Shown: piece by piece, positions 1 to 64,000 of the stretch
Layout: each line of letters begins with the position of its first letter
Numbering within the stretch: position 1 is the first letter of the stretch
The notes under the pieces: generated by a model
The model's database searches: none
Told to the model about the DNA's origin: nothing
What the model saw: the letters and a program-made list of their open reading frames with translations, nothing else
DNA from: Treponema sp.
Lineage (GTDB): Bacteria; Spirochaetota; Spirochaetia; Treponematales; Treponemataceae
Direction of reading: 5' to 3'
Length of the DNA stretch: 64,000 nt
NCBI GenBank assembly: GCA_050873685.1
Contig: JBNMJH010000009.1
Coordinates: forward strand, 43,591 to 107,590
Program-made: the position numbers and the translations under genes

Positions 1-856
1 CGTCGGCAAAAGAACAGAAATAATCCCAAGCCTCCTGCTCGGACATAAGCTCGCATTTCAGCGCAATAATCGCATACAGCGGATGTTTCATTCCGTGTGA
101 AGAAAAAGCCTGCGCCAGACGCTTCTGCTGGTCTCCGGACGCAAAAAATATTGAATAAATTTCAAGCTCGGCATCCGGATTGTCATACTCAGGCATTTTA
201 GCAAGAAAAGAATCTGCAATTTTCTGAACAAGCGAAGAATCATCCTGAAAAGCGCCGGTGCTATCCGCGCCAAAATTTGCCGGACGCAGAAAATCGTATT
301 CGTGCCTGAAAAAAAGTTTCGGGAAACGCTTGTCCGACGGATAAATTTTTCTGGCAGAATTTATCTTGTTCCGGGCTTTGTCAATGGATTCAGCAGTCCG
401 GATTCTGTAATATGATTTTGCGCGGATAAATTCAGCATCAGAAGAATAAATGAACGGCTCTGCGTCAAGAATTCCAACCGCCTGGTCATAATTTCCTGTG
501 TCGCACAAAAGATCCGCATAAAGAATTCTAGCGCCATCACGGTTGTAGTCAACCCATTCGCCTTCAGTAAGAGCATGGGAAACAAGCGGAATCAGCTCCG
601 CCCTTGAAGCGCCAAGCCCTGATTTCGCAGCAGCCTTTACATACCAAAGGTCGGAAACGCTTTCATCGTAAGCAAGTCCAAGCTCCGCCTGCGCCAAAGC
701 ATTTGTATAATCATCAGAAGAAAGAAACGACTCTGAAAGTTTCAGGCATCTTACCGCAGTCCGCCGGTTCGCCGCAGAAAGCGATGAACTTACCGCGAAC
801 AAAAAAAATCGGGCAGACAACAAAACAAACAGCGAAAGAAAAAACTTTTTTTTCAT
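1..856 (-). CDS. exported protein of unknown function (partial; C-terminus beyond window start)
   Basis: My own translation of the minus strand from ATG 856-854 stays open to position 1. I checked every plus-strand tta/cta/tca and none is in that frame. The product begins MKKKFFLSLFVLLSARFFLFAVSS (signal-like). Track ORFs 88-273, 361-585 and 604-858 are off-frame shadows. Confidence 0.6.
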   Translation of the reverse strand, partial: MKKKFFLSLFVLLSARFFLFAVSSSLSAANRRTAVRCLKLSESFLSSDDYTNALAQAELGLAYDESVSDLWYVKAAAKSGLGASRAELIPLVSHALTEGEWVDYNRDGARILYADLLCDTGNYDQAVGILDAEPFIYSSDAEFIRAKSYYRIRTAESIDKARNKINSARKIYPSDKRFPKLFFRHEYDFLRPANFGADSTGAFQDDSSLVQKIADSFLAKMPEYDNPDAELEIYSIFFASGDQQKRLAQAFSSHGMKHPLYAIIALKCELMSEQEAWDYFCSFAD

Positions 857-868
857 AAAATATTTCCT

Positions 869-2332
869 CTACTTTCTTTCAGCAGACTCAGTTTTCACAA
901 TCCAGTTTTTAAATCCAAGCAAAGAGCCAAGAACAGCAGTTATCTCCTGGTTTTTGCTGGAAAGCTCCTGAACAACAGGAACAGAATTTTTCAGATCAAC
1001 GGGAACGTGCCAGTCAGAAAGAACATCCGAAACAGATTTTTTTCCGCCGTTTGCAGCACGAACAAAATCATCCTGCTGACGGCTCCGAACACAAAACGGA
1101 ACCGGGACATTTTTCAGCAGAATTTCGTCCTTTTCAGAACAGAAAACCACTTCCGCCGATTTTTTATTTTCCGAAAGCTTCGCAGTCGCTTCGCAGCCAG
1201 AAAAAGAAAACTGAACATCTTCATTTATTATAACAAAAAACGAAGATTCAGTCGCTAGCAATTCATTTTTTTTAATTTCAATTTTATTTCCATCAAAACT
1301 GAACAAAAGATTTCCAGCTGTTTTTTTTACTGAAGTTCCTGAAGCCGCAGCAAAATCCACCGCTTCCATAAATTCCTTCAGAAACAAAAACGGAATTCTT
1401 CCGCCGGAAACTTTTTCAGAAGAACCGCATTTTCCGTGAGCGCAAAGCAAATCAATTCCAGCAAAAATTTGCCGTCTTTTCACCGCGGCAGGAAGGCTCA
1501 GAAATTCCGCGCCGGAACATTCCACGCAATTTTTATTAAAAACCCAGAAATTCTTCTTCACCAAGGAATTAAGAGCATTTTCGTCATCAAAAGCTTTCTG
1601 CGCTCCGTTCAAAAGCGCTTTTTCAAAACCTGGAAAATTTTCCTTCAAAAAAGGAACAAGCTTCTGCCGGATTCGGTTTCTCATGTAGTTCGTGTCGAAA
1701 TTTGTTGAATCAGTTCGCCACGTAATTTTCTGCTCAAAAAGATATTCCTCAATCTGCGCTCTTGAAACATCCAGAAGCGGACGCACAAAAATTCCGCGGC
1801 GAGCGCTGATTCCGCAAAGCCCCGAATTTCCGCTTCCCTGAAGAAAACGCATCAGCAAAGTTTCAGTCTGGTCATTTTTGTTGTGAGCAAGAGCAATAAA
1901 AGCCAAATTTTTATTGGCAAAAAATTCATCGAACGCCTGGTAGCGCAAAAAACGGGCAGCCTCCTCAACGCCGTTTCCACGTTTTTCCGCCTCGGAAAAA
2001 ACTTTGCCGCGCTCAAGCTCCTTTACAAAAACTTCAACATCAAAACCCTGCGCCTGGAACTTTTTTCCAAGAGAAACAACAAAATCAGCGTCCGCACCGC
2101 TTTCAGCCTTGCTTCTGATATTGTGGTTCACAGTTACAACCTTTACAGGAATTTTATATTTTTTAGAAATGCGGCAGAGAGAAACAAAAAGCGAAACAGA
2201 ATCCGCGCCGCCAGAAACAGCGGCTCCAATGCTCAAAGAATTTTTTGCGATGCAAGACAAATCAAAACCGTTTTTACCAAGATTTTTTTCAATATGATTT
2301 TCAAAATTGGCTATTTTGTCTTTTTCATTCAT
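869..2332 (-). CDS. tilS: tRNA(Ile)-lysidine synthetase
   Basis: It has the PP-loop motif SGGADS (AAVSGGADSVSLFVSL) and typical length. I moved the start to the internal ATG (MNEKDK, cat at 2330-2332) because the longer track ORF runs into rplY. Confidence 0.85.
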   Translation of the reverse strand: MNEKDKIANFENHIEKNLGKNGFDLSCIAKNSLSIGAAVSGGADSVSLFVSLCRISKKYKIPVKVVTVNHNIRSKAESGADADFVVSLGKKFQAQGFDVEVFVKELERGKVFSEAEKRGNGVEEAARFLRYQAFDEFFANKNLAFIALAHNKNDQTETLLMRFLQGSGNSGLCGISARRGIFVRPLLDVSRAQIEEYLFEQKITWRTDSTNFDTNYMRNRIRQKLVPFLKENFPGFEKALLNGAQKAFDDENALNSLVKKNFWVFNKNCVECSGAEFLSLPAAVKRRQIFAGIDLLCAHGKCGSSEKVSGGRIPFLFLKEFMEAVDFAAASGTSVKKTAGNLLFSFDGNKIEIKKNELLATESSFFVIINEDVQFSFSGCEATAKLSENKKSAEVVFCSEKDEILLKNVPVPFCVRSRQQDDFVRAANGGKKSVSDVLSDWHVPVDLKNSVPVVQELSSKNQEITAVLGSLLGFKNWIVKTESAERK

Positions 2333-2387
2333 AAAGTTAAACAAAAAGAGCTGCCATAAATGACAGCCCTTTATAAAGCAGCACGGC

Positions 2388-2942
2388 TTAGCCGCGAGCT
2401 GGAGCAATACTTACAAGCGAAAGCTCGCCGTCTGTAAGCACAGTAACATCTTTTCCAAGATTCAAATCTTTTACCTTGTAAATGTCGCCGATGTTCAAAG
2501 CTGAAACATCGATAACGATTCTTTCAGGAAGATTTGCAAGTGTAGCCTGAACTTTTACTTCAGGAACACGTTTTACCATAAAACCACCCTTCAAAACGCC
2601 AACCGGGTTTCCAGAATACTGAATCTTATATTTGTAAACAAGTTTTTCATCAGCATTAGGCGCGAAAAAGTCAACATGAAGAACAGAATCATTGCGGATA
2701 TTGTATTCAACATCCTTGATAAGAACATTTTCTTTTTTTCCGTCAACAACCAGCTCAACAGGTGTAGAACCAGTGATTGTGCGCCAAATTTTGTTAAATT
2801 CAACAGCATTAACTTCGATTGAAGTAGCCTCGCCCTTGTGGTTGTAAACAACAGCAGGGATACTACCTACTTTTCGAAGATTTTTGGCAGCTGTTTTTCC
2901 AGTAGTAGAACGAACTTTTGCATTCAAAGTCTGCTTAGTCAT
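2388..2942 (-). CDS. rplY: 50S ribosomal protein L25 / general stress protein Ctc (long form)
   Basis: The N-terminus MTKQTLNAKVRSTTGKTAAKNLRKVGSIPAVVYN and the 184-aa length are typical of L25/Ctc. Confidence 0.85.
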   Translation of the reverse strand: MTKQTLNAKVRSTTGKTAAKNLRKVGSIPAVVYNHKGEATSIEVNAVEFNKIWRTITGSTPVELVVDGKKENVLIKDVEYNIRNDSVLHVDFFAPNADEKLVYKYKIQYSGNPVGVLKGGFMVKRVPEVKVQATLANLPERIVIDVSALNIGDIYKVKDLNLGKDVTVLTDGELSLVSIAPARG

Positions 2943-3042
2943 TTTCTAAAAGCTCCTTATATCCTTAAAAATTAAGTAAATAATTTTATCACAAAACACA
3001 TATGAATGTAAACAGCATATTATTATTATGTTTACACTGAAT

Positions 3043-5259
3043 TTAATTTTCATACACCAGCTCAATTTCCACCGGGGCACTGTCAGAATACTGCCATTTC
3101 AAATATGCTCCGCCGGAAGAATTTTCTTCTTCAACCCAGGCATTCAAAAGCTCAACAAGATTTGTGGAAGTCACATTTCCAACAGTCAGCTCCTGGTTAG
3201 TAAAAAATTTGGAATTGAACTTTGAAAATGAATTAACTTTGCATATTTCAAAATGCTCAATACAAGAAGAAGCAAGTTTATCAAAAGGTTCTTTAGTAGA
3301 ATAATAACAATCAGACACACCAAATTTATAGTCATGGCTCAAGCTACAAAGCTTAACACACAAAATGCCTCCCAAATCATCATCCTCCTCAGTACCATCA
3401 TCATCCACGGTCAAACATCCCATATTTAAACAATTTCTAACGTAAGAACAACTACCAGACTGCAATTCTATTGCTCCTATAACACCACCAGTTTTTATCT
3501 GATTTGTTTTTTTGTTCTTAGCATCCCCTCTATTAACAGAATTAAAAACACCATTATCCTCTTTTCCCGATGGAATAAAATAACCTAGAATACCTCCAAC
3601 CATACATATAGGAGAACCTCCTATTGAAAAAGTGAAAACGGATATACTCCCAACATTCATACAATCTGATATTTTTCCGCCATTCATAGAACCACAAATA
3701 CCGCCCACAATAATATCTTCAGTACCAAGCCAATGCAGAACTCCCCTGTTTATACATTTTATTATTGAAGAGTTTGTAGCTTTGGAAACAATTCCTCCGA
3801 AATTCCCATGGCCAACACCTATCTTTGCACTATTTTCACAGTTTTCTACAATTCCACTGTCGATTTCTTTAACAATTCCACTGTTTGTAAAAGTTCCAGC
3901 TGATTTTAGATTTTTTATTGTTCCATTTTTTATATTAAGGAAAATTGAATTCAAATCAGTTTTTTCTGATGTTATTGTTTTTCCGTTTCCATCAAAAATT
4001 CCAGAAAAAGGACAATCACTTGGATTACCAATCCCAGCAAAAGAAGAAGCAGTATCAATAGTTATGTCTTCCTTTAATTTTATGCTGGATTCTTGCATAG
4101 CATTGCCATCGTTTACAAAACTGGCAAATTTTTCCAGTTCTTCAAGGCTAGAAACCGTAATATCAGTATAAATTTCTGGATTCCAATTACCAACAGCCGT
4201 GCTTATCGAAACTGGTTTTGTAAGATAGCCATATTGATTTATATGCCAGCCTTCACCAGTCGAATCAGAAATAAGGAATTTACCATAATCTTCCGGGGAA
4301 ACCGCATATCCATCACCACCAACTAATATTTTCTGCCCAATACTGTAGCTTTCGCTTTTTTCAAACACCAGTTTTGCCGTATAGGCAGAATTTTCAGGAG
4401 AAAGCTTGCTGATAATTTCTATTGTTTTGCCAGGCGCAAGGCAAATACCGTTGGAGTCAGAATTTTCTATGGTTACGCTTCCGCCAAGCCGAAGATTTCC
4501 TCCGCCTACATAGATTGCACCTATATTAGTGTCAGTCCATGATTTATTGCCGGAGAAAATTCCACTTTCAATAGTAACTGTAAATTCACCACCGGACAAA
4601 TATATCGCACCGCCTTTTTCTGATTCGTTATCCTTGAATTCGCTGTCAGAAATCGTCAGAGTCCCGTTTCCAACACAACAAATTGCGCCACTATAGGAAG
4701 AAGCCTTATTGCCTATAAATTTACAGCCAGACACAGAATGCTCTCCATCAGAAAACTCAATTGCGCCTCCTAGCCTGCCAGAGTTCTTTTCAAAAGCACA
4801 ATTTTGCAAAGAACTGTTTCCTTCACAATAAATTCCGCCGCCAACATCACTTCCTCTGCAATCTGTAATTTCACAGTTTGAAACATTTAATGTTCCACCT
4901 TCGAAATAAATTCCTCCGCCAGCTCCATTTTCTGCATAATTATTCCTAAGGGAACACTTTCTCAAAGAAAGATTCCCTTTACATAAAATTCCACCGCCAT
5001 GCCTAGCAGGAATCGAACCTGCAACGAATACTACCCTTCCATATGAAATTTCAATATTTTCAAGAGTTACAGAAGCCTTTTCTCCTATAGCAAATCCCCT
5101 TCCAGAAGAATTAAGATTCAAAAGCACTACGGAATCTGAAGAAAAACTTCTAACAGTTACCGTCAGTTCTTTTGGAGGATTTATTTCAACAAGAGCAGAG
5201 TTTTTTGAAAAATCAGTTTTAAAATCACCTGCTTCCGCATCAAAATTTCCGTCAACCAT
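3043..5259 (-). CDS. large beta-helix surface-type protein (PMP-like GGAI/GGGIY repeats N-terminal, GLUG-like GG[IV]xG repeats C-terminal)
   Basis: The N-terminal half has repeated GGGIYFEGG / GGGIYCEGN / GGAIEF / GGAIYLSGG motifs. The C-terminal half has FGGIVS, VGGICG, VGGILG, TGGVIG and LGGILC repeats. The ATG-defined N-terminus has no recognisable signal peptide. Confidence 0.6.
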   Translation of the reverse strand: MVDGNFDAEAGDFKTDFSKNSALVEINPPKELTVTVRSFSSDSVVLLNLNSSGRGFAIGEKASVTLENIEISYGRVVFVAGSIPARHGGGILCKGNLSLRKCSLRNNYAENGAGGGIYFEGGTLNVSNCEITDCRGSDVGGGIYCEGNSSLQNCAFEKNSGRLGGAIEFSDGEHSVSGCKFIGNKASSYSGAICCVGNGTLTISDSEFKDNESEKGGAIYLSGGEFTVTIESGIFSGNKSWTDTNIGAIYVGGGNLRLGGSVTIENSDSNGICLAPGKTIEIISKLSPENSAYTAKLVFEKSESYSIGQKILVGGDGYAVSPEDYGKFLISDSTGEGWHINQYGYLTKPVSISTAVGNWNPEIYTDITVSSLEELEKFASFVNDGNAMQESSIKLKEDITIDTASSFAGIGNPSDCPFSGIFDGNGKTITSEKTDLNSIFLNIKNGTIKNLKSAGTFTNSGIVKEIDSGIVENCENSAKIGVGHGNFGGIVSKATNSSIIKCINRGVLHWLGTEDIIVGGICGSMNGGKISDCMNVGSISVFTFSIGGSPICMVGGILGYFIPSGKEDNGVFNSVNRGDAKNKKTNQIKTGGVIGAIELQSGSCSYVRNCLNMGCLTVDDDGTEEDDDLGGILCVKLCSLSHDYKFGVSDCYYSTKEPFDKLASSCIEHFEICKVNSFSKFNSKFFTNQELTVGNVTSTNLVELLNAWVEEENSSGGAYLKWQYSDSAPVEIELVYEN

Positions 5260-5296
5260 AACCGTGATGGATATTTCAATTCCGCTTTCAACAGAA

Positions 5297-5328
5297 TAAA
5301 AAAAAGGATTGCTTTTTACAGCAATCCT
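5297..5328 (-). terminator. rho-independent terminator downstream of tRNA-Gln
   Basis: An 8-bp stem pairs aggattgc (5305-5312) with gcaatcct (5321-5328). On the minus strand it is followed by a T-run (plus-strand A-run 5297-5305). Confidence 0.7.
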
Positions 5329-5330
5329 CT

Positions 5331-5403
5331 CTGGGACGACAGGATTCGAACCTGTGGAATGACGGCACCAAAAGCCGTTGTCTTACCCCTTGACGACGTC
5401 CCA
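5331..5403 (-). tRNA. tRNA-Gln (anticodon UUG)
   Basis: I folded the reverse complement TGGGACGTCGTCAAGGGGTAAGACAACGGCTTTTGGTGCCGTCATTCCACAGGTTCGAATCCTGTCGTCCCAG by hand. The acceptor stem is TGGGACG/CGTCCCA with the U1-A72 pair typical of bacterial tRNA-Gln. The anticodon stem is ACGGC/GCCGT with loop TTTTGGT, and the T-arm is ACAGG-TTCGAAT-CCTGT. CCA is not encoded. Confidence 0.9.
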
Positions 5404-5423
5404 AAATATATGCAAAAAGCGCC

Positions 5424-5702
5424 TTAGTCCTCTGAACCAGCAGCTTCTACATGACCTGCATTATACTCACTAATTATCTTGTTTTGCAAGTCCGTTCTGA
5501 ATTCCGGACTAATCGGGTGAGCAACATCTTTATACTCGCCATTAGCAGTTTTTCTGCTTGGCATTGCAATAAAAAGACCGTTCTGGCCTTCAATAATTTT
5601 AACATTATGAACAACAAAGCAGTTGTCAAATGTTACTGTAACATAGGCACGAAGTTTTCCTTCGTTTTCGACTTTACGAATGCGCAATTCTGTGATTTGC
5701 AT
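5424..5702 (-). CDS. spoVG: septation/regulatory protein SpoVG
   Basis: [51 protein letters not shown] is the canonical SpoVG N-terminal domain. Confidence 0.9.
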
Positions 5703-5742
5703 AAGCCTTTCTCCTTATTGTTGCAAAAAAACACTGCAAAGA

Positions 5743-6609
5743 CTATTGCGTAACTACACATTTCAAGCCTTCATCATTAAGTATTTTTGCAGCCTTTTTA
5801 GCTTCTTCCCACGAAGCATAAATGCCAAAAACCGTTGAGCCCGAGCCGGACATCTCAGAATAGAGAGGATTTGTTTCCCCAACTTTCTTAAGCGCAACAT
5901 CTATCTCAGGATATTTTGACTTCAATGCCTCTGTAAAAGTATTTTTGAACTTCCATTCGGAAACCGGAGAAAAATACATTTTTTCCAAATCACCAAACAA
6001 AGGATACTGTTTTTTTACATCATTGGCAAGAAGCCTGTCCACAAGAGAATACGCCTCCTTTGTGGAACTATGAACTTCAGGAAACACAAGAACAAAGTGC
6101 AAATCCTGACGTTTTTTTATGACTCTGACAACATCACCGCGGCCAGAAACAACCGCGCAGCAACCTCCGGCTGAACCGCAATGAGCAAAGAAGAAAACAT
6201 CGCTTCCAACTGCAGAAGCAATCGAATCAAGCTGCTTTTCAGAAAGCTTGACTCCGTTCAGTTTCTCCAAAGCCCACAAAAGCGAAGCGGCATCAGAAGA
6301 GCCACCGCCCAGCCCGCCGCCAGCAGGAATATGCTTTTCAAGAGTTACGTCCACCGCAACGCCTGAACATCCTGTAAAATCGCAGAAAGCCTTGTACGCC
6401 ATTGAAATCGTATTGTTTTCAGGAAGAGCCATCTTGTCGCACACAACATTGCAGCCAAATCCAGAAGACTTTGAAACCGTAAGCTTGTCCGCAAGAGAAA
6501 CCGTCTGAAAAATACTTTCCAAATTATGGAATCCATCCGGTCTTTTCGGCAGAACCTTCAGACCTAGATTTATCTTTGCAGGTGCAAAAACAACGATTTC
6601 ATCCAACAT
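5743..6609 (-). CDS. ispE: 4-diphosphocytidyl-2-C-methyl-D-erythritol kinase
   Basis: It has APAKINLGLKV near the N-terminus and the GHMP kinase motif PAGGGLGGGSSDAAS. I set the start at the internal ATG (MLDEIVVFAPAKINL, cat 6607-6609). Confidence 0.85.
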   Translation of the reverse strand: MLDEIVVFAPAKINLGLKVLPKRPDGFHNLESIFQTVSLADKLTVSKSSGFGCNVVCDKMALPENNTISMAYKAFCDFTGCSGVAVDVTLEKHIPAGGGLGGGSSDAASLLWALEKLNGVKLSEKQLDSIASAVGSDVFFFAHCGSAGGCCAVVSGRGDVVRVIKKRQDLHFVLVFPEVHSSTKEAYSLVDRLLANDVKKQYPLFGDLEKMYFSPVSEWKFKNTFTEALKSKYPEIDVALKKVGETNPLYSEMSGSGSTVFGIYASWEEAKKAAKILNDEGLKCVVTQ

Positions 6610-6681
6610 ACTGAAATAAATTATAACACAAGAAGACAAGTTGTCAATTTTAAAAAAAAATTGCCTGCGCAAAAAATTCTG

Positions 6682-6710
6682 TTGCCTAAACTGCGCAGTT
6701 ACTTTATAGT
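6682..6710 (+). promoter_or_regulatory. sigma70-like promoter of the acidic-protein gene
   Basis: TTGCCT (6682-6687), a 17-nt spacer and TATAGT (6705-6710). GGAG at 6739-6742 lies 7 nt before the ATG at 6750. Confidence 0.55.
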
Positions 6711-6749
6711 CTTTTCATGGGGATTGTTTAATTTCTTTGGAGATTATAT

Positions 6750-7028
6750 ATGTCTGCACGCAATGATTTAAATCTTTTTAACGGTCCTTTTTCTTTTGAC
6801 GATGAATTCGAGGATGACTTCAACGACAAGTATTCAGATGAAACTCTGGACGGAATGGACGAAGACTACGAAAGCTACGAGGAAGCTTTTGACGATGCAG
6901 ACGATGACCTATACGAGCCATACGATGATGTAGAGCCGGAAGACGGATACACAAATCCATACAAATACAATGACAACGACGACTTCGGCGACGAAGAAGA
7001 ATTTGACGACGAAGACGACGAGCGCTAG
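6750..7028 (+). CDS. hyper-acidic small protein (about half D/E), unknown function
   Basis: The 92-aa ORF has its own promoter-like element and RBS. The composition is dominated by D/E with interspersed Y/F (DDEFEDDFNDKYSDETLDGMDEDYESYEEAFDDADDDLYEPYDD...). Confidence 0.55.
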   Translation: MSARNDLNLFNGPFSFDDEFEDDFNDKYSDETLDGMDEDYESYEEAFDDADDDLYEPYDDVEPEDGYTNPYKYNDNDDFGDEEEFDDEDDER

Positions 7029-7047
7029 TTTTTAAATTCCTTTGATT

Positions 7048-7644
7048 TCAAAGAAGAGCGGAAATTTTCTGCGGAAGATTCTCCATGGAAAAAGAAAACT
7101 TCCGGCTGCCTTCCGGCAAAAGAATTTCCGCGTCCAGACCTTTTTCTGATTTTTCAACTTTCACAAAAGAACTTTCCAGTCGGAATTTCTTCATAAGCAC
7201 AGATTTTATCAGTTCAGAAGCAATTTTCTGCTGGATTCCGCCGGTCTGGCTCGATTTTTTTTCTTTTTGAAGGTCAGACTTGTATTTTTCACGGTTCAAA
7301 AGCAGAAGCTCAACCTCCGGGAACGGATTGTTCGGAAATTTTGCGTCGGCGATTTTTATCCATTCTCCATTGTTCTCCTGAAGAAGGCTTGCCTTAATCT
7401 GAGCCTGTATAAAAAGCCGGAGTTTTATCGTTTCTGTAACCTCTGTTTCCCAGGTTACGTACGAGCCCTTGTCTTCAAAATGGAAAAGCATTTCTGGATG
7501 TTTTTTTCCAAACTTTTCAATTTCCGAGGCAGCGTCCGGCAGCGGAAGCCTTTCCGCATCAATCCGGCTCATATTTCTGTGCTGAAGATGGCGGAAAATT
7601 TCCTTCCAAAAATCGCTTTCAATGTCTTTCTGTGAATTCTGCAT
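7048..7644 (-). CDS. hypothetical protein, third gene of the AAA/VWA operon
   Basis: The 198-aa ORF begins 10 nt after the VWA gene on the same strand. I recognise no motif. Confidence 0.5.
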   Translation of the reverse strand: MQNSQKDIESDFWKEIFRHLQHRNMSRIDAERLPLPDAASEIEKFGKKHPEMLFHFEDKGSYVTWETEVTETIKLRLFIQAQIKASLLQENNGEWIKIADAKFPNNPFPEVELLLLNREKYKSDLQKEKKSSQTGGIQQKIASELIKSVLMKKFRLESSFVKVEKSEKGLDAEILLPEGSRKFSFSMENLPQKISALL

Positions 7645-7653
7645 AAAAAATCC

Positions 7654-8922
7654 TTAAAACGGCATATATGTTGACTTGTTTCCAGGCAGAGAGCTAATCC
7701 ACGGCCTGGATTTCTCGTAGTCAAGCCGGCTGGACAAAATCCAAAGCACATTCTGGCTGGAACGCAGAACAGGCGGATTTCCCTGGCCGTCAGTAAAAAT
7801 TATAAGCCCGTTGTATTCCTTCCGGGAAACAAAAAAATCAAGCGCAACCTGAAAATTTGTTCCGCCGCGGCCTTGAATTTCCTTCAGGCTGATTTTTTTC
7901 TTAATCGGAATCGGCTTTGAAAATTTCAAATTTGTATCAAAAAAAATCACATCGATTTTTTCAATGATTCCAAGAAAAAAAATGCTGTTTATCGCATGAA
8001 AAAACCTGCTGAAACTTTCATCGGTGATTGACCCGGAAACATCAACCGCAACAAGGACATTCGCCTTGCGCTGATAACGGCTTCCCATGGCTTTAAAGCC
8101 AAAACGGCGGCTCGGCCTCATTCTAGTCAAATTCCTTGAAGCGGAAACAATATTCTGCCTGAACTGAGAAAGTGCCCTGCGGTAATCCATTGAAAAATCA
8201 GCCTGCTCCTGAATTTCACGCTTCAATCCGCCGCCAAGCTCGCCCCACCCCTGGTCAATTTCAACTTTCTGTATATTTTTCTGGATTGAATCCTGAGCCT
8301 CCTCATTTTCTTCCCACAAATCAGCGGCATCAGTGGCAAACGCATTTTTTTCATCAAATGATGAAGAGCCTGCATTCTGCCCCTGCGTTGAAATATGCTT
8401 CACCAGGAACAAAATCCATCTGTACCAGTCTTCAAAAGAAAGATTGTCCGAGGAATAAAAACGTCCGGTTTTATGGTCGATGTTCAAATTCCGCATGAAA
8501 AATTTTTCCTCGTCGCTTCCAGCCCATTCCGCGCCAAGCGGATTTTCCAGCTCCTTGAAACGACGCGCAAGGCTTTTCAAATACTCAACGCCTTCAAGAG
8601 GAACGCAAGGCTTGTAAAACTGGTTTATCGCGGCGTCGCTTGCGACAAGCATAATGCTTTTATTTGCATTGCAAGGCTCGCGCTTGTACGGATGCTGCAG
8701 AAGAATGCGGTAAATTTCAATTTTCAGATATTCAGAAAGCTCCTTTTCAGAGCATTTTTCCAGAAGCGAAGGATTAAATTCAATCCGAAGGCAGCCGGAA
8801 CGCATCGGAACATTCATCTGCGGATTCGCCACAAACTGATGCGAACAGGCCGCAAGAAACAAAAGTGGTTCGGAATAAAACCATTCATTGACAATATTTT
8901 TCAGGCTTTTTTCAATGTTCAT
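7654..8922 (-). CDS. VWA-domain protein with N-terminal DUF2201-type (metallopeptidase-like) region
   Basis: The MIDAS-type motif VLVAVDVSGSITDE sits in the C-terminal half. The architecture matches the partner proteins of AAA_5/MoxR ATPases. The HExxH-equivalent position reads YRILLQH, so it is degenerate. Confidence 0.7.
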   Translation of the reverse strand: MNIEKSLKNIVNEWFYSEPLLFLAACSHQFVANPQMNVPMRSGCLRIEFNPSLLEKCSEKELSEYLKIEIYRILLQHPYKREPCNANKSIMLVASDAAINQFYKPCVPLEGVEYLKSLARRFKELENPLGAEWAGSDEEKFFMRNLNIDHKTGRFYSSDNLSFEDWYRWILFLVKHISTQGQNAGSSSFDEKNAFATDAADLWEENEEAQDSIQKNIQKVEIDQGWGELGGGLKREIQEQADFSMDYRRALSQFRQNIVSASRNLTRMRPSRRFGFKAMGSRYQRKANVLVAVDVSGSITDESFSRFFHAINSIFFLGIIEKIDVIFFDTNLKFSKPIPIKKKISLKEIQGRGGTNFQVALDFFVSRKEYNGLIIFTDGQGNPPVLRSSQNVLWILSSRLDYEKSRPWISSLPGNKSTYMPF

Positions 8923-8925
8923 CTG

Positions 8926-9999
8926 CTATTTTTCAAGTGCCGCCGAAAGTTTTCTGTACAAATCCATGCAGCGGGCGCCAATAAATGCCAAAGCAAGCGG
9001 ATATTCGTCCGCCGACCACAAGCTTGCAAAATAGGAAACTGATTCTTTTGAAGTTTTTGCAAGAAAATCAAAATAAAGAACCAGATTTTTTGAAACAGCA
9101 TCCGTTTTTTCAGGGGAATTTTCTATTTCAGAAGATTTTGATTCAATAAAATTGAACAAAGATGAAGAAACCTGAGCCAGAACTGGAACAACAAGTTTTT
9201 TCAGCTTTGGTTCAGCCGCGCTGAAACTGCCAAGAAGAATTTCTGCGGCAGAAGGAACAGAATTCTCATTCAGAAAACGGAAAAAAACTGATGCAGCTTT
9301 GTTTCCAACAATTCCTGACACAAGAACTTTGTGCAGGTCTGAAAGCTCCAGAAAGTTTTTTACAACGGCGGAAACACGCTCCCAGCTTCGCCTGTCAGGA
9401 GTGCGCTCCAAATTCTGAAGTTCAAGGCTCTGCTCGCCGCCGTCAAGATATTCAGGATATTCTTCTATAAAAGAGCATACTCTTTTGTCAATTCCCGAAT
9501 TTTCAGCCCAGCCAAGCCAGTCTTCAACAGTAGGCGCGAATTCATAAATATTAAAGCGAGAAACAAGAGCCGGATCCAAATCCGTGAGCTGATATTCACC
9601 GCCGCTGTTGACAGCGCTGATTATGCGGCTGCCTTCAGGAAGTGATTTTCCGGCAAGCTTGCGGTTCAAGGCAAGATCCATGATTGTCTGAAGAACTTCC
9701 GGTCGCGCGCGGTTCAGCTCATCAAGAAAAAGAACCACCGGAGTGCCGTCAATAGGAAACCAGTACGGAAGCATAAAATCCGTCCGTCCGGTTTTTTCAT
9801 TTTTTTCAGGAAGCCCGATAAGGTCGCCCGGATCGCTCATCTGCCCCAGAAACAGAGTTACAACCTTGCAGTTTTTTCTGGAATAATATTCCTCCAGAAT
9901 CCGGCTTTTTCCGATTCCGTGTTTTCCAGCCAGCATAATGTTCTGCTCCGGCGGAGTATTGTCAAGAATAAAATAAAGTTGTTGAGCGTTGATTGTCAT
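8926..9999 (-). CDS. MoxR/AAA_5-family ATPase
   Basis: Walker A is LAGKHGIGKS and Walker B is VVLFLDELNRA. ALVSRF follows (sensor/arginine-finger region). The gene is 3 nt upstream of the VWA gene. Confidence 0.8.
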   Translation of the reverse strand: MTINAQQLYFILDNTPPEQNIMLAGKHGIGKSRILEEYYSRKNCKVVTLFLGQMSDPGDLIGLPEKNEKTGRTDFMLPYWFPIDGTPVVLFLDELNRARPEVLQTIMDLALNRKLAGKSLPEGSRIISAVNSGGEYQLTDLDPALVSRFNIYEFAPTVEDWLGWAENSGIDKRVCSFIEEYPEYLDGGEQSLELQNLERTPDRRSWERVSAVVKNFLELSDLHKVLVSGIVGNKAASVFFRFLNENSVPSAAEILLGSFSAAEPKLKKLVVPVLAQVSSSLFNFIESKSSEIENSPEKTDAVSKNLVLYFDFLAKTSKESVSYFASLWSADEYPLALAFIGARCMDLYRKLSAALEK

Positions 10000-10081
10000 A
10001 GAATTTCCAGGAACATTTAAAATTCAAGCCCGAAGCTCAAAACGGAACTCCAAGGCTTGAATTTCATAAAATTAAATTGTC

Positions 10082-11347
10082 TTACTCTGTAGGTCGCTTC
10101 TTAAAGCTCTTGCTTTCTTTTATAGCCTGGCCTTCACCAACCTGCTGCTCCATCATAGCGCGGACTTTCAAAGGAAGACCGAACAATGTGATAAAGCCCT
10201 GAGCGTCCTTGTGGTTGTAAAGCTCGCCAGTTGTAAACGAAGCGATTGACTCGTTGTAAAGGCTGTACTTTGAGCCTGAGCCAGCGCCGCGGATTGCGCC
10301 TTTTACAACTTTTACCTTTGCCCAGCCGGTTACAGTTTCCTCCGCTTTGTCCATGAACGCAATGCATGAGTCCATAAGAGTTGTGAACCATTTTCCGTCA
10401 TAGATAAGCTCAGCCATTTTCAAAGAAACGTGCTGCTTGAAATGGTAAGTATCACGGTCAAGGCAGATGTGGTCCATCATTCTGTGGGCAAAATAAAGAA
10501 TTGCTCCGCCTGGAGTTTCGTAAACACCGCGGCTCTTCATTCCTACACAGCGGTTTTCACAAATATCAACAAGACCAACTCCGTTTCTTCCGCCGATAAC
10601 GTTAAGCTCGTTCAGAAGCGAAAGCGCGTCCATCTTTTTTCCGTTCAAGCCGACAGGAATTCCCTTCTCAAAGTCGATTGTAACATACTCGCCTTCGTCA
10701 GAAGCTTCCTCTGGAACAGTTGTGTTCTTGAGCATATGCTTGTAGTTCGGCTCGTTCTCTGTTTTTTCAAGTTCAAGACCTTCGTGTGAAAGGTGCCAGA
10801 TATTTTCATCGCGTGAATAAGACTGGTCTTTTTTCATTGGAACTTCAAGACCGCGGTCCTCAAGGAATTTGATTTCAGCTTCACGGCTGTCCATATTCCA
10901 CTTGTCATCACGCCATGCGGCAATAACCTTGATGTCTGGAGCAAAAGCCTTGATTGCAAGCTCGAAGCGAACCTGGTCATTTCCTTTTCCTGTAGCGCCA
11001 TGGCAGATTGCAACAGCGTTTTCCTGGCGCGCATATTCAACAAGAATTTTTCCAATAAGAGGTCGGGCTGTTGAAGTTCCCAGAAGATATTCATCTTCGT
11101 AAACAGCATTCGCTTTCAAAGCAGTCCATACATACTCTTCAATATATTCTTTTTTAGCATCAACAACATAGCAGGCAGCCGCACCGGTTTTCAAGGCACG
11201 GTTCTTGATTGCATCCCAGTCGTCGCCCTGACCAACGTCAATGCAGACAGCAATTACATCATAGTCATAATTTTCTTTAAGCCAAGGAATGATAACAGTT
11301 GTATCAAGTCCGCCAGAATAAGCCAGAATAACTTTGTCTTTTGCCAT
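10082..11347 (-). CDS. argG: argininosuccinate synthase
   Basis: KVILAYSGGLDTTV is the N-type ATP pyrophosphatase motif, and length and sequence are typical. Confidence 0.9.
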   Translation of the reverse strand: MAKDKVILAYSGGLDTTVIIPWLKENYDYDVIAVCIDVGQGDDWDAIKNRALKTGAAACYVVDAKKEYIEEYVWTALKANAVYEDEYLLGTSTARPLIGKILVEYARQENAVAICHGATGKGNDQVRFELAIKAFAPDIKVIAAWRDDKWNMDSREAEIKFLEDRGLEVPMKKDQSYSRDENIWHLSHEGLELEKTENEPNYKHMLKNTTVPEEASDEGEYVTIDFEKGIPVGLNGKKMDALSLLNELNVIGGRNGVGLVDICENRCVGMKSRGVYETPGGAILYFAHRMMDHICLDRDTYHFKQHVSLKMAELIYDGKWFTTLMDSCIAFMDKAEETVTGWAKVKVVKGAIRGAGSGSKYSLYNESIASFTTGELYNHKDAQGFITLFGLPLKVRAMMEQQVGEGQAIKESKSFKKRPTE

Positions 11348-11424
11348 TTTATAGCCTCGTAAAAAATCGTTTTGTACAATTTACCACTTTCAAAATAATT
11401 TAACAATCAGAAGAAGAAAATATG

Positions 11425-11988
11425 TTATTCAATGCGGTCAAGAACTTTTTTCATGACAATTCCGTTTTCCCAGTGAAAAAGATTTGTGCAGAACGCGCCC
11501 TTTATTTCAAAGCAAGGCATAAAACCGTTTTTACTGTAGATACGCCGAGCCGCACTCCAGTTTTCATTCACAATAAGAATTTCCTCTGAAAGATTTTTCC
11601 GCTCTTTTTCAATGGAATCAAGCGCCATGCGGAAAAAAGCGCCGCCGTTTCCAGCTCCCCGGAATTCAGGAAGCACCGCAAACGAAGAAATATACAGGGC
11701 TGAACCGTCATTGCAGTGCGCAAGAGAAATATCGTGCCCCACTGAAAAAAACTCATCCGAAGAAGGAAACTGCCGCCAAAGCTCAGAACACAAATATCCG
11801 CAGATTCCGCCGCCGCCATTTTCCGCTCCGGAAAGATTTTCAGATTCAAGGACAATAAAACCTTGCGGAAAAACTTCAAGCCTTTGCAGAAAAACTCTGC
11901 GTTCTTCCCGAATCAAAAACGGAAACGACTTTTTTTCAATTTTCATTACAGAATCAATGTCTGAAAACTCCGCCCGCCTTATTTTCAT
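11425..11988 (-). CDS. GNAT-family N-acetyltransferase
   Basis: GNAT motif A is FAVLPEFRGAGNGGAFF. The start ATG (11988-11986, MKIRRAEF) overlaps the stop of the upstream small ORF in an ATGA arrangement. Confidence 0.75.
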   Translation of the reverse strand: MKIRRAEFSDIDSVMKIEKKSFPFLIREERRVFLQRLEVFPQGFIVLESENLSGAENGGGGICGYLCSELWRQFPSSDEFFSVGHDISLAHCNDGSALYISSFAVLPEFRGAGNGGAFFRMALDSIEKERKNLSEEILIVNENWSAARRIYSKNGFMPCFEIKGAFCTNLFHWENGIVMKKVLDRIE

Positions 11989-12233
11989 ATTTCTTCCGCG
12001 CCGCTCCCAGCAGAAAGACATGAAGAATTCTGTTCCGCCGGATGTGCAACCTCAAAGCCGCAGCCGCACGCCATGTTCAAATCCTTCAGCTCAACTTTTC
12101 CTTCAATGTAAAGCCCGTAGTCAATTCCGAACGAGCCAGTTCCACAGCCAACATCCCAGCCGTCACCAAGCGAATCCCGCACAATTTCCTCGCGCTCTTC
12201 CTTTGTTGTGTCTTTTATCAGAATACTTTTCAT
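11985..12233 (-). CDS. small Cys-containing protein of unknown function, translationally coupled to the GNAT gene
   Basis: The 82-aa ORF is MKSILIKDTTKEEREEIVRDSLGDGWDVGCGTGSFGIDYGLYIEGKVELKDLNMACGCG.... Its TGA (11987-11985) overlaps the GNAT ATG. A decayed second copy lies at 14656-14828. Confidence 0.5.
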   Translation of the reverse strand: MKSILIKDTTKEEREEIVRDSLGDGWDVGCGTGSFGIDYGLYIEGKVELKDLNMACGCGFEVAHPAEQNSSCLSAGSGAEEI

Positions 12234-12269
12234 AGCCTACATAATATTATAACTCAGGAATTTGGTGAA

Positions 12270-14321
12270 TCAGCGGACGGAAAAAAGATTATCTGCTTCA
12301 TTGAATGTAAACAAATATTTTCCAGACTTTGAAATGGTTACAGCAAAGTTCGTAGCTTCACCCTCTTCTGCAGAAGTCGGCACCATTTCACCCAAAGAAA
12401 CTGCTTTTCCATTCTTATTTTCCTCGCCGCTTCCGTAAGACAAATTCCAGTCGCAGTATTTGTCAAATTTGAACTGGTATGTTGCTGCCTTAAGCTCTAC
12501 AGAAACCGAAAAACTTTGGTTTTCTGAATTATATTCCATTTCATAGTAACCCCAGTTATTCATATCGCCACGCAAAAAAAGACGGTTATCAGTAAAAAGC
12601 ATTTTTTTTGAAGAATCCCCAAGATAATAAACGCGCGTTTCATAAGGGGCTATAGATTTTATTTTCAAACAACCTTTATCGATTGAAAGATTTTTTTCAT
12701 CATTAATTCCAATCAAAACCGAATAATTAGAAATATCAACAGACGAAGACTTTTCAAACCAGAATGGGTAAGAATTATTTATTAAACTTTGCACGCAAAG
12801 CAAACTGTCTGTTCCATCAGAAATTGTGTAGGCAACAACCGTATTTAATGGTTTCTCCTTTTCGTCAACAGTGCGAGTTTCCAAAAATTCAACATTGCCG
12901 TTCGCAAAAAGATTTTTATATTTATTCCGCAAAGCCAAAAGCGCTTTATTAAACTTCAAAATTGAACTAGGATTTGTTTTCTGCTTTTTCACTTCATTCC
13001 AGTCAATGGCTGTTCTGTAACGGATGTCGCCAAAGCCGTACAAAGTATCATCCTTCATTCCGATTTCCTGACCATAATAGATAAAAGGAACTGACGGACG
13101 CAAAAGAGACATTGCAGTTGCCGCCTTTATCATAGCCTCATATCCATCATAAAAAGTTCCAAGCCGGTCAATATAGTTGTCGTGATTTCCAACAAATGTT
13201 CCATAAGACTTATTTTCCGCAGGATTTTTTCTTAACGAGGAAGAAAGATATCCTGCATCTCCACAACCGACACCGTTTACAGCACCATAACCTTGGTCAA
13301 AATCAAAAACCATATTGAATTCAGGCTTTTCGTCCGTGCCAAAATATTTTTCAAGCCGAGCCCTGTCATTTGTAATCCACGCTTCGCAAACCATAAACTT
13401 TGGCGAAATCGTTTTATATTCATCAACCACATCTTTTCTAAGTTCAGCAAACCACTCGTGGGTTTCATCCGTGTCATATTTTGAATTTTCTGTTTCTATC
13501 AGATAGCGGACGGCATCAACCCTCAATCCGTCAAAACCTTTGTTCAGCCAATAGCGAACAACATTCTTCATTTCCTCACGAACTTCGTAATTCCTAAAGT
13601 TCAAATCAGGCTGACCTTCCCAAAAAGCCGCGTAATAATAATCATTTCCACTCGGATTTTTATGCCATGTATCTGCGCTTCCCATCCCCGGGTCCCATGA
13701 AAGCTCTGTGTCGCTCCACAAATACCAGTCTTTTTTTGAATTTTTATCGGCACATGAATCAGAAAACCACTCATTACCCTTTCCTGTATGGTTCGGAACA
13801 AAATCAAAAATGATTTTTATATTTTTTTCATGGCAAGCATTTATAAGACTGATTAAATCATCTTCCGTGCCGAAAAAACTGTTCACGGCGTAGTAATCTT
13901 TTACATCATAGCCGTGCATATTCTCTTTTTTAGCTTTTGACTTATAATCGCACTCAAAAATCGGTGAAAGCCAGATTCCAGAACAGCCCAAATCGTTCTG
14001 AATGTAGTCAAGATTTTTTTCAATTCCTTTAAAATCGCCGCAGTCGTCACCGTCAGAATCAGCAAAACTTTTTACCCAGATGTGATAGAACGAAGTTTCT
14101 CGCCACCAGTTATCTTTCAACCCAGCAGACTGATTTTCCGCCGCCTCTTTACTGATTTCCACATTTTTCGGACTTTTATAACTTTTATCCCCAAGATACT
14201 CAGCAAGATGCTCTGGAAAACCAGAATTTCCACCATCCGACTCTCCACCATCCTTGCAAGAACCAAGAAAAGTGCCCAGGCATAAAAATGCACAAACCAA
14301 GAAAATAAAATTCTTTTTCAT
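12270..14321 (-). CDS. GH13 alpha-amylase-family lipoprotein with C-terminal beta-sandwich (CBM-like) region
   Basis: The GH13 conserved regions are present: DFVPNHTG, GFDGLRVDAVRYL, CEAW and FVGNHDN. The signal peptide MKKNFIFLVCAFLCLGTFLGSC carries a lipobox. I set the start at ATG 14321, not the TTG at 14354. Confidence 0.85.
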   Translation of the reverse strand: MKKNFIFLVCAFLCLGTFLGSCKDGGESDGGNSGFPEHLAEYLGDKSYKSPKNVEISKEAAENQSAGLKDNWWRETSFYHIWVKSFADSDGDDCGDFKGIEKNLDYIQNDLGCSGIWLSPIFECDYKSKAKKENMHGYDVKDYYAVNSFFGTEDDLISLINACHEKNIKIIFDFVPNHTGKGNEWFSDSCADKNSKKDWYLWSDTELSWDPGMGSADTWHKNPSGNDYYYAAFWEGQPDLNFRNYEVREEMKNVVRYWLNKGFDGLRVDAVRYLIETENSKYDTDETHEWFAELRKDVVDEYKTISPKFMVCEAWITNDRARLEKYFGTDEKPEFNMVFDFDQGYGAVNGVGCGDAGYLSSSLRKNPAENKSYGTFVGNHDNYIDRLGTFYDGYEAMIKAATAMSLLRPSVPFIYYGQEIGMKDDTLYGFGDIRYRTAIDWNEVKKQKTNPSSILKFNKALLALRNKYKNLFANGNVEFLETRTVDEKEKPLNTVVAYTISDGTDSLLCVQSLINNSYPFWFEKSSSVDISNYSVLIGINDEKNLSIDKGCLKIKSIAPYETRVYYLGDSSKKMLFTDNRLFLRGDMNNWGYYEMEYNSENQSFSVSVELKAATYQFKFDKYCDWNLSYGSGEENKNGKAVSLGEMVPTSAEEGEATNFAVTISKSGKYLFTFNEADNLFSVR

Positions 14322-14340
14322 AATACGAAAAGGACTTTCG

Positions 14341-14349
14341 CCCCCCCCC
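14341..14349 (-). repeat. homopolymeric G9 tract (C9 on plus strand) 19 nt upstream of the amylase ATG
   Basis: Read directly from the sequence. It is the only G/C homopolymer of 7 or more that I noticed in the window. Confidence 0.95.
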
Positions 14350-14399
14350 GTCAAAAATATAGATACATAATACTACAATTTTATTATTTTTTCCATACC

Positions 14400-14828
14400 A
14401 AAAATCATGGCGGCTATTTGTCCGTTTACCTGCAGCAAACAGCCAAAACCAGGCTATCCGCCCTTCCGGCATTCGCCTTCATTCCTGCGCTACGCTCCGG
14501 AACGCCTTTACAGGCGGGGCTCCTATCCTTGCCGCAAAAAAATACAGCGGAAAGTTTCTGTGTTTTTCTCTTATACAAAACGGAAAAGATTTTTTTTCAA
14601 TTTCCATAACAGAATCTATGCTAGAAAGATTCGCCTGCATTATTCAAATATTTCTTCAGCACCACTGTACAAGCAACCTCAAATCCTTCAGTTCAACTTT
14701 TCCACCAATGTAAAGTCCATAATCAATCATAAGAGAACCTGTTTCATAGCCCACCCATAGCCAAGTAATTACCAAACAATTTTCGCCAGAACTTCTCCAG
14801 CGATGTCTTTTATAAAAATATTTTTCAT
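14400..14828 (-). pseudogene. decayed duplicate of the small-ORF/GNAT pair
   Basis: Hand alignment of 14575-14828 to 11925-12233. The copy starts MKNIFIKDIAGEVLAKIVW then hits a stop. A shifted frame gives TWLWVGYETGSLMIDYGLYIGGKVELKDL (compare WDVGCGTGSFGIDYGLYIEGKVELKDL). A GNAT head fragment follows, MEIEKKSFPFCIRE (compare MKIEKKSFPFLIRE), with internal deletions. Confidence 0.7.
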
Positions 14829-14895
14829 AAATTATACAATTTTGAAAGATGGAAAGTTGTTGAATCAGAGAATGATAAAAAACAAATTCTTTCAA

Positions 14896-15678
14896 TTACC
14901 AGTTATCATAGTCATCATCATAGTCATCGTCGTACCAGTCCGACATTTCAGCATCATTTTGAGCTTTTCGTTGAGCCTCGAGAATATCAAAAGAAGCGTT
15001 TGCAGCCTCCGCAAACAATGACAAACAAACCGGACAAATAAATATTTTTTTTGAAAAATTAAAACCTAACTCAGAATAACAAATGTTGTTTTTATTTTCA
15101 TCAACATCATCAAGTTTTACTTTTTTAACTTTTGCAATAGGTGATGCAATCACTCTATTATATTCCGCCGGCTTCCTTTTCAATTTCTGCAATTCATTAT
15201 CTAACCTGGTAGGAGTTATTTCTTTTTCAATGAAAAATGTCTTTATTCCCTCAAGTTTTTGCTTCCGTTGCAAAAGTTGATTTCTTTTTATCTCATTTTG
15301 TCGCAGTTCATTGCAATACCGACTTTCTATTGGCTCCAATAAATAAAATTCTATAACTTCATTAACAGTTTTGCAGTTTCTTTTTCCATATTTCATACAA
15401 TAATCCAAAACAATATTCAGATTTGGTTCAAGTTTTATGAAATTATCTTTATTTTCCAAAACAGCATTTAAAGTCATTTCTGAATACACTTTTGGAATAC
15501 TCTTCACTTTTTCCATTGAAATATCTGAAAAACCAAGTTTTTCTTTTGTAATTTCTATAATTGAATCTTCAATTTTTTTGCAATCCAATAATTTTTGGTC
15601 AATTATTTTTAATAATTCATTTTTCTGAGCAAGAAAAAAATCTTCTGTATTTTTACAAAACCAGCAATGTTTAGCCAT
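14896..15678 (-). CDS. hypothetical protein with terminal CxxC pairs, coiled-coil middle and acidic aromatic tail
   Basis: The start MAKHCWFCKN (cat 15676-15678) is preceded by AAGGAG. The C-terminal part reads CPVCLS and the protein ends in DWYDDDYDDDYDNW. The sequence is visibly AT-rich. Confidence 0.55.
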   Translation of the reverse strand: MAKHCWFCKNTEDFFLAQKNELLKIIDQKLLDCKKIEDSIIEITKEKLGFSDISMEKVKSIPKVYSEMTLNAVLENKDNFIKLEPNLNIVLDYCMKYGKRNCKTVNEVIEFYLLEPIESRYCNELRQNEIKRNQLLQRKQKLEGIKTFFIEKEITPTRLDNELQKLKRKPAEYNRVIASPIAKVKKVKLDDVDENKNNICYSELGFNFSKKIFICPVCLSLFAEAANASFDILEAQRKAQNDAEMSDWYDDDYDDDYDNW

Positions 15679-15790
15679 ATTTCGCTCCTTCAACCATATT
15701 TCAAATAAACATAACAATACAATAAAAAATCATAACCAGAAATCAGAAAATATTCGACATATCAAATAAAAAAAATGCTTCAAAATTATT

Positions 15791-16480
15791 TTATAAACTA
15801 TCAAAATATTCCATAACCCGTATAAAAGAATGTATAGTTCTTTTCAGATATTCTTTATGATATTCATTTTCATGAACAGCATAATTTCCCTCTTTTCTAA
15901 GATTATCCATGTCATTTAAAACTTTCCAATCTAATTTTTCAATTTTTAATCTAAACAATGCTTTAGATAAGCAAAAATTTGTTTCCAATGATTGAAAAAC
16001 ATCTTGAAAATGCGCTTTTAACTCTTTTTCCATAATTGTTCGAAAATTAACCAACGCTCCAACAGGCTCTGAATCAATCCTCGTTAAAGCTGATATTCCT
16101 AAATATCTATTTTCATCCATTATATTTAAGAATTTATGTATATCATGAAAAGAATTCCATTGCAATGAATAAAAATCATCATAGCTTTTTGCAACATAAC
16201 CAGATGAATATGATTTTACTCTTTCAATTGAAAATTCTGAAACCTTCTTCCAATGTGGCACTGGAAATAATTCTCTTGCTTTTTCAAAATTTAACAAAGC
16301 TTCATCATAAGAACTAAGAATTTCACACGCCTCACCTTTCTCATAATAAATCATTCCATCATCCCCATATTTTGATAATAGCGGTTTAAAATCCAATGCT
16401 GATAAATCTCTTTTTAAAATCATCAACTTATTTGCTTCTACTGCTTCTTTCCATATTTCGCGCCACACAGACATACACAC
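15791..16480 (-). CDS. hypothetical protein with C-terminal DUF4145-like domain
   Basis: The C-terminal half (RTIMEKELKAHF...KIEKL...LNDMDNLRKEGNYAVHENE...YLKRTIHSFIRVMEYF) fits the DUF4145 pattern LRxxGNxxxH as I recall it. The sequence is visibly AT-rich. Confidence 0.5.
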   Translation of the reverse strand: MCMSVWREIWKEAVEANKLMILKRDLSALDFKPLLSKYGDDGMIYYEKGEACEILSSYDEALLNFEKARELFPVPHWKKVSEFSIERVKSYSSGYVAKSYDDFYSLQWNSFHDIHKFLNIMDENRYLGISALTRIDSEPVGALVNFRTIMEKELKAHFQDVFQSLETNFCLSKALFRLKIEKLDWKVLNDMDNLRKEGNYAVHENEYHKEYLKRTIHSFIRVMEYFDSL

Positions 16481-16580
16481 CTCTCTTACCTATATCAAAG
16501 CTCTGTTAAAAATATTTATCACTTTTCATATTTTACTACAACTTCCCAATATTTTCTTATTCACTTACCTACATCAAGTT

Positions 16581-16615
16581 AAAAAACAAAAGCTGGTAGA
16601 CAAAAATCCACCAGC
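16581..16615 (-). terminator. probable terminator after the GGGtGRT gene
   Basis: The stem is gctggt(a)g / c(c)accagc. On the minus strand it is followed by TTTGTTTTTT. Confidence 0.45.
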
Positions 16616-16649
16616 CTTAAAATTCAACTTACCGTTTTTTTTACAAACC

Positions 16650-17687
16650 TTAGAAACTTCCCGCAACTGCAACTGCGCAAGCTACTGTGCAGCCGACCAT
16701 CGGGTTGTTGCCCATGCCCATGAAGCCCATCATTTCTACGTGCGCTGGAACTGAAGAAGAACCAGCGAACTGAGCGTCTGAGTGCATTCGGCCCAAAGTA
16801 TCTGTAAATCCATAAGAAGCAGGACCTGCAGCCATGTTGTCCGGGTGCAAAGTGCGTCCAGTTCCGCCGCCAGAAGCTACAGAGAAGTATTTTTTGCCTG
16901 CGAGCAAGCGCTCCTTCTTGTAAGTTCCTGCAACCGGGTGCTGGAAGCGAGTTGGGTTTGTAGAGTTTCCTGTGATAGAAACATCAACATCCTCGTGCCA
17001 CATGATTGCAACACCTTCGCGAACATCGTCAGCGCCGTAGCACTTTACGATAAGACGCTCAGGATTGTTTCCATAAGGAATTTCTTTTACAACAGTCAAA
17101 GCCTTGTCTGTGCCTTCACCGTTGAAGTAGTCAAACTTAGTCTGAACATAAGTGAAGCCATTTATGCGGCTGATAATCTGGGCAGCGTCCTTTCCAAGTC
17201 CGTTCAAAATAACGCGGAGCTTGTTCTTGCGAACTTTGTTTGCGTTTGCAGCAATCTTGATTGCGCCTTCTGCAGCGGCAAAAGACTCGTGTCCGGCAAG
17301 GAATGCAAAGCACTGTGTCTCTTCAGAAAGAAGACGAGCTCCAAGGTTTCCGTGTCCAAGACCAACTTTTCGGTCATCAGCTACAGAACCTGGCAGACAG
17401 AAAGCCTGAAGTCCCTTTCCAATATTTGCGGCAGCTGTTGAACCAGTCTTGTCGCCTGTTTTTTCAGCTTCCTTGATTGCAATTGCAGAGCCAAGAACAT
17501 AAGCCCATTTAGCATCTTCAAAACAAATCTGCTGAGTAGACTGGCAGATTTCATAAGGATCAAAACCACGAGCCTTGCAAAGGTCACGAGCTTCCTGAAG
17601 TCCTTTTTCGCCTTCAGAAAAACCATATTCTTTAAGAGCCTTGTTTACCTGCGGGATACGGCCTTCAAAATCTTCAAACAATGACAT
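16650..17687 (-). CDS. GGGtGRT-family protein (conserved, function unknown)
   Basis: It contains the eponymous motif SGGGTGRTLHPDNMAAGPASYG. Confidence 0.8.
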   Translation of the reverse strand: MSLFEDFEGRIPQVNKALKEYGFSEGEKGLQEARDLCKARGFDPYEICQSTQQICFEDAKWAYVLGSAIAIKEAEKTGDKTGSTAAANIGKGLQAFCLPGSVADDRKVGLGHGNLGARLLSEETQCFAFLAGHESFAAAEGAIKIAANANKVRKNKLRVILNGLGKDAAQIISRINGFTYVQTKFDYFNGEGTDKALTVVKEIPYGNNPERLIVKCYGADDVREGVAIMWHEDVDVSITGNSTNPTRFQHPVAGTYKKERLLAGKKYFSVASGGGTGRTLHPDNMAAGPASYGFTDTLGRMHSDAQFAGSSSVPAHVEMMGFMGMGNNPMVGCTVACAVAVAGSF

Positions 17688-17710
17688 ATCTATATCCTCC
17701 GTTCCTGCGT

Positions 17711-18412
17711 TTAGTTTTTGCGAGGGTCGATAAGTTTTACCATACCCTGATCTTCTGTTACACGGCCATAATGAGTTCGTGCGCCTTTAATAGCTTCATC
17801 AGCAGGCTTTCCAGCCTTAAGAGCGTCCATCAATTTTCCGAAGTTGATACAGTTGTAGCCAATAACCTGATTGTCCTTGTCAACAGCCATAGTTTCAACA
17901 TAGCCTTCTGTCATCTCAAGGTAGCGAGGACCAGTCTTGCGTGTTGCGAACATAGTTCCAACCTGAGAACGAAGGTTCTTTCCAAGGTCTTCCAAAGAAG
18001 CACCAACTTTAAGACCATTCTTAGAATAAGCAGACTGAGAGCGTCCGTAAACAATCTGCATGAAAAGTTCGCGCATAGCAGTATTGATAGCATCGCAAAC
18101 AAGGTCAGTGTTCAAAGCTTCAAGCAAAGTTTTTCCGATAAGAATTTCAGAAGCCATAGCAGCTGAATGAGTCATACCAGAACAGCCAATTGTTTCAACC
18201 AATGCTTCTTCAATAATACCATCTTTGATGTTCAAAGAAAGCTTGCATGCTCCCTGCTGTGGTGCACACCAGCCGACACCGTGTGTAAAACCAGAAACAT
18301 CTTTGATTTCCTTAACCTGAACCCATTTTCCTTCTTCCGGAATAGGAGCTGGTCCATGATATGCGCCTTTTGCCAAAGGACACATATGCTCTACTTCTGC
18401 AGTGTAGATCAT
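17711..18412 (-). CDS. NifU/IscU-like Fe-S scaffold-domain protein
   Basis: ETIGCSGMTHSAAMASEILIGKTLLEAL resembles the IscU GC...AS...G core, with upstream Cys residues (HMCP, GWCAP, GACK). The gene is adjacent to the GGGtGRT gene. Confidence 0.6.
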   Translation of the reverse strand: MIYTAEVEHMCPLAKGAYHGPAPIPEEGKWVQVKEIKDVSGFTHGVGWCAPQQGACKLSLNIKDGIIEEALVETIGCSGMTHSAAMASEILIGKTLLEALNTDLVCDAINTAMRELFMQIVYGRSQSAYSKNGLKVGASLEDLGKNLRSQVGTMFATRKTGPRYLEMTEGYVETMAVDKDNQVIGYNCINFGKLMDALKAGKPADEAIKGARTHYGRVTEDQGMVKLIDPRKN

Positions 18413-18556
18413 TTAATCCCCCAAACTGCCGCCAAAACGGCAAAGAATTTCCATAAAAATTTTCTATAGAATATTACCACTAACTATTTTTTATCACAAT
18501 AAAAGGTTAGCAGGGGGTAACTAAAAAAAGCAAACACTTTCTATCCAGTCCGAATT

Positions 18557-19505
18557 TCATTCAAGTTTCTGTTTTATTTCCAGAACTTCTTCTATAGAAA
18601 GATTTGTCGCGGCGGAAATCTGCTCTGGAGAGCCAAGCCCCATTTTCAAAAGATTCTGGGCGGTTTCAACAGCTTTGCTATTCGCGCCTTCGATAATTCC
18701 GGCAGACCTTCCTTCTTTTATACCTTCCTCACGTCCTTCTTTCCTGCCTTCCGACAGCCCGGCCTCGCGGGCTTCCTCTTTCCATTCGCGCACCTGGTCA
18801 TCCCACAGCATATACTCTGCCCTCCATTTCTGGTGGCTCTTGCACACCTCGACTTCGCTCTGAATTCGGCGGGTTATGGCGTCCGACGCGGAGCGGTTTT
18901 TCAGGAACTCCAGAAACGAGCGCACCGCCGGATTCTCCGCCTTCGCGAAGTCGCTTGCATTATAAATCACTTTGTGGATTCTGTCATTCAGAATCCTGTC
19001 GCCGTCCTCTTCCCTCGTGACGAAGCTGTACACCGGCTTTCCGTCGCCGAACGGGTCTTCAAGGCAGATGAAAATGATGTATGACTCCTTCATCCTGCGG
19101 TAGCTTTCGCCGCGGCCCAGGTTTTCCACGTCGATTATGCTCTGGTAGTAGCGCATGCGGAGCCCTTCATCTGCCCGGACAACTGTCTGCATTTCTAACA
19201 AAACCATTTACTTATCTTTCATAATATTACCACTTCAGGTTTTGTTTCCAGTTTTGACAAGCAAAACTGGCCAATGGATTTACCACTTTGTCGGAATCCT
19301 CCAGATATGCGTCCAGCCTGACTCCGCGCCCGTCGTAAAGCTCGCCTAGCGAATACTGCGACGTCAGAAACTCAATCTTTCCGACCTTGACTCCAAGCAG
19401 GCTTTCCACAACGCCCTTCGCGATTTCCGGCTCGCGCATTATCTTGCTGAACAGAAAGTCGTCCGTGAAAAACAGATCCTCGTATTTTTTTGATTCGTAT
19501 CCCAT
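18557..19505 (-). pseudogene. Rpn-family (YhgA-like PD-(D/E)XK) recombination-promoting nuclease, disrupted
   Basis: The N-terminal 70 aa (19505 downward) and the remainder (19207 downward) each align to the intact paralog at 19673-20506. They are separated by stops and a frame change around 19208-19290. Confidence 0.75.
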
Positions 19506-19520
19506 TTTGCCTCCGAATAT

Positions 19521-19564
19521 TTATCGCGGAAAAATTGCAAAAATGGAAATGAATCACAAAAAAA
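19521..19564 (-). repeat. Rpn-leader repeat, copy a
   Basis: ttatcgcggaaaaattgcaaaaatggaaatgaatcacaaaaaaa lies directly upstream (in gene sense) of the disrupted rpn start. Confidence 0.85.
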
Positions 19565-19576
19565 TCTTCCAATCTT

Positions 19577-19615
19577 AAAAAAAAACACGCCGAGTTTTTT
19601 TAAATTCTCGGCGTG
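19577..19615 (-). terminator. rho-independent terminator of the intact rpn gene
   Basis: A 9-bp perfect stem pairs cacgccgag (19586-19594) with ctcggcgtg (19607-19615). On the minus strand it is followed by T9 (plus-strand A9 at 19577-19585). Confidence 0.75.
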
Positions 19616-19672
19616 AATTTTTAAAAACTCGGCGTGTTTTCAGTCAATTCTCGCCGAGAATTTTTGTTTTAA

Positions 19673-20506
19673 TCAGCGTGCAGTTTTTGCTTCTTTTTGC
19701 AATTCAAGCACTTTTTCCAGCGGAAGACTGGTGTATTTTGACACAGACTGAGGAGACAAATTGTCTTTCAACATCTTCTGCGCGGTTTCAATTCTGTTTT
19801 CATTTAGAGCTTTTTTTGCGGCCAAATCCGCCTGAAGCTCCACTTCTTCTTGCCAAGTCATAAATTCGTGCCTCCAGCGAGCGTTCATCTTTAGTCGGTC
19901 AACGATTGCGGAGATTTTCTCTGAAAAATCGGAACTTGGTTCTTTTCCGCAAAGATATCTAAAGAATGATTTCAACTCTTCGGACTTCATTGTATCATAC
20001 TTTCTGGCGTTGAAGAAGATTTTGTGCGTTCCGTCGTTCATTTTGATTTCCGGGCTCTCGGTGCAGACATTCTCAAAAGTGTAGACAGGCAGACCAGAAC
20101 CGAAAGCGTCGCCAAGGCATAGGAAGATGACGTAGGTTTCGTTCAGATCCTTGTATTTCGTGCCTGTGAAAACGCTGTCAACGTCCATCAATCCCTGGTA
20201 ATAGCGGGTTCGTTTTGCAAGCGCCAGCTCCTTTTCAACAGAAGTCTGAACCTCGATGTCAAAGCAGCGGCCGGTTCCGTCCTTTACATAAACGTCCAGG
20301 CGGATTCCCCGGGAATCGTAGTCGGCCTTGATTGCGCGCTCGGCTTCCGGAATTCCAATTCTTTCAATCTTAATGTTCAGCAGAAGCTCAAGCATTTCCT
20401 TGCAGATGTCGGGATTGTTTTCCATAACCTTACAAAAAATGTAATTATCTGCAAAAGTGAGTTTTTCCCACTTTTCCGCGGGTGTAAGTTCATTTTTATT
20501 TCGCAT
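19673..20506 (-). CDS. Rpn-family recombination-promoting nuclease / putative transposase (TIGR01784-type)
   Basis: The 277-aa product has a typical family N-terminus, LTFADNYIFCKVMENNPDICKEMLELLL...RGIRLDVYVKDGTGRCFDIEVQT, with D/E/Q nuclease-core context. The conserved tail reads AQKMLKDNLSPQSVSKYTSLPLEKVLEL. Confidence 0.8.
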   Translation of the reverse strand: MRNKNELTPAEKWEKLTFADNYIFCKVMENNPDICKEMLELLLNIKIERIGIPEAERAIKADYDSRGIRLDVYVKDGTGRCFDIEVQTSVEKELALAKRTRYYQGLMDVDSVFTGTKYKDLNETYVIFLCLGDAFGSGLPVYTFENVCTESPEIKMNDGTHKIFFNARKYDTMKSEELKSFFRYLCGKEPSSDFSEKISAIVDRLKMNARWRHEFMTWQEEVELQADLAAKKALNENRIETAQKMLKDNLSPQSVSKYTSLPLEKVLELQKEAKTAR

Positions 20507-20724
20507 GAAAATCTCCTCTACAGCCTGAATGTTGATTTTTTTTACAAAAGAGATAGAAGCGCAGGCAGATTTGCAGTTTGTGAAGACTTTGGGCGATTCA
20601 AAAAATTAAAGTGCAGCGCACCCGAATCATTACAAGCGGAGCGCGAGCCCAATCCGTCTGGAGCAAACTGTAAATCCGCCGGAAGCGACTTTTCACGATT
20701 TTCAAAAATTAAACATTCATATAC

Positions 20725-20768
20725 TTATCGTGGAAAAATTGCAAAAACGGAAATGAATCACAAAAAAA
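20725..20768 (-). repeat. Rpn-leader repeat, copy b
   Basis: ttatcgtggaaaaattgcaaaaacggaaatgaatcacaaaaaaa lies ~215 bp upstream of the intact rpn ATG and abuts the higA 3' end. Confidence 0.85.
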
Positions 20769-20784
20769 GAGGAGAGATTTTTTC

Positions 20785-21084
20785 TTATATTTTTAAAAGC
20801 ACTTTTTCCGCAGTTTCTGCAGTTTTGGGAAGAGCAACGATTTCCAGTCCCATTCCAAGGCTGTCAAGGTAGTCAATAAGGGTAGAGATTTTTATGTCTT
20901 TTCGTTTTTCAATTTTTGAAACAGCTGTCTGTGTAAAATTCTGCATTTCAGACTGCTTTATATTTTGCTCTTCACGAAGCTGAGCAAGGTGGATTGAAAG
21001 AATTTCCTGCTCAGCCTTCAGGCGGGCACGCCGAACAGAGTCTTCAGACATCTGCGATTCCATCATTTTTACGGCATTTTTCAT
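20785..21084 (-). CDS. higA: XRE-family HTH antitoxin (HigA-like)
   Basis: NIKQSEMQNFTQTAVSKIEKRKDIKISTLIDYLDSLGMGLEIV is an HTH plus the typical C-terminal pattern. AGGAGG lies 6 nt upstream of the ATG at 21084. The gene overlaps the toxin gene. Confidence 0.75.
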   Translation of the reverse strand: MKNAVKMMESQMSEDSVRRARLKAEQEILSIHLAQLREEQNIKQSEMQNFTQTAVSKIEKRKDIKISTLIDYLDSLGMGLEIVALPKTAETAEKVLLKI

Positions 21085-21466
21085 TTTTTTCCTCCTGATC
21101 TTTTTCGTGGATCGCTATGATTCCTTCAGCTTCAGCAATAAGATTTTTGTAGAACTTATTTTGGTCTTTTCCTTTTTTGTCACCACCAGTAAGCAAAAAC
21201 GCTTTACGCTCAGAATCAAAATAATATGCAAATCTAAGAATATGATTTTTAGTTCTATTTCTAAGTTCTTTCAAATTAGAATGGTTTTTATTGCCATGCA
21301 GAACATCTGCATAAGGTCTAGGAAGATTCGGTTCTAAGCGCTGCAAAAGCAAAACTCGTTCCAGTACAGCTTCTTTAGATTCATCGTCTAAAGAACTGAA
21401 CCACTTATCATATTCGTATGATGATGCAACTTCCCATACAACTTTATTATATGCACTTGGATTCAT
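21044..21466 (-). CDS. higB: RelE/ParE-superfamily toxin, HigB/Gp49-like
   Basis: DKWFSSLDDESKEAVLERVLLLQ...LHGNKNHSNLKELRNRTKNHILRFAYYFDSERKAFLLTGGDKKGK is the characteristic killer-protein pattern. I set the start at ATG 21466 (MNPSAYNK), not the TTG at 21475. Confidence 0.75.
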   Translation of the reverse strand: MNPSAYNKVVWEVASSYEYDKWFSSLDDESKEAVLERVLLLQRLEPNLPRPYADVLHGNKNHSNLKELRNRTKNHILRFAYYFDSERKAFLLTGGDKKGKDQNKFYKNLIAEAEGIIAIHEKDQEEKNEKCRKNDGIADV

Positions 21467-21501
21467 ATTTGTCAAATAACAATATAAAAAGAGACGAATC
21501 T

Positions 21502-21591
21502 TTCGCGATTTCCGGCTCGCGCATTATCTTGCTGAACAGAAAGTCGTCCGTGAAAAACAAATCCTCGTATTTTTTTTGATTCGTACCTCAT
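21502..21591 (-). pseudogene. 5' remnant of a third rpn gene (first ~30 codons, frameshifted)
   Basis: 21502-21653 aligns to 19417-19566 with about 8 differences, including T8 versus T7. The homology stops abruptly ~35 bp from the higB start. Confidence 0.8.
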
Positions 21592-21606
21592 CTTGCCTCC
21601 AGATAT

Positions 21607-21651
21607 TTATCGCGGAAAAATTGCAAAAAACGGAAATGAATCACAAAAAAA
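21607..21651 (-). repeat. Rpn-leader repeat, copy c
   Basis: ttatcgcggaaaaattgcaaaaaacggaaatgaatcacaaaaaaa. Confidence 0.85.
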
Positions 21652-21673
21652 TCAAGGAAATTTTCACCGCCAG

Positions 21674-21859
21674 TTTTAGTTTTAATCAGCATGCCACTGA
21701 CTAGCAAATCAGCACGGCGCTTATTAGCTAGTCAGCACAGCACTGACTAACTAATCATCATAACACTGACTAGTTAATCAACAGACTGCTGATTATGTTA
21801 ATCATTAGACCGCTGATTAGACTAATCAGCGGCTCACTGACTAGTTAATCAGCGGTGTG
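21674..21859. repeat. tandem array: 7 units (plus 1 degenerate) of 23-24 bp, each with a 16-17-bp imperfect palindrome CTGAYTAG-N-TAATCAG
   Basis: Units start at 21697, 21720, 21743, 21766, 21789, 21813 and 21837, giving spacings of 23, 23, 23, 23, 24 and 24 bp. Unit 21813 (ctgattagactaatcag) is a perfect palindrome. There is no ORF of 60 aa or more in any frame. Confidence 0.9.
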
Positions 21860-21991
21860 TTGCACGGAAAGGAGATAAACCGCGTTATGGAAACAATTCA
21901 GAGGCTGCTATGGACTTGTTCAGAAGTATTCTACGGACATAAAGCGAGGCGTTGCATTACTGTATTTGCAGAGCCGCAAGTATAGTGAAGG

Positions 21992-22013
21992 AACGGAAAT
22001 GAATCACAAAAAA
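21992..22013 (-). repeat. Rpn-leader repeat, partial copy d
   Basis: acggaaatgaatcacaaaaaa. Confidence 0.7.
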
Positions 22014-22026
22014 TTCATGTCCTCGA

Positions 22027-22190
22027 GTTTTTATTTTTTGAAACAGCTGTCTGTGTAAAATTCTGCATTTCAGACTGCTTTATATCCTGTTCTTCTCGAA
22101 ACTGGGAAAAGCAGATTGAAAGAATTTCTGTCTCAGACTTCAGGCGGACACGCCGAACAGAGTCTTCAGACATCTTTGATTCAATCGTCC
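22027..22190 (-). pseudogene. truncated duplicate of higA (N-terminal half only)
   Basis: It aligns to 20906-21065 and includes a 49-nt identical run (ttttgaaacagctgtctgtgtaaaattctgcatttcagactgctttata). It would encode MSEDSVRRVRLKSETEILS...MQNFTQTAVSK followed by a premature stop. Confidence 0.75.
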
Positions 22191-22198
22191 ATAAAAAA

Positions 22199-23170
22199 CT
22201 AAAAGACTGAAAAAGTCATACCTATTTTTAATCCATAAAGAATAGTGCTGCTGCCAGATTTTTGCCTTGAAAGGACAGGTTTTGAACTATAGTAATTATG
22301 ATAAAAATTTCCTTTCATTAAATTTCCGTTCAATAAATCAAGTTCAATCAATGCAGCAATATTACTTGAAAATTTATAGCTAGAATAAACAGAAAACTTC
22401 AAATAATCAAATGAACCTTTTTGATAGCCGTTCAAATTGTACCAGCTATTTTTTGCAAAATGCTTGTCATAAGTTACTATATAAGAAAAGAAACTGAAAT
22501 TTAAATTGAAACCAAACAATATTTTTTCAGAAGGATATATTTCACATAAAAAGCCAGAAAAAAAATTAAAATACAATCTTTCTAAATCTATACCATATAC
22601 TTTGTGATATGCAGCATATTCACTATTCCATGGAACATCTTTTCCATTCAAGGAATAATCTTCCGCCCCGAAATACCCATAACCATTACCGGCTTCTATT
22701 TTGAAATACGAATAATCAAAAGTAAACAAAGGTGAAAATGTAAAATATTTTTTTTCAGTGTTTTTATTTGCAAGACTAAAGTTATATCCAAGTCCAATAG
22801 ATGAATTGAAAATCAAGCCAACATTCTCTTCCAATTTTGAATAAATGGTTTTTATTTCTCCAGAAGCGTTCCAGTCGCTGTCATACAAAGTTCCGCATTT
22901 TACAGGCAACGCAAAATCTGCATTTCCAAGAATATAGATATTTTTCCATCCGAATTTTGCCTTTGCTCCAAACTGATACAATGAATTCAAGTTCCATTCA
23001 AGCTTACTTTTCATTATTGAATCATCGGAGCTTGAATAAATCAATTCATTCAAACAACCTTTTGAGAAACTAAAATAAGGTGTAATTTCAAGCAGAAAAT
23101 CCTTTTTTTGTTCAGAAAACGCAGAAACGCCAAATACAAAAAAAACAAATAAAAAACAATAATTCCGCAT
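22199..23170 (-). CDS. omptin-like outer-membrane beta-barrel (putative protease), paralog A
   Basis: It has a signal peptide MRNYCFLFVFFVFGVSAFS and a C-terminal aromatic residue (TFSVF). LYDSDW matches the OmpT Asp83/Asp85 DxDW region and YDKHF matches the Asp210/His212 DxH region. It alternates aromatic and aliphatic beta-strand patterns. Confidence 0.55.
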   Translation of the reverse strand: MRNYCFLFVFFVFGVSAFSEQKKDFLLEITPYFSFSKGCLNELIYSSSDDSIMKSKLEWNLNSLYQFGAKAKFGWKNIYILGNADFALPVKCGTLYDSDWNASGEIKTIYSKLEENVGLIFNSSIGLGYNFSLANKNTEKKYFTFSPLFTFDYSYFKIEAGNGYGYFGAEDYSLNGKDVPWNSEYAAYHKVYGIDLERLYFNFFSGFLCEIYPSEKILFGFNLNFSFFSYIVTYDKHFAKNSWYNLNGYQKGSFDYLKFSVYSSYKFSSNIAALIELDLLNGNLMKGNFYHNYYSSKPVLSRQKSGSSTILYGLKIGMTFSVF

Positions 23171-23178
23171 ATAAATTA

Positions 23179-23217
23179 AAAAACAAAAAAAGGACGCTGG
23201 TAAAAAATCCAGCGCCC
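23179..23217 (-). terminator. terminator between the small lipoprotein ORF and omptin-like gene A
   Basis: The stem pairs cgctgg (23195-23200) with ccagcg (23209-23214), with flanking G-C pairs. On the minus strand it is followed by TTTTTTTGTTTTT. Confidence 0.55.
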
Positions 23218-23228
23218 CGTTATTTTAT

Positions 23229-23384
23229 TTATTTTGCTTCCTGAACTACAACTGTTGAATCTGCGTCAACTGTATTTGGAGTTTTCGCCTGCGAAGAAAC
23301 TTTTGTTGACGCACAGCTTGCAAAAAAGAATACAGTCAAAACAGAAACAACAAGAATTCTTGTAAATTGCAAAGACTTTCTCAT
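23229..23384 (-). CDS. small lipoprotein (51 aa), not in the ORF track
   Basis: My own translation gives MRKSLQFTRILVVSVLTVFFFASCASTKVSSQAKTPNTVDADSTVVVQEAK. The ATG follows immediately after the TAA of the upstream lipoprotein gene (gaggaaTAAATG), and the lipobox is FASC. Confidence 0.5.
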   Translation of the reverse strand: MRKSLQFTRILVVSVLTVFFFASCASTKVSSQAKTPNTVDADSTVVVQEAK

Positions 23385-24224
23385 TTATTCCTCATCATAA
23401 TCTGCTGGAATTGGATTGCCCTGAATATCAGAATAAGCAATGCTTCCTTTTACAGTCTGCTTATAATAAACTGTTAGATAGCGTCCAATTCTCTGCTGAG
23501 TTTTCTTTTCAAAACCTGTTACAGTATTTGAAATAGTCGCTGTTTCATAAGTTTCTGATCCGTCAGCATTCTGAAGTTCAACTTTATAAGAACCATCATC
23601 ATTTGCAGTAACAGCAATTTTTACAACAAGGTTTCCATCTGTAAGAGCAACAGAAGTATTTTCCCATGCTCCGCTTGTAGGAATAATCTGAGTTTCTTTG
23701 CCAAGTTCTACTTTATCATCGCCAATTTTGTCTGTAAAATCAGAACTGTTGTTATAGCCAAATACAGTTTCAGGAGTTTTCTCTACCCAAGAAACATACC
23801 ACTGAACTTTTTTTGTATTAACATTGTAACGAACAGAAGCAATTCCAAATGTATATACTTTTACACTCTTATCTTTTCCGTCCTGTTTTACTTTTTCAGA
23901 ATCATCATATTCACCAAATACAAATCCAAGTCCTGCATTAGAAACAACAGAATGGCTAGCATCAGTTGCAGACAACTCTGGCTTTTCAATTGTAATCAAC
24001 GCATTTGAACTATAGTGATTTGTTTTTGTAGTTTTAAATCCACGGTAGTAGTTGTAACCAGCAGCATCATCCGCTGTAACAGTGTCGCTTGCCTGACCAT
24101 GAGTAAATTCAATGTTTTCTCCATTGATTGCATCACCATCATCAGAGCCATCCGCACATCCCGCAAAACCAAACACCAATGCAGCGGCAACTGCACTACT
24201 TAAAAGAACCTTTGAAAGTTTCAT
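23385..24224 (-). CDS. surface lipoprotein, variable cassette A (currently joined to promoter/ATG: ON configuration)
   Basis: MKLSKVLLSSAVAAALVFGFAGCADGSDDGD has an AGC lipobox. A strong promoter and RBS sit upstream. The protein is distantly similar to cassette B: YYRGFKTT/YRRYWKQF, AGLGFVFGE/AGFAFDYNK and NLVVKIAVTANDDGSYKVEL/NVVTCVVKITQENKKYSVYL. Confidence 0.75.
   Translation of the reverse strand: MKLSKVLLSSAVAAALVFGFAGCADGSDDGDAINGENIEFTHGQASDTVTADDAAGYNYYRGFKTTKTNHYSSNALITIEKPELSATDASHSVVSNAGLGFVFGEYDDSEKVKQDGKDKSVKVYTFGIASVRYNVNTKKVQWYVSWVEKTPETVFGYNNSSDFTDKIGDDKVELGKETQIIPTSGAWENTSVALTDGNLVVKIAVTANDDGSYKVELQNADGSETYETATISNTVTGFEKKTQQRIGRYLTVYYKQTVKGSIAYSDIQGNPIPADYDEE
24190..24213 (-). 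repeat. inverted repeat IR-L (24 bp, perfect match to IR-R)
   Basis: The plus strand actgcactacttaaaagaaccttt is the reverse complement of aaaggttcttttaagtagtgcagt. It covers codons 5-12 of cassette A. Confidence 0.95.
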
Positions 24225-24256
24225 TTTTTTTCTCCTCTTTTTTGAGTTTTTCTTTA

Positions 24257-24284
24257 ATTATATTTTCATAAGAAAAATTGTCAA
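24257..24284 (-). promoter_or_regulatory. near-consensus sigma70 promoter reading out through IR-L
   Basis: On the minus strand: TTGACA (24284-24279), a 16-nt spacer and TATAAT (24262-24257). GAGGAG follows, 7 nt before the ATG at 24224. Confidence 0.75.
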
Positions 24285-24300
24285 TATTAAAAAAAGTCTT

Positions 24301-24951
24301 CTATTTATAGATTCCTGATTTCCATTTTTCGGAACGGCGATTTTCCGGAATGAATTTGCCTGTGTAGACCAGGTAGCGGTAGAAAGTTCCGGCGGAAACT
24401 CCTATTTCGCGGGCGATTCTGCATTTTGGCGTTCCTGCGGCCAGAAGGGAATTTATTTTTTTGCTCTGCGAAACGCATTTCTGGTTCAGACGGCCTCTTT
24501 TTCCAGGAATTCTTCCAAGTTTCTTGCCGGAAGCTTTGCGGGCGGCAAGCGCTTCCTTTGTTCTCTGGCTTATGAGCTGGCGTTCTATTTCCGCGCTTAT
24601 GGAAAACGCAAAAGCAAGAATTTTTGACTGTATGTCATTTTGAAGAATGAAATTTTCTTTTATTGTCCGGATGTTGCATTCTTTTGCGATGCAGATATTC
24701 AGAATTTCCATAATCATAAAGAAATTTCTTCCGAGCCTCGAAAGCTCCGTGCAGATTATTGTATCGTCCTTCCTGATTTTTCCGAGCAGCGAGCCGAGTT
24801 TCCGCTTTCTGTAGTTCTTTGTTCCGCTTATAGTTTCTTCAATCCAGCCGTCAATAAGAATATTATGGATTCCGCACCACCGCCTTATTTCAAAACGCTG
24901 GTTCTCCACGGTCTGCTTGTCTGTGCTTACACGAATATAGCCGTACGTCAT
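24301..24951 (-). CDS. serine recombinase, resolvase/invertase family
   Basis: MTYGYIRVSTDKQ carries the catalytic Ser context. LSRLGRN and the AEIERQLISQRTKEAL E-helix are present, with a C-terminal HTH (CRIAREIGVSAGTFYRYL). GGTGAGG lies 7 nt before the ATG at 24951. Confidence 0.85.
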   Translation of the reverse strand: MTYGYIRVSTDKQTVENQRFEIRRWCGIHNILIDGWIEETISGTKNYRKRKLGSLLGKIRKDDTIICTELSRLGRNFFMIMEILNICIAKECNIRTIKENFILQNDIQSKILAFAFSISAEIERQLISQRTKEALAARKASGKKLGRIPGKRGRLNQKCVSQSKKINSLLAAGTPKCRIAREIGVSAGTFYRYLVYTGKFIPENRRSEKWKSGIYK

Positions 24952-25064
24952 TTTTTTCCTCACCTTTTTTGAATAAAAAGATACAGGAAATTTCTATTTG
25001 TTTTCAAAATTTGGGAACGGGAGGAAGACTGTATTTTTTATAATACGCAGACAATAAACACACT

Positions 25065-25088
25065 AAAGGTTCTTTTAAGTAGTGCAGT
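25065..25088 (+). repeat. inverted repeat IR-R (24 bp)
   Basis: aaaggttcttttaagtagtgcagt lies in the reading frame of cassette B (AAG GTT CTT TTA AGT AGT GCA GT). Confidence 0.95.
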
Positions 25089-25836
25089 GCTTGTTGCTGC
25101 AATGGCGACAATGTTTGTTGGCTGCAAGGCAGATGAAGATGGCGAGGGCGATACTGACGGTTCAAAGTGGAATCTCACAATGACTGTTGATGCTACAGAC
25201 AGCGCAAAAACTGAACTGACAAAAAAATACCGTCGCTATTGGAAACAGTTTTCCAGAGATGAAAAATGTGCAGAAATCACTACAACACTTACTTTAAATT
25301 TGGATGAATGCATACTTCCTGACGGAGCAGCTTCTGTTGCAGGATTTGCTTTTGACTATAATAAAAATACAAAAGATGCCAAAAAAGTTGATTTCAACTT
25401 GATTGGTGTAAACCCAAAAACACAGAAATTCTATGTAGAAAGATACACTGGAGTTTCTGAGCCGGGTTCAGAATCATTGGACACAGATGAAAAAGCTATA
25501 AGCTCCAACGCAACAGACCTTGAAACTGTAGCAAAATCAAGCGGTTGGTGCAATCTTACAGACAAAATGTACTCTCGAAAGGACAATGTAGTTACTTGTG
25601 TTGTAAAAATCACACAGGAAAACAAGAAATATTCTGTTTATCTTGGAGATGTAAAAGTTGCAGAATACGATGCTTCTGCTTCAACTTACACAAATACTAT
25701 CAACAAGAAAGATTATGCTGTGGGTGGAATTCTTTGCTACGGTAACGCTGAAAAAGGCGTAAAACTTATTGCAAACTACAGCACAAATAAGAGCGATGTA
25801 ACTGGAAAACTGATGGAAAACATCGATGAAAGATAG
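25087..25836 (+). CDS. surface lipoprotein, variable cassette B (currently lacks ATG/RBS/promoter: silent configuration)
   Basis: The frame is open from the TGA at 24970, but it contains no in-frame ATG/GTG/TTG before the GTG at 25087. Upstream of IR-R it reads ATA AAC ACA CTA. With the swapped head the product would be MKLSKVLLSSAVLVAAMATMFVGCKAD (lipobox VGC). Confidence 0.6.
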   Translation: MLVAAMATMFVGCKADEDGEGDTDGSKWNLTMTVDATDSAKTELTKKYRRYWKQFSRDEKCAEITTTLTLNLDECILPDGAASVAGFAFDYNKNTKDAKKVDFNLIGVNPKTQKFYVERYTGVSEPGSESLDTDEKAISSNATDLETVAKSSGWCNLTDKMYSRKDNVVTCVVKITQENKKYSVYLGDVKVAEYDASASTYTNTINKKDYAVGGILCYGNAEKGVKLIANYSTNKSDVTGKLMENIDER

Positions 25837-25857
25837 TTTCATCCGCTAAAAGCAAAA

Positions 25858-25887
25858 AGGCACTTCGGTCGGAAGTGTCTTTTTTTA
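25858..25887 (+). terminator. rho-independent terminator after cassette B
   Basis: The stem is aggcacttc / gaagtgtct with loop ggtcg, followed by TTTTTTT. Confidence 0.7.
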
Positions 25888-25905
25888 TTTTCAAGCAGCG
25901 TATTT

Positions 25906-26847
25906 ATGAAGAAAAAACACTTGTTCAGAAATCTTATTCTCTCAATATTTTTACTTGCATCTTCAAAATGCTTTTCAGAAATTCAAATCATTCCAAACAT
26001 AGGCTTTTCCTTCGGCTCAATGGGAGAATATCTATACTCGCCTTACAGCGCCAACCTGTGGAGCTACCTGGAATGGGAAGAAAAACCGTCCATAAGTGTT
26101 GGAAGCAACTTTTTATTCAAATTGAAAAACAATTATTTTAAATTCAATATTTTCTTCAGTTTGCCTCTAGAATGCGGAAAAATGACCGATTCCGACTGGT
26201 CAGAATCCGGCATAAACTATGCATACTCCGTAAATGAAAACAAAATCAAATGTGCTTTCCGTTTGGAAACAGAATACAACTACGAATTCTATCTTAACAA
26301 TTTCTTAAGCATTTCCCCTGCCGCGGGAATAAAGTTCTTTTATTCTTCATACAAAGCCAGAAACGGTTACGGATGGTACGGAACAGAGGAATGGTCAAAG
26401 AACGGCGAACTGGTTTCCTGGAACGATGACAATGCGCATTACTTTCCAGATGAAAAATACAAACTCGCCGGAATTGACTATTCAAGATGCACGTTGATTT
26501 TTAACACAGGCTTTTTTTTCAACTTAAGGCTAAAGAAGACAAAAATAAGCGCAGGTTTTCTTTTTAGTCCGATTTCCTACATTTATGCGCTAGACCATCA
26601 CCTTGGAAAAACAAACAGTTTTAAATATGAAGAAATACAATATCCACTTTTTAAGTATTATGAAACAACACTTGAAGCATCCTACAAAATAAACAGGCTT
26701 TTAAAGGCATATTCAAAAATCAGCTATATCTTTGGCTTAAAAAGCAAAGGCGAAAGCTATAAAAATTCATCTTCAAAATCATATCAAAAATCCGGTTCGG
26801 ACTTTTATTCGGCAGTTTTCTGCGCAGGACTAGGATTTTGCTTTTAA
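25906..26847 (+). CDS. omptin-like outer-membrane beta-barrel (putative protease), paralog B
   Basis: It has a signal peptide MKKKHLFRNLILSIFLLASSKCFS and a C-terminal GLGFCF. MTDSDW matches the DxDW region and LDHHLG the DxH region. It is collinear with paralog A: GYGWYGTEEWSKNGELVSWN versus GYGYFGAEDYSLNGKDVPWN. Confidence 0.55.
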   Translation: MKKKHLFRNLILSIFLLASSKCFSEIQIIPNIGFSFGSMGEYLYSPYSANLWSYLEWEEKPSISVGSNFLFKLKNNYFKFNIFFSLPLECGKMTDSDWSESGINYAYSVNENKIKCAFRLETEYNYEFYLNNFLSISPAAGIKFFYSSYKARNGYGWYGTEEWSKNGELVSWNDDNAHYFPDEKYKLAGIDYSRCTLIFNTGFFFNLRLKKTKISAGFLFSPISYIYALDHHLGKTNSFKYEEIQYPLFKYYETTLEASYKINRLLKAYSKISYIFGLKSKGESYKNSSSKSYQKSGSDFYSAVFCAGLGFCF

Positions 26848-26926
26848 AATAAAAATCTCCAAAAAAAATAACAAAAATCCGCTTCCCGAATAAAAAAAAC
26901 ATTTCTCACAGCAGGCAGGCAAATTC

Positions 26927-27024
26927 TCAGTGAGAATCCATCAGAAACTCAGTGAGAATTTATTTTTCCGCACTGAGAATTTAAAAAAAAGCAGTGAGTT
27001 TCCAGCAAAGAGCAACTGAGATTT
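26927..27024 (+). repeat. five phased direct repeats of (C)AGTGAGAATTT-like motif, 21-22 bp apart
   Basis: The TGAG cores start at 26931, 26953, 26974, 26995 and 27017. The first copy forms the palindrome attctcaGtgagaat with 26923-26929, and an inverted copy atttctca lies at 26901-26908. Confidence 0.8.
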
Positions 27025-27034
27025 TTACGCTTCA
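27018..27034 (+). repeat. 17-bp direct repeat, left copy (gagatttttacgcttca + A-run)
   Basis: It matches 27945-27961 exactly, and both copies are followed by an A-run. Confidence 0.9.
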
Positions 27035-27178
27035 CAAAAAAAAATACATATACAATCTTTGCAACCCATTTTCATTATATTATAAACACCTGCATAACTT
27101 GCGTACGGAATTTATTATGAAAAATTACAACCTTACAAAACTGTTTTTTTGTGTTATAATTATCAATAGGAGTCAGCT

Positions 27179-27703
27179 ATGGAAATTAGTATTGAAATTG
27201 ACGGCCTTACAAATTGCCTTGTGAACCGGGCTACTAAGGAAGAATGCGACACTCAATACAGACGTATCTCCAAAACAATAACAAAAGCTGATGCAGAAAA
27301 ACTTATGGCTAATGGCTGGCTGTTTGACTGGAGTATTCCTCATTCAAATGGATATGAAATATATGAACTCCTGATAAAAGGCTCAGAAGAACGGCAGGGC
27401 TTGATTGCTTTAAAACACATCAGGGATCAATTATATACCCACGTTGATGTAGTAGAATCAGCTCCAATGAATCGTGGCAAAAGCGGCATTTACCAAGGAG
27501 TTGGCGCGCATTTATTTGCAATTGCCTGCAAATTAAGCTGGAATGCAGGAAATGAAGGCTTTGTTCAGTTCAAGGCAAAATCAAACTTGGTTGAACATTA
27601 TAGACAGACTTTAAAAGCACAGAACATCGATGACCAGAATATGTTTATTGACAGTTATGCAGCTTTGACACTCATAAAAAAATATTTTTCAGAGGAGGCT
27701 TAA
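27179..27703 (+). CDS. hypothetical protein, possibly GNAT-fold
   Basis: The 174-aa product has QGLIALKHI...VDVVESAPMNRGKSGIYQGVGAHLFAIACKLSWNAGNEGFVQFKAKSNLVEHY, which resembles an acetyltransferase core (beta4-alpha3 with a GxG-like loop). This assignment is from pattern recall only. Confidence 0.45.
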   Translation: MEISIEIDGLTNCLVNRATKEECDTQYRRISKTITKADAEKLMANGWLFDWSIPHSNGYEIYELLIKGSEERQGLIALKHIRDQLYTHVDVVESAPMNRGKSGIYQGVGAHLFAIACKLSWNAGNEGFVQFKAKSNLVEHYRQTLKAQNIDDQNMFIDSYAALTLIKKYFSEEA

Positions 27704-27704
27704 A

Positions 27705-27923
27705 ATGATTGCAACAAAAGAAAGAGAACCTGTCGTTTGTGATACATACACAATTACACTCTGCGAATCCGATTCTGCAATGAGATTTGGAGAAGAAATG
27801 CCTGATTCAAGACTCACAGAGCCTTCTGATGGAAAGATTTTCCGTTTACGCGAAGCAATTCTTTTATCAAAACGCCTTGGACGTCCTTTAACAAAAGCAG
27901 AAATGAAGCAGTTTGTACTTTAG
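27705..27923 (+). CDS. small hypothetical protein (72 aa), coupled to the upstream ORF
   Basis: The start lies 1 nt after the upstream TAA, and GAGGAGG lies upstream of the ATG. I recognise no motif. Confidence 0.45.
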   Translation: MIATKEREPVVCDTYTITLCESDSAMRFGEEMPDSRLTEPSDGKIFRLREAILLSKRLGRPLTKAEMKQFVL

Positions 27924-27944
27924 GCAGAAGAATCTTCAAAAGCA

Positions 27945-27961
27945 GAGATTTTTACGCTTCA
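27945..27961 (+). repeat. 17-bp direct repeat, right copy
   Basis: gagatttttacgcttca lies immediately before the argS terminator hairpin. Confidence 0.9.
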
Positions 27962-27991
27962 AAAAAAATCAGCGGAATGGATTTTCCGCTG
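27961..27991 (-). terminator. rho-independent terminator of argS
   Basis: An 8-bp perfect stem pairs cagcggaa (27970-27977) with ttccgctg (27984-27991). On the minus strand it is followed by T8. Confidence 0.75.
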
Positions 27992-28011
27992 ACTCAAATA
28001 ATCTAGTTTTT

Positions 28012-29838
28012 CTACATTTTTTCCAGGAACGGAACAAGAACCATGTTCATGGCTTTTTTCATTACGGTCAATGTGCATTCCGCAAGGAAAAGGCGCGCGC
28101 TTTTAAGCTCGGCGGTTTCTGCGTTCACAATTGAGCAGTTCTGGTAGAATTTGCTGAAAAGCTTGCTCAACTCGTAAAGATAAGCCGCCATTACGCTTGG
28201 ATCAAGGTTTTCCGCGGATTTGGAAACTGTTTCCGGGAAGTTGCCGAGCATTTTTATAAGCTCCCATTCTTCCGGAGCTTTCAGGCAGTCCGCATATTCA
28301 ACACTTGCAGAAACACCGGAAGCCTTGGCTTTTTCCAGAATAGAGCTGATTCTTGCGCCCATATACTGAAGATACGGCCCTGTGTTTCCGTTGAAACTAA
28401 GGCTTTCCGCCGGATTAAAAAGCATATCCTTGATTGGAGTCGCCTGCAGAAGATAATAATGCAGAGCCGCAAGCGCAACTTTTTCAGCCACATCGTCCGC
28501 ATCAACATCCGCCTCGCGGCCACGCTCCTCTATCGCCTTCAGAGCGTCGCTGTGCAGGGAATCCAGAAGGTCGTCCGCATCAACAATTGTTCCTTCACGG
28601 CTTTTCATGCGTCCGCTAGGCAAGTTCACAAGCCCGTAGCTCAGATGGTAAAGTTTTTCAGCCCAGTCAAAGCCAAGTTTCTTCAAAATATAGAACAAAA
28701 TCTTGAAATGATAGTTCTGCTCGCTTGCAACTACATAAACCAGCTGGTTAAAAGGCCAGTCCGCATGTCGGCTGATTGCAGTTCCAATATCCTGCGTAAT
28801 ATAAACAGAAGTTCCATCCTTGCGCAGAAGAACTTTCTCGTGACTGTCCTCATCTTTTCCCTTGCCTACAACGTCTGTAACATCAATACGAACAGAGCCG
28901 TCCTCCGCCTTGAAGAAAATGCCTTTTTCCAGGCCTTTCAGGATTTCATCCTTTCCCTTCAAGTACGTTTCGCTTTCAAAATAGAACCGGTCAAAAGAAA
29001 CTCCGGTGCGCGCATAAGTTTCCTTGATTCCGCTGATTGTCCAGTCGTTCATTTTCTTCCACAAAGCATGAACTTCCGGGTCGCCGGCTTCCCACTTAAC
29101 AAGCATTTCCTCTGCCTGCGCAAGAGCCTCCGGATGAGCTGTTTCCGGCTTGTCCTTCTCGCCTTTCAGCCAGCGGTCGAACTCAACATAGCACTGGCCG
29201 ACAAAATGGTCGCCCTTTATTCCCAATGATTCCGGAGTTTCGCCTTTAGCCTCGTGGAACCACTTGTATGCAAGCATGCTTTTGCAGATGTGAACGCCTC
29301 TGTTGTTCACAAGATTTACCTTTTGAACTTCAGCGCCGGCGGCTTTCAGAATGCGGCTTACAGACTCTCCGAGCGCGTCATTTCTTAAATGTCCAAGATG
29401 AAGCGGCTTGTTTGTGTTAGGAGCAGAAAATTCAATCATAACTTTTCTGCCGTCAAGGAAAGGTTTTCCTTCTTCATTCAAAGAACCGTACTTTTCGCCC
29501 TGCTCAAAAATCTTTTTCAAGATTGAGCCAGCCTGGTCAGCCTTGTTAAGCTTCAGGTTCACATACGGGCCAACAGCGGCAAATTCACCGCAAGTTTTCG
29601 CCTCGCCTGAATATTTTTCATTTATAATTTTTACAACTTCAGCTGAAATCTGCGGAGGCGCCATGCGCAAAGCCTTTGCAAAAGCAAACATCGGAACTCC
29701 AAGGTCGCCCATTTCCGGATTCGGCGTAGTCTGAACCACAATTTTTTCCTCATCAACAGAATCTCCGCCCTTTGTTGCCATAAAATCGTTGAGCGCATTG
29801 CAAACAACTTTTCTCATTGCAGATTTCACATCAGCCAT
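28012..29838 (-). CDS. argS: arginine--tRNA ligase
   Basis: SAPNTNKPLHLGHLRN is the class I HIGH region. The length (608 aa) and the C-terminal anticodon-binding region are typical. Confidence 0.9.
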   Translation of the reverse strand: MADVKSAMRKVVCNALNDFMATKGGDSVDEEKIVVQTTPNPEMGDLGVPMFAFAKALRMAPPQISAEVVKIINEKYSGEAKTCGEFAAVGPYVNLKLNKADQAGSILKKIFEQGEKYGSLNEEGKPFLDGRKVMIEFSAPNTNKPLHLGHLRNDALGESVSRILKAAGAEVQKVNLVNNRGVHICKSMLAYKWFHEAKGETPESLGIKGDHFVGQCYVEFDRWLKGEKDKPETAHPEALAQAEEMLVKWEAGDPEVHALWKKMNDWTISGIKETYARTGVSFDRFYFESETYLKGKDEILKGLEKGIFFKAEDGSVRIDVTDVVGKGKDEDSHEKVLLRKDGTSVYITQDIGTAISRHADWPFNQLVYVVASEQNYHFKILFYILKKLGFDWAEKLYHLSYGLVNLPSGRMKSREGTIVDADDLLDSLHSDALKAIEERGREADVDADDVAEKVALAALHYYLLQATPIKDMLFNPAESLSFNGNTGPYLQYMGARISSILEKAKASGVSASVEYADCLKAPEEWELIKMLGNFPETVSKSAENLDPSVMAAYLYELSKLFSKFYQNCSIVNAETAELKSARLFLAECTLTVMKKAMNMVLVPFLEKM

Positions 29839-29894
29839 AGTAAAACTCCATTTTTCAAAAAAAAAGGAATGCTTAAAGCATTCCCTTTGACAAG

Positions 29895-29976
29895 TGCGGC
29901 GAACAGGACTTGAACCTGCACGTCTTGCAACACAAGGACCTCAACCTTGCTTGTCTACCAATTCCAACATCGCCGC
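29895..29976 (-). tRNA. tRNA-Leu (anticodon GAG), type II with long variable arm
   Basis: The reverse complement is GCGGCGATGTTGGAATTGGTAGACAAGCAAGGTTGAGGTCCTTGTGTTGCAAGACGTGCAGGTTCAAGTCCTGTTCGCCGCA. The acceptor stem is GCGGCGA/TCGCCGC, the anticodon stem CAAGG/CCTTG with loop TTGAGGT, and the T-loop TTCAAGT. CCA is not encoded. Confidence 0.9.
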
Positions 29977-30067
29977 AGGTGAAAATAATATATAAAAAAA
30001 TAAGATTTATGTCAATAATATTATCTGTATTTTTATATTTTTTTTCATCCGCGGAAACTTGAAAAAC

Positions 30068-30892
30068 TTAGCGGACAAGCTCGTACTGCTTCCACAAGTC
30101 AATAAATTCAAGCATATACTGCTGGACGCCGCAGAACCATTTTTCCTGCATACGGCAGGCTGGAACCCCAATATATCTGAAGTGCCAGCTTTCCCAGCGG
30201 TAGCCTGTTATATCCTCGTACTGTTTCGGGAACGAAAGGCTCCAGCCGAATTTCGAGCCGTTCTTGTAAATCCACTTTCCCATCTCGGTGTCTGCAAAAT
30301 CATCTGTAATCGAGCCAAAATCAATCGCAACGCCAAGCTGGTGCTGGCTTGTTCCAGGCCGAGCGCTTTCCCTTTCAGCTTCCTCCAGGCCGTCAACCTT
30401 AACCCAGTAGTTAAAAAGATTTTTCTGGTAGTCATATGAACGGTAAGTTGAGCTCACAAGAAGCCGGATTCCGTCTTTCAGCGAAGCCTGAGCCATTTCG
30501 CGCAAAGCCTTTTCCACGTCCGGGCGCAGCGAAAGGTCGTTCCGGTTGAGCGAGTAAAATTCATTTTTCACAAGAGGAACCAAGTCCTTCGGAACGTAAG
30601 TTGAAGAAACAGGATGTCTTTTATCAATAAGATAATAAAGGTTCAAGTCATCGCTGCGGTATTTTTTCTCTTCAGAAAGCACATTGTACAAGTCTGAAAG
30701 AAATTCATTTTTGTCGGAAATAACTATTTCTTCCTGCGCGCGTGGTGACATTTTTGAAAGAATTTCGTCAATCTTCACAAAATCCGGTTTTTCAGCTTTC
30801 CGCGCATTCTGCGCCGGCTGCCCCGATTTTTTCTGTGCGCAAGCCGCAAATGAAACAAGAGCGGCAAGCATAACTAGAATATATTTTTTCAT
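30068..30892 (-). CDS. M15-family (VanY-type) D-alanyl-D-alanine carboxypeptidase lipoprotein
   Basis: The zinc ligand motifs are SQHQLGVAIDF and ESWHFRY, with SSTYRSYDYQ also present. The signal peptide MKKYILVMLAALVSFAAC carries a lipobox. Confidence 0.8.
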   Translation of the reverse strand: MKKYILVMLAALVSFAACAQKKSGQPAQNARKAEKPDFVKIDEILSKMSPRAQEEIVISDKNEFLSDLYNVLSEEKKYRSDDLNLYYLIDKRHPVSSTYVPKDLVPLVKNEFYSLNRNDLSLRPDVEKALREMAQASLKDGIRLLVSSTYRSYDYQKNLFNYWVKVDGLEEAERESARPGTSQHQLGVAIDFGSITDDFADTEMGKWIYKNGSKFGWSLSFPKQYEDITGYRWESWHFRYIGVPACRMQEKWFCGVQQYMLEFIDLWKQYELVR

Positions 30893-30980
30893 TTTGCACC
30901 TCACAAGTTTTCACAAGAATTATCGGCGGCCAACGCAAGGATTAAAAGCGTTTTTCAACCTGCAAATCCCGAATCTAAAA

Positions 30981-33041
30981 TCAGTACGCAGTTCCAAGAC
31001 CGCCTTCCTTAACCTGGAAATGGCTGAATTCAAGGCTGAAGCTTGCCATTCCCTTTGTTGCGGAGCGAAGATTTGTTGTGAAGCCGAACATTTTCGCCAT
31101 CGGCGCCTGCGCGTGAATAATTTCCTCGCTTGACTTTGAATCCTGGCCAAGAATAATTCCGCCGCGCTGTGTCATCTGGCTCATCGCCTCGCCCACAAAT
31201 TCCTTCGGACAAGAAATATCAACGTTCATCACAGGCTCAAGAAGCTCCGGCTTAGCCTGGTTGCAAGCCTTGTCGAACGCCTGTGCCGCGCACGCTTCAA
31301 AAGCGAATGTAGAAGCTGTAAGCTCGTCGTAGTCAATGCCGGTAACAGTAACTGCAATATCAGCGCACGGATAACCGTAGTTGATTCCAGACTCAAGGCA
31401 TGATTTCAGCGCGTTTTCAACCGCCTCAAAGATTTCATCAGGAATTTCCTGCTTTCCGCGGACAGTGCATGAATAGCTGTTTCCAGAACCAGTTTCCCGT
31501 GGCTCAACTTTTAACGTGAGACCGGCTTTGTTTTCTTTTCCTGCAAGAACTTTTTCAAATGTCTCGGTAATTTCCGCGGCGGCAGTAACAGATTCCCGGT
31601 AAGTAACCTGAGGATTTCCAACGCGGCACTTCACGCCGAAATCATCTTTCATTCTTGTTACAAGAACATCAAGGTGAAGCTCGCCCATTCCGCTTATGAT
31701 AAGCTGACCGGTTTCCTCATCCTCGTGGTATGTGAATGTAGGATCTTCCTTTGAAAGAATCTCCAGAGTTTCATTCATTTTGTCGCGCTCGCTCATGCTT
31801 TCCGGTTCAAGGGCAACTGAAATTACCGGCTGAGGGAACACAGGTTTTTCAAGAAGAACCGGGAATCCTTCGCTTCCAATTGAATCGCCGGTCTGAGCAA
31901 GTTTCAAGCCTACAAAAACCGCGATGTCGCCGGCTTCAACGCTGTTCAACGCCTCGCTTTTATCCGCGTGCATACGTAGAATTCTGTTCACACGCTCGCG
32001 CTTTTTCTTGTTGATGTTAAGAATCTGGGTTCCAGAAGCAATTTTTCCAGAATACATTCTTACGTATGCCAAAGCACCCATTTCCTTGTCATACTGAATT
32101 TTAAATACAAGTCCAAGAGCAGGCTTCGCTGCGTCGCAAGGAACAGAAACTTCCTCTTCCTTGTCTTTCTTAACGTGAATTCCTTTTGCCGGCGGAATGT
32201 CCGTTGGGCAAGGCAAAAAGTCAATCACCGCGTCAATCAAAGGCTGAACGCCCTGGTTGTGGCGGCTCGAGCCAAGAACAACCGGAACAACAGCCCGGGA
32301 AATTGTAGCCGCGCGCAATGCTTTTTTCAGCTGGTCAACGGAAATTTCGCCGCCTTCAAGATAGATTTCAGCAAGAGAATCATCTGTTGAAGCAACCTGG
32401 TCTATAAGTTTTTCGCGCCATTTTTTCGCATCTTCAATCCGGTCTGGAGAAATATCGCTTTCAACAACTTTTTCGCCCTCATCGCCTTCAAAACGAAGCT
32501 CCTTCATTTTAAGAAGATCAATCAAGCCTTCAAAATCCTGTCCCTGGCCGATTGGAATCTGGAGGGCAACACATTCAACGCCGAACTTGTTCTGAACATC
32601 TTCAATCGAGCCGAAATAGTCCGCGCCGATTCTGTCCATTTTGTTCATATAAATAATGCGCGGAACGCTGAAAGAATCCGCCTGCTTCCATACAGTTTCT
32701 GTCTGCGGCTGAACACCGTCAACTGCGCAGATAACAGCAACCGCGCCGTCAAGAACACGCAGAGAGCGTTCAACTTCAGCTGTAAAATCCACGTGTCCCG
32801 GAGTGTCAATGATATTTATCTGATATTTGTTCCAGTAAGTTGTTGTAGCCGCGGAACAGATTGTGATTCCACGCTCCTGCTCCTGCTGCATCCAGTCCAT
32901 TGTAGCCTGACCATCATCAATTTCACCGATTTTATGAATTTTTCCAGTGTAATACAAAATTCGTTCAGTCGTTGTTGTTTTTCCAGCGTCAATATGAGCC
33001 ATAATTCCAATATTGCGCATTTTGCTTAGGTCAGTTGGCAT
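30981..33041 (-). CDS. fusA: elongation factor G paralog
   Basis: The G1 motif is NIGIMAHIDAGKTTTTERILYYTG, and DTPGHVDF and NKMD are present. The product is 686 aa. The gene lies outside a str operon, so it is probably the EF-G2-type paralog. Confidence 0.85.
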   Translation of the reverse strand: MPTDLSKMRNIGIMAHIDAGKTTTTERILYYTGKIHKIGEIDDGQATMDWMQQEQERGITICSAATTTYWNKYQINIIDTPGHVDFTAEVERSLRVLDGAVAVICAVDGVQPQTETVWKQADSFSVPRIIYMNKMDRIGADYFGSIEDVQNKFGVECVALQIPIGQGQDFEGLIDLLKMKELRFEGDEGEKVVESDISPDRIEDAKKWREKLIDQVASTDDSLAEIYLEGGEISVDQLKKALRAATISRAVVPVVLGSSRHNQGVQPLIDAVIDFLPCPTDIPPAKGIHVKKDKEEEVSVPCDAAKPALGLVFKIQYDKEMGALAYVRMYSGKIASGTQILNINKKKRERVNRILRMHADKSEALNSVEAGDIAVFVGLKLAQTGDSIGSEGFPVLLEKPVFPQPVISVALEPESMSERDKMNETLEILSKEDPTFTYHEDEETGQLIISGMGELHLDVLVTRMKDDFGVKCRVGNPQVTYRESVTAAAEITETFEKVLAGKENKAGLTLKVEPRETGSGNSYSCTVRGKQEIPDEIFEAVENALKSCLESGINYGYPCADIAVTVTGIDYDELTASTFAFEACAAQAFDKACNQAKPELLEPVMNVDISCPKEFVGEAMSQMTQRGGIILGQDSKSSEEIIHAQAPMAKMFGFTTNLRSATKGMASFSLEFSHFQVKEGGLGTAY

Positions 33042-33101
33042 TTTCTTTTCCTTAAAAATAATATAAATCTTTTCCTGATATTTTAACGAAATACAAAAGT
33101 T

Positions 33102-33815
33102 CTAACAATCCCACCAGGAAGCAGCTGTTTCATCCGCAAGCTGAATCAGAACCACCAGCGGATTCTGAAGAAAGTTCGAGTAATTCATTTTTTCAGTGTC
33201 TGTAACATCGCTGAATCCCATGTGACGGCTGACCGCCTCCAAAACCGTGCGCCGCTTTACAAACGAAGGCATAGACTCCAGCAAATCCAGAACGGACTCA
33301 TTTCCGTGCCCAAGGTTCCGGGAATCTTCCCGCGTCTTGTAGAATGACTTTTTCACCCAGTTTCCCATAAAATCCTTCGTGTTTCTGTATTCGGTCGTGT
33401 AGCTTCCAGCCTTGCAGAAATCGTGTGCAATTCCGGCAACAACAATATCTTCTGCGGTAATTTCAAATTTTCCAGAAAGCCCGAGCGGCGTGTTATAGAA
33501 ATTTTCAAGAAGCGGGCGGGCAAATTTCAGCGCCTGAACAGTAACCATCAGGGAATGCACGCAAAGCCCCGACTCCCAGTTTCCGTGAAAACGTGTGCTT
33601 GCCGGCGACTTCCAGAAATCATGGGCATCCATCCATTTTTTCAAGTCTTCCTCTTCATCCGCATTTGAAAGAACTTTTCCAAGCATTTCATAGTAAGTTT
33701 TTTTCACGGCTTCCAAATCGAATTTTCTGTCCGCCGAGACAGGATTATTTTTTTCAAAAATCGAAATCAGCTCTTCAATTTTCGCATATTCTTCTTCTTT
33801 TTTTTGGCTATCCAT
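33102..33815 (-). CDS. HD-domain phosphohydrolase-family protein
   Basis: It has FHGNWESGLCVHSL ... GIAHDFCK (H...HD pattern). I set the start at the internal ATG 33815 (MDSQKKEEE). Confidence 0.6.
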   Translation of the reverse strand: MDSQKKEEEYAKIEELISIFEKNNPVSADRKFDLEAVKKTYYEMLGKVLSNADEEEDLKKWMDAHDFWKSPASTRFHGNWESGLCVHSLMVTVQALKFARPLLENFYNTPLGLSGKFEITAEDIVVAGIAHDFCKAGSYTTEYRNTKDFMGNWVKKSFYKTREDSRNLGHGNESVLDLLESMPSFVKRRTVLEAVSRHMGFSDVTDTEKMNYSNFLQNPLVVLIQLADETAASWWDC

Positions 33816-33851
33816 ATTCAATTCCTTTCTGATAAACACTATAATAAAAAT

Positions 33852-34502
33852 ATGGAAACTGCACAAATAAAAGCTGTTATTTTTGACATGGACGGAGTTC
33901 TTCTTGACACGGAAACGATAAGCTGGAAAACATGGGAAATCGCCGCGGAAGAATTCGGAATGAAGAACATTTCCAGCGCAAACGCGCGCTGCATGGGCGC
34001 AAACCGGGCAGACACCTATGCGCTTTTACGGAATATCTACGGAAAAGATTTTCCAAGCGAAAAATTCATCGACCGCACATCCGAGCTTTTCACGCAAATT
34101 TCCGAACGCGACGGAATTCCTTTAATGCCAGGCGCAAAGGAAGCGCTGGACTATCTGAGCAAAAAATATACAGTTGCGCTGGCTTCATCCACAAGAAATT
34201 CAGTTGTGCAGAAACAATTGAAAGCCGCCGGGATTTTCAGCTATTTCAAGACAATAACAACCGGCGACATGGTCGAACATTCAAAGCCGAATCCTGAAAT
34301 TTATCTTAAGGCGCTTGAATCAATAAACGAGGCCGCAGAAAACGCCGTGGCAATAGAAGACAGCCCGAACGGCGTAAACAGCGCAGTGAACGCAAAAATC
34401 CGCACAATAATGGTTCCAGACAAAATTCAGCCGGATGAAAAACTAAAAGCCATAAGCTGGAAAATTCTTTCCAGCCTTACGGAAATTGAAACAATTCTCT
34501 AG
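33852..34502 (+). CDS. HAD-IA family hydrolase (beta-phosphoglucomutase-like)
   Basis: Motif I is AVIFDMDGVLLDTE, motif II is LASST, and the KPNPEIY...EDSPNG motifs are present. I set the start at ATG 33852. Confidence 0.8.
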   Translation: METAQIKAVIFDMDGVLLDTETISWKTWEIAAEEFGMKNISSANARCMGANRADTYALLRNIYGKDFPSEKFIDRTSELFTQISERDGIPLMPGAKEALDYLSKKYTVALASSTRNSVVQKQLKAAGIFSYFKTITTGDMVEHSKPNPEIYLKALESINEAAENAVAIEDSPNGVNSAVNAKIRTIMVPDKIQPDEKLKAISWKILSSLTEIETIL

Positions 34503-34516
34503 GAAACAGCCGCTTT

Positions 34517-37348
34517 CTATTTCTGCAGAAGCGTGAAAGTTCCTTTGATTTCCTTTTCAGTTCCAATCCAGGACTTATCCATGTCTGAAGGATTTTCCGC
34601 ATTGAAGGCTACGCCAAAATCATCCTGCAAAGTAGGAATTTTTCCCTGCACAAAGAATTTTTCCAGAAGAGAAATATAATACGCACAGGTTTTGTCTTCC
34701 GGCTGAACAAGCTGAAGTTTTTTGAACATATTCAGGGCGGAAGAATAATTTCCCGCCTCAAAAATCTTCATAGTCTGCTCCCAGAGCCTTATATATGAAA
34801 GGAATTTTTCGTCCGCATCAGACTTGAAAGCAAGAAGCTCGTAAAGCCGGATTGGAGTTTTAACATTCACAACCTGAACGCGGTCAAGGCTGCGCACAAC
34901 AAATTCCTCGCCGAGCATTTTGCGGGTCGCCTCGCTCATCAGAATTCCGCCGGTAGAATACTGCTTGTTCACGCCTTCAAGGCGGCTCGCAAGATTCACG
35001 TTGTTTCCCATGACAGTATAGTTTTTCTTGTTGTCGCTTCCCATAAAGCCTGCGACAATTTCCCCGGAATTCAGGCCGATGCGCGTAAAAATTTTCCTGC
35101 CGTTCTGAACCATAATCTTAAACGCGGAAAAAAGCTCGGCCGGAACAGAATCAGGTTTTTCCTCAAGCGCCGCAATTTCCAGGATTTCCTTGTTTATAGC
35201 CGCTTCCGCTTTTTTCATTTTCAAGGCAGCAGCGCAGGCCCGCTTCGCATGGTCTTTCATCGCAACCGGCGCGCCTACAAACGCAACAATCGCATCGCCT
35301 TCGTACTTGTCAACAGTTCCATGCTCCTCGATTATAATATCGCTCATTTTTGTAAGGTAATAATTCAAAAGGGCGACAAGCTCGCCGGCGGTCAGAAGCT
35401 CTGAAAATCCGGAAAATTTCTGAATATCAGTGAAAATCGCCGTCATATCATAGTTTTTTCCGCCAAGAACCAGCTTCGATGGATCTTTTATAATTTCCTG
35501 AACAACATCCTTTGAAAGGCACTGGCTGAACGCGTCCGTGATAAACCTCCGGTCTTTTTCAGAAGAACGGAAACGAATGAACGTTACAAGAACAAACGAA
35601 AGCACAGAAATCAAAACCGGAGAAGCAAGAGGAACGTAAATTCTGAAGAAATGCATCAGCAGAACCGGAACCGCAACAACAACCAGCAGAAGTCCGCATC
35701 CAAAAAGGCTCTGCACAACAACTTTGCGCTCAGAATGAAAGGCGAACGCAAAAAACGAAAGGACGGCAGCCCCAAAAGCCGCCAGAAGCCAGCCGACAGG
35801 CGTCACAAATTCTTCCGTCATAATTGTGTTGTAGACATTCGCGTGCGTTCCAACGTTCGGGTAGGAATTCTGGAACGGCGTTGAGCCCAAATCTGTTGTT
35901 CCGCTTCCAGTATTTCCGATTATGCAGAATTTTCCTTCAAAAAGATTCTGCATTTCCGGGAAATATTCAGTAAAAACGCTTACGTTGTCAAAAAAATATT
36001 CCGCTTCAGAATAAATTTCCGGGAAAGCCCGGACTGCATCCTCAAAATTTCTTCCGCGCACAAAACGGGCAAGATTTTCAAAATATTTCTGCCGCGCCTC
36101 AAAATACTCCGCAAAAACCTCGTCGCTCACACCGCCATGCAAGGCATTTCCGTCCGCATCAAAACCGTTCATGCAGCTTAAAATATATTCCTTGAATTCC
36201 GCAATTTCTTCAGCCTCATTCAAAAGCGAATTAACTTCAAAAGCCGCCGAACCAGTTTCCTCAGGATTAAAATCCGCCTTCAAAAAGGTGAAAAAATATT
36301 CAAGCGATGAGCGGAACGTTTTTTCCGTCTGCGACATAAACCAAAGATTGTAAACCGAGCAGTGGCTGAACGAAGTGTTTTCCGCATCCGGGATTTCCTC
36401 GTAGCCGCCGTTTGAGTTCTGAATAGTTTTTGTCGCCGCAAAAGGCTTTTTCAGCCAGTTGATAAGCATTGCGCCGTGGCTGTCAACCGGAATTTTTATC
36501 GTCTTAAGCTTTTGCTGTCCGTCAGAATCCGTGTATGTGCAGTTTTCCAGAACAACAGAATGTTTCAGGACTTTGATTTTTTCAGGATTCAGAATTTTCA
36601 GAGCCGGAGCGAACGAAAGCTGAGCCAGAACTCCGTCATCATATTTTATAAGAAGCGGAAGCCGTCTGCGCACGCCGTCAGAGTCAATCCGAACGTTTGT
36701 AAAACCTGCGCCGGCCGCATGAGACATAAAAATATCCAGTGCCGGAGAAAAATCCGAGTAGCTTCGGGTGCAGTTTTCCTTTTCCAGGAAATTTTTCTCA
36801 TCCTCCGCCTGATAAAGAAAACGCTTTTTCGCATAATCAAGCTCGTTTTCTTCATATTCAATCGCAAGATTCGCGGAATTTATTGTAAGCCAAGTGTTTC
36901 CGAAAAACTGAACCGCTCGCGAAAAATAATCGTCGTTGTCTAAAAAAAGATTCTTGATGTCCTGCGCATTTTCCGCCGGATTTTCAAGAATTTTATCATA
37001 GACTGAATAATCCACGGATTTTTCCGATTTTGAAAGATACTCAATATCGAAAACGGCAGTTTTTGCCCCGAATTCACGCATATAAAGCAGCGAATCAGCG
37101 ATTTTGTCCCGCGGCCAGGGCCATGCGCCCATCTGCTCCAGCGAAACATCGTCAATGTCAACAAGAAGAATTTCTTCCCGCTCAGCAGGAGCTTTCTTGA
37201 ATCCAAGCAGAATATCGTAGAATTTGTATTCAAACTTTTCAAAAATTCCTGCGAACGTCAGAAGCGAAACAAAAGCAAAAACTGCGGAAACAACCGCGAA
37301 ACTCAAGAATTTTGCGCTTTTCTTTATTTTCTTATGTTTTTTTTTCAT
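34517..37348 (-). CDS. CHASE2-sensor class III adenylate/guanylate cyclase with C-terminal TPR-like region
   Basis: It has an N-terminal TM segment, a large extracytoplasmic region and a TM cluster. The cyclase core reads MTAIFTDIQKFSGFSE...KYEGDAIVAFVGAP...RIGLNSGEIVAGFMGS...YTVMGNNVNLASRLEG. Confidence 0.8.
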   Translation of the reverse strand: MKKKHKKIKKSAKFLSFAVVSAVFAFVSLLTFAGIFEKFEYKFYDILLGFKKAPAEREEILLVDIDDVSLEQMGAWPWPRDKIADSLLYMREFGAKTAVFDIEYLSKSEKSVDYSVYDKILENPAENAQDIKNLFLDNDDYFSRAVQFFGNTWLTINSANLAIEYEENELDYAKKRFLYQAEDEKNFLEKENCTRSYSDFSPALDIFMSHAAGAGFTNVRIDSDGVRRRLPLLIKYDDGVLAQLSFAPALKILNPEKIKVLKHSVVLENCTYTDSDGQQKLKTIKIPVDSHGAMLINWLKKPFAATKTIQNSNGGYEEIPDAENTSFSHCSVYNLWFMSQTEKTFRSSLEYFFTFLKADFNPEETGSAAFEVNSLLNEAEEIAEFKEYILSCMNGFDADGNALHGGVSDEVFAEYFEARQKYFENLARFVRGRNFEDAVRAFPEIYSEAEYFFDNVSVFTEYFPEMQNLFEGKFCIIGNTGSGTTDLGSTPFQNSYPNVGTHANVYNTIMTEEFVTPVGWLLAAFGAAVLSFFAFAFHSERKVVVQSLFGCGLLLVVVAVPVLLMHFFRIYVPLASPVLISVLSFVLVTFIRFRSSEKDRRFITDAFSQCLSKDVVQEIIKDPSKLVLGGKNYDMTAIFTDIQKFSGFSELLTAGELVALLNYYLTKMSDIIIEEHGTVDKYEGDAIVAFVGAPVAMKDHAKRACAAALKMKKAEAAINKEILEIAALEEKPDSVPAELFSAFKIMVQNGRKIFTRIGLNSGEIVAGFMGSDNKKNYTVMGNNVNLASRLEGVNKQYSTGGILMSEATRKMLGEEFVVRSLDRVQVVNVKTPIRLYELLAFKSDADEKFLSYIRLWEQTMKIFEAGNYSSALNMFKKLQLVQPEDKTCAYYISLLEKFFVQGKIPTLQDDFGVAFNAENPSDMDKSWIGTEKEIKGTFTLLQK

Positions 37349-37354
37349 ATTTTA

Positions 37355-38167
37355 TCAGTTTGCGGAAATTGTAACCGTCAGAGAAGAGCTTTCCGGCTCA
37401 GAAACAGTCGGCTTCACAACCAGCGTTGAAGAAACATCGTCCGGAACAGAAGGATTTACCACAAGTGAAGAAGTTCCGGAAGGAGCCGCCGCAATGCTAG
37501 GCATTGAATAAGCCTCAGCCGCAGCCTCGTTTCTTAGGGAAGACGCGCCCCAGGAAGTAACGGACGTTGACTGGCCGCGTTTTACAAAAACAGCACCGTG
37601 CGGAGCATTCTCAAAAGCCAAGGCGTCAGCATTTTCCTCTGAGCCATCGCCGTCCGCGCTTTCAGAATCTTCGGCAACGCTTACAGAATTTTTTCCGTTC
37701 CATACGGCAACAGAACCCTGGGTTGTATCAACTTTCACAGAATCAAAATTGTTCTGCACAGAAAATTCAGTTCCACGCACAGAAGCGGTTGCAACCGGAG
37801 TTCGTACGGTGAATCCAATTTTTTTCAGTCCGGATTTTTTTACGCTTGAAGAAACTCCGCCCGCATCAACAAAAAGACGCACATTGTCTTTTCCGGAATT
37901 TTCCGCGAGCTGCTCAACCGTCATTCTTGTAAGAGCCGCCACATCAACTGTGGAATCTTTTATTTTCAACGTGAGGGAACTTTTAAATCCAGTCTGAACC
38001 ATATCGCCGTTCTTCAATGTGTCGCCAACAGCAAGCGGCTTCCAGCTTCCGCCGGACAAAACCTCGGCCTTGCCGGAAAAAGCTGAAACCTGTGCTGAAA
38101 AATCCTTCGCAAGCAGCACAGAAACCGAGCAGAACAGAAACAAAACAAAAGCAACAATTTTTTTCAT
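37355..38167 (-). CDS. FecR-domain exported protein
   Basis: It has a signal peptide, GDTLKNGDMVQTGFKSSLTL and TVRTPVATASVRGTEFSV, which is the FecR pattern. Confidence 0.75.
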   Translation of the reverse strand: MKKIVAFVLFLFCSVSVLLAKDFSAQVSAFSGKAEVLSGGSWKPLAVGDTLKNGDMVQTGFKSSLTLKIKDSTVDVAALTRMTVEQLAENSGKDNVRLFVDAGGVSSSVKKSGLKKIGFTVRTPVATASVRGTEFSVQNNFDSVKVDTTQGSVAVWNGKNSVSVAEDSESADGDGSEENADALAFENAPHGAVFVKRGQSTSVTSWGASSLRNEAAAEAYSMPSIAAAPSGTSSLVVNPSVPDDVSSTLVVKPTVSEPESSSLTVTISAN

Positions 38168-38178
38168 AATTCACTCCC

Positions 38179-39441
38179 TTAAAAAGCCAGAACGGCCTTT
38201 AAATCAAAGCAAGTTTTCTTTATGTTTTCCGAATTATCCTTATCAATGAACTGTCTTGCTGAAAAACCTAGCTGAAAATCACTTTTAACCTGAAAAACCG
38301 CGCCCAGCGAATACTGAAATCCGAAATATTCAACATCTTCCTTTTTATCGCCGGCAGCCGCATTGAAAACAACATCAGAGCCAGCAGAAAAAAGCAGCGT
38401 TTCAAAAGGCTTGTACGAGCACGAAAGTCCAGTCTTCAAGATTCCTGAATACAAAAATTTCTGCGCTGAACAAGTTGAGACATTTTTTGTAAATCCTGCA
38501 AAAGCTGAAAGCCCGCCCTGCTCGCCGGAAGCATAAAGCGCATCCGCACAGAACGAAAAATTCTTCAGATAATATTCAAGCTGGATTTCAGAAAGATTTG
38601 AAATTTTCACTTTGCCATCGTAATCCACAAATCCTAAAGTTGACGAAACGTCATAAAAAAATGATGAAGCGACCGGTCCTTCCATGCTGAGCGTTGCATA
38701 CATCCGGTTGAAATCATCGCCTTCAAGCCGGAAAGCCGCCAGAAATTCAGCGGAAAGCGTCTGTCCCGCAAAAAGATTCGGAAAACTCAGCGCCAAGTCA
38801 GCAGCCAGATATTTTTCCGCAAAATCATAAATTTTGTCGTAATCCGCATTGAACGAATACAAGCCGTTTTCAATGCCTGGAGTTTCGTTTCCAGAATTTC
38901 CCGCGCTGTACAAAAAAGTTGAAGGCGCGCTCGTAATCATTTCCGTGTTCAAGGCGTTCAGAAGCCCTGTGTACGAAGCGTAGGCAGAAAATTTTAGCCA
39001 GCGGTTTTTCAGGCCGAACATAAGACCGTCGGCATTCTGGGAAAAAATCTTTCCGGTCAAATCTGAAAAATAAAAACGCCCTGCCTGAAGCCCCAAAGTT
39101 GAGGAAGAAATTTCCCTTGAAAACGAAAGCTCAAAAAGGTTGAAATCAAGGGCATTCTTATAATTTTCATTCTGCAGGTCCGCCTCAAAGTTGTAGACAA
39201 ACTCCGCCGCAAAATGGTTTTCCCCGGATTTTTCAAAAGGCGCGCGCACCCAGACCGAAGCGGAATTCTTCTGGTTCAGCTTGAAATCGTTTTTTCCGCA
39301 GTCCTCAAGCGCGGAATCATTTTTTACAAGAGCGCCAAAATCGAACGCGAAACAGCTGAATCCTGAAGCCAGAGCGAAGAACGCAAAAACCACGCGGCGG
39401 AACTTTTTTGCAAAACCAGCATTTTTTTCAATCATTTTCAT
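38179..39441 (-). CDS. putative outer-membrane beta-barrel protein
   Basis: It has a signal peptide, alternating-strand patterns throughout, and a C-terminal KAVLAF (terminal aromatic residue). Confidence 0.5.
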   Translation of the reverse strand: MKMIEKNAGFAKKFRRVVFAFFALASGFSCFAFDFGALVKNDSALEDCGKNDFKLNQKNSASVWVRAPFEKSGENHFAAEFVYNFEADLQNENYKNALDFNLFELSFSREISSSTLGLQAGRFYFSDLTGKIFSQNADGLMFGLKNRWLKFSAYASYTGLLNALNTEMITSAPSTFLYSAGNSGNETPGIENGLYSFNADYDKIYDFAEKYLAADLALSFPNLFAGQTLSAEFLAAFRLEGDDFNRMYATLSMEGPVASSFFYDVSSTLGFVDYDGKVKISNLSEIQLEYYLKNFSFCADALYASGEQGGLSAFAGFTKNVSTCSAQKFLYSGILKTGLSCSYKPFETLLFSAGSDVVFNAAAGDKKEDVEYFGFQYSLGAVFQVKSDFQLGFSARQFIDKDNSENIKKTCFDLKAVLAF

Positions 39442-39893
39442 TTTGTTTTTCCTTTCTGTTCAAAACCATTCAAAAGCGCAAGAAATTCCCTGCCGGAAAC
39501 TTTCTGCATTGGATCAGAATTTTCCGGAATAATTTTCAGCGCCTTGAATTCCCTGAACGCATAACGCTCCGAGCCAAAAATTGAATAAAAAATTCCGCCT
39601 TTCATATTTGAAGCGCGGGCAACCAGGAAGCAAGCCTTTGAAAGAGCAATTTTTTCAGCTGGATTTTCCGCGCCGCCAAAAAACTGCTTTTCAGCAAGAA
39701 CAGAAAAAGCCTCGTCTTCCGGAACATTTTCCTGTGCAAAATTCTGGGAAACGCAGACAAAATAAGCCGCCTGCCCTTTTGAAATTTCTTCGGTATTCAA
39801 AAGCTCTGAAATTTTTTCAGAATTCTGGCAGAAACCTGCAAAACTGAAAACCGCAAAAATCAAAGCAAAAACAAGTTTTTTACGCATCCACAT
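39438..39893 (-). CDS. exported hypothetical protein
   Basis: It has a signal peptide (MRKKLVFALIFAVFSFAGFC) and a 4-nt overlap with the downstream gene. Confidence 0.5.
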   Translation of the reverse strand: MWMRKKLVFALIFAVFSFAGFCQNSEKISELLNTEEISKGQAAYFVCVSQNFAQENVPEDEAFSVLAEKQFFGGAENPAEKIALSKACFLVARASNMKGGIFYSIFGSERYAFREFKALKIIPENSDPMQKVSGREFLALLNGFEQKGKTK

Positions 39894-40887
39894 TCTCCAT
39901 AAGTTTTTTTATATTTTCAATCATATTTTTTCCCCACCAGTCGCAAAGCTCGTTGTAAGCGGCGGATTTTAACTCAGGCTGAACGGATTTTTCCAGCTGA
40001 TACAAATTGTTCGCCGCGTAAGAACGGCAAATTTCATTCAGCTTTTCCGTTTCCTGCTCAGAAAGAAGAATTCCTCCGTCCTGAACTTCATTCAGCAGAA
40101 CCGTAAAAACCGATGCCGCCGAGCAAATCTTTTTCCATTCCTCCATGGAAGAAATTTTTCGGCCGGAAGACATTCCTGTGTTCACAAAATAATTGTAAAC
40201 GAAACTTTCAATTCCTGCATATTTTTCTGCAAAAAATGAAATTAAAAAATAAGTCAGAAAATCTTCGCCCATGCAGCAGTAAACCGGCGGAATTTTCTCA
40301 AAAGCCTTGATGCAAAGTCCGCGGGCAAAAATCTTTCCCCACAAAAAGCCGGAATGGTTCGATTCAACCAAAAATCCGCTGAAAATTTGCCGGCCGGCCA
40401 GTTCTCCCGGAAAGAATTTGTCAAGTTTCTTTTGCGCCTCGGAAGAAACCTGGCTGGAGGCGGAGCCCCTGCGGCTGACCGAAGCCCTTCCCTGCACAAT
40501 GTCCGCGCCGGTTTTTATGGCGTTTTCGTAAAGCGCTTTTACCGCGCCCGGAAGAAGCACGTCGTCGCTGTCCAGAAACATTACAAAATCGCCTTCCGAT
40601 TCATACAGCGCGGAGCGTCTGGCTTCCACGAGCCCCTTGTTTTTTTCATGCCTTATGAATTTTGCGGCGATTTTTTCCTTTTTGTGTTTTCTGCAGAAAT
40701 CCTTCAGAATTTTCTTTGCCGAAACAGAACTGCCTTTCCTTTTTGAAAAACCATTGTCGTCAACAACAACAACTTCCAGCCCGCCGAACGCCTGCAAAGC
40801 AACGCTTTCAAGACATTCAGGCAGAAACTCCTCCGTTCCGCAGACAGGGATACACACCGAAACTTTAATTTTTCTGGCATTGAACAT
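39880..40887 (-). CDS. family 2 glycosyltransferase
   Basis: VSVCIPVCGTEEFLPECLESVALQ...EVVVVDDNG and FLDSDD (DxD) are present. Confidence 0.8.
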   Translation of the reverse strand: MFNARKIKVSVCIPVCGTEEFLPECLESVALQAFGGLEVVVVDDNGFSKRKGSSVSAKKILKDFCRKHKKEKIAAKFIRHEKNKGLVEARRSALYESEGDFVMFLDSDDVLLPGAVKALYENAIKTGADIVQGRASVSRRGSASSQVSSEAQKKLDKFFPGELAGRQIFSGFLVESNHSGFLWGKIFARGLCIKAFEKIPPVYCCMGEDFLTYFLISFFAEKYAGIESFVYNYFVNTGMSSGRKISSMEEWKKICSAASVFTVLLNEVQDGGILLSEQETEKLNEICRSYAANNLYQLEKSVQPELKSAAYNELCDWWGKNMIENIKKLMENVDA

Positions 40888-40914
40888 AGGCTGTATTCCT
40901 AGAGCGGATTAATA

Positions 40915-42681
40915 TTACCAGTCTGTCGCAAAGCCAGACACATAAGGAACACTGGCAGATACTGATTCGCCCTTAGTTATTGTTTTTCCAGCAATGTCAA
41001 ATTCAAAAAGTGCGTCGTTGTTAGTAAGTTTTTTATTATCAGTATCAACAGAAACGCCATCATCAAGAATTACAAGTTTTCTTGGTGCCAAAGCAACAAA
41101 TTTATACGGTCCAAAGAAATTAGAATCATCCACAGGACTTACAAAAACTACATCTTTGTCTGTTTCTGCCGCAGTTATCTGCACTGTGTTATTTTCTGCA
41201 GCATTTCCATATAGCTTATAGCTACCTTCTAAATTTTCTACATCAATTTCAACTAATGCGCCGCTGCTATAATAAGTAGAATCTGAATCTGTGTTAGAAA
41301 TACTGCTTGAACAATTTCTAACAAGCACATAGAGCTTATCTGTATCATTACCAAGACCATCTCCAAACTGCAAGTCTGTAATAGGCGGAATAGAACCATA
41401 TTCTGTAATATAACTTGACAAGTCAACAAGTTCTCCAGAAAGTTTTAAATCTGGAATTGAATAATAAATGGCTGTTCGTGAAACGATAATTATCTTTCCT
41501 AAATGTGCAGCAAGTGCAACTGGCACATTATTAGATGTAAAATCAGTTAAATCAACATCCTGCCTGTTTGAAAACTCTTCATTTTCAATCTTATAAGTCT
41601 TTACATTATATGGATATTCAGAATCATCATTATCATTAAAAAGAATATACAATGTATCATTATCCCAATAAATATCAAGAGGTTCTTCAGATTCATCTGG
41701 CAAGGTGATTGAATAAGAGTGTACTGCAGAAGAATTATAAATCAATTCATTAGAATCCATTTCATACATATTAAAAATCATATTATTAGTATCTGACTCA
41801 ACCGTCGCTACCCATAAATTCCCATTGCTATCAAAAGTGTATATTCCAGTATTATCAAGGGCAGCCAATGAAGCAGTTTCCTGACTATCTTTATAACTTT
41901 TGTTTTGAAACAACGCAAAGTTATAATTACTAAAATTCCCCATTCTATTCTGCCAAACAGCTGCTGTTGAAACTGCATTGCTAAGCGTAACATTGATGTT
42001 GTTTTCTTTGGCAACTGTTGCGGAAACCGGCTCTAAAGTTTTGTAAAGGCAAAGGTTGTTGTTGTAAACAGAAACTTCAATTTTCAAGGTTTCGCCAATT
42101 GTCTTGTTCTGCGCTATTGTATAAATGTTTGTTTCATCAATCGGATATTCACTTTTTGCAGTTTTATTTGAAGAACCTGTGATTTCAACAACAAGTTTAT
42201 AAGATTTATCCAGTGTCAAGGACTTTATGTTCGCAATTGAAATCGCAACATCCGCAACCTGTTTTTCCAGCGTAACAGAACATTCATTCGCGCCAGGCTT
42301 CAGTTCCTTCTTAACAGGCTTCATGCTGTAAATAACTGTTCCGCCGCAAGAAATAGAAACATCAATTGTCACAGTTTTTCCAGCCGGAAGATCTTCAAAA
42401 GTAAATTCCGGGCAGACAATTTTTCCTTCATCATCAAAAGTTACCGTTTTTTCGTCAACTCTGTTCTGTTTGTCCCAGCTTACAGAAACTTTCACCACAT
42501 ATTCTTTGGCTGTTGATGCAGAATCAGAAATTGAAACAGAGCCGGAATTCAACGCTTCGCGGAAAAAAGAATCCGAAAGCTTAAAAGAAACAGAAGATGT
42601 ACGGTCCAGCGATTCAGAGCAAGAATTTAAAATCAAGCCCGCGCAAAGAATAGAAAAAAATAAAACAATACGTTTTAACAT
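40915..42681 (-). CDS. large lipoprotein of unknown function
   Basis: The signal peptide MLKRIVLFFSILCAGLILNSC carries a lipobox. The gene is visibly AT-rich and the product is S/T/N-rich and beta-rich. Confidence 0.6.
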   Translation of the reverse strand: MLKRIVLFFSILCAGLILNSCSESLDRTSSVSFKLSDSFFREALNSGSVSISDSASTAKEYVVKVSVSWDKQNRVDEKTVTFDDEGKIVCPEFTFEDLPAGKTVTIDVSISCGGTVIYSMKPVKKELKPGANECSVTLEKQVADVAISIANIKSLTLDKSYKLVVEITGSSNKTAKSEYPIDETNIYTIAQNKTIGETLKIEVSVYNNNLCLYKTLEPVSATVAKENNINVTLSNAVSTAAVWQNRMGNFSNYNFALFQNKSYKDSQETASLAALDNTGIYTFDSNGNLWVATVESDTNNMIFNMYEMDSNELIYNSSAVHSYSITLPDESEEPLDIYWDNDTLYILFNDNDDSEYPYNVKTYKIENEEFSNRQDVDLTDFTSNNVPVALAAHLGKIIIVSRTAIYYSIPDLKLSGELVDLSSYITEYGSIPPITDLQFGDGLGNDTDKLYVLVRNCSSSISNTDSDSTYYSSGALVEIDVENLEGSYKLYGNAAENNTVQITAAETDKDVVFVSPVDDSNFFGPYKFVALAPRKLVILDDGVSVDTDNKKLTNNDALFEFDIAGKTITKGESVSASVPYVSGFATDW

Positions 42682-42746
42682 GGAGCACTCCCTTTTTTTA
42701 ATATCTTTATAAAGTATAACAAAAAATTACTATTTTCAAGATTCCG

Positions 42747-42845
42747 TTAAATTTCAGATTTTTCTTCAATTTCAATTTCAGAAATTTTGCACGAAAATGC
42801 AAAAAGAGACAAAGCGGTTAAAAACAGGCAAAAAATCTTTCTCAT
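42747..42845 (-). CDS. possible mini-lipoprotein ORF (32 aa), not in the ORF track
   Basis: My own translation gives MRKIFCLFLTALSLFAFSCKISEIEIEEKSEI. AAGAGGA lies upstream of the ATG and the lipobox is AFSC. Confidence 0.3.
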   Translation of the reverse strand: MRKIFCLFLTALSLFAFSCKISEIEIEEKSEI

Positions 42846-43001
42846 CTGCGTCCTCTTGAACAAGAAACAAAACTTTCAAGGAAAAGCAAGATGCAAGCAA
42901 ATTCTACAGAAATTATAAACCCGGAATTTCAATTTGTAAAACAAAAAATAAAAAACCGGAACCTAAAAAGATTCCGGTCTGCAAGTCATTTTGACCTGGT
43001 T

Positions 43002-44744
43002 TTATTTATTTTTAGCAAGAACAACAGATGTCATCGGAGGAACTGTAAGTTTTCCGTCCTTAACTTCTGCGCCAGGATTTGCCATGTAAACAATCGTCAT
43101 GTCCGCGGCAGCTTCCGGAAGCTGAACAGTTTCTGTTCTTTTTGAAGAAATATTGTGAACAACAAACGCTTTTTCAGATTCAGATTCCATTACGTAAGAT
43201 TCCAGAACCGCGCTTCCTGTTGAAACCGCCTTGAGCCGGCCTTCATACAAAGCCGGATGCGCTGTCTTCACGCGGATTACGCGCTTGTAGTGGTTCAGCA
43301 AAGAATCCGGATCTTTTTCCTGCTCTGAAATCGGAACAGTCTTTTTGTTGTAAACGTTCACATTTCCGTAAGCGCCGCTGTTGCACCAGGTCGGAGTCAT
43401 CTTGTCTTTTCCTTCCGGCTTCCATACAAGCGGAGTTCTTTTTGTAGGATCGTCAGAGCCAGATTTCATTCCGATTTCCTCGCCGTAATAGATGAACGGA
43501 ATTCCTTCCGCCAAAATGTACATATCTGCGGCAAGCTTCATCTTCTGCGGTTTGTTTCTAAGGGCGGCCGCGCTTCTAGCCTGGTCATGGTTTGAAAGGA
43601 ACGGCGCGTCGATATAGTTCTTGTTGTTCGTGGCGTACATCGCGTATTCACTTTCAAGGCTTCGTGCATATCCGTTGTATGTTGAAACATCAGGATCATC
43701 CGGCACATTCTTGTTGTCATTCATTTCCTGGTTGTTGATAATCTGAGTAATCAAAGTTCCCAAGTCAAAATGGAAATTAGACTGCATTCCACCCATGTAC
43801 TTCGCGCGGATTGCTGTTGGCTCCCAGACTTCTGCAACGCTGTAGGCATCCGGTTTAATAGAAAGAATATAGTCATTCATCTCCTTCCAGAACGAAACCG
43901 CCTTTGAAATAGTTTCTGTGCCCGGCTCAACCTCAACGCTGTTGTAAATATGTCCTGCAGCATCAAAACGGAATCCGGAAACGCCCTTGTCAAGCCAGAA
44001 TTTGAAAACTTTCTTGAATTCCTCGCGCACCGCCTGCTCATCCATATTGAAATCCGGCATTGAAGAAGTAAAAACGCCTGCGTAATATGAATAATTGTTC
44101 GGGTCAGATTTGTTTGTAAGATCAATATTCCATACGTTGTGTCCCCAGATTTTCTGGTTCAGATTGTATTTTCCGCCGCGCTCAACAGAATCATTGTCCG
44201 TAATCCAGCGGTACCATGTTCTGTAAGGGCTTGCAGGATTCTTTGACTGGACGAACCAGTTGTTGTAAGAAGAAGAATGGTTGCAAGTCATATCGATAAT
44301 AACATCGATTCCGCGCTTTTTCGCCTCTTTGATGAAATTTTCAAAGTCTTCCATAGTTCCATAGTCCGGGTTGATTTTATAATAATCATCAACATCATAT
44401 CCATGGTAAGAAGGAGACTCAAAAATCGGAAGAAGCCACAAGCCTGTAACGCCAAGGTCAGAAGTAGTGCTGTCATCGCCGTCGTTCAGGTAGTCGAGCC
44501 GCTTTGTAAGCCCTTTGAAATCGCCGATTCCGTCACCGTTTCCGTCTGCAAACGAGCGCACAAAAAGACTGTAGTAAACACCAGCGCCAGGTTTATTTGC
44601 AAGCCGTTGAACAGGAGCCAGCTGAGTTACAGCAAGTTCCGGGTCAAGCTTAGCAGTTTTCTTCTTTGCATAAATTCCTGATGCGCACAGACACAACAAA
44701 GAAAATGCAAGAATTTTTTTTGAAAGATTTTTAATGTTATTCAT
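43002..44744 (-). CDS. secreted GH13 alpha-amylase
   Basis: The GH13 regions DVIIDMTCNHSS, GFRFDAAGHI, AEVWE and FLSNHDQ are present, along with an N-terminal signal peptide. Confidence 0.85.
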   Translation of the reverse strand: MNNIKNLSKKILAFSLLCLCASGIYAKKKTAKLDPELAVTQLAPVQRLANKPGAGVYYSLFVRSFADGNGDGIGDFKGLTKRLDYLNDGDDSTTSDLGVTGLWLLPIFESPSYHGYDVDDYYKINPDYGTMEDFENFIKEAKKRGIDVIIDMTCNHSSSYNNWFVQSKNPASPYRTWYRWITDNDSVERGGKYNLNQKIWGHNVWNIDLTNKSDPNNYSYYAGVFTSSMPDFNMDEQAVREEFKKVFKFWLDKGVSGFRFDAAGHIYNSVEVEPGTETISKAVSFWKEMNDYILSIKPDAYSVAEVWEPTAIRAKYMGGMQSNFHFDLGTLITQIINNQEMNDNKNVPDDPDVSTYNGYARSLESEYAMYATNNKNYIDAPFLSNHDQARSAAALRNKPQKMKLAADMYILAEGIPFIYYGEEIGMKSGSDDPTKRTPLVWKPEGKDKMTPTWCNSGAYGNVNVYNKKTVPISEQEKDPDSLLNHYKRVIRVKTAHPALYEGRLKAVSTGSAVLESYVMESESEKAFVVHNISSKRTETVQLPEAAADMTIVYMANPGAEVKDGKLTVPPMTSVVLAKNK

Positions 44745-44867
44745 AAAAACTCCTGAAACATCATAAATAAGGATTCATATTAGTATACATCATTTTCGCC
44801 AGTTTTAAAATAAAAAAAGCAGCCTGCAAAAAGTTACAGACTGCTTTTAGTACGGAATAAGCTATTT

Positions 44868-45944
44868 TTACTCTTTACCACTAGTTCCGGCAAGAGACAT
44901 AAGCAAAGTCTTCTGTCCTGCCATGAAGAAAATAGTAAACGGAACTGCTACAAGAATAGCGCCTGCAGCGAACATAGTAAAGTTGTCGTTTGAACGGCCG
45001 TTGATCATTTCATAAAGACCTACAGCCAATGTTTTTTTGTCATCGCTTCGCAAAACCATTCGAGGGAAAATGTAATCCATCCACGGTCCTGTGAAACTTG
45101 TCAACGTAAGGAATACAATCTGCGGTTTTGCAGCCGGAAGAATTACCCTAAGATACGCAACAAGCGGAGATGCGCCGTCAATATAAGCGGCTTCTGCAAT
45201 ATCACGCGGCATCGTATCAAAGTATCCCTTCATAAGCTGCGCATTGAACGGAATTGAACCTGACGCATAAACAAGAACAAGTCCCCACAAAGTGTTAAGC
45301 GCATTGAATTTCCACAAAATTACATAAGTGGCAACCATTCCAATAAAGCTTGGGAACATCTGAAGTACAATCATTCCGGCCATAATCTGCTTTCTTCCAG
45401 TAAAACTGAATCGGCTGAAAATATATCCGGTTGTTGTACAGATGAATACTGTAAGAATTGTGTTCATTACAGCAATCTTCAAAGTGTTCAGATACCAGTT
45501 CTTATAGTTAGTTCCATGAACTGTTGTCTCGCCCTTTACAATCTGCTCAGAGCCAGTAAGCAATCGTCGGAACTGGTAAAGAGAAGGTTTCTTGATTTTG
45601 AAAGAAGTCTTCAGAACAGCAACAGTGCCTTCGCCCTTGCAAACATCGCAGTCAACAAGTTTCTTGCCTTTCCAGACTTTTGTCTTGCCGTTCTCATCTT
45701 TATATGTAGATTTTATATCCACATATTTAGTTCCAGTGCCATCACAAGCCTCGCATTTTTCAACAGTAGACTTGTCAGTCTGTTCTGTAAACGGAATTAC
45801 AGAAGTTGCTGCCAAAGAATTAGACTTTGTCAAAGAAGAACTGATAGTAAAAAGAACAGGGTAAATAACAATAATAACGTTGATAATCAAAATCAAGTTG
45901 AGTATAACGCTGATCGGTGTAGCCTTGCTAAAATGCTTTTTCAT
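44868..45944 (-). CDS. MalG-like ABC sugar permease with a CxxCxGxG x2 zinc-finger insertion in the first periplasmic loop
   Basis: The permease core includes the EAA-type region (PRDIAEAAYIDGASPLVAYLRVILP). The insert reads EKCEACDGTGTKY...VDCDVCKGEGTV between TM1 and TM2. Confidence 0.8.
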   Translation of the reverse strand: MKKHFSKATPISVILNLILIINVIIVIYPVLFTISSSLTKSNSLAATSVIPFTEQTDKSTVEKCEACDGTGTKYVDIKSTYKDENGKTKVWKGKKLVDCDVCKGEGTVAVLKTSFKIKKPSLYQFRRLLTGSEQIVKGETTVHGTNYKNWYLNTLKIAVMNTILTVFICTTTGYIFSRFSFTGRKQIMAGMIVLQMFPSFIGMVATYVILWKFNALNTLWGLVLVYASGSIPFNAQLMKGYFDTMPRDIAEAAYIDGASPLVAYLRVILPAAKPQIVFLTLTSFTGPWMDYIFPRMVLRSDDKKTLAVGLYEMINGRSNDNFTMFAAGAILVAVPFTIFFMAGQKTLLMSLAGTSGKE

Positions 45945-47893
45945 ACTTCACCCTCCTTGAATGACTTTGTTCTTGTAAAGTTATACAACGCGAACGGAAC
46001 AAGAACAACGAATACCAGCAAAGAAAGAACAGAGGCAAGGTTGTATCGTGAAGGTGTGTTCATTGTAAGCTTATAAATCCAAGAAATCAAAAGATCCGTA
46101 GCACCGCAGTTTGTAACAGTTGTCAGACCAGCCTGAGGCATGTTTGGACCACCGCCAGTAAGGAAGAATACCGCACCGAAGTTGTTGATGTTTCCTGCAA
46201 ACTGCATAATCAATGTAGGCTTAAGCTGGAACATAACAAGAGGATAAGTAATGCTCTTGAACTGCTGCCATTTTGTTGCGCCGTCAATTACAGCCGCTTC
46301 GTACAACGAATTTGAAATCGCTGTCATAGAAGATGTTGTAAGAATCATTGAGTAAGGGAATCCAATCCAGATGTTTACGAAAATCAACGAGCCCTTTGCT
46401 ACCCAAGGATCAGAAAGCCACGGAATAGGCTTTTCAATAATTCTAAGAAGCTGGAGAGTTCTGTTTATAGGTCCGATAGTACCATTCAGCAAGTTCGCCC
46501 ATACAAAGAGAGAAAGCATTGTTGGAATCGCATACGGAAGGATATACACAGTTCTAAAGAACTTTGGAATTACAACACGCTTGTCCTGCAAAACAAATGC
46601 GTAGAAGAAACCTACAAAGAAACAAGTGAATGTTGCAAAAATAGCCCAGATAATTGTCCACAAAGCAGAAGCGCCGAAAGATTTCGCCCATGCGCCGCCG
46701 CCAAGCTCAGAACTAACCTTCAAAGAGAACATCTGCTGGAAATTCTGAAGACCAACCCAGTCAACAAGATTGTTCGGCGGAATATGCTCTGGTGAAGAAT
46801 AGTTTGTAAATGCGACCAACGCTGAGAAAAGCAATGGAATAATAGAGAAAATTGCCATAAGAACTACAGCCGGCGCAATACCAATAGAAGCGAAAGAGTT
46901 CTGTGAAATATCATTCTTTGCTTCTTTCAATGTCGGGAATCTTCCAGATTTCTTAATCTTTGCAACACCAGCTTTAGCACCATTGATGTTAAGGATGTAA
47001 AGCAGCACAAAGAACCCAATGATGATTATAGCCATAATACCGTTAATCATCATAAAGATGGAATGATCCATATATTTTGTAACAGTTGTAGGTTGCTTTG
47101 AACCAAGAGTTATAAGACCAGCAATAGAAGTTACAATCGGTCCTTTGAACCACGCCCTGTGGGCAAGAGTTCTGTGGCCACTATTAGCGGCAGCACGGCA
47201 AATGCCACAACCGTCATAATGTTCATCGAAAAGATTTTCTCCAGATTCCTTGAAGTTCTTTGCTTCCATTCTTGCCATAACCTTTGCAAGCTTATGGTCA
47301 TATTTAGCAGCAATTCCTTCATAAATTCCATAGACTTCATCATAGTCAATGATTGAATCCGAAGCTTCTGTCTCAACAGAATAAGCGGCAAGCTTATCAT
47401 CTGTGTCATAAGTAAAATCAAAACCAGCAAAAGTTTCCTGCAGTTCTTCAACCAAAGAAAGCCGTTCTTCCTTAGCTTCAGCAATTGCTTCTTTATATTC
47501 TTCTTTGTCGGATTTTTTATCCTCTGCATCCGAAAGCGCTGTTTCATACGTAGCTTTTCCAGAAGCCTTAGCAGCTGATTTAGTAAAGAATTTTGACATT
47601 GCCTTGGCACGAGCCTTCAGCACATTGTCAAGCTTAGAATAGTCTGAATCTTCCAGATACTCAACAATTTCTTCTGTATCCGGAATGCCCTTTAAATAAT
47701 TGTACTCTTTATTATTTGCAGGGATAATTTTCTTCGAGCCAATGATAATCGCGCAAAGCATTACAATTTCAACAAGAGCAAACAAAGCTCCGCGGATGTA
47801 CTGCTTCAGGAACAAAATCTGGCCCAGTCCCATAAAACAAGAAGACGCAAGTGGCGCTTTTTCAAGTTTTTTTGGGTTCACGTCGTTACTCAT
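45941..47893 (-). CDS. MalF-like ABC sugar permease with a ~200-aa charged insertion
   Basis: The permease core reads SLYEAAVIDGATKWQQFKSITYPL. I set the start at ATG 47893 (MSNDVNPKK, with GGAG upstream). The gene has a 4-nt overlap with the MalG-like gene. Confidence 0.8.
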   Translation of the reverse strand: MSNDVNPKKLEKAPLASSCFMGLGQILFLKQYIRGALFALVEIVMLCAIIIGSKKIIPANNKEYNYLKGIPDTEEIVEYLEDSDYSKLDNVLKARAKAMSKFFTKSAAKASGKATYETALSDAEDKKSDKEEYKEAIAEAKEERLSLVEELQETFAGFDFTYDTDDKLAAYSVETEASDSIIDYDEVYGIYEGIAAKYDHKLAKVMARMEAKNFKESGENLFDEHYDGCGICRAAANSGHRTLAHRAWFKGPIVTSIAGLITLGSKQPTTVTKYMDHSIFMMINGIMAIIIIGFFVLLYILNINGAKAGVAKIKKSGRFPTLKEAKNDISQNSFASIGIAPAVVLMAIFSIIPLLFSALVAFTNYSSPEHIPPNNLVDWVGLQNFQQMFSLKVSSELGGGAWAKSFGASALWTIIWAIFATFTCFFVGFFYAFVLQDKRVVIPKFFRTVYILPYAIPTMLSLFVWANLLNGTIGPINRTLQLLRIIEKPIPWLSDPWVAKGSLIFVNIWIGFPYSMILTTSSMTAISNSLYEAAVIDGATKWQQFKSITYPLVMFQLKPTLIMQFAGNINNFGAVFFLTGGGPNMPQAGLTTVTNCGATDLLISWIYKLTMNTPSRYNLASVLSLLVFVVLVPFALYNFTRTKSFKEGEV

Positions 47894-47984
47894 TCCATAC
47901 TCCAATAACAAATATATGACAGTCACAGAGCAAAGATTTTCTTTTCCCTGTAACTGTCCCAACTAAACAAACAAAAATGTTTTA

Positions 47985-49163
47985 TTATTTAGCAGCTTCC
48001 ATCGCAGCGGCAGCAGCGTTAAGGTCTGCCTTAACATCATCGCCGCCCCAGATTCCTGAGTAAGCCGAATTCATTGATGACCAGTATGTTCCAAGCTGTG
48101 GAATTGTAGGCATAGGGCTGGCATAAGCAAGCTGTTCCTTGATTCCCTTAGAAAGTTCACCAGTAGCCTCGATGTCCTTTCTTGGTGGAATCTGGTCTGT
48201 CATTTCATAGCGTTTTTCAAGCATTTCCTTTGAAGTGATGAACTTTGCAAAAGCCTTTGCCTGTTCAGGGTATTCAGAGTAAGAAGAAACGAATGCAAGG
48301 CGAACACCAGAGAATGTTTTTCCAGGAGTATTTGAACCTGGGAACGCCGGAATTGTTGTAATACCGAAGTCTACACCAGATTTCTTGAAGTCTGTGATCT
48401 TCCATGGTCCTGTGATAATCATCGCAGCTTTTCCTTCAGAGAACTGAGCGTTGCAGAAGTCTCCTGAAACATCCGAAGCAGGAACGTCAAGAATCTGCTT
48501 GCGGAGGCTCTGGAAGAATGTAAGACCCTTGATAGCGTTAGGGCTGTTCAAGTTGTGCTGCTTGCGGTCATCACCTTTTGGTCCGAACAACGGAGCGTCG
48601 AAAGAAGCCATGAACATATATCCATAGTATCCGTCGCCAACCGGCCATACCAAAGCGTATTTTCCTTCAGCCTTGTTGTTGTATGTCTTTGCGAAAGAAA
48701 TAACTTCATCCCAAGTCTTTGGAGCTTCTTTTACAAGCGACTTGTTGTAGAACAATGCGTATGTCTCAGCGCCGAGCGGATAACCGTATACAGCGCCGCC
48801 GTAACTTGCACCGATCTTTGCAACATCTTCAAAGTTTGCGAGATATTCATCTGCATCATCTACTGGAAGAACGTGTCCACCTTCTACCAACGCGCCGATG
48901 TGGTCATGCGGAGCAACAAAGACGTCTGCGCCTACTCCGGCAGGTCCGTCCAGCTCAATCTTTGCACGAGAATCTGTTGAACCAACCGGCTCGTAAGTGA
49001 TTTTTACGCTTGGATCAACTTTTTTATACTGTCGGGCAGCAAAAGTGATAAAAGCCTTTTCAGGACCTTCAGATTCCCATACTTTCAATGCTACTTTTTT
49101 TGGAGCAGCGAAAGCAGTTGCAGCCAATGCCACAGCAGTTGCTGCACAAACTAATTTTTTCAT
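47985..49163 (-). CDS. maltodextrin/sugar ABC substrate-binding protein (MalE-like)
   Basis: It has a signal peptide MKKLVCAATAVALAATAFA, family 1 SBP features and a position upstream of the MalF/G-like genes. GGAGG lies before the ATG at 49163. Confidence 0.8.
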   Translation of the reverse strand: MKKLVCAATAVALAATAFAAPKKVALKVWESEGPEKAFITFAARQYKKVDPSVKITYEPVGSTDSRAKIELDGPAGVGADVFVAPHDHIGALVEGGHVLPVDDADEYLANFEDVAKIGASYGGAVYGYPLGAETYALFYNKSLVKEAPKTWDEVISFAKTYNNKAEGKYALVWPVGDGYYGYMFMASFDAPLFGPKGDDRKQHNLNSPNAIKGLTFFQSLRKQILDVPASDVSGDFCNAQFSEGKAAMIITGPWKITDFKKSGVDFGITTIPAFPGSNTPGKTFSGVRLAFVSSYSEYPEQAKAFAKFITSKEMLEKRYEMTDQIPPRKDIEATGELSKGIKEQLAYASPMPTIPQLGTYWSSMNSAYSGIWGGDDVKADLNAAAAAMEAAK

Positions 49164-49207
49164 TTTTTCCTCCATATTCAAGCCTGACTAGCGGCCAAAA
49201 TAACAGT

Positions 49208-51949
49208 TTAATTAAAACGGATAACAGTCGCTGTAAGCGGAGCCAGTTCAACTTCAGAGCCGTTTACAGAAACTCCGGAAGGCGAGCTTATTCCATTTAC
49301 ATCAACAGAATCACTATCACAATATATTACACTACTTCTCGCAGAAACGCCAACATTTATTTTAATATTTTCATTTTTTGCGTTCACAAGGACTGCCCAA
49401 GTAGATTTTCCGTCTTTCAAAGTATATCCGAGCGTAAGATTGTCCTCCAGCTCAAGATCCTTCGCCGCTTTCTGGATTTTCTTCGCGCTTCCAATTCTGA
49501 AAATATTAAAAGACTTTCTAAGTTGAATCAAGCCTTTTGTGTATTCAAGAAGGTTTTCGTAGTCAGAATTCAAAGTCCAGACAAACTGGTTTATATTGTC
49601 AGAAGAATCGTAGCTGTTGCGGACAAAATTTCCTACGCACTCATTTTTCGCGCCGGTGATGTTCGGCTTTGTTCTTCCGCGCTCCTGGCCGCCGTGAAGG
49701 AATGAAATTCCCTGGGATGTAAGGACGAAGAAGTTTCCAAGCTTTATTCTCTGTATAATTTCCTTTATATCCTTTTTCTCGTCAAGACGAAGATTGTTTA
49801 CAATGGCATCATGCAGGGTAAGCCCGTCGTGGCACACAAGATAGTTCAGGTTGTCGCCCGGCTCGTCCGCATGGTAGTTCACAACAGGATTTCCAAGAAT
49901 ATTGCGAAGAATCCTGTCGCTGGAAGCGCCCTTCTTTGTGATAAAGCCGCGTCCGGTCTCGTTGAATCCGCCAGCCTTGAAAATGTCACGGAACTCATCA
50001 TTGAAAACGGCAACAGAATTTGTTTTCAGCATATAATTCTGGTCCATTCCGAAAGTTCCCTTCGGGCCGTTGTACATTTTCCAGCCTTCTCCCTCAAAAA
50101 GAACTGAAGGATTTATTTTTCTGCAGAGCGCATACGAATCTTCCACAGACGACGCTTCCATAAGACCCATGAGGTCGAAACGGAATCCGTCAGCCTTGTA
50201 ATTGCGAACCCAGTGCGAAGTTGAATCCATTACAAGTTTTTTCATCATGAAATGTTCTGTGGCAGTATCGTTTCCGCAGCCAGAGTTGCTTGTGTAGCTG
50301 CCATCCGGCTTTGTTCGGAAATAATAGCCCGGCACAATGTCATCAAGGAAGCGAGTTCCGGCCATGTGGTTGTAGACAACATCAAGAAGAACCCCGATTC
50401 CAGCCTTGTGACATTCATTTATAAGCTCCCGAAGCTCGCGCACACGGCAGTACGGATCAGACGCATCTGAAGCGAACCATCCTTCTGGAGTGAAATAATT
50501 ATACGGATCATAGCCCCAGTTGTAGTTGTTTCCGTTCACAGTTCCAGAATTCTCATAAGCCTTGTACTGCTCGTTCGTGCTGTAGAAATTCAGGACAGGC
50601 ATAAGCTGCACATGAGTTATTCCCAGCTCCTTCAGATAAGGAATTTTTTCAATGAAAGCCTTGTAGGTTCCAGGAATATTCTTCACATTTGCGTCCGGGC
50701 TTGAAGTAAAATCGCGGACAGAAATTTCATAGATAACGGCATCCTCGCGCTTTGCAAGCTCCACGTAAGGCGCATCAACCTTGCCTGCCTTCGGGCTTGA
50801 AAAATCAATAACCGCGGCGCGCACAAAAGCTCCCTTGCCATAGTCAACCGCCATTGAAGAGGCGTAAGGATCAAGAACAGTAACAGTTCCCTTTGAATTC
50901 TTCAATGTATAGTCATAGAACATTCCGTCCGGATCTGTTTCGCTGAACGTAGCGGACCAGACACCGGTTTTTGGATTAATCTGCATAGGAACTGAATAGT
51001 CGCTTTCTTTCTGGGAAGAGTTTCTGTAAAGATTCAGGACTGCATCAGAAGATGTAGGAGCCCACAGCTTGAACGTAGCCGCCCCGGAAGAATAAACGCA
51101 TCCCAAAGCCTCGTTTTCCGGCGGAACCATTGACTCGGCGAGCTTAACCGCAAGTTTTGTGCTGTTCACGGCAGACTCAGACAAGAATGAAGGATTTTTC
51201 ACAACAAGCGAATCGCTCACTGAAACATTCTGCTTCAATGTTAAAAGAATATTCTTCGCCATGTTCTGGGAAATATCATCAATTGAATCAGAATTCTGCA
51301 CGCTTTTTATCTCATATTCCTTTCCGTCTGAAGACACAACTGAAAACCCGGAATTTCCGCCGTCAACATCAAGAGCGAAACCGCCTGAAAGCGACACGGA
51401 AATTTGGTTCAGGGAAAGCAGCTCCGCGTTTTTCACAGAAGGCTTGTAGTCAAGAGCCGCGTAAGTCTGCTGGTCGCCTGAAAAAACAGCGACTTTCTTC
51501 GACTTGTTTATATTCCAAAGGCGGTCATCGCTTCCGTCTTTGTTCCATTCATCTTTCTGGCGCACAATAAGCCCAAGACCGCCGTTTTCCGCGCTGATTT
51601 TTGTTCCGCCGGTAGAAGAGCCGTCCAGCTTAAGGCGCATATAGCCGATTCCGTCAGAAACCGTCCAGTTCTGCGTGAACGGCCAGCTTGCTCCGCCGTC
51701 TCCACCCGGATTTGCCCAGATCCACAATGCCCACGGCGCATAGTTGCCGTCTTTTCTATAATAATAGATAACAAATTCATCGTCCTTTGGAGAAATCTTT
51801 TCATCCAGGGCAAGGACATCCTTCATTTTTGCAGGTGCTGCATTTTCAAATGAACCAGGAACAGCCGCAGGAACAACGCTTTTCGGCTTTGCAAAAAGTC
51901 CTGCGCAAACAAATAAAACCGCAGAGGCGGCAGTTAAAATCTTTTTCAT
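49208..51949 (-). CDS. type I pullulanase (GH13) with N-terminal CBM-like domains
   Basis: It has the YNWGYDP pullulanase signature, DVVYNHM, GFRFDLMG and EGW, plus a signal peptide. Confidence 0.85.
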   Translation of the reverse strand: MKKILTAASAVLFVCAGLFAKPKSVVPAAVPGSFENAAPAKMKDVLALDEKISPKDDEFVIYYYRKDGNYAPWALWIWANPGGDGGASWPFTQNWTVSDGIGYMRLKLDGSSTGGTKISAENGGLGLIVRQKDEWNKDGSDDRLWNINKSKKVAVFSGDQQTYAALDYKPSVKNAELLSLNQISVSLSGGFALDVDGGNSGFSVVSSDGKEYEIKSVQNSDSIDDISQNMAKNILLTLKQNVSVSDSLVVKNPSFLSESAVNSTKLAVKLAESMVPPENEALGCVYSSGAATFKLWAPTSSDAVLNLYRNSSQKESDYSVPMQINPKTGVWSATFSETDPDGMFYDYTLKNSKGTVTVLDPYASSMAVDYGKGAFVRAAVIDFSSPKAGKVDAPYVELAKREDAVIYEISVRDFTSSPDANVKNIPGTYKAFIEKIPYLKELGITHVQLMPVLNFYSTNEQYKAYENSGTVNGNNYNWGYDPYNYFTPEGWFASDASDPYCRVRELRELINECHKAGIGVLLDVVYNHMAGTRFLDDIVPGYYFRTKPDGSYTSNSGCGNDTATEHFMMKKLVMDSTSHWVRNYKADGFRFDLMGLMEASSVEDSYALCRKINPSVLFEGEGWKMYNGPKGTFGMDQNYMLKTNSVAVFNDEFRDIFKAGGFNETGRGFITKKGASSDRILRNILGNPVVNYHADEPGDNLNYLVCHDGLTLHDAIVNNLRLDEKKDIKEIIQRIKLGNFFVLTSQGISFLHGGQERGRTKPNITGAKNECVGNFVRNSYDSSDNINQFVWTLNSDYENLLEYTKGLIQLRKSFNIFRIGSAKKIQKAAKDLELEDNLTLGYTLKDGKSTWAVLVNAKNENIKINVGVSARSSVIYCDSDSVDVNGISSPSGVSVNGSEVELAPLTATVIRFN

Positions 51950-51985
51950 ACAGTAATAATATCATCTAAAAAAAAATAATCAAAT

Positions 51986-53761
51986 TTATTTTATAAGAGA
52001 ATTCAGTTTTTCATTCAGAGCGCGGAGGGCGGAATCATTAGGGTTCAGCGCGACAACCTGCTTCAAATAATACTGCGCTTTCCTGTAGTCGTTTTTTGCA
52101 AAATAAATTTCGTACAACCTGAACAACGCATCGCTGTTCCTTGGATTCGCAATAAGGCTTGAACGCAAGTCCGAAAGACTGAGCGCCTCGGTTTCCCGCA
52201 GAAAACTGCGCTGGAAGTACAGGAAGCTCTTCAGCTTTGAGCCGGCTGAATCAATCTGCTGGTTTATAAGGGCAAGCGCCTGGGCATTTCTTCCGGAGGC
52301 AACCATCACAGAAATATACGCCTGAACAACGCTTTCATCCGACGGCGACTGCCTGTAAGCCTGGGAAACAAGATTCCACGCCTCGTCATAACGTTTGAGC
52401 GCAAGACAAATTTCAACATGGTTAAAAAGATACCCGCGGTTGGAATTATCCTCGGAAATCAGCTTTGAGCTCACATCGTACGCTTTCTGCCATTCTTTTT
52501 CGCGGATAAATCCTTCAGTGGCATAGAACAGAGCCTCTTTTTCATCCGGGGCAACGGCAAGAACCTGGTTTGCATAGAATTCAGCAGTCTGGCCGGCAAC
52601 AGAAAGTCCTGTTGAGCTGGAAATTTTCGCCGCATAAAGAAGAACATCCTTGTCTCCGGGATAATTTTTCAGCGCGTTTTCTATTGTAGCCACAGCCGCC
52701 GCATTATTTTTTGACCATTCAAACTGAATCTGCGAGCGCAAAAGCAGATAATCTTTTGAAAAGCTGTCCTGCCTTGAATATACATCAAGAAGCGAAGCCG
52801 CGTGAATATAGTCTTTTTTCTGAATCAGAATACGGGCGCGGAACAAAACCGCCGAAAGGTCGTTCGGTTCCTGCTGAAGAACGCGGGAAATATATTCCTC
52901 CGCCTTTGAATAGTCATTTTCCAAGAAATAAATCTGCGCGCCAAGCTTAAGAACTCCTGCGTCGGACGGATATTTTTCAAGCAGAATTTTTATCTGGTTT
53001 TCCGCCTCCTGCTGTTTTCCAGAAAAATACAAAGCCTCGGCATACGCGTACAAAACCTGAAAAAGTTCCGGCGCTTTCCTGGCCGCATCCCTGAACTGCT
53101 CCGCGGCTTTTTCGTACAATGAATTTTTCTTATACAACATTCCAAGAAGATACGAAGCCAGAACCGAATCCGGGCAAAGCTGGAGCCCTTTTTTTAAGGC
53201 AGCCTCCGAATCCAGAAAAAAGGAAGAAACATCCGAAACTTTGGCAACAACAAGCGAAGGAAGAACAATTGTAAGAAAATCAACATTTCCCGTGCTTGTG
53301 TCGTAAATTCCGTTTTTTGCAGAATTTATCGCGCCAAGATAAGAATTTCCTGTGGAAACCTCAGGAGATTCCCAGTCAACGCGCTCGTTCGTCCAGACCA
53401 TCTGCATTATGTTCGACTCAATCGCGATAAGAACTTTCTCATTTTCAGTAAGCTCGGAATCCTGCTTTCTTATCGCCTGGATTGCGCGCCGCAAAGACGA
53501 AGGAGAGCCGATTTCAACATCCGCCATTATTTCCTTTGGAACTGCGGAAAAATACGTGTAGCTTCTGTTTTTCTTTTCTTCCGAAGCCTGATGGTTTATC
53601 GCGGTTTTCTCATCAGGATTTCCAGTGTACTTACCGGAGACAAGACCTCCGTTCGGACTTTGAGAAGGAACGCTTGCGCATGAAAAAAACAGCGCCGCCG
53701 CAAGAACGCTGAAAAAGAGAAAAAAAAGATAATTTACGCCGCTTATTTTTTTCAATGCCAC
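51986..53761 (-). CDS. TPR-repeat lipoprotein
   Basis: The lipobox is LFFSC, and there are multiple 34-aa A/Y/L-patterned repeats (YAEALYFSGKQQEAENQ, YFLENDYSKAEEY and others). Confidence 0.65.
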   Translation of the reverse strand: MALKKISGVNYLFFLFFSVLAAALFFSCASVPSQSPNGGLVSGKYTGNPDEKTAINHQASEEKKNRSYTYFSAVPKEIMADVEIGSPSSLRRAIQAIRKQDSELTENEKVLIAIESNIMQMVWTNERVDWESPEVSTGNSYLGAINSAKNGIYDTSTGNVDFLTIVLPSLVVAKVSDVSSFFLDSEAALKKGLQLCPDSVLASYLLGMLYKKNSLYEKAAEQFRDAARKAPELFQVLYAYAEALYFSGKQQEAENQIKILLEKYPSDAGVLKLGAQIYFLENDYSKAEEYISRVLQQEPNDLSAVLFRARILIQKKDYIHAASLLDVYSRQDSFSKDYLLLRSQIQFEWSKNNAAAVATIENALKNYPGDKDVLLYAAKISSSTGLSVAGQTAEFYANQVLAVAPDEKEALFYATEGFIREKEWQKAYDVSSKLISEDNSNRGYLFNHVEICLALKRYDEAWNLVSQAYRQSPSDESVVQAYISVMVASGRNAQALALINQQIDSAGSKLKSFLYFQRSFLRETEALSLSDLRSSLIANPRNSDALFRLYEIYFAKNDYRKAQYYLKQVVALNPNDSALRALNEKLNSLIK

Positions 53762-53778
53762 AAAAGTTGTTCCAGTTA

Positions 53779-54381
53779 TTATTCTTCACTATCGGAGAAA
53801 TTAGGTTCGTCTTTCAGTTCTTTAGACATATCTTCAGGAAGAATTTCCAGAAGCGATTTTCTATGGAAAAACAGAATGACCAGAAATGTTCCCGCAAGAA
53901 TCAAGGTCAAAGGACAGATAAGCAGGGCAAGCCGGCTCAGAGGCATTTTTATAACGTCAAACGAAAAAAGAAGAAATATCGTTCCAAGCAAAAAAAGCGA
54001 GATTGCCGGCAGGTCGTAGCTCATTGAAAAAACTTTTCCAGTTGTGCGTCCGGCAACAAAAAGACAGAACGCCGTGATTACAACAAAGAACGGCCACAGT
54101 TTTTCCAGCCCGACCGAAAAGCAGTCAAAAGCAAGCACAAGCGAAAATATTCCGTAAAGGCTTAGGCAAAGCCCTGAAAAAAGCTTGAACGAAGAACGCG
54201 AAAATGCAATGCAGCTGTACAAAATCACAAGCCCGGAAAGAAAAATCACTATAGGAATTATCCACGATACAAAATTCGGGCTTTTTCCGGCAAACGCAAG
54301 AGTCAGAAGAACTCCTGAGAAAATAAGAATCATTCCAAGTGCAAGAATTGTATTCAAAAGCTTAATGCCTGGCTTCTTCAT
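53779..54381 (-). CDS. polytopic membrane protein of unknown function
   Basis: It has five or six hydrophobic segments. I set the start at ATG 54381 (MKKPGIKLL, GGAG 6 nt upstream) rather than the TTG at 54402. Confidence 0.55.
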   Translation of the reverse strand: MKKPGIKLLNTILALGMILIFSGVLLTLAFAGKSPNFVSWIIPIVIFLSGLVILYSCIAFSRSSFKLFSGLCLSLYGIFSLVLAFDCFSVGLEKLWPFFVVITAFCLFVAGRTTGKVFSMSYDLPAISLFLLGTIFLLFSFDVIKMPLSRLALLICPLTLILAGTFLVILFFHRKSLLEILPEDMSKELKDEPNFSDSEE

Positions 54382-54476
54382 GTGGTCTCCAAATAAATTC
54401 AAATACTTTTTACATAATAGAATACACTATTAAGGCTTGTCTTGCAAACAACTAATGAACATGATAAATTCAAGCC

Positions 54477-55526
54477 ATGACGTCAAAAAAACTGATTTTT
54501 AGCGCGGTTCTTCTTTCAGCGCTGCTCATGTTCACTTCATGCGGAACAGAAGAAAACGAAAAAACTGCGGCAATAGAAAAAGCGCAGACAGAACTTTTCA
54601 ATCTTCTAGGCCAGAACGACCTTGAGCCTGTGAGCCGCTACGCAATTGTAAATCAGATTGCGGCAAACCTTGTGTCTTTAAAGGACCAGCAGGGGCTCAT
54701 CCTTTTTCTTACAAACTGGGTTGAAGAGCATCCGGATGACTCATACAACGCATACTGGCTTTATCTTACAGCATGCGCTTATCTTTCCAACGGAGCGGAG
54801 CCGGTCGCTGAATATTATTTTGACAGAATTCTTGTGAATTACCAGGACTTGCTTGTAAAAGGAGTTTCAGTCCACCTTACGTGCCTTCAGAATTTAATAC
54901 AGATTTCAACGAATCCGCGAAGCAGAATCCATTATTTCAACGAGCTTATAAACAGATTTCCTACAAACGTTTCAATCACCGAGCTGTACCTAAGGCTTGC
55001 GCTTGAATACGAAAAGGAAAGCGACTGGAACGAAGCGCTCAAAGCCTATTCAATGTTTCTTGCCCAGCCGGACTCTTCCACAATCCAGATTGCAGGTGAG
55101 CCGAACGCATACAAAAAGGCGCGGCAGCTTGTAGGATTCAGCAACTCTCCAAAGGACTGGACTTTTGAAAGCCTTCCGGCGCTTGAGCAGGCGGTAAAAA
55201 AAGCAATCAGAAACTACGACTGGCGCTCGCTCGACAAATACAGGGCGCGCGTAAATTTCTTCTCAATGTCGTGGAAGCAGGACGAAATGGATCCGAACGC
55301 GCAGGAAGAATTCAGCATGAAAAACTTCATGCGCGGAAACAGAGTCCGCTACAGCGCGCAGCTTGACGAAATGACAACTTCAAGCGAGGCTTACCTGCGC
55401 ACATGGGGCTGGTCCCAGTACGTTTCGGTATGGTACTTGTATTTCAGAAAAGTAAATTTTCCGCTCGACCCGGATATCCACGGAAACTGGGAATGGGCTG
55501 GAATTTACATCGGTGAAAAACTTTGA
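54477..55526 (+). CDS. TPR-like lipoprotein
   Basis: The lipobox is MFTSC. The stop overlaps the start of the downstream transglycosylase gene (ATGA-type overlap). Confidence 0.6.
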   Translation: MTSKKLIFSAVLLSALLMFTSCGTEENEKTAAIEKAQTELFNLLGQNDLEPVSRYAIVNQIAANLVSLKDQQGLILFLTNWVEEHPDDSYNAYWLYLTACAYLSNGAEPVAEYYFDRILVNYQDLLVKGVSVHLTCLQNLIQISTNPRSRIHYFNELINRFPTNVSITELYLRLALEYEKESDWNEALKAYSMFLAQPDSSTIQIAGEPNAYKKARQLVGFSNSPKDWTFESLPALEQAVKKAIRNYDWRSLDKYRARVNFFSMSWKQDEMDPNAQEEFSMKNFMRGNRVRYSAQLDEMTTSSEAYLRTWGWSQYVSVWYLYFRKVNFPLDPDIHGNWEWAGIYIGEKL

Positions 55527-56464
55527 TGCCGCGGAAGAAAGTTTTTTTCATCTGCGCTTTATTGCTGCTCTCATTTTCTGGCGCGGTTTTTCCGGCGGAA
55601 AGCGGAAGCAAAAAGGCGGGCGCCCCGGAAGCCGTGTACAAAAACCTTGGATTTCCAGGAATGGACAACACAGCGGTGGAGCAGCTGCGGAAAAAATATC
55701 TTACAACGCACAGAAACTACCTTTACAAAATTCTTGATGAAGGGCAGCAGTACAGAATTTTCGTGCGCAACGAGCTTGAAAAATGGAAAATGCCTGCCAT
55801 TCTGGAATATCTGCCGCTTGTTGAGTCCGACTACAATCCTTACGCAAAATCAAAATCGGGGGCGACCGGCTTGTGGCAGTTCATGCTGAACAGCATTTCG
55901 GGGCTGCTCGAATATAACGACTTCGTTGATGAGCGTCTTGACCCGTGGAAATCCACGGAGGCGGCGCTGAAGAAACTGAACGAGAACTACCGTACATTCG
56001 GAGACTGGCTTCTTGCCATAACAGCGTACAACTGCGGCGCCGGAGCGCTGAAAAAAGCCATAAAAAACGCCGGAAGCAGAGATTTCTGGTATCTGAAGGA
56101 AAAAGGATTCCTGAGCGAGCAGGCATCCGGCTATGTTCCAAAACTCCTTGCGATTGCCGATGTCGTTGAGAATTCAACTTATTACGGAACAACATTTCCG
56201 CAGGCGCGCGCATGGAACGGAACAACGCTTGAAACCCGGGCAGGAATGTTTGACTACGTTACAGTTTACGACTCGGTTTATCTGAATGCGCTTTCACACG
56301 AGCTGCGGATTGACAGGCAGGAACTGTACGACCTGAACAGCGCCCTTGTAAAGCATATGACACCGCCGAACAAAGAATACACGCTCCGTTTTCCGGAAGG
56401 AATGAAGGATTCCGCAGCATACGCTCTTAACCAGATGGGATATTTAACTAAGACATCCGGCTGA
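55523..56464 (+). CDS. lytic transglycosylase (SLT domain)
   Basis: The catalytic-Glu context is LPLVESDYNP, and GATGLWQFM and AYNCGAGA are present. Confidence 0.8.
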   Translation: MMPRKKVFFICALLLLSFSGAVFPAESGSKKAGAPEAVYKNLGFPGMDNTAVEQLRKKYLTTHRNYLYKILDEGQQYRIFVRNELEKWKMPAILEYLPLVESDYNPYAKSKSGATGLWQFMLNSISGLLEYNDFVDERLDPWKSTEAALKKLNENYRTFGDWLLAITAYNCGAGALKKAIKNAGSRDFWYLKEKGFLSEQASGYVPKLLAIADVVENSTYYGTTFPQARAWNGTTLETRAGMFDYVTVYDSVYLNALSHELRIDRQELYDLNSALVKHMTPPNKEYTLRFPEGMKDSAAYALNQMGYLTKTSG

Positions 56465-56492
56465 AACTGCCGAAACTGAACTTGGTAGCTAT

Positions 56493-57851
56493 ATGAAAAA
56501 AATATTGATTGCGGCGGCATTTTCCGCATTTCTAGGCATAACAGGCAAAATAAATTCTCTTTACGCCCAGATTGACAGCTCGGCGCTTTACTCAAAAAGC
56601 AAAGTCGACTGGACTGAAAAAAAATTCACTTCGCAGATTTATCTTGACTTGAAAAAAGCGTCGATAACACTTCCAGCAGGAAGAAATTCCGCGGAAAGCA
56701 TTATGAAAATCAAAACTCCGGCGCTTTTAAAAAATCCAGTTCTTTCCCTTTATGTGGATTCCGCAAACTACATCGGCGACGTGATTCTTGACGAAACAAT
56801 CACACTGGAACAGATAACTTCTATTGTAGAAAACGCGGACCAGACGCTCGCAATTTTTTCCGCGGACGGAAATTCCGCAAGCTCCACAAACACAATCGAC
56901 ATGAACACTTTAGGACGGCTTCTTGTACGCCACCGCTACCCATACACGCCGGAAGAGCCGATTGATATAGTTTCAAGCCGCGGATATTCAGGAATAATAA
57001 TTGATGCGCGGGGAACAGTTCCTGTGCACGGCGAATTTGTTTCAAGCGAAGTTTTTCCAGCTTTCTTTCCAACCGTCTGGGACGAAAACATGAACATCGT
57101 GTACGAAAAAAACATCGCGGACAGCCAGATTGTGCAGACTGAAGGCCTTGTTGAGTACAACTGGCAGGACAACTTTGAGCTTTACGAGAACAAAGTCGGC
57201 GGAAATCCGCTCTACATAAAAGCCTGCCGAGTTTATGGAAGAAACCGCACCGATCCGGTAATCAGAAGAAAAGACGCGCTGAAAATTCTTACAGTTGAAG
57301 AAAACAGAAATCTTCTTCGGGACGGAAAAGTTGTAATTCTTCTTGACAAGAAAAACCTGGTCTACGACGTGGAGCTTCCGGAAAAAACGCCGGACTACTA
57401 CGCAAGCTACAGGGAAATCAAAAAATATATATATGAAAACAAAGTTCCAGATGTTGATGTTTCCGACAGCCTTACCGGAATTCTTTTCAGCGTTGACTTG
57501 AAATTCATTCCTGACTCGCCGGAACTTTTGCCGCAGGAAGCGCCAAGAATCAGAAAAATTGCGGAAATGCTCCAGGAAATAATCAAGGACAACGAATTTA
57601 CAATCCTTGTTGAAGGACACACCGCGGATTTGGGCAAGCCAGTCGGACAAATGAATCTTTCTATAGAACGAACTAGAACCGTTATGAAAGCACTTGCAGC
57701 CGAAGGAATTCCTGAAAGAATTTTCACCTACAAGGGCTACGGAGCAACCCGGCCGGTCGCAACAAACTCAACCGAGGAAGGAAGAGCTCAGAACCGCCGA
57801 GTTGACATAACGGCAAGACCGAAAGCCACATACATTCAGAGAGACTGGTAG
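56493..57851 (+). CDS. OmpA-family peptidoglycan-binding protein
   Basis: The C-terminal OmpA-like domain reads ILVEGHTADLGKPVGQMNLSIERTRTV...GYGATRPVATNSTEEGRAQNRRVDI. Confidence 0.8.
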   Translation: MKKILIAAAFSAFLGITGKINSLYAQIDSSALYSKSKVDWTEKKFTSQIYLDLKKASITLPAGRNSAESIMKIKTPALLKNPVLSLYVDSANYIGDVILDETITLEQITSIVENADQTLAIFSADGNSASSTNTIDMNTLGRLLVRHRYPYTPEEPIDIVSSRGYSGIIIDARGTVPVHGEFVSSEVFPAFFPTVWDENMNIVYEKNIADSQIVQTEGLVEYNWQDNFELYENKVGGNPLYIKACRVYGRNRTDPVIRRKDALKILTVEENRNLLRDGKVVILLDKKNLVYDVELPEKTPDYYASYREIKKYIYENKVPDVDVSDSLTGILFSVDLKFIPDSPELLPQEAPRIRKIAEMLQEIIKDNEFTILVEGHTADLGKPVGQMNLSIERTRTVMKALAAEGIPERIFTYKGYGATRPVATNSTEEGRAQNRRVDITARPKATYIQRDW

Positions 57852-57874
57852 AAACGCAAGCCTCTCCGCGCGGC

Positions 57875-58465
57875 TCAGTTTTTGTAGATATTCCCGATGA
57901 TTTCAGCACACTTTTCAGCGCCGAATTTTCCGGTGTCAAGAGTAATATCATAATTGCGCGAGTCGCCCCACTTCATGTCTGTGTAAAAATGCACATACGA
58001 AGAACGGCGGCAGTCGCGGTCATTCAGTAATTTTTCCGGCTTCTTTCCAAGATCAACGCCTTCAGAAGAAAGCCGCTTTATTCGGTCCTCATACGAAGCG
58101 TGAAGAAAAACATCCAGCACATCGTTCCGTTCCTTCAGAATAAAATCCGCGCATCGCCCGATAATAATGCAAGGCTCTTTTTCCGCAAGCTCCTTGATTA
58201 TCTTTGTCTGGACTGACCAAATTTCATCTTCAAGAGACGGACCTTTGTAATACATTCCCGCCGTAAAATAGCTTTCAAACACGGATTTTTTTCCGTATTC
58301 ACCCTTCTCCGCAATATATTTTTCGCTCAAGCCGCTTTCAAGAGCGACCTTCTTGATAATTTCGCCGTCAAAAACTGGAATTCCCAGATTTTTAGAAAGC
58401 TCTTTTCCCACGGCATGACCGCCTGCGCCATACTCGCGGCTGATTGTGATTATTCTGTAGCTCAT
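57875..58465 (-). CDS. cytidylate kinase-like family protein
   Basis: ITISREYGAGGHAVGKELSKNLGIPVFD is the P-loop-like motif of the CMP-kinase-like family. GGAGG lies before the ATG at 58465. Confidence 0.7.
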   Translation of the reverse strand: MSYRIITISREYGAGGHAVGKELSKNLGIPVFDGEIIKKVALESGLSEKYIAEKGEYGKKSVFESYFTAGMYYKGPSLEDEIWSVQTKIIKELAEKEPCIIIGRCADFILKERNDVLDVFLHASYEDRIKRLSSEGVDLGKKPEKLLNDRDCRRSSYVHFYTDMKWGDSRNYDITLDTGKFGAEKCAEIIGNIYKN

Positions 58466-58530
58466 AGCAACCTCCACTTTCACATCTCTTATTATATCAC
58501 AGAAAAAAAATCAGAATAAAACTTTTTTTT

Positions 58531-60171
58531 ATGATAGAATTGATTTCCGAGGAAAAAATGGAAAAAATTCTTGCTCCTGCCGGCCTGGTAAAAACTGAAG
58601 AAAACAAAATCCGGCTGAATTCAAATCTGGATGAAACAATGTTCGGGAAAACAAAATTCTCGCTTCTGCTCGAAGAAAGCGGGATTCTTGCTGAAAAGCA
58701 GCCCGACGGAAAATGGAATAAATTTTCAGAATGGAAATTTGAAGAAATCAGAACAAAAAACGAGAAAGTCTGTTTCTGCGGAAATTTTGCAGGAAAAACG
58801 CTTCTGGATATAATTGAAAAAGAACCTGCAGAAGCCGACGAGGCGCTTCTAGCCGTATGCGAAATTTATGTGCATGCAATAGAAAACAACATAAGAATTC
58901 CGTGCAACGGAGCCGCAGGAATAATCGCAGACCTTGCGGAAGGAAAAATTCTTCTTCTTCCGGAAAAAACTTTTGACCGGGCAGCCGCGAACCTTGGCAA
59001 AGACCTGTACAATTACTTCCAGAACGACTGGCGTGATTTCATTGCCTCAGGAAATTCCGCGGCGGAATTTGCGCTCGGCACAATGGCATATTTTGCAGCC
59101 GCAAAAAAGCTTCCCTACTCGGAGGAAAACGACAAAAAAATCAGCGACCGGAATTTTATTCCTCTTGAATACGAAATAAACGGAATAAACAAAAATCTTG
59201 CCGAGGCAGTGAATTTTCTTCTGCAGGGAAAACATTTGAAAAATCCGTTTCCTCTGGGCGAGCTGAAAAAACAAGTTCTCGGGAACGAAAGCGAAAAACA
59301 TAAAATTCCTGAGCTTGAATTTGAAAAAAAAGCCGGAAAATTCACGGCATCACAAAACTCAAGGCTGAAAAGACAACGCTTCATCAGAAGAAACATCGCG
59401 GTCGCCGCGGCAGTTTTATGCGCGGGAATTTTCATTGCCATAGCCGCCTTCTCGATTGCCGGTGAAAATGCAAAAAAGCCAAGCGCAATCGGGCTTAGCT
59501 CAGCGCAGGTCGCCGAAGTTTTCTACAAGGGAATCCACACAATGGACACCGACCTTATGCTTTGCGCCGCAAAAGACTGCCCGGAAGCGCAAGGATACAT
59601 TTCAAAAGTTCCGCAAATTTACATAACAACCCAGATGAAAAGCGCATACAACTTTGACTCGGGGATTTCAACACCGGAAAACTGGTTCTTCTTTGAGCCA
59701 GACTCAACAAAAGCATACTCACACTACATTTACGGAATCACAAATTTTTCGATTGACGGAAATGCCTCCTCGCTTGAAATAAAAGTTCCCACAAAGAAAA
59801 ACCATCCTGCAAGAAAAATTTACGCGGAGGACGGAAGCCGCACAAAAATTGAAAAAATGCCGGACGCAACGCACACAGTGAAATATTTTCTTGTCCACAA
59901 TCAGGACAATCTTATCCAGGCAGAGGAATTCACAACAGCCGTAACATTAAGATTTTCAGGAAAGTCATGGACAATCACAAAGCTAGACCAGACAAGCTCT
60001 TCTGAATTCTATTCGCCGCTTCAAGTTTCACTGGACTTCAAGCAGGCGCTTTCCGAAAACGGAGGAAATGAAATCGAGGCGGTTGACGCGCTAAGAAAAA
60101 AATATCCGTGGCTTCCAACAAGAAAATCAATGGAAATAGAACAGGAACGACTGGAAAAAATCGGGTACTAG
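58531..60171 (+). CDS. hypothetical membrane-anchored protein
   Basis: The 546-aa product has a single central TM segment (IAVAAAVLCAGIFIAIAAFSIAG). I recognise no motif. Confidence 0.5.
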   Translation: MIELISEEKMEKILAPAGLVKTEENKIRLNSNLDETMFGKTKFSLLLEESGILAEKQPDGKWNKFSEWKFEEIRTKNEKVCFCGNFAGKTLLDIIEKEPAEADEALLAVCEIYVHAIENNIRIPCNGAAGIIADLAEGKILLLPEKTFDRAAANLGKDLYNYFQNDWRDFIASGNSAAEFALGTMAYFAAAKKLPYSEENDKKISDRNFIPLEYEINGINKNLAEAVNFLLQGKHLKNPFPLGELKKQVLGNESEKHKIPELEFEKKAGKFTASQNSRLKRQRFIRRNIAVAAAVLCAGIFIAIAAFSIAGENAKKPSAIGLSSAQVAEVFYKGIHTMDTDLMLCAAKDCPEAQGYISKVPQIYITTQMKSAYNFDSGISTPENWFFFEPDSTKAYSHYIYGITNFSIDGNASSLEIKVPTKKNHPARKIYAEDGSRTKIEKMPDATHTVKYFLVHNQDNLIQAEEFTTAVTLRFSGKSWTITKLDQTSSSEFYSPLQVSLDFKQALSENGGNEIEAVDALRKKYPWLPTRKSMEIEQERLEKIGY

Positions 60172-60203
60172 CCGGAATTCTGCTTCAATATAAAAACCCA
60201 TTT

Positions 60204-60226
60204 TGACATTTTTTCAAAAAATGTCA
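60204..60226. promoter_or_regulatory. perfect 23-bp palindrome (candidate operator) flanked by two TTGACA boxes
   Basis: The palindrome is tgacatttttt-c-aaaaaatgtca. TTGACA boxes lie at 60203-60208 and 60227-60232, followed by TATAAA at 60248-60253. The site is ~65 nt upstream of the carboxyltransferase ATG. Confidence 0.55.
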
Positions 60227-60291
60227 TTGACACTAAAACATTGATTATATAAACTAAAAACGATAAGTGACTTTTGGAGGTTACCACTTAA

Positions 60292-61788
60292 ATGGCTTAC
60301 ACATACAATGTTGAAAAACAACACGAAAAAGGCAAATGGCATGCCATTGAACGAATCAACAATCTTGTAGACAAAGACTCTTTCATGGAAATTTATTCTG
60401 GAGTCCGCCACAACTGCACAAGTTTCGGAATGGAAAAAAAAGACATTCCTTATGACGGCGTAATCACTGGATTTGGAACAATCAACGGAAGAAAAGTAGC
60501 CGTATATGCTCAGGACTTTACAGTACAGGGCGGTTCGCTCGGATTAATGCACGGAAAAAAAATCGCTGAGCTTATCGACAAGGCAATTCAGGCAAGATGT
60601 CCTGTTATCGGAATAAACGATTCGGGCGGAGCGCGCATTCAGGAAGGCGTTGATGCGCTCTGCGGCTACGGTGATCTTTTTTACCAGAACGTAAGGGCTT
60701 CCGGCTCTGTTCCGCAGATTTCAATCATTGCAGGACCTTGCGCAGGCGGCGCTGTATATTCACCTGGAATAACAGACTTCATTTTTGCCGTTGACAAAAT
60801 TTCTCAGCTTTTTATCACAGGTCCGAAAGTTGTAAAATCGGTAATGTTCATGGATATTTCCGCGGAAGACTTAGGCGGCGCTTCAATCCATTCAAAGAAA
60901 TCCGGAGTTGCGCAGTTCCGCTGCATTTCCGAGCCTGAATGTTTTGAGAAAGTACGCAAGCTTCTTGATTACATTCCGCACTATTACGGCGATGAAATTG
61001 TTCAGGCGGCTAAATTCAAGTACGACGAGCACAAGAAATCAAAGCATATTGAAAAAATTCTTCCAGAAAACACACACAAAGGCTACGACATCCGCGAAGT
61101 AATTGAAGACGTTACTGATGACAACTCATTCTTTGAGACTTCAGCAGAATTCGCAATAAACTGCGTAACAGGCTTTGCAAAAGTTGAAGGCCGTTCAGTC
61201 GGAATCATTGCTAACAATCCAGCAGGAATGGGCGGTGTTCTTGACTGCGACGCTTCAGACAAAATTGCGCGCCACGTCCGCTACTGCGACGCATACAACA
61301 TTCCTCTTCTTACTTTTGTGGATGTTCCGGGATTCATTCCAGGACCTCAGGAAGAGCAGAAAGGTATCATCCGCCACGGAGCAAAAGTTATTTACGCATA
61401 CAGCGAATCCACAGTTCCAAAAGTAACTGTAATCACACGAAAAGCTTACGGCGGCGCATACATTGCAATGTGCTCAAAGCATATCGGAGCGGACTATGTT
61501 TACGCATGGCCAACTTCTGAAATCGCTGTTATGGGCGCAGACGGAGCAATCGGCATTCTTTACGCAAAGGATTTGAAAGACCCGGAAAAAGCCGAATATG
61601 TAGCTGAAAAGAAAGCCCAGTACGAGCAGGAAATCATGACACCGACAATCGCTGCAAAGCGCGGCTATATTTCTGAAGTAATTGAGCCTTCTGCAACACG
61701 CAAATATGTTGCAAACAGCTTCCGTTTCCTTGCAGACAAACAGTCAATGGACAAGCCTGCAAAGAAGCACGGAAATATTCCGTTATAA
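60292..61788 (+). CDS. acyl-CoA carboxylase carboxyltransferase subunit (methylmalonyl-/propionyl-CoA type)
   Basis: DSGGARIQEGVDALCGYGDLFYQNVRASGSVPQISIIAGPCAGGAVYSPGITDF and the second-domain motif VDVPGFIPG are present. Confidence 0.85.
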   Translation: MAYTYNVEKQHEKGKWHAIERINNLVDKDSFMEIYSGVRHNCTSFGMEKKDIPYDGVITGFGTINGRKVAVYAQDFTVQGGSLGLMHGKKIAELIDKAIQARCPVIGINDSGGARIQEGVDALCGYGDLFYQNVRASGSVPQISIIAGPCAGGAVYSPGITDFIFAVDKISQLFITGPKVVKSVMFMDISAEDLGGASIHSKKSGVAQFRCISEPECFEKVRKLLDYIPHYYGDEIVQAAKFKYDEHKKSKHIEKILPENTHKGYDIREVIEDVTDDNSFFETSAEFAINCVTGFAKVEGRSVGIIANNPAGMGGVLDCDASDKIARHVRYCDAYNIPLLTFVDVPGFIPGPQEEQKGIIRHGAKVIYAYSESTVPKVTVITRKAYGGAYIAMCSKHIGADYVYAWPTSEIAVMGADGAIGILYAKDLKDPEKAEYVAEKKAQYEQEIMTPTIAAKRGYISEVIEPSATRKYVANSFRFLADKQSMDKPAKKHGNIPL

Positions 61789-61805
61789 TACAACGCTGCA
61801 TGAAA

Positions 61806-61837
61806 ACAGGAAGAGCAAAATCTTCCTGTTTTTTTTT
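61806..61837 (+). terminator. rho-independent terminator
   Basis: An 8-bp perfect stem pairs acaggaag (61806-61813) with cttcctgt (61822-61829), followed by a T-run. Confidence 0.75.
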
Positions 61838-61851
61838 ATTTGCGGCGGAAT

Positions 61852-62280
61852 TTATTCCGCGTACCGCCCGAACAAATCCTCAAAGACTGTGCCGTCGGTG
61901 TAATAAATTTTTTCCGCATAAAACGATTCAACCACAGGAATTTCCGACTCATCATATTCAGCAAAAAAACCTGGACAGGCAAAGCGGCCTTCAATTTTTT
62001 TGCCTGGGTTCACAGATATTTCCATTGGAAGTTCAAGTGAAATTTCCGAGGACTCTCCATTTTCATTCTGCAAGAACGAAAGCGAAAAATCAACTTTTTC
62101 AACAGTCTTTTTGCTTTCGTTCAAAAAACTGAATGAAACCGCAAGGTCTTTTCCATCCGGCAAAAATTCAAATTCAGCGTAATACGGAACAGAAGATTTT
62201 ACAGAAACGCACGAGCTCAAGCAGAAAAACTGCGCGGCCGCCAAAAAAAACACAAAAAACAATTCAATTTTTTTTCTCAT
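61852..62280 (-). CDS. small lipoprotein of unknown function
   Basis: The signal peptide MRKKIELFFVFFLAAAQFFCLSSC carries a lipobox. Confidence 0.55.
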   Translation of the reverse strand: MRKKIELFFVFFLAAAQFFCLSSCVSVKSSVPYYAEFEFLPDGKDLAVSFSFLNESKKTVEKVDFSLSFLQNENGESSEISLELPMEISVNPGKKIEGRFACPGFFAEYDESEIPVVESFYAEKIYYTDGTVFEDLFGRYAE

Positions 62281-62439
62281 ACTAGTTTATAGTAAAAAAA
62301 AATCGAAAACAGAAGCAAATCACAAAAAATATGCGCAAATTTCCGCGGAAAAAACTCTCCTTGCCCATAGCTTTTTTTTGTGGTAGTATTTTTTTGGTTT
62401 TTAAAATCAGCAGAAAATCCGTAATTCGAGGGCACACCT

Positions 62440-63489
62440 ATGATTACTTACTGGCAGCAGCAGACAGGCGGAAAGCTTGTGAAAGTAAAAGAGGACGAAA
62501 TTGACGCGCAGTCACGGACATGGGTTGACGCCCGGGTTGTAACCCGCGATGATGTTGAGCAGCTGCAGGAAAACTACGGAATTGATCCAGAGCACATTCT
62601 TGATATTCTTGACCCTGACGAACTTTCTCGCCTGGAAGACGGCGATGACTACGTTCTTACAATTCTTAGGCTTCCGATTTTTGAGCCTTCCGCGGAAACG
62701 CCGTATTTTACGATTCCGCTTGGAATTATTCTTAAAGACAATGTTATAATCACAATCTGCTGGACTGACTGCGAAGTTCTTAGGGATTTTGCAACAGGAA
62801 GGGCAAAAGGAATTGTTCTTGCCGACTTTCCGGCGTTCATAATGCGGATTATCGGCCGCTCGAACATTACATTTCTGCGCTACCTGAAGGAAATAAACCG
62901 GCGCTCAACGGCAATCCAGAACGAGCTTCAGCTTTCTATTGAAAACAAGGAAATCATCCAGCTTCTTAGCCTTGAAAAGTCGCTTGTGTACTTCACAACT
63001 TCATTGAAAAGCAACCAGCTTCTTCTTGAAAAATTCCACAAGACGAAACTTATAAAGCTTGACTACGATGATATGGACTGGCTGGAAGACGTTGAAATCG
63101 ACAACAAGCAGGCTATCGAAATGGCCGACACCTACAGAAACGTTCTTCTTGGCGTAACAGACGCGTTTGACAGCGTTATTTCCAACAACCTGAACGTATA
63201 CATGAAAAGACTTTCAATCCTGAACATAATTATGATGGTTCCAACCTTCATAACAAGTTTTTTCGGAATGAATGTCGATTTGCCTTTTGTAAAATACGGA
63301 AGCCTTTCTGTATGGATAATTTCGGCAATCTGCCTTGTTTCAATTTTCATAACAAATGTGATTCTAGGATTCTACGAAACGAAATATCCTCGGAAGCAGA
63401 AGGAACCTAAAAAATCAATAACCCAGAAACGGAAAGAGCGGAAAGCCGCAAGACGTCTGAAGTCGATTGAGGCGGCTCTGGAAGAATAA
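62440..63489 (+). CDS. corA: CorA-family magnesium transporter
   Basis: It has the FFGMNV (GMN) signature before the last TM segment. Two C-terminal TM segments and the size are typical. Confidence 0.85.
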   Translation: MITYWQQQTGGKLVKVKEDEIDAQSRTWVDARVVTRDDVEQLQENYGIDPEHILDILDPDELSRLEDGDDYVLTILRLPIFEPSAETPYFTIPLGIILKDNVIITICWTDCEVLRDFATGRAKGIVLADFPAFIMRIIGRSNITFLRYLKEINRRSTAIQNELQLSIENKEIIQLLSLEKSLVYFTTSLKSNQLLLEKFHKTKLIKLDYDDMDWLEDVEIDNKQAIEMADTYRNVLLGVTDAFDSVISNNLNVYMKRLSILNIIMMVPTFITSFFGMNVDLPFVKYGSLSVWIISAICLVSIFITNVILGFYETKYPRKQKEPKKSITQKRKERKAARRLKSIEAALEE

Positions 63490-63491
63490 GC

Positions 63492-64000
63492 ATGAAAACA
63501 AAATTCTTGACCTTCATCCTTTTTATTTTTGCAGCTGATTTTTTTGCGCAGAATTCAAAAACTGCGTTCAACGAGCTAGACATGGTGGAAATTCCCGGCG
63601 GAACTTACACTATCGGTGAAAACGTCCAGACTTATACAGCAAAAAGAAAAGTCGGCGCTTTTTTAATGAACAAATACGAAACGCCCTACACGCTTTGGTT
63701 TCAGGTAAGAAAGGACGCTGAAAAAAACGGATACAAATTTCAAAATCCGGGCCAGGAAGGCTCAAGAGCGCGGCGCGGAAAACCACCGGCTCCAAAAAGT
63801 TTCGGGCAGCCTGTAACAATGATAAGCTGGCACGACGCGATTGTCTGGTGCAATGCGTTCAGCGAATACTGCGGGCTTACACCGTGCTACACATACAACG
63901 GTGAAGTTCTAAGAAATTCCTCGGACACTGCAAAATGCGATCTTGCAGAATGCAACTTCCAAGCAAACGGATTCAGGCTTCCAACAGAAGCAGAATGGGA
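63492..64000 (+). CDS. formylglycine-generating-enzyme (SUMF1/FGE-sulfatase) domain protein, partial (runs off window end)
   Basis: My own translation from ATG 63492 gives a signal peptide MKTKFLTFILFIFAADFFA. It continues MVEIPGGTYTIGEN...VTMISWHDAIVWCNAFSE...NGFRLPTEAEW, the FGE-sulfatase hallmark. No stop occurs before position 64000. Confidence 0.75.
   Translation, partial: MKTKFLTFILFIFAADFFAQNSKTAFNELDMVEIPGGTYTIGENVQTYTAKRKVGAFLMNKYETPYTLWFQVRKDAEKNGYKFQNPGQEGSRARRGKPPAPKSFGQPVTMISWHDAIVWCNAFSEYCGLTPCYTYNGEVLRNSSDTAKCDLAECNFQANGFRLPTEAEW

Follow-up and report, generated by a model that had tools for sequence, protein, structure and literature searches.

A conserved non-coding element of seven phased palindromes and four direct boxes in gut and rumen Treponema

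Between two broken genes in a Treponema genome lies a run of short palindromes that carries stop codons in all six reading frames, and the question is what such an array is for. The window, as we call the whole 64,000-nt stretch of DNA analyzed here, was read as having seven units that begin at 21697, 21720, 21743, 21766, 21789, 21813, and 21837, with successive steps of 23, 23, 23, 23, 24, and 24 bp; the unit starts and spacings of the initial annotation were borne out at the exact coordinates. The first four dyads are CTGACTAgcAAATCAG (21697 to 21712, followed by the linker cacggcg), CTTATTAgcTAGTCAG (21720 to 21735), CTGACTAacTAATCAT (21743 to 21758), and CTGACTAgtTAATCAA (21766 to 21781). 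Unit 5 is a 17-bp dyad with a 3-nt center (CTGATTAtgtTAATCAT, 21789 to 21805), and unit 7 is CTGACTAgtTAATCAG (21837 to 21852). Unit 6, ctgattagactaatcag, is indeed the perfect 17-bp palindrome that it had been said to be (dyad CTGATTAgacTAATCAG, 21813 to 21829), and the degenerate unit reported at 21674 is present as a terminal half-unit at the end of the array (21674 to 21689, TTTTAG TTTTAATCAG).

Tandem Repeats Finder placed the array at 21683 to 21853 (period 23, 7.3 copies) with a score of 100, the highest in the window. With up to 3 mismatches allowed, the core pattern matched the window 12 times against 1.88 expected, 10 of these matches fell inside the array, and none of 100 shuffled sequences held as many; a two-unit pattern had 5 matches against 0.00 expected. 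The concern that the array might be an assembly artifact is answered by three independent metagenome contigs (L003, L004, and L005; one from JGI and two from ENA), in which it is the same base for base. We also agree that it is not a CRISPR array, as the linkers are 7 nt long and have a consensus, unique spacers are lacking, and no cas genes were found.

The array belongs to a larger polar, non-coding element of approximately 290 bp, which we term the 7+4 element, and makes up its first module. This element is previously undescribed and is conserved in gut and rumen Treponema. Module A comprises seven dyad-symmetric 16/17-bp sites in 23/24-bp steps, CTGAYTAR-(N)-YTARTCAG, each joined to a linker, CAnACCR; because this linker is polar, the units count as direct repeats with a period of 23/24 bp, while each is also dyad symmetric. 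Module B consists of four AYGGA boxes that follow the dyads in continued 23-bp phase. On the plus strand of the window these are B1 (ACGGAA, 21864 to 21869), the GGA of which lies at +29 from the start of unit 7, and then, each 23 bp after the one before, B2 (ATGGAA, 21887 to 21892), B3 (ATGGAC, 21910 to 21915), and B4 (ACGGAC, 21933 to 21938). In most loci the GGA is found at +29/30, +52/53, +75/76, and +98/99 from the unit 7 start. A conserved distal box, GCGTTGCATTACTGTAT (21949 to 21965), forms the right end of the profile match, which spans 21681 to 21969 in the window; the box is also present in L021, L024, L042, L097, L155, and L079 and is weaker in L067. The initial annotation missed this rightward continuation, the AYGGA boxes and the conserved box, to approximately 21965. 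A 32-codon open reading frame with a Shine-Dalgarno-like AAGGAG (21887 to 21985), opened by the ATG of B2, was rejected as a gene, with conservation tracking the 23-bp boxes and not codons. Its ATG is ACG in L024, L042, L097, L079, and L126 and, being lost in at least five loci, is not a conserved start codon.

The initial annotation had named as a refutation a motif that occurs nowhere else and binds no protein; the motif does occur elsewhere. A 290-position profile matched end to end in 27 loci, approximately 16 of them nonredundant, with E values from 1e-40 to 1e-83. These loci come from gut and rumen Treponema metagenome-assembled genomes (MAGs), from T. porcinum, and from one bin labeled Anaerovoracaceae. 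The pattern scan gave one to four loci per MAG, the element occurs once in the 64-kb window, and its copies occupy conserved chromosomal positions. Contigs from Planctomycetota that match the pattern carry a different element, with runs of the heptamer TAATCAG in inverted arms, and the matches in Hahella (L058) and Bacteroidaceae (L014) are weak look-alikes only.

The architecture is kept in detail across these loci. Seven units spaced 23, 23, 23, 23, 24, and 24 bp occur in six arrays (window, L021, L051, L097, L099, and L131), with the 3-nt center of units 5 and 6 retained across loci; L101 and L035 have the same pattern behind an extra degenerate leading unit, and L024 has a near variant of it. 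The unit number is 2 to 5 in secondary copies (L042, L065, L067, and L127), a variation indicating ordinary tandem-repeat dynamics. An alignment of 14 loci was almost gapless, and unit 7 was the best-conserved unit in all loci (alignment columns 157 to 174 were nearly invariant). The mean pairwise identity of module A was 73.5%, compared to just 50 to 60% for the flanking 390-amino-acid (aa) proteins. Across 80 units from 12 arrays, positions T2, A4, T4', C5', and A6' were invariant or nearly so, and substitutions avoided the core positions. Between the window and the same locus in Treponema MAG RUG314 (L021), the array is 89% identical and diverges faster than its flanks, which are 96% identical.

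In many Treponema genomes the spacer that separates a clade-specific gene for a 390-aa protein from HU-Ig, a gene of the HU-HIG family, is taken up by the element, and this spacer is its ancestral home. The prediction was tested on contigs picked by homologues of the 390-aa protein and not by the DNA pattern. The element is present, always in one orientation, in all six such contigs that reach past the 390-aa gene (L148, L149, L152, L153, L154, and L155), and an HU-Ig gene comes next in all four of those that extend far enough; L150 ends too early to be informative, and L151 has an insertion sequence (IS) at this position. The left, gene-proximal flank of the window copy, aattttcaccgccagttttagtt (21659 to 21682), is homologous by flank alignment to the short 5' untranslated stretch that leads from the element to the HU-Ig start codon at ancestral loci, and read leftward it contains the conserved ...CTGATTAAAACTAAAAYT..GGCGG... 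Next to it on the minus strand are the terminal half-site TAATCAG (21683 to 21689) and a specialized last linker, together at 21683 to 21696.

This end of the element is associated with a promoter motif. All 12 loci in which HU-Ig, or its start, follows downstream have the motif TGnTAnnnT at the terminal linker, whereas none of the 8 other loci does, the window being among these. This correlation suggests that the HU-Ig gene has its extended -10 (TGnTATACT) in the last linker together with the terminal half-site; the distance from half-site to ATG is as short as approximately 30 nt. A canonical -35 was not found, and a sigma-70 promoter scan gave no -35/-10 pair in the array. In the window, the minus strand at 21688 to 21696 reads TGGCATGCT, a decayed counterpart of the extended -10 at HU-Ig loci. 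Promoter control cannot account for every copy, since several secondary ones (L051 and L126) are not followed by a gene beyond their left end.

In the dyads it is the sequence, and not the pairing, that is conserved. Covariation was absent at the mirrored variable position 5 (C/T versus G/A), with an odds ratio of 0.75 (Fisher P = 1.0; 80 units, 12 arrays). An array of DNA-bound protein requires short motifs in strict helical-type phase, such as the 5-nt boxes that recur every 23 bp amid variable sequence, while RNA-binding sponges have no such need. Taken together, the architecture, the conservation, the genomic context, the absent pairing covariation, and the promoter-motif correlation lead us to favor, by a modest measure of confidence, a cis-regulatory role at the DNA level, in which the element, lying beside a promoter, serves as a phased docking array for a DNA-binding protein. 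From these observations we infer protein binding, its cooperativity, and a regulatory outcome. The initial annotation had suggested cooperative binding of a dimer, and that structural argument gains support, as the conservation of the half-site in 80 units of 12 arrays and the keeping of the phasing across deep divergence suggest. A sequence-specific dimeric protein would bind the seven dyads cooperatively, and the same protein or a partner would bind the four direct boxes. The resulting higher-order nucleoprotein complex would form immediately upstream of, and overlapping, the leftward promoter. Dyad 1 would then lie at approximately -16 to -31 of the HU-Ig promoter, a position that would suit repression or other tight control.

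The operators of cooperative repressors offer a partial parallel to such a docking array. The met boxes of MetJ and the ARG boxes of ArgR are imperfect palindromes that follow one another head to tail close to a promoter, where their repressors bind them cooperatively. However, known operators of this kind have 2 to 5 boxes with a period of 8 or 21 bp, whereas the 7+4 element has seven plus four sites at 23/24 bp. The ARG box TGAAT-N4-ATTCA and the dyad TGATTA-NN-TAATCA appear to share an outer TGA...TCA at equal spacing (TGA-N8-TCA), and the element's AATCAG-CAnA-CCR may recall the core WATCAR-N4-TTR of integration host factor (IHF); we treat both as leads only.

Among the neighbors, the HU-Ig protein is unlikely to be the binder. 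In the alignment it is without the Arg/Pro-rich beta-arms of DNA-binding HU/IHF proteins, and its arm region has no basic and Pro residues; structural reasoning published for the HU-HIG family agrees, as the family has been argued not to clasp DNA (PMC5499826). The family has no known function, and a role in genetic conflicts has been proposed (PMC5499826). HigA is likewise an unlikely binder and was rejected: only in the window and in RUG314 does higBA adjoin the array, and a perfect TTGACA-18-TATAAT promoter of its own serves it. For the 390-aa neighbor, no match was found in Pfam, NCBIfam, PADLOC, or PDB, and its AlphaFold model had a pLDDT of 45, too poor for a fold search to be useful. 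Nothing relevant was found in the literature on DUF4469 or on combinations of Treponema, tandem repeat, and Rpn.

The copy in the window is a displaced secondary one, fused to an rpn 5' remnant and with its -10 decayed to CATGCT. The initial annotation had described a truncated rpn and a truncated higA duplicate as its flanks, and both were confirmed. The rpn remnant, on the minus strand at 21502 to 21591 (30 codons, MRYESKKYEDLFFTDDFLFSKIMREPEIAK...; tblastn against L021), is 99% identical over 75 nt to 19417 to 19491. The higA duplicate, to the right of the element on the minus strand at 22015 to 22173 (a 52-aa open reading frame), is 87% identical over 159 nt to intact higA. The window contains a 26-nt repeat of rpn upstream sequence (D6) four times, starting at 19542, 20746, 21629, and 21992, and the last two bracket the element as direct repeats: the left copy is AACGGAAATGAATCACAAAAAAATCA (21629 to 21654), and the right copy (21992 to 22017, 96% identical) lies at the junction to the truncated higA. 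Homology of the window to L021, L024, and L042 stops at 21999 to 22011. A solo copy of the left flank and terminal half-site is found at 19646 to 19681 (81% identical over 36 nt to 21659 to 21694), so that the likeness to the rpn stop codon region reported earlier is real; at that site the intact rpn gene (19673 to 20506, minus strand) takes its TGA stop from it, a junction also seen in L024. Recombination probably moved the secondary copy in front of an rpn gene, which was later cut to 30 codons. Because all seven dyads and four boxes are intact, the window copy could still be bound, as a decoy or local organizer, or could be a young relic.

This history bears on a rival to the docking array, one that we consider unlikely, in which the dyads are recombination or cleavage targets of PD-(D/E)XK enzymes encoded by neighboring genes (Rpn/PDDEXK_2, AAA-ATPase plus PDDEXK_9, and AAA_14 plus DUF4143) and the element marks a hotspot of exchange of such genes. 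A hotspot would fit the mosaic of remnants (the rpn 5' end, the higA 3' end, and the four 26-nt repeats), the fusion of the terminal half-site and flank to the 3' end of intact rpn, and the metagenome variants L003 and L006, from which single modules are absent. In addition, all gene families found just past the left end or past HU-Ig are of the nuclease type and multicopy, and some loci belong to defense islands, with hsdR in L126 and, in L148 and L149, a methylase with AAA_5 as well as SMC-like ATPases. However, the breakpoints in the window map to the D6 repeat and the higA copies and not to the dyads, and the seven-unit array is intact at the ancestral locus, as would be unexpected if it were cut and resealed time after time. 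Moreover, the neighboring nuclease families differ among loci and the dyad sequence is constant. The narrower suggestion of a binding or cleavage array for Rpn nucleases is likewise weakened, since ancestral loci have no rpn gene and the fusion to rpn is limited to one sub-lineage (window, L021, L024, and L042).

It is very unlikely that the array is transcribed and acts as RNA, either as a multi-hairpin or repeat RNA that would counter the toxic nuclease encoded downstream, like a type III antitoxin, or, in module B, as a protein sponge with GGA motifs. In rpn-type loci the array is upstream of and codirectional with a potentially toxic nuclease gene. CsrA-type proteins bind A(N)GGA motifs, and those in module B may be said to resemble them. 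Single-strand folding was far stabler than that of shuffled sequences (z = -7.3 and -5.5), but a low folding energy follows trivially from palindromes, and the mirrored positions do not covary. RNAalifold found no structure for module B on either strand, and the full element, folded on the plus strand, reached just -13.3 kcal/mol (covariation term, -0.23), which is no meaningful consensus; hairpin loops would measure only 2 to 3 nt. In Rfam, no family reached the gathering score for 14 related loci, and an E-value scan of 18000 to 25500 of the window gave subthreshold matches only, including a spurious animal microRNA over the palindromes. ToxI-like type III systems have tandem direct repeats of approximately 34 to 45 nt, cotranscribed with a ToxN/AbiQ-type toxin gene that follows them. 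The period of 23/24 nt and the downstream gene, HU-Ig or Rpn and not ToxN, do not correspond to such a system, and the conserved -10 lies downstream of the repeats, unlike the ToxI-like arrangement. Since the -10 closes the array on its downstream side, transcription from it would leave the repeats out of the HU-Ig mRNA. The exact 23-nt spacing of the GGA boxes is also foreign to known sponge RNAs.

Still less probable is a centromere-like or iteron site for the partition or replication of an integrated plasmid, phage, or integrative and conjugative element (ICE), the kind of relic that the initial annotation had proposed, and context largely refutes this reading. The R1 parC, pSK41 ParR, pSM19035 omega heptad, and F sopC arrays are tandem phased protein-binding repeats, with an inverted repeat in each unit of sopC. 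The parC and omega arrays overlap or adjoin the promoter of the neighboring operon, for which they act as operator, and partition centromeres often have this double role. Lambda iterons (the O-some) are imperfect palindromes bound by DNA-wrapping dimers, and R6K gamma has seven 22-bp iterons. The 7+4 element has tandem phased repeats with a recognition dyad in common with partition arrays (seven units in 23/24-bp steps). Its tandem sites, approximately two helical turns apart and seven in number as in R6K gamma, may be likened to the iterons of replication origins, which are direct repeats of approximately 17 to 22 bp, although each unit here is also dyad symmetric. By analogy, its architecture may recall sopC- and parC-type centromeres and dyad-symmetric iterons, and its apparent place at a promoter may recall the operator role of centromeres; a resemblance to the N15 telomere resolvase site is a possible lead only.

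Unlike the plasmid arrays, however, the element has no partner ParA, ParM, ParR, or omega gene among the annotated neighbors, its unit is a composite of dyad and polar linker, and it has a second module of four AYGGA boxes. Pfam scans of neighbors (sampled over approximately 7.6 to 37 kb in the window, and at related loci) gave no ParA, ParB, ParM, ParR, RHH, or Rep domain, and neither adjacent NTPase and binder genes nor carriage on a replicon were found. Genes for par, rep, integrase, or conjugation functions were likewise absent wherever the window or the related loci were annotated. Unlike iteron origins, the element abuts a -10 promoter motif and has no adjacent initiator gene among the neighbors tested; no AT-rich unwinding element or DnaA boxes stood out when the flanks were read. 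A blastn search with 21500 to 22020 (521 bp) against 72,556 plasmids (PLSDB) and 50,697 phage records (INPHARED) gave no match, and the one match in a pattern scan of viral contigs was judged to be due to chance. The surroundings in the window are housekeeping genes, a tRNA-Leu gene lies 8 kb from the array and element boundaries are not evident, and the one to four copies per genome hold to a conserved chromosomal synteny that neither plasmid partition arrays nor iteron origins have.

The element is also set apart from REP/BIME sequences, with which it has in common the clustering of short intergenic palindromes. REPs are GC-rich hairpins in tens to hundreds of dispersed copies, usually in 3' untranslated regions; in contrast, the 7+4 element has few copies per genome (a single locus in 64 kb), its half-sites do not covary, and its architecture is fixed.

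The stop codons first drew attention to the array, and the property is real: each of the six frames has 5 to 11 stop codons across 21683 to 21859, whereas in 2,000 shuffles the mean minimum count per frame was 1.35 and none reached 5. However, the half-site CTGAYTAR holds TGA and TAR four bases apart and is mirrored in each dyad, which accounts for stops in six frames, so that the enrichment is a by-product of the half-site and the stops are unsupported as a selected function. Least probable of all is a functionless minisatellite or passive insulator, in which slippage or gene conversion keeps the repeats and the stops block read-through translation, for although the stops are strongly enriched, unit number varies in secondary copies, and the array diverges faster than its flanks, the unit-by-unit orthology, the fixed 7+4 count, and the fixed 2- and 3-nt centers persist across lineages whose flanking proteins are only 50 to 60% identical, substitutions spare the core positions, and the stops come automatically with the half-site.

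The docking array that we favor would admit a bolder extension, speculative and rather improbable, in which the 7+4 element, the 390-aa protein, and HU-Ig form a hitherto unrecognized three-part module restricted to host-associated Treponema. Either protein, or a factor encoded elsewhere, would polymerize on the eleven phased sites to form a defined nucleoprotein particle, the particle would gate the expression of HU-HIG and nuclease "conflict" genes, and extra copies of the array, including that in the window, would bring in the particle so that toxic nucleases of the Rpn type are silenced or armed. Were this so, the enigmatic HU-HIG family would gain its first functional handle.

Few non-coding DNA elements with such conservation and so fixed an architecture have been described in uncultured gut spirochetes. 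For genome annotation, the finding means that a repeat with stops in six frames is here neither an artifact nor a plasmid relic. With approximately 290 bp, eleven phased sites of two motif types, polarity, and a home locus, the element is a well-defined target for a binder search, and a cultured carrier exists in T. porcinum ATCC BAA-908 (L079, with the element at 385 to 672). The element lies at the putative promoter of a HU-HIG family gene, and copies of it have been captured in front of Rpn family nuclease genes; the identity of its binder could reveal how multicopy nuclease and HU-like genes are controlled in Treponema.

The initial annotation had described seven tandem palindromic units at 21674-21859 of the window, and reading the sequence confirmed both the unit starts (21697, 21720, 21743, 21766, 21789, 21813, and 21837) and the spacings of 23, 23, 23, 23, 24, and 24 bp. 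A terminal half-unit, TTTTAGTTTTAATCAG, precedes unit 1. Tandem Repeats Finder assigned the array a period of 23 and 7.3 copies, with a score of 100, the highest in the window. The degenerate core is over-represented in the window (12 matches against 1.88 expected, with 0 of 100 shuffles having as many), and the two-unit pattern was matched 5 times against 0.00 expected. Stop codons do occur in all six frames, at 5 to 11 per frame on both strands across the array, and a minimum of 5 per frame was reached by none of 2,000 shuffles. These stops arise because the half-site CTGAYTAR is mirrored around a 2-nt centre, so that TGA, TAR, and TAR occupy three frames per strand. The flanks were also as claimed, with a 30-codon 5' remnant of rpn and a truncated higA copy, as was the likeness of the left flank to the rpn stop-codon region (19646-19681). 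Three independent metagenome contigs (L003 to L005) carry the identical array, which is therefore not an assembly artefact.

A consensus search of related genomes, which had been proposed at the outset, was done by scanning one genome per species for the pattern. Multi-unit arrays came almost only from gut or rumen Treponema, including the RUG314 MAG, a Hadza-gut MAG, UBA7570, UBA7590, and T. porcinum ATCC BAA-908; arrays were also present in one bin labelled Anaerovoracaceae, and a metagenome scan contributed more. The window array belongs to a larger, polar element. Once oriented alike, all arrays share a left end (TTTTAGTT-TWATCAG) and dyads (CTGAYTAR-(N)-YTARTCAG), each followed by an asymmetric 7-nt linker with the consensus C-A-n-A-C-C-R. 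To the right of the dyads (module A) lie four AYGGA boxes (module B) that keep the 23-bp register, with GGA at +29/30, +52/53, +75/76, and +98/99 from the last dyad start, and beyond them is a conserved box, GCGTTGCATTACTGTAT. In the window, module B and the conserved box occupy 21864-21965. Unit count and spacing are mostly kept across loci. Seven units with the window spacing were found in RUG314 (L021) and in loci L051, L097, L099, and L131; L101 and L035 have the same pattern preceded by an extra degenerate unit, and L024 is a near variant. We read the T. porcinum array as seven units when two degenerate ones are counted. A profile built from eleven elements had full-length matches (positions 2-290) at 27 loci, representing about 16 non-redundant sites, and matched the 64-kb window once (21681-21969). 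The alignment of the element from 14 loci is almost gapless, with a mean column identity of 72%. Mean pairwise identity was 73.5% for module A and 51.5% for module B, where it is concentrated in the boxes. Secondary copies with 2 to 5 dyads occur in L042, L065, L067, and L127; L042 resembles L024 minus units 4 to 6 (72 bp), showing unit-register deletions.

Five Planctomycetota MAGs (L016, L069, L096, L111, and L121) carry an unrelated multi-copy element, with runs of the heptamer TAATCAG / CTGATTA in inverted arms around a GC-rich hairpin, which the search pattern caught because the heptamer is similar by chance. In L014, a Bacteroidaceae MAG with a GC-rich genome, four TTAATCAG motifs at steps of about 24 bp (406-490) are flanked by a deaminase-like gene on one side and a large unannotated ORF on the other, and they match the Treponema profile only weakly (E about 1e-4).

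In several loci, only about 30 nt separate the left end of the element from the start codon of a gene whose 265-272-aa product has HU-DNA_bdg and DUF4469 (Ig-like) domains, a pairing that assigns it to the Ig-fused branch within the HU-HIG clade (PMC5499826). This HU-Ig gene is often followed by an AAA-ATPase_like+PDDEXK_9 or AAA_14+DUF4143 gene. On the other side of the element is a gene for a 390-aa protein, 53% identical between L097 and T. porcinum, whose homologues form only 27 clusters, all metagenomic; the HU-Ig subfamily is likewise narrow (12 clusters). As an independent test, contigs were fetched through the 390-aa protein homologues. The element is present, in the same orientation, on all six that continue beyond the gene (L148, L149, and L152 to L155), and HU-Ig comes next in 4/4 that are long enough (L148, L149, L154, and L155). 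An IS takes that place in L151, and L150 is too short to judge. Because contigs found in this way carry the element and then HU-Ig, the ancestral context runs 390-aa gene, boxes, dyads, HU-Ig gene.

Read towards HU-Ig, the last linker and the terminal half-site form an extended -10 motif, TGnTATACT or TGnTATGCT. It is present at the terminal linker in 12 of 12 loci with HU-Ig (or its start) downstream and in 0 of 8 loci without HU-Ig. Internal linkers read YGGTnTG, and it is precisely in the TATA positions that the terminal linker departs from this. A promoter scan of the array detected no -35, as would fit an extended -10 promoter. Dyad 1 would span roughly -16 to -31, with the other sites out to about -270. 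The best-supported reading is that the element serves as a phased, cooperative protein-docking array forming the upstream control region of this predicted promoter. Its mode of action would resemble that of centromere-operator arrays in partition operons or of multi-box repressor operators, yet it is not a member of either family, because the defining partner genes and replicon context are absent from the tested, annotated parts of the window and related loci. HU-Ig was considered as the binding protein and is a poor candidate (also PMC5499826).

The strongest rival is that the array is a target for recombination or a nuclease, and the rearranged window copy bears on it. This copy belongs to a sub-lineage with L021/L147, L024, and L042, in which a 26-nt repeat, D6 (AACGGAAATGAATCAC...), links the element with sequence upstream of an Rpn-family gene, which matches TIGR01784. 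The window holds three further D6 copies, one of them at the element's right end, and there the rpn behind the element is cut after 30 codons by a higBA module. Metagenome variants lack single modules (the array and higB in L006, the intact rpn in L003). The breakpoints are in repeated sequences, namely the higA duplicate and D6, not in the dyads. Identity to RUG314 is 89% in module A and about 96% in the remainder, with differences mainly in linkers and centres. HU-Ig, 390-aa, and AAA-PDDEXK_9 genes are all absent from the window, the -10 of its copy has decayed to CATGCT, and its surroundings are housekeeping (argG, amylase, GGGtGRT, a NifU-like gene, argS, and EF-G).

Other features of this region were also recorded. 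Structural variants span 18500-22200, and L006 fuses an outer-membrane-protein gene directly to the intact higA. In RUG314 the gene adjoining the element differs or is reversed compared with the window. Metagenome contig L002 has the segment 24176-25105, with its serine recombinase gene (24301-24963), in the opposite orientation to the window and L001. The segment's short inverted repeats (GCACTACTTAAAAGAACCTTT) fall within the signal-peptide ends of two divergent lipoprotein-like genes (23385-24224, minus strand; 25087-25836, plus strand), and it looks like an invertible expression switch. It is flanked by two paralogous omptin-like outer-membrane protein genes (22199-23170, minus strand; 25906-26847, plus strand). 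Upstream of the intact rpn, the 117 bp at 20564-20680 are bounded by 17-bp inverted repeats (GGCAGATTTGCAGTTTG / CAAACTGTAAATCCGCC); the inner 83 bp match the reverse complement of the homologous L024 segment at 70/83 positions, with the same strand unmatched, which suggests a small inverton. Just downstream of that rpn is a complex palindrome (19579-19663) with 29-nt arms of 90% complementarity plus an 18-nt arm pair. A perfect sigma-70 consensus (TTGACA-18-TATAAT; 21446-21475, minus strand) lies ahead of the higB-like Gp49 gene, overlapping the TTG at which its longest ORF begins; the true start is probably the ATG at 21466.

Of the rivals, an RNA element ranks second. Single-sequence folding z-scores are very negative, trivially so because palindromes repeat. 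In 80 units, conservation applies to the half-site sequence itself and not just to its pairing ability, with T2 and A4 of the left half and T4, C5, and A6 of the right half invariant or nearly so. The single frequently variable mirrored position (C/G 3, C/A 15, T/G 13, T/A 49) showed no covariation in these units (odds ratio, 0.75; Fisher p = 1.0), and its combinations fit independence. The RNAalifold consensus was empty for module B on both strands; for the plus strand of the full element it reached only -13.3 kcal/mol (covariation term, -0.23). Rfam returned no family at gathering score. An arrangement in which short motifs keep exact 23-bp steps and the intervening sequence is free points to an array of proteins on duplex DNA. 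A 32-codon ORF in module B was rejected as a gene, as it is not conserved as such.

A true centromere or origin is less probable still, and the earlier suggestion of a relic partition or origin site is not supported, as the tested, annotated parts of the window and related loci lack partition and replication genes. Least probable is an inert minisatellite.

We found no description of the element in Rfam, plasmid/phage collections, or the searchable literature. Within tandem protein-binding site arrays generally, it is a new, well-defined variant, unusual in its composite architecture of seven dyads and four boxes and in its narrow phylogenetic range.

Follow-up and report, generated by a model that had tools for sequence, protein, structure and literature searches.

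Two divergent lipoprotein genes of a Treponema genome very probably constitute, together with the DNA between them, a self-contained two-state switch, in which an Mpi-family invertase swaps the 5′ head from one gene to the other by site-specific inversion. The locus lies in a stretch of 64,000 nucleotides (contig JBNMJH010000009.1, positions 43,591 to 107,590), which we refer to as the window and whose numbering we use throughout. Its anatomy is seen directly in the window, and public assemblies contain both the natural inversion, exactly at the repeats that bound the segment, and the two chimeric N-termini that result from it.

Anatomy of the locus

The left inverted repeat (IRL, 24190-24213, minus strand) comprises codons K5 to V12 of the signal peptide of gene A, and the right inverted repeat (IRR, 25065-25088, plus strand) lies in frame within the headless gene B. 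Both copies encode KVLLSSAV and together they form a perfect 24-bp inverted repeat, AAAGGTTCTTTTAAGTAGTGCAGT, with a spacing of 851 nt. It has only these two matches in the 64-kb window when up to three mismatches are allowed, and none in 100 shuffles. In position, perfection and reading frame, the repeats are as the original prediction has them.

The invertible segment (24214-25064, 851 bp), the region of which is a low-GC island, occurs in both orientations against identical flanks in public assemblies. At its left end, the promoter, the site for ribosome binding and the start codon that had been proposed are all found. The outward promoter TTGACA-16-TATAAT (24257-24284, minus strand) matches the consensus in 12 of 12 positions and is followed by what we call the head (24214-24237, minus strand), consisting of the RBS GAGGAG (24237-24232), the ATG (24224-24222) and the codons M-K-L-S leading into IRL. 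A second sigma-70 consensus promoter with a 12/12 match is located at the equivalent end of the segment in the L004 lineage. The recombinase gene (24301-24951, minus strand; 216 aa, start MTYGYIRVSTDKQ) lies between the repeats, upstream of the lipoprotein promoter and co-oriented with it. Its candidate promoter, TTGAAA-18-TATCTT (24978-25007, minus strand), is within the segment and is a weak consensus match only (9/12). In the L032 lineage, the ATG of the recombinase is 18 nt from the repeat; its promoter may therefore fall outside the segment, and the module may thus not always be fully self-contained.

Gene A (23385-24224, minus strand) encodes a lipoprotein of 279 aa with the lipobox FAGC, which reads MKLSKVLLSSAVAAALVFGFAGC and then ADGS, and is ON in the window. 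Gene B (25066-25836, plus strand; lipobox FVGC) reads ...INTLKVLLSSAVLVAAMATMFVGC, followed by KADED. As had been predicted, it lacks a start codon: from the TGA at 24970 up to the repeat, neither ATG nor GTG nor TTG occurs in frame, and the headless gene is therefore OFF in this window. The two proteins had been described as diverged beyond the signal peptide, and BLASTP indeed aligns them only there (17/29 residues). Searches of the lipoproteins against Pfam and NCBIfam found no family. Both are predicted to adopt a ConA-like β-sandwich fold, but fold searches returned similarities at the level of the fold class only (ConA-like, GH16, lectin; TM 0.3-0.45), and we therefore do not claim a specific function for them.

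Directly downstream of gene A follows a 51-aa ORF with the lipobox FFASC (23229-23384, minus strand), which, given this position, is probably co-transcribed with it. The ORF is conserved in L011, L027 and L038-41 and is followed by a terminator-like hairpin (23191-23218). Each lipoprotein gene further has an omptin-like outer-membrane β-barrel paralogue as a neighbour, one downstream of the A cassette (22199-23170, minus strand) and the other downstream of gene B (25906-26847, plus strand; Pfam Omptin E 4e-10). Both barrel genes of the window are preceded by a hairpin, with only ~20 nt to the ATG; on the B side, the gene starts 22 nt past the terminator-like hairpin at 25854-25884. In the window, the barrel genes could plausibly be transcribed together with the switched lipoproteins; their co-regulation with A or B is uncertain. 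As a general feature, we rejected barrel co-transcription, since the barrel gene next to H-type lipoprotein genes is convergent.

An Mpi-family recombinase inside the segment

The assignment of the gene between the repeats as a serine recombinase with a C-terminal HTH held up in profile searches, with a match to Pfam Resolvase (E 4e-34) and a match to HTH_7 of 22.2 bits, just under the cut-off of 23.8; the region in question aligns to the HTH of Gin. Gin invertase is also the best match among solved structures (E 4e-14). The Bacteroides Mpi system had been mentioned as a precedent, aptly, as the recombinase passes the NCBIfam cut-off for the Mpi family by a small margin (NF009949, 286.4 bits against a cut-off of 272, E 1e-85, residues 1-198 of 216) and, judged by this sequence profile, belongs to the Mpi-family master DNA invertases. 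The motif of the Ser9 nucleophile and ELSRLGRN are conserved in it. Across Mpi-family homologues, YGYIRVS(T)DKQ and ELSRLGRN are invariant, and the recombinase has every residue that does not vary in an alignment of nine homologues, of which four bear an Mpi-type source name. With source-named Mpi-family proteins it shares 63-66% identity, including one from Hallella bergensis (Prevotellaceae; 64%), and relatives in this range of identity occur in Prevotellaceae and Clostridia, as would be in keeping with horizontal spread. The locus contains no recombinase other than this one of the serine type, and presumably it is this enzyme that catalyses the inversion.

Both orientations in public assemblies

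Comparison of separate assemblies showed that the segment inverts at the repeats, as had been predicted from the window. The gene-A arm of L027 is 99.93% identical to the window over 2712 nt, with the segment flipped. L045 and L049, which come from two different samples, are 100% identical over 1660 + 967 + 1454 nt and only the 967-bp middle block is inverted between them. Further flips separate L019 from RUG314, and L014 + L016 from L004. For the H type, 13 contigs are flipped and at least 23 are in the other state. Gene types K, H, S, G, B and A were each found both ON and OFF, and the ON/OFF counts per 90%-identity cluster were 5/5 for A, 3/5 for B and 9/6 for H. The module is present in treponemes of the rumen and in those from the gut of non-industrialised human populations (Hadza and Nepal sample names).

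The chimeric N-termini expected from these flips exist as well. The ON form of gene B, MKLSKVLLSSAVLVAAMATMFVGC..., is represented by the called proteins P0187, P0188, P0244 and P0250 (89-90% identical to B), the N-terminus of which is exactly the MKLSKVLLSSAV-LVAAMATMFVGC that B had been predicted to gain; the same N-terminus is seen in L008 and L028-31. Conversely, the predicted decapitation of gene A is found in P0121, an OFF form that is 100% identical to A but joined to the tail flank (...IFYNTQTINTL-KVLLSSAV). The tail flank of some strains has an in-frame TTG or ATG (MFSKFG..., MIYFY...), and in these the OFF state may therefore not be absolute.

Full-head orthologues of B, and the fusion of the same tail with gene A that is found in L027 and P0121, leave next to no probability for the scenario that had been named as refuting the switch, in which the repeats are ordinary signal-peptide conservation between paralogues and gene B has become a pseudogene through mutation of its start codon. 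It is true that MKLSKVLLSSAV is common to many lipoproteins of the family, as this scenario would have it, but what lies 5′ of the B repeat is the end of the segment next to the recombinase gene and not a decayed 5′ region. Because public assemblies show flips, that between L045 and L049 among them, we consider the scenario refuted.

A second alternative is that the flips are artefacts, caused by the inverted repeat confusing de Bruijn graph assemblers. The contigs L003, L017, L027 and L037 do end exactly at the repeat or consist of the segment alone. Yet the repeat of the window, at 24 bp, is shorter than usual assembly k-mers, the flipped pair with 100% identity and L027 are k=141 contigs, compared to a longest repeat of 58 bp, and both states are found in many independent studies and with many assemblers, all of which makes an artefact highly improbable. 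L037, which has the same 6-nt flank at both ends, was considered as a case of both orientations in one sample and rejected, as the two genes of L005-like strains start alike.

The flips being real, the orientations might still be rare, fixed rearrangements that distinguish strains, and not the states of a frequently reversing phase-variation switch, given that all the evidence compares separate assemblies. We regard this as improbable: independent flips are seen in at least three lineages, not a single nucleotide differs over ~4 kb in one flipped pair, ON and OFF are roughly balanced within the 90% clusters, and an intact recombinase is maintained across 66% to 100% identity. Within clones, switching would presumably be frequent.

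The phase-variation switch that we favour would operate as follows. At one end, the segment has the only strong promoter, together with the RBS, the ATG and the four initial codons (MKLS) of a lipoprotein signal peptide. The invertase would pair the two cores, cut and rejoin the DNA within them and so flip the segment. The gene that comes to face the head end would read MKLS, KVLLSSAV and then its own hydrophobic stretch and lipobox, and its product would be made and exported as a lipoprotein; the opposite gene, left with neither promoter nor RBS nor start codon, would be silent. In the window, gene A is ON and gene B is OFF. The purpose of the switch would presumably be the variation of a lectin-like surface lipoprotein, with hosts, phages or substrates as possible selective agents.

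The recombination core

In the lineages compared, the inner 20 bp of the repeat, GTTCTTTTAAGTAGTGCAGT (24190-24209 in IRL and 25069-25088 in IRR), form a conserved recombination core, and in other lineages the outer 4 nt show differences on the headless side. The crossover can be located no more precisely than to this core. Synonymous sites are invariant in the core and vary in the adjoining signal-peptide codons. Loci found via the recombinase protein alone (71-78% identity) have the exact 20-mer on both arms, and in L032 a variant core, TCCTTTTTAGTAGTGCA, is common to both arms. The perfect repeat extends over 20-24 bp in the lineages of the window, L028 and L034, and over 54-58 bp in several others, where the whole signal peptide is common to both arms; in the L045/L049 lineage it measures 58 bp.

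Repeats of 20-24 bp are very short for RecA-mediated exchange, and in the lineages that have them (window, L028, L034), B-type genes are nonetheless found in the ON form. This argues against RecA-type homologous recombination between the signal-peptide repeats as the source of the inversions, with the recombinase as a passenger or as a 'master' acting elsewhere. The invariance of the core at synonymous sites and the variant core shared by the arms of L032 point in the same direction, as does the location of the recombinase gene between the repeats in all two-site loci examined, among them every two-site contig of our genome and metagenome scans. Homologous recombination could nonetheless contribute in the lineages with perfect repeats of 54-58 bp. 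A role of the enzyme elsewhere would be in keeping with Bacteroides Mpi, which works in trans on many loci (PMC4747536), and with some Treponema and Hallella homologues that have no flanking repeats; the homologues in L023 and L025 lack them, as expected of the classical Mpi arrangement. On balance, we judge it quite improbable that RecA and not the resident invertase makes the inversions.

We found no extra silent copies of the repeat, either in the window (up to three mismatches allowed) or in any locus retrieved, and saw no orphan headless sites in the genome and metagenome scans. A shufflon, which has three or more sites and more than two arrangements, was rejected, as exactly two sites are present in each of the loci examined.

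About ten types of lipoprotein gene occur in differing pairings around near-identical segments, and between L011 and the window, similarity on one arm stops exactly at the repeat. Together with the low-GC island and the relatives of the recombinase in Prevotellaceae and Clostridia, these observations suggest a further reading, which we put forward tentatively and hold to be rather doubtful. In it, the segment would act as a portable 'expression-site module', to which Treponema populations would join lipoprotein and neighbouring barrel genes from an exchangeable library, and the signal-peptide repeat would serve both as the ON/OFF crossover and as an integron-like junction for capture and swapping between strains.

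Comparison with known inversion systems

Mpi of Bacteroides fragilis (FinA, Ssr2) is reportedly a master serine DNA invertase that flips the promoters of seven capsular polysaccharide loci and of other regions. Common to both systems is a promoter-bearing segment with short inverted repeats, the flipping of which turns surface structures ON or OFF in gut anaerobes. The Treponema switch differs in that the recombinase gene lies within its own invertible segment, that the sites are inside coding sequence, namely signal-peptide codons, that the segment moves the RBS, ATG and first codons in addition to the promoter, and that switching is reciprocal between two genes; its host, moreover, is a spirochaete and not a member of the Bacteroidota. 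The layout of promoter-only intergenic segments with the recombinase outside is therefore not that of the Treponema locus, nor do two sites in the 64-kb window and none orphaned in the scanned contigs correspond to 'master' action in trans on dispersed regions.

Hin, Gin, Cin and Pin are, like the Treponema enzyme, small serine recombinases with a C-terminal HTH, and in Salmonella, hin itself lies within the ~1-kb invertible segment of the Hin switch, along with an outward promoter. These invertases need a recombinational enhancer bound by Fis, and their 26-bp sites (hix, gix) have imperfect dyad symmetry about a central 2-bp crossover. Hin moves only a promoter, whereas Gin, Cin and Pin exchange 3′ ends between tail-fibre genes, unlike the head swap in Treponema. 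The sites differ as well: the Treponema site has no 26-bp dyad-symmetric hix- or gix-like structure, its hix-like dyad symmetry not exceeding chance (at most 7/12 arm positions) and its best ungapped match to hixL or gix covering 12/26 positions, likewise not above chance, for which reasons we rejected an assignment as a Hin-type site.

In substance, the Treponema locus joins a unique promoter and 5′ region to alternative genes lacking a 5′ end, with both states found for A, B, H, K, S and G. The original prediction knew of no head-swapping lipoprotein switch described in a spirochaete-like genome, which as a claim of novelty was too strong, since Mollicutes have them (PMC3047005, PMC2268961); this kind of switching is already known from Ureaplasma and Mycoplasma pulmonis, with tyrosine recombinases proposed or shown. 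In the mba/UU376 and UU172/UU171 elements of Ureaplasma parvum, a 5′ region with signal peptide and anchor is joined alternately to two opposed ORFs by inversion at short inverted repeats, leading to alternating expression (PMC3047005). By analogy of function, these elements are the closest counterpart of the Treponema switch, although the candidate recombinases XerC, RipX and CodV are of the tyrosine type (PMC3599477), Ureaplasma is a Mollicute, there is no relationship between the proteins and, in the UU172 element, one repeat is located in an intergenic spacer. At the vsa locus of M. pulmonis, site-specific inversions place a promoter, an RBS and a 5′ coding region before silent 5′-truncated lipoprotein genes (PMC2268961). 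Here, the recombinase HvsR, encoded near the locus, is again of the tyrosine type, the 5′ part that is moved has 714 nt, compared to ~12 nt of coding sequence in Treponema, and the inversions are interwoven, use multiple sites and involve many silent genes, compared to two genes. As the recombinase of the Treponema locus is a serine and not a tyrosine recombinase, the resemblance to the Mollicute switches is one of functional analogy and not of common descent. DNA inversions in gut anaerobes also vary the expression of SusC/SusD-type outer-membrane protein clusters in the Bacteroides shufflons (Tsr0667, PMC4747536), which differ from the Treponema switch in their tyrosine recombinase, multiple sites and SusC/SusD loci.

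Implications for Treponema biology

Literature searches for a lipoprotein inverton in Treponema or other spirochaetes found none, only hsdS invertons. Treponema is known for gene conversion at tprK. The only phase-variable Treponema systems that the searches turned up were repeat-tract variation, described in T. pallidum (PMC11868660), and hsdS invertons, which have Treponema among their hosts (PMC7672463). With the switch described here, spirochaete biology would gain a phase variation of surface lipoproteins that is driven by an invertase, with a 'master' invertase of the Mpi family acting as a compact, self-contained local switch. As its crossover falls inside the signal peptide, 20 bp of the coding sequence would act at once as recombination site and as the hydrophobic stretch of the signal peptide. 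Being small (851 bp and two 20-bp sites), the module could be useful as a genetic toggle. Since it occurs in treponemes of the rumen and of the human gut, its orientation could be read directly from metagenomes and serve as a marker of selection by phages, host antibodies or substrates on the Treponema surface.

Anatomy of the switch

The window contains exactly two copies of the 24-mer AAAGGTTCTTTTAAGTAGTGCAGT, one at 24190-24213 on the minus strand and one at 25065-25088 on the plus strand, with a spacing of 851 nt. Allowing up to three mismatches returned the same two sites and no others in the 64 kb, and at this threshold no match in 100 dinucleotide-preserving shuffles. The left copy forms codons 5-12 of the lipoprotein gene A (23385-24224, minus strand), a complete ORF whose product starts with MKLSKVLLSSAVAAALVFGFAGC followed by ADGS. 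The right copy is read in the same frame as part of the divergent lipoprotein gene B (plus strand), whose ORF reads, after a stop codon, IKRYRKFLFVFKIWEREEDCIFYNTQTINTLKVLLSSAVLVAAMATMFVGC and then KADED, without an in-frame ATG, GTG or TTG from the TGA at 24970 to the repeat. In BLASTP comparisons, the signal peptide is the sole part shared by the two proteins.

Between the repeats, all on the minus strand, lie a 216-residue recombinase ORF (24301-24951), the promoter TTGACA-16-TATAAT (24284-24257, 12/12 consensus match), a GAGGAG (24237-24232) and the ATG of gene A (24224-24222). The proposed identity of the ORF as a serine recombinase is upheld by Pfam (Resolvase, E 4e-34; HTH_7 marginal), and on rechecking the repeats, frames, ORFs, promoter, RBS and ATG in the window, all sequence statements of the original prediction proved correct. 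There is one promoter-RBS-ATG-MKLS head per locus, with two inverted sites within signal-peptide codons; we refer to a lipoprotein gene behind the head as ON and to one behind the recombinase-proximal tail of the segment as OFF.

Inversion in public assemblies

One genome per species was scanned for exact matches to the 24-mer. Of the seven stretches found, all but two have Treponema in the record title, the exceptions being listed under 'bacterium' and 'uncultured Prevotella sp.'; one of the Treponema genomes is RUG314, with a contig collinear to the window. Scanning metagenome contigs with the inner 20-mer, the core, yielded 13 further stretches. We classified each site by the segment side it faces, head (...GGAG...ATGAAACTTTCAAAG) or tail, and recorded the adjoining lipoprotein body. 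The same bodies were fused to the head in one assembly and to the tail in another.

Inversion of the segment at its repeats, as predicted, is directly visible, since both orientations exist in public assemblies as clean inversions bounded by the repeats. In a whole-locus alignment of locus L019 with RUG314, the flanks are collinear at 99.3% and 99.95% and the middle 967 bp are inverted; the contig carrying L014 and L016 likewise has collinear flanks and an inverted middle segment relative to L004 (chromosome CP091737.1). Locus L027 matches the window at 99.93% over 2712 nt, comprising gene A, a 51-residue ORF and an omptin-like barrel gene; its gene A arm is joined via the repeat to the tail end, and the contig begins exactly at the other repeat. 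For a further lipoprotein gene type, H, 13 contigs are in one state and at least 23 in the other. Natural inversion thus occurs exactly at the two sites.

Contigs L045 and L049 are identical over flanks of 1660 and 1454 nt and over the inverted 967 nt middle. Both were assembled by MEGAHIT with k=141, and the repeat of their lineage is 58 bp, so that their junctions are covered by real k-mers; this rules out an assembly artefact as the source of the flips.

ON and OFF protein forms

Homologue searches recovered both chimeric N-termini. Protein P0121 is 100% identical to the gene A product but begins with MFSKFGKREEARIFYNTQTINTL-KVLLSSAV; it is the body of A read through the tail flank, i.e. 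the OFF state, and bears out the claim that a flip decapitates gene A. The N-terminus predicted for B in its ON form is found exactly in P0187 and P0188, which both begin with MKLSKVLLSSAVLVAAMATMFVGCKADEDGEGD and are 89-90% identical to that form; the same search also returned OFF calls beginning MATMFVGC. Single 90%-identity clusters commonly contain both states: among their listed members, ON and OFF forms number 5 and 5 for A, 3 and 5 for B, and 9 and 6 for H.

In most strains an in-frame TTG or ATG in the tail flank (window 24990-25064; P0121, P0128, P0164, P0165) is available to the silent gene, with starts MFSKFGKREEARIFYNTQTINTL-, MIYFY- and MTWFY-. Compared with L027, the run GGGAAACGGG is one base shorter in the window, where it reads GGGAACGGG, and the tail-flank TTG is therefore out of frame there. 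The tail end of the window segment also carries an outward-facing TATAAT at 25039-25044. Low-level expression of an OFF gene may be possible. In some strains one switch arm appears to have become a pseudogene: in two assemblies, a TAA interrupts the frame of the K-type gene shortly past the lipobox, within a few codons (KTD-stop and KTDED-stop; L015 from 3348, L018 from 3507). The gene faces the head in one of the two loci and the tail in the other.

Recombinase and crossover site

The recombinase scores 286 bits against NCBIfam NF009949, 'master DNA invertase Mpi family serine-type recombinase', above the curated cut-off of 272, and its best relative of solved structure is the Gin invertase (E 4e-14). 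It has thousands of homologues. Identity is 62-68% for those listed from outside its own Treponema lineage, several of which, in Treponema, Hallella (Prevotellaceae) and Clostridia, are named Mpi family at the source. All invariant residues of an alignment with these are kept, including YGYIRVS(T)DKQ and ELSRLGRN. No repeats were found around the genes of the classical-type homologues L023 (Treponema) and L025 (Hallella). In every two-site locus examined, the recombinase gene lies between the repeats, co-oriented with the head.

Four observations favour a sequence-specific site over homologous recombination. First, the perfect repeat is merely 20-24 bp in the lineages of the window, L028 and L034, and ON forms of B-type genes are nonetheless present there. 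Second, the exact 20-mer is present in each arm of loci that were found by the recombinase protein alone (71-78% identity); this set is free of DNA-motif search bias, and human-gut contigs with Hadza/Nepal labels are among its members. Third, L032 (recombinase 71% identical) has a variant core, TCCTTTTTAGTAGTGCA, common to both arms, and L021 (66%) has GTTCTTTTTGGTAGTGC adjoining a headless lipoprotein gene. Fourth, synonymous variation occurs in the codons directly after the core and never within it. Polymorphisms just beyond the core keep to their own side in both orientations, which places the crossover within the 20 bp. The site has no hix-like dyad symmetry.

Switched lipoproteins and their surroundings

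Near-identical segments are flanked by varied pairs drawn from about ten lipoprotein gene types. These types form one divergent family (25-48% identity between types), to which both A and B link. AlphaFold2 predicts both A and B with confidence (mean pLDDT 87.7 and 85.7) as β-sandwiches, whose best PDB matches are ConA-like, GH16, CBM66, galectin and SasG/Aap lectin domains, with TM-scores of just 0.3-0.45. This suggests lectin-like surface proteins, at the level of fold class. In L011, the A arm and segment match the window at 98%, whereas a different lipoprotein gene takes the place of B and its barrel gene, the similarity stopping exactly at the repeat.

An omptin-like barrel gene adjoins nearly every lipoprotein gene, co-directional for A, B, S and K2 and convergent for H, so that co-regulation of the two is not general. 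Each type has its own barrel gene (window 22199-23170, 25906-26847 and related loci; 28-34% identity between types), one of which matches Pfam Omptin (E 4e-10); no solved structure was matched by sequence. The pattern suggests cognate lipoprotein-barrel pairs.

Window 22000-28000, with the switch, lipoprotein and barrel genes, has a GC content of 31-40%, against 43-50% in the flanks, which include argS (28012-29838) and tRNA-Leu (29894-29976); it looks like a variable low-GC island adjoining a tRNA gene. Left of the switch lie genes for a Gp49/HigB-like toxin and for an antitoxin-like protein (20785-21475), and the antitoxin ORF recurs in truncated form (MSEDSVRRVRLKSETEILSI...) at 22015-22173. 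One stretch of L002 aligns both with window 20756-22011 and, at 85%, with 22014-22186, which puts the cassette boundary at a partial duplication.

Just 5' of the head RBS, L003, L004, L006, L007, L009 and L012 have a hairpin directly before AAAAGGAG (e.g. L004 5961-5978), whose sequence varies by lineage while the pairing is kept (GTAAAC..GTTTAC, GTAAGCC..GGCTTAC, GTAGACC..GGTCTAC), suggesting a conserved 5'-UTR stem. The hairpin is absent in the window's lineage, where the promoter is close to the RBS.

The human gut metagenome contigs L028-L031 (ENA, named Fiber-Hadza-Nepal and others) carry the same switch, with the B-type gene ON and the K-type gene OFF; it is thus not restricted to rumen Treponema, and the contig names point to non-industrialised populations. 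Rpn-type nuclease-like genes (PDDEXK_2 / HTH_Rpn_C) lie on both sides of the switch region in L028 (2655-3494, 9172-9987) and on one side in L021 (2703-3500).

Relation to known systems and proposed mechanism

The closest systems in function are the Ureaplasma elements mba/UU376 and UU172/UU171, where inversion joins a 5' region for signal peptide and anchor to one or the other of two opposed ORFs in alternation (PMC3047005), and the M. pulmonis vsa locus, where the moved part includes the first 714 nt as well as the promoter and RBS (PMC2268961). They differ in recombinase class: HvsR of M. pulmonis and the Ureaplasma candidates XerC, RipX and CodV are of the tyrosine type (PMC3599477), in contrast to the predicted Mpi-family serine enzyme of Treponema. 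Literature searches for a lipoprotein inverton in Treponema or other spirochaetes returned hsdS invertons only, and the main text of a systematic survey of gene-altering inversions mentions neither Treponema nor signal peptides. Comparative sequence data support the Treponema switch well as real, if not categorically new.

By analogy with established serine recombinase chemistry, the enclosed enzyme would synapse the two cores, make staggered double-strand cuts at a central dinucleotide, rotate and religate. It may be expressed from its own weak promoter candidate (25007-24978, minus strand), which lies inside the segment and would make its expression independent of orientation. In L032 (5963-6003; also L033), the recombinase ATG is just 18 nt from the tail-side repeat, which would place the promoter beyond the repeat, antisense in the silent lipoprotein gene, and expression in this lineage could depend on the flank. 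For the bacterium, the switch would provide bet-hedging variation of a surface lipoprotein.
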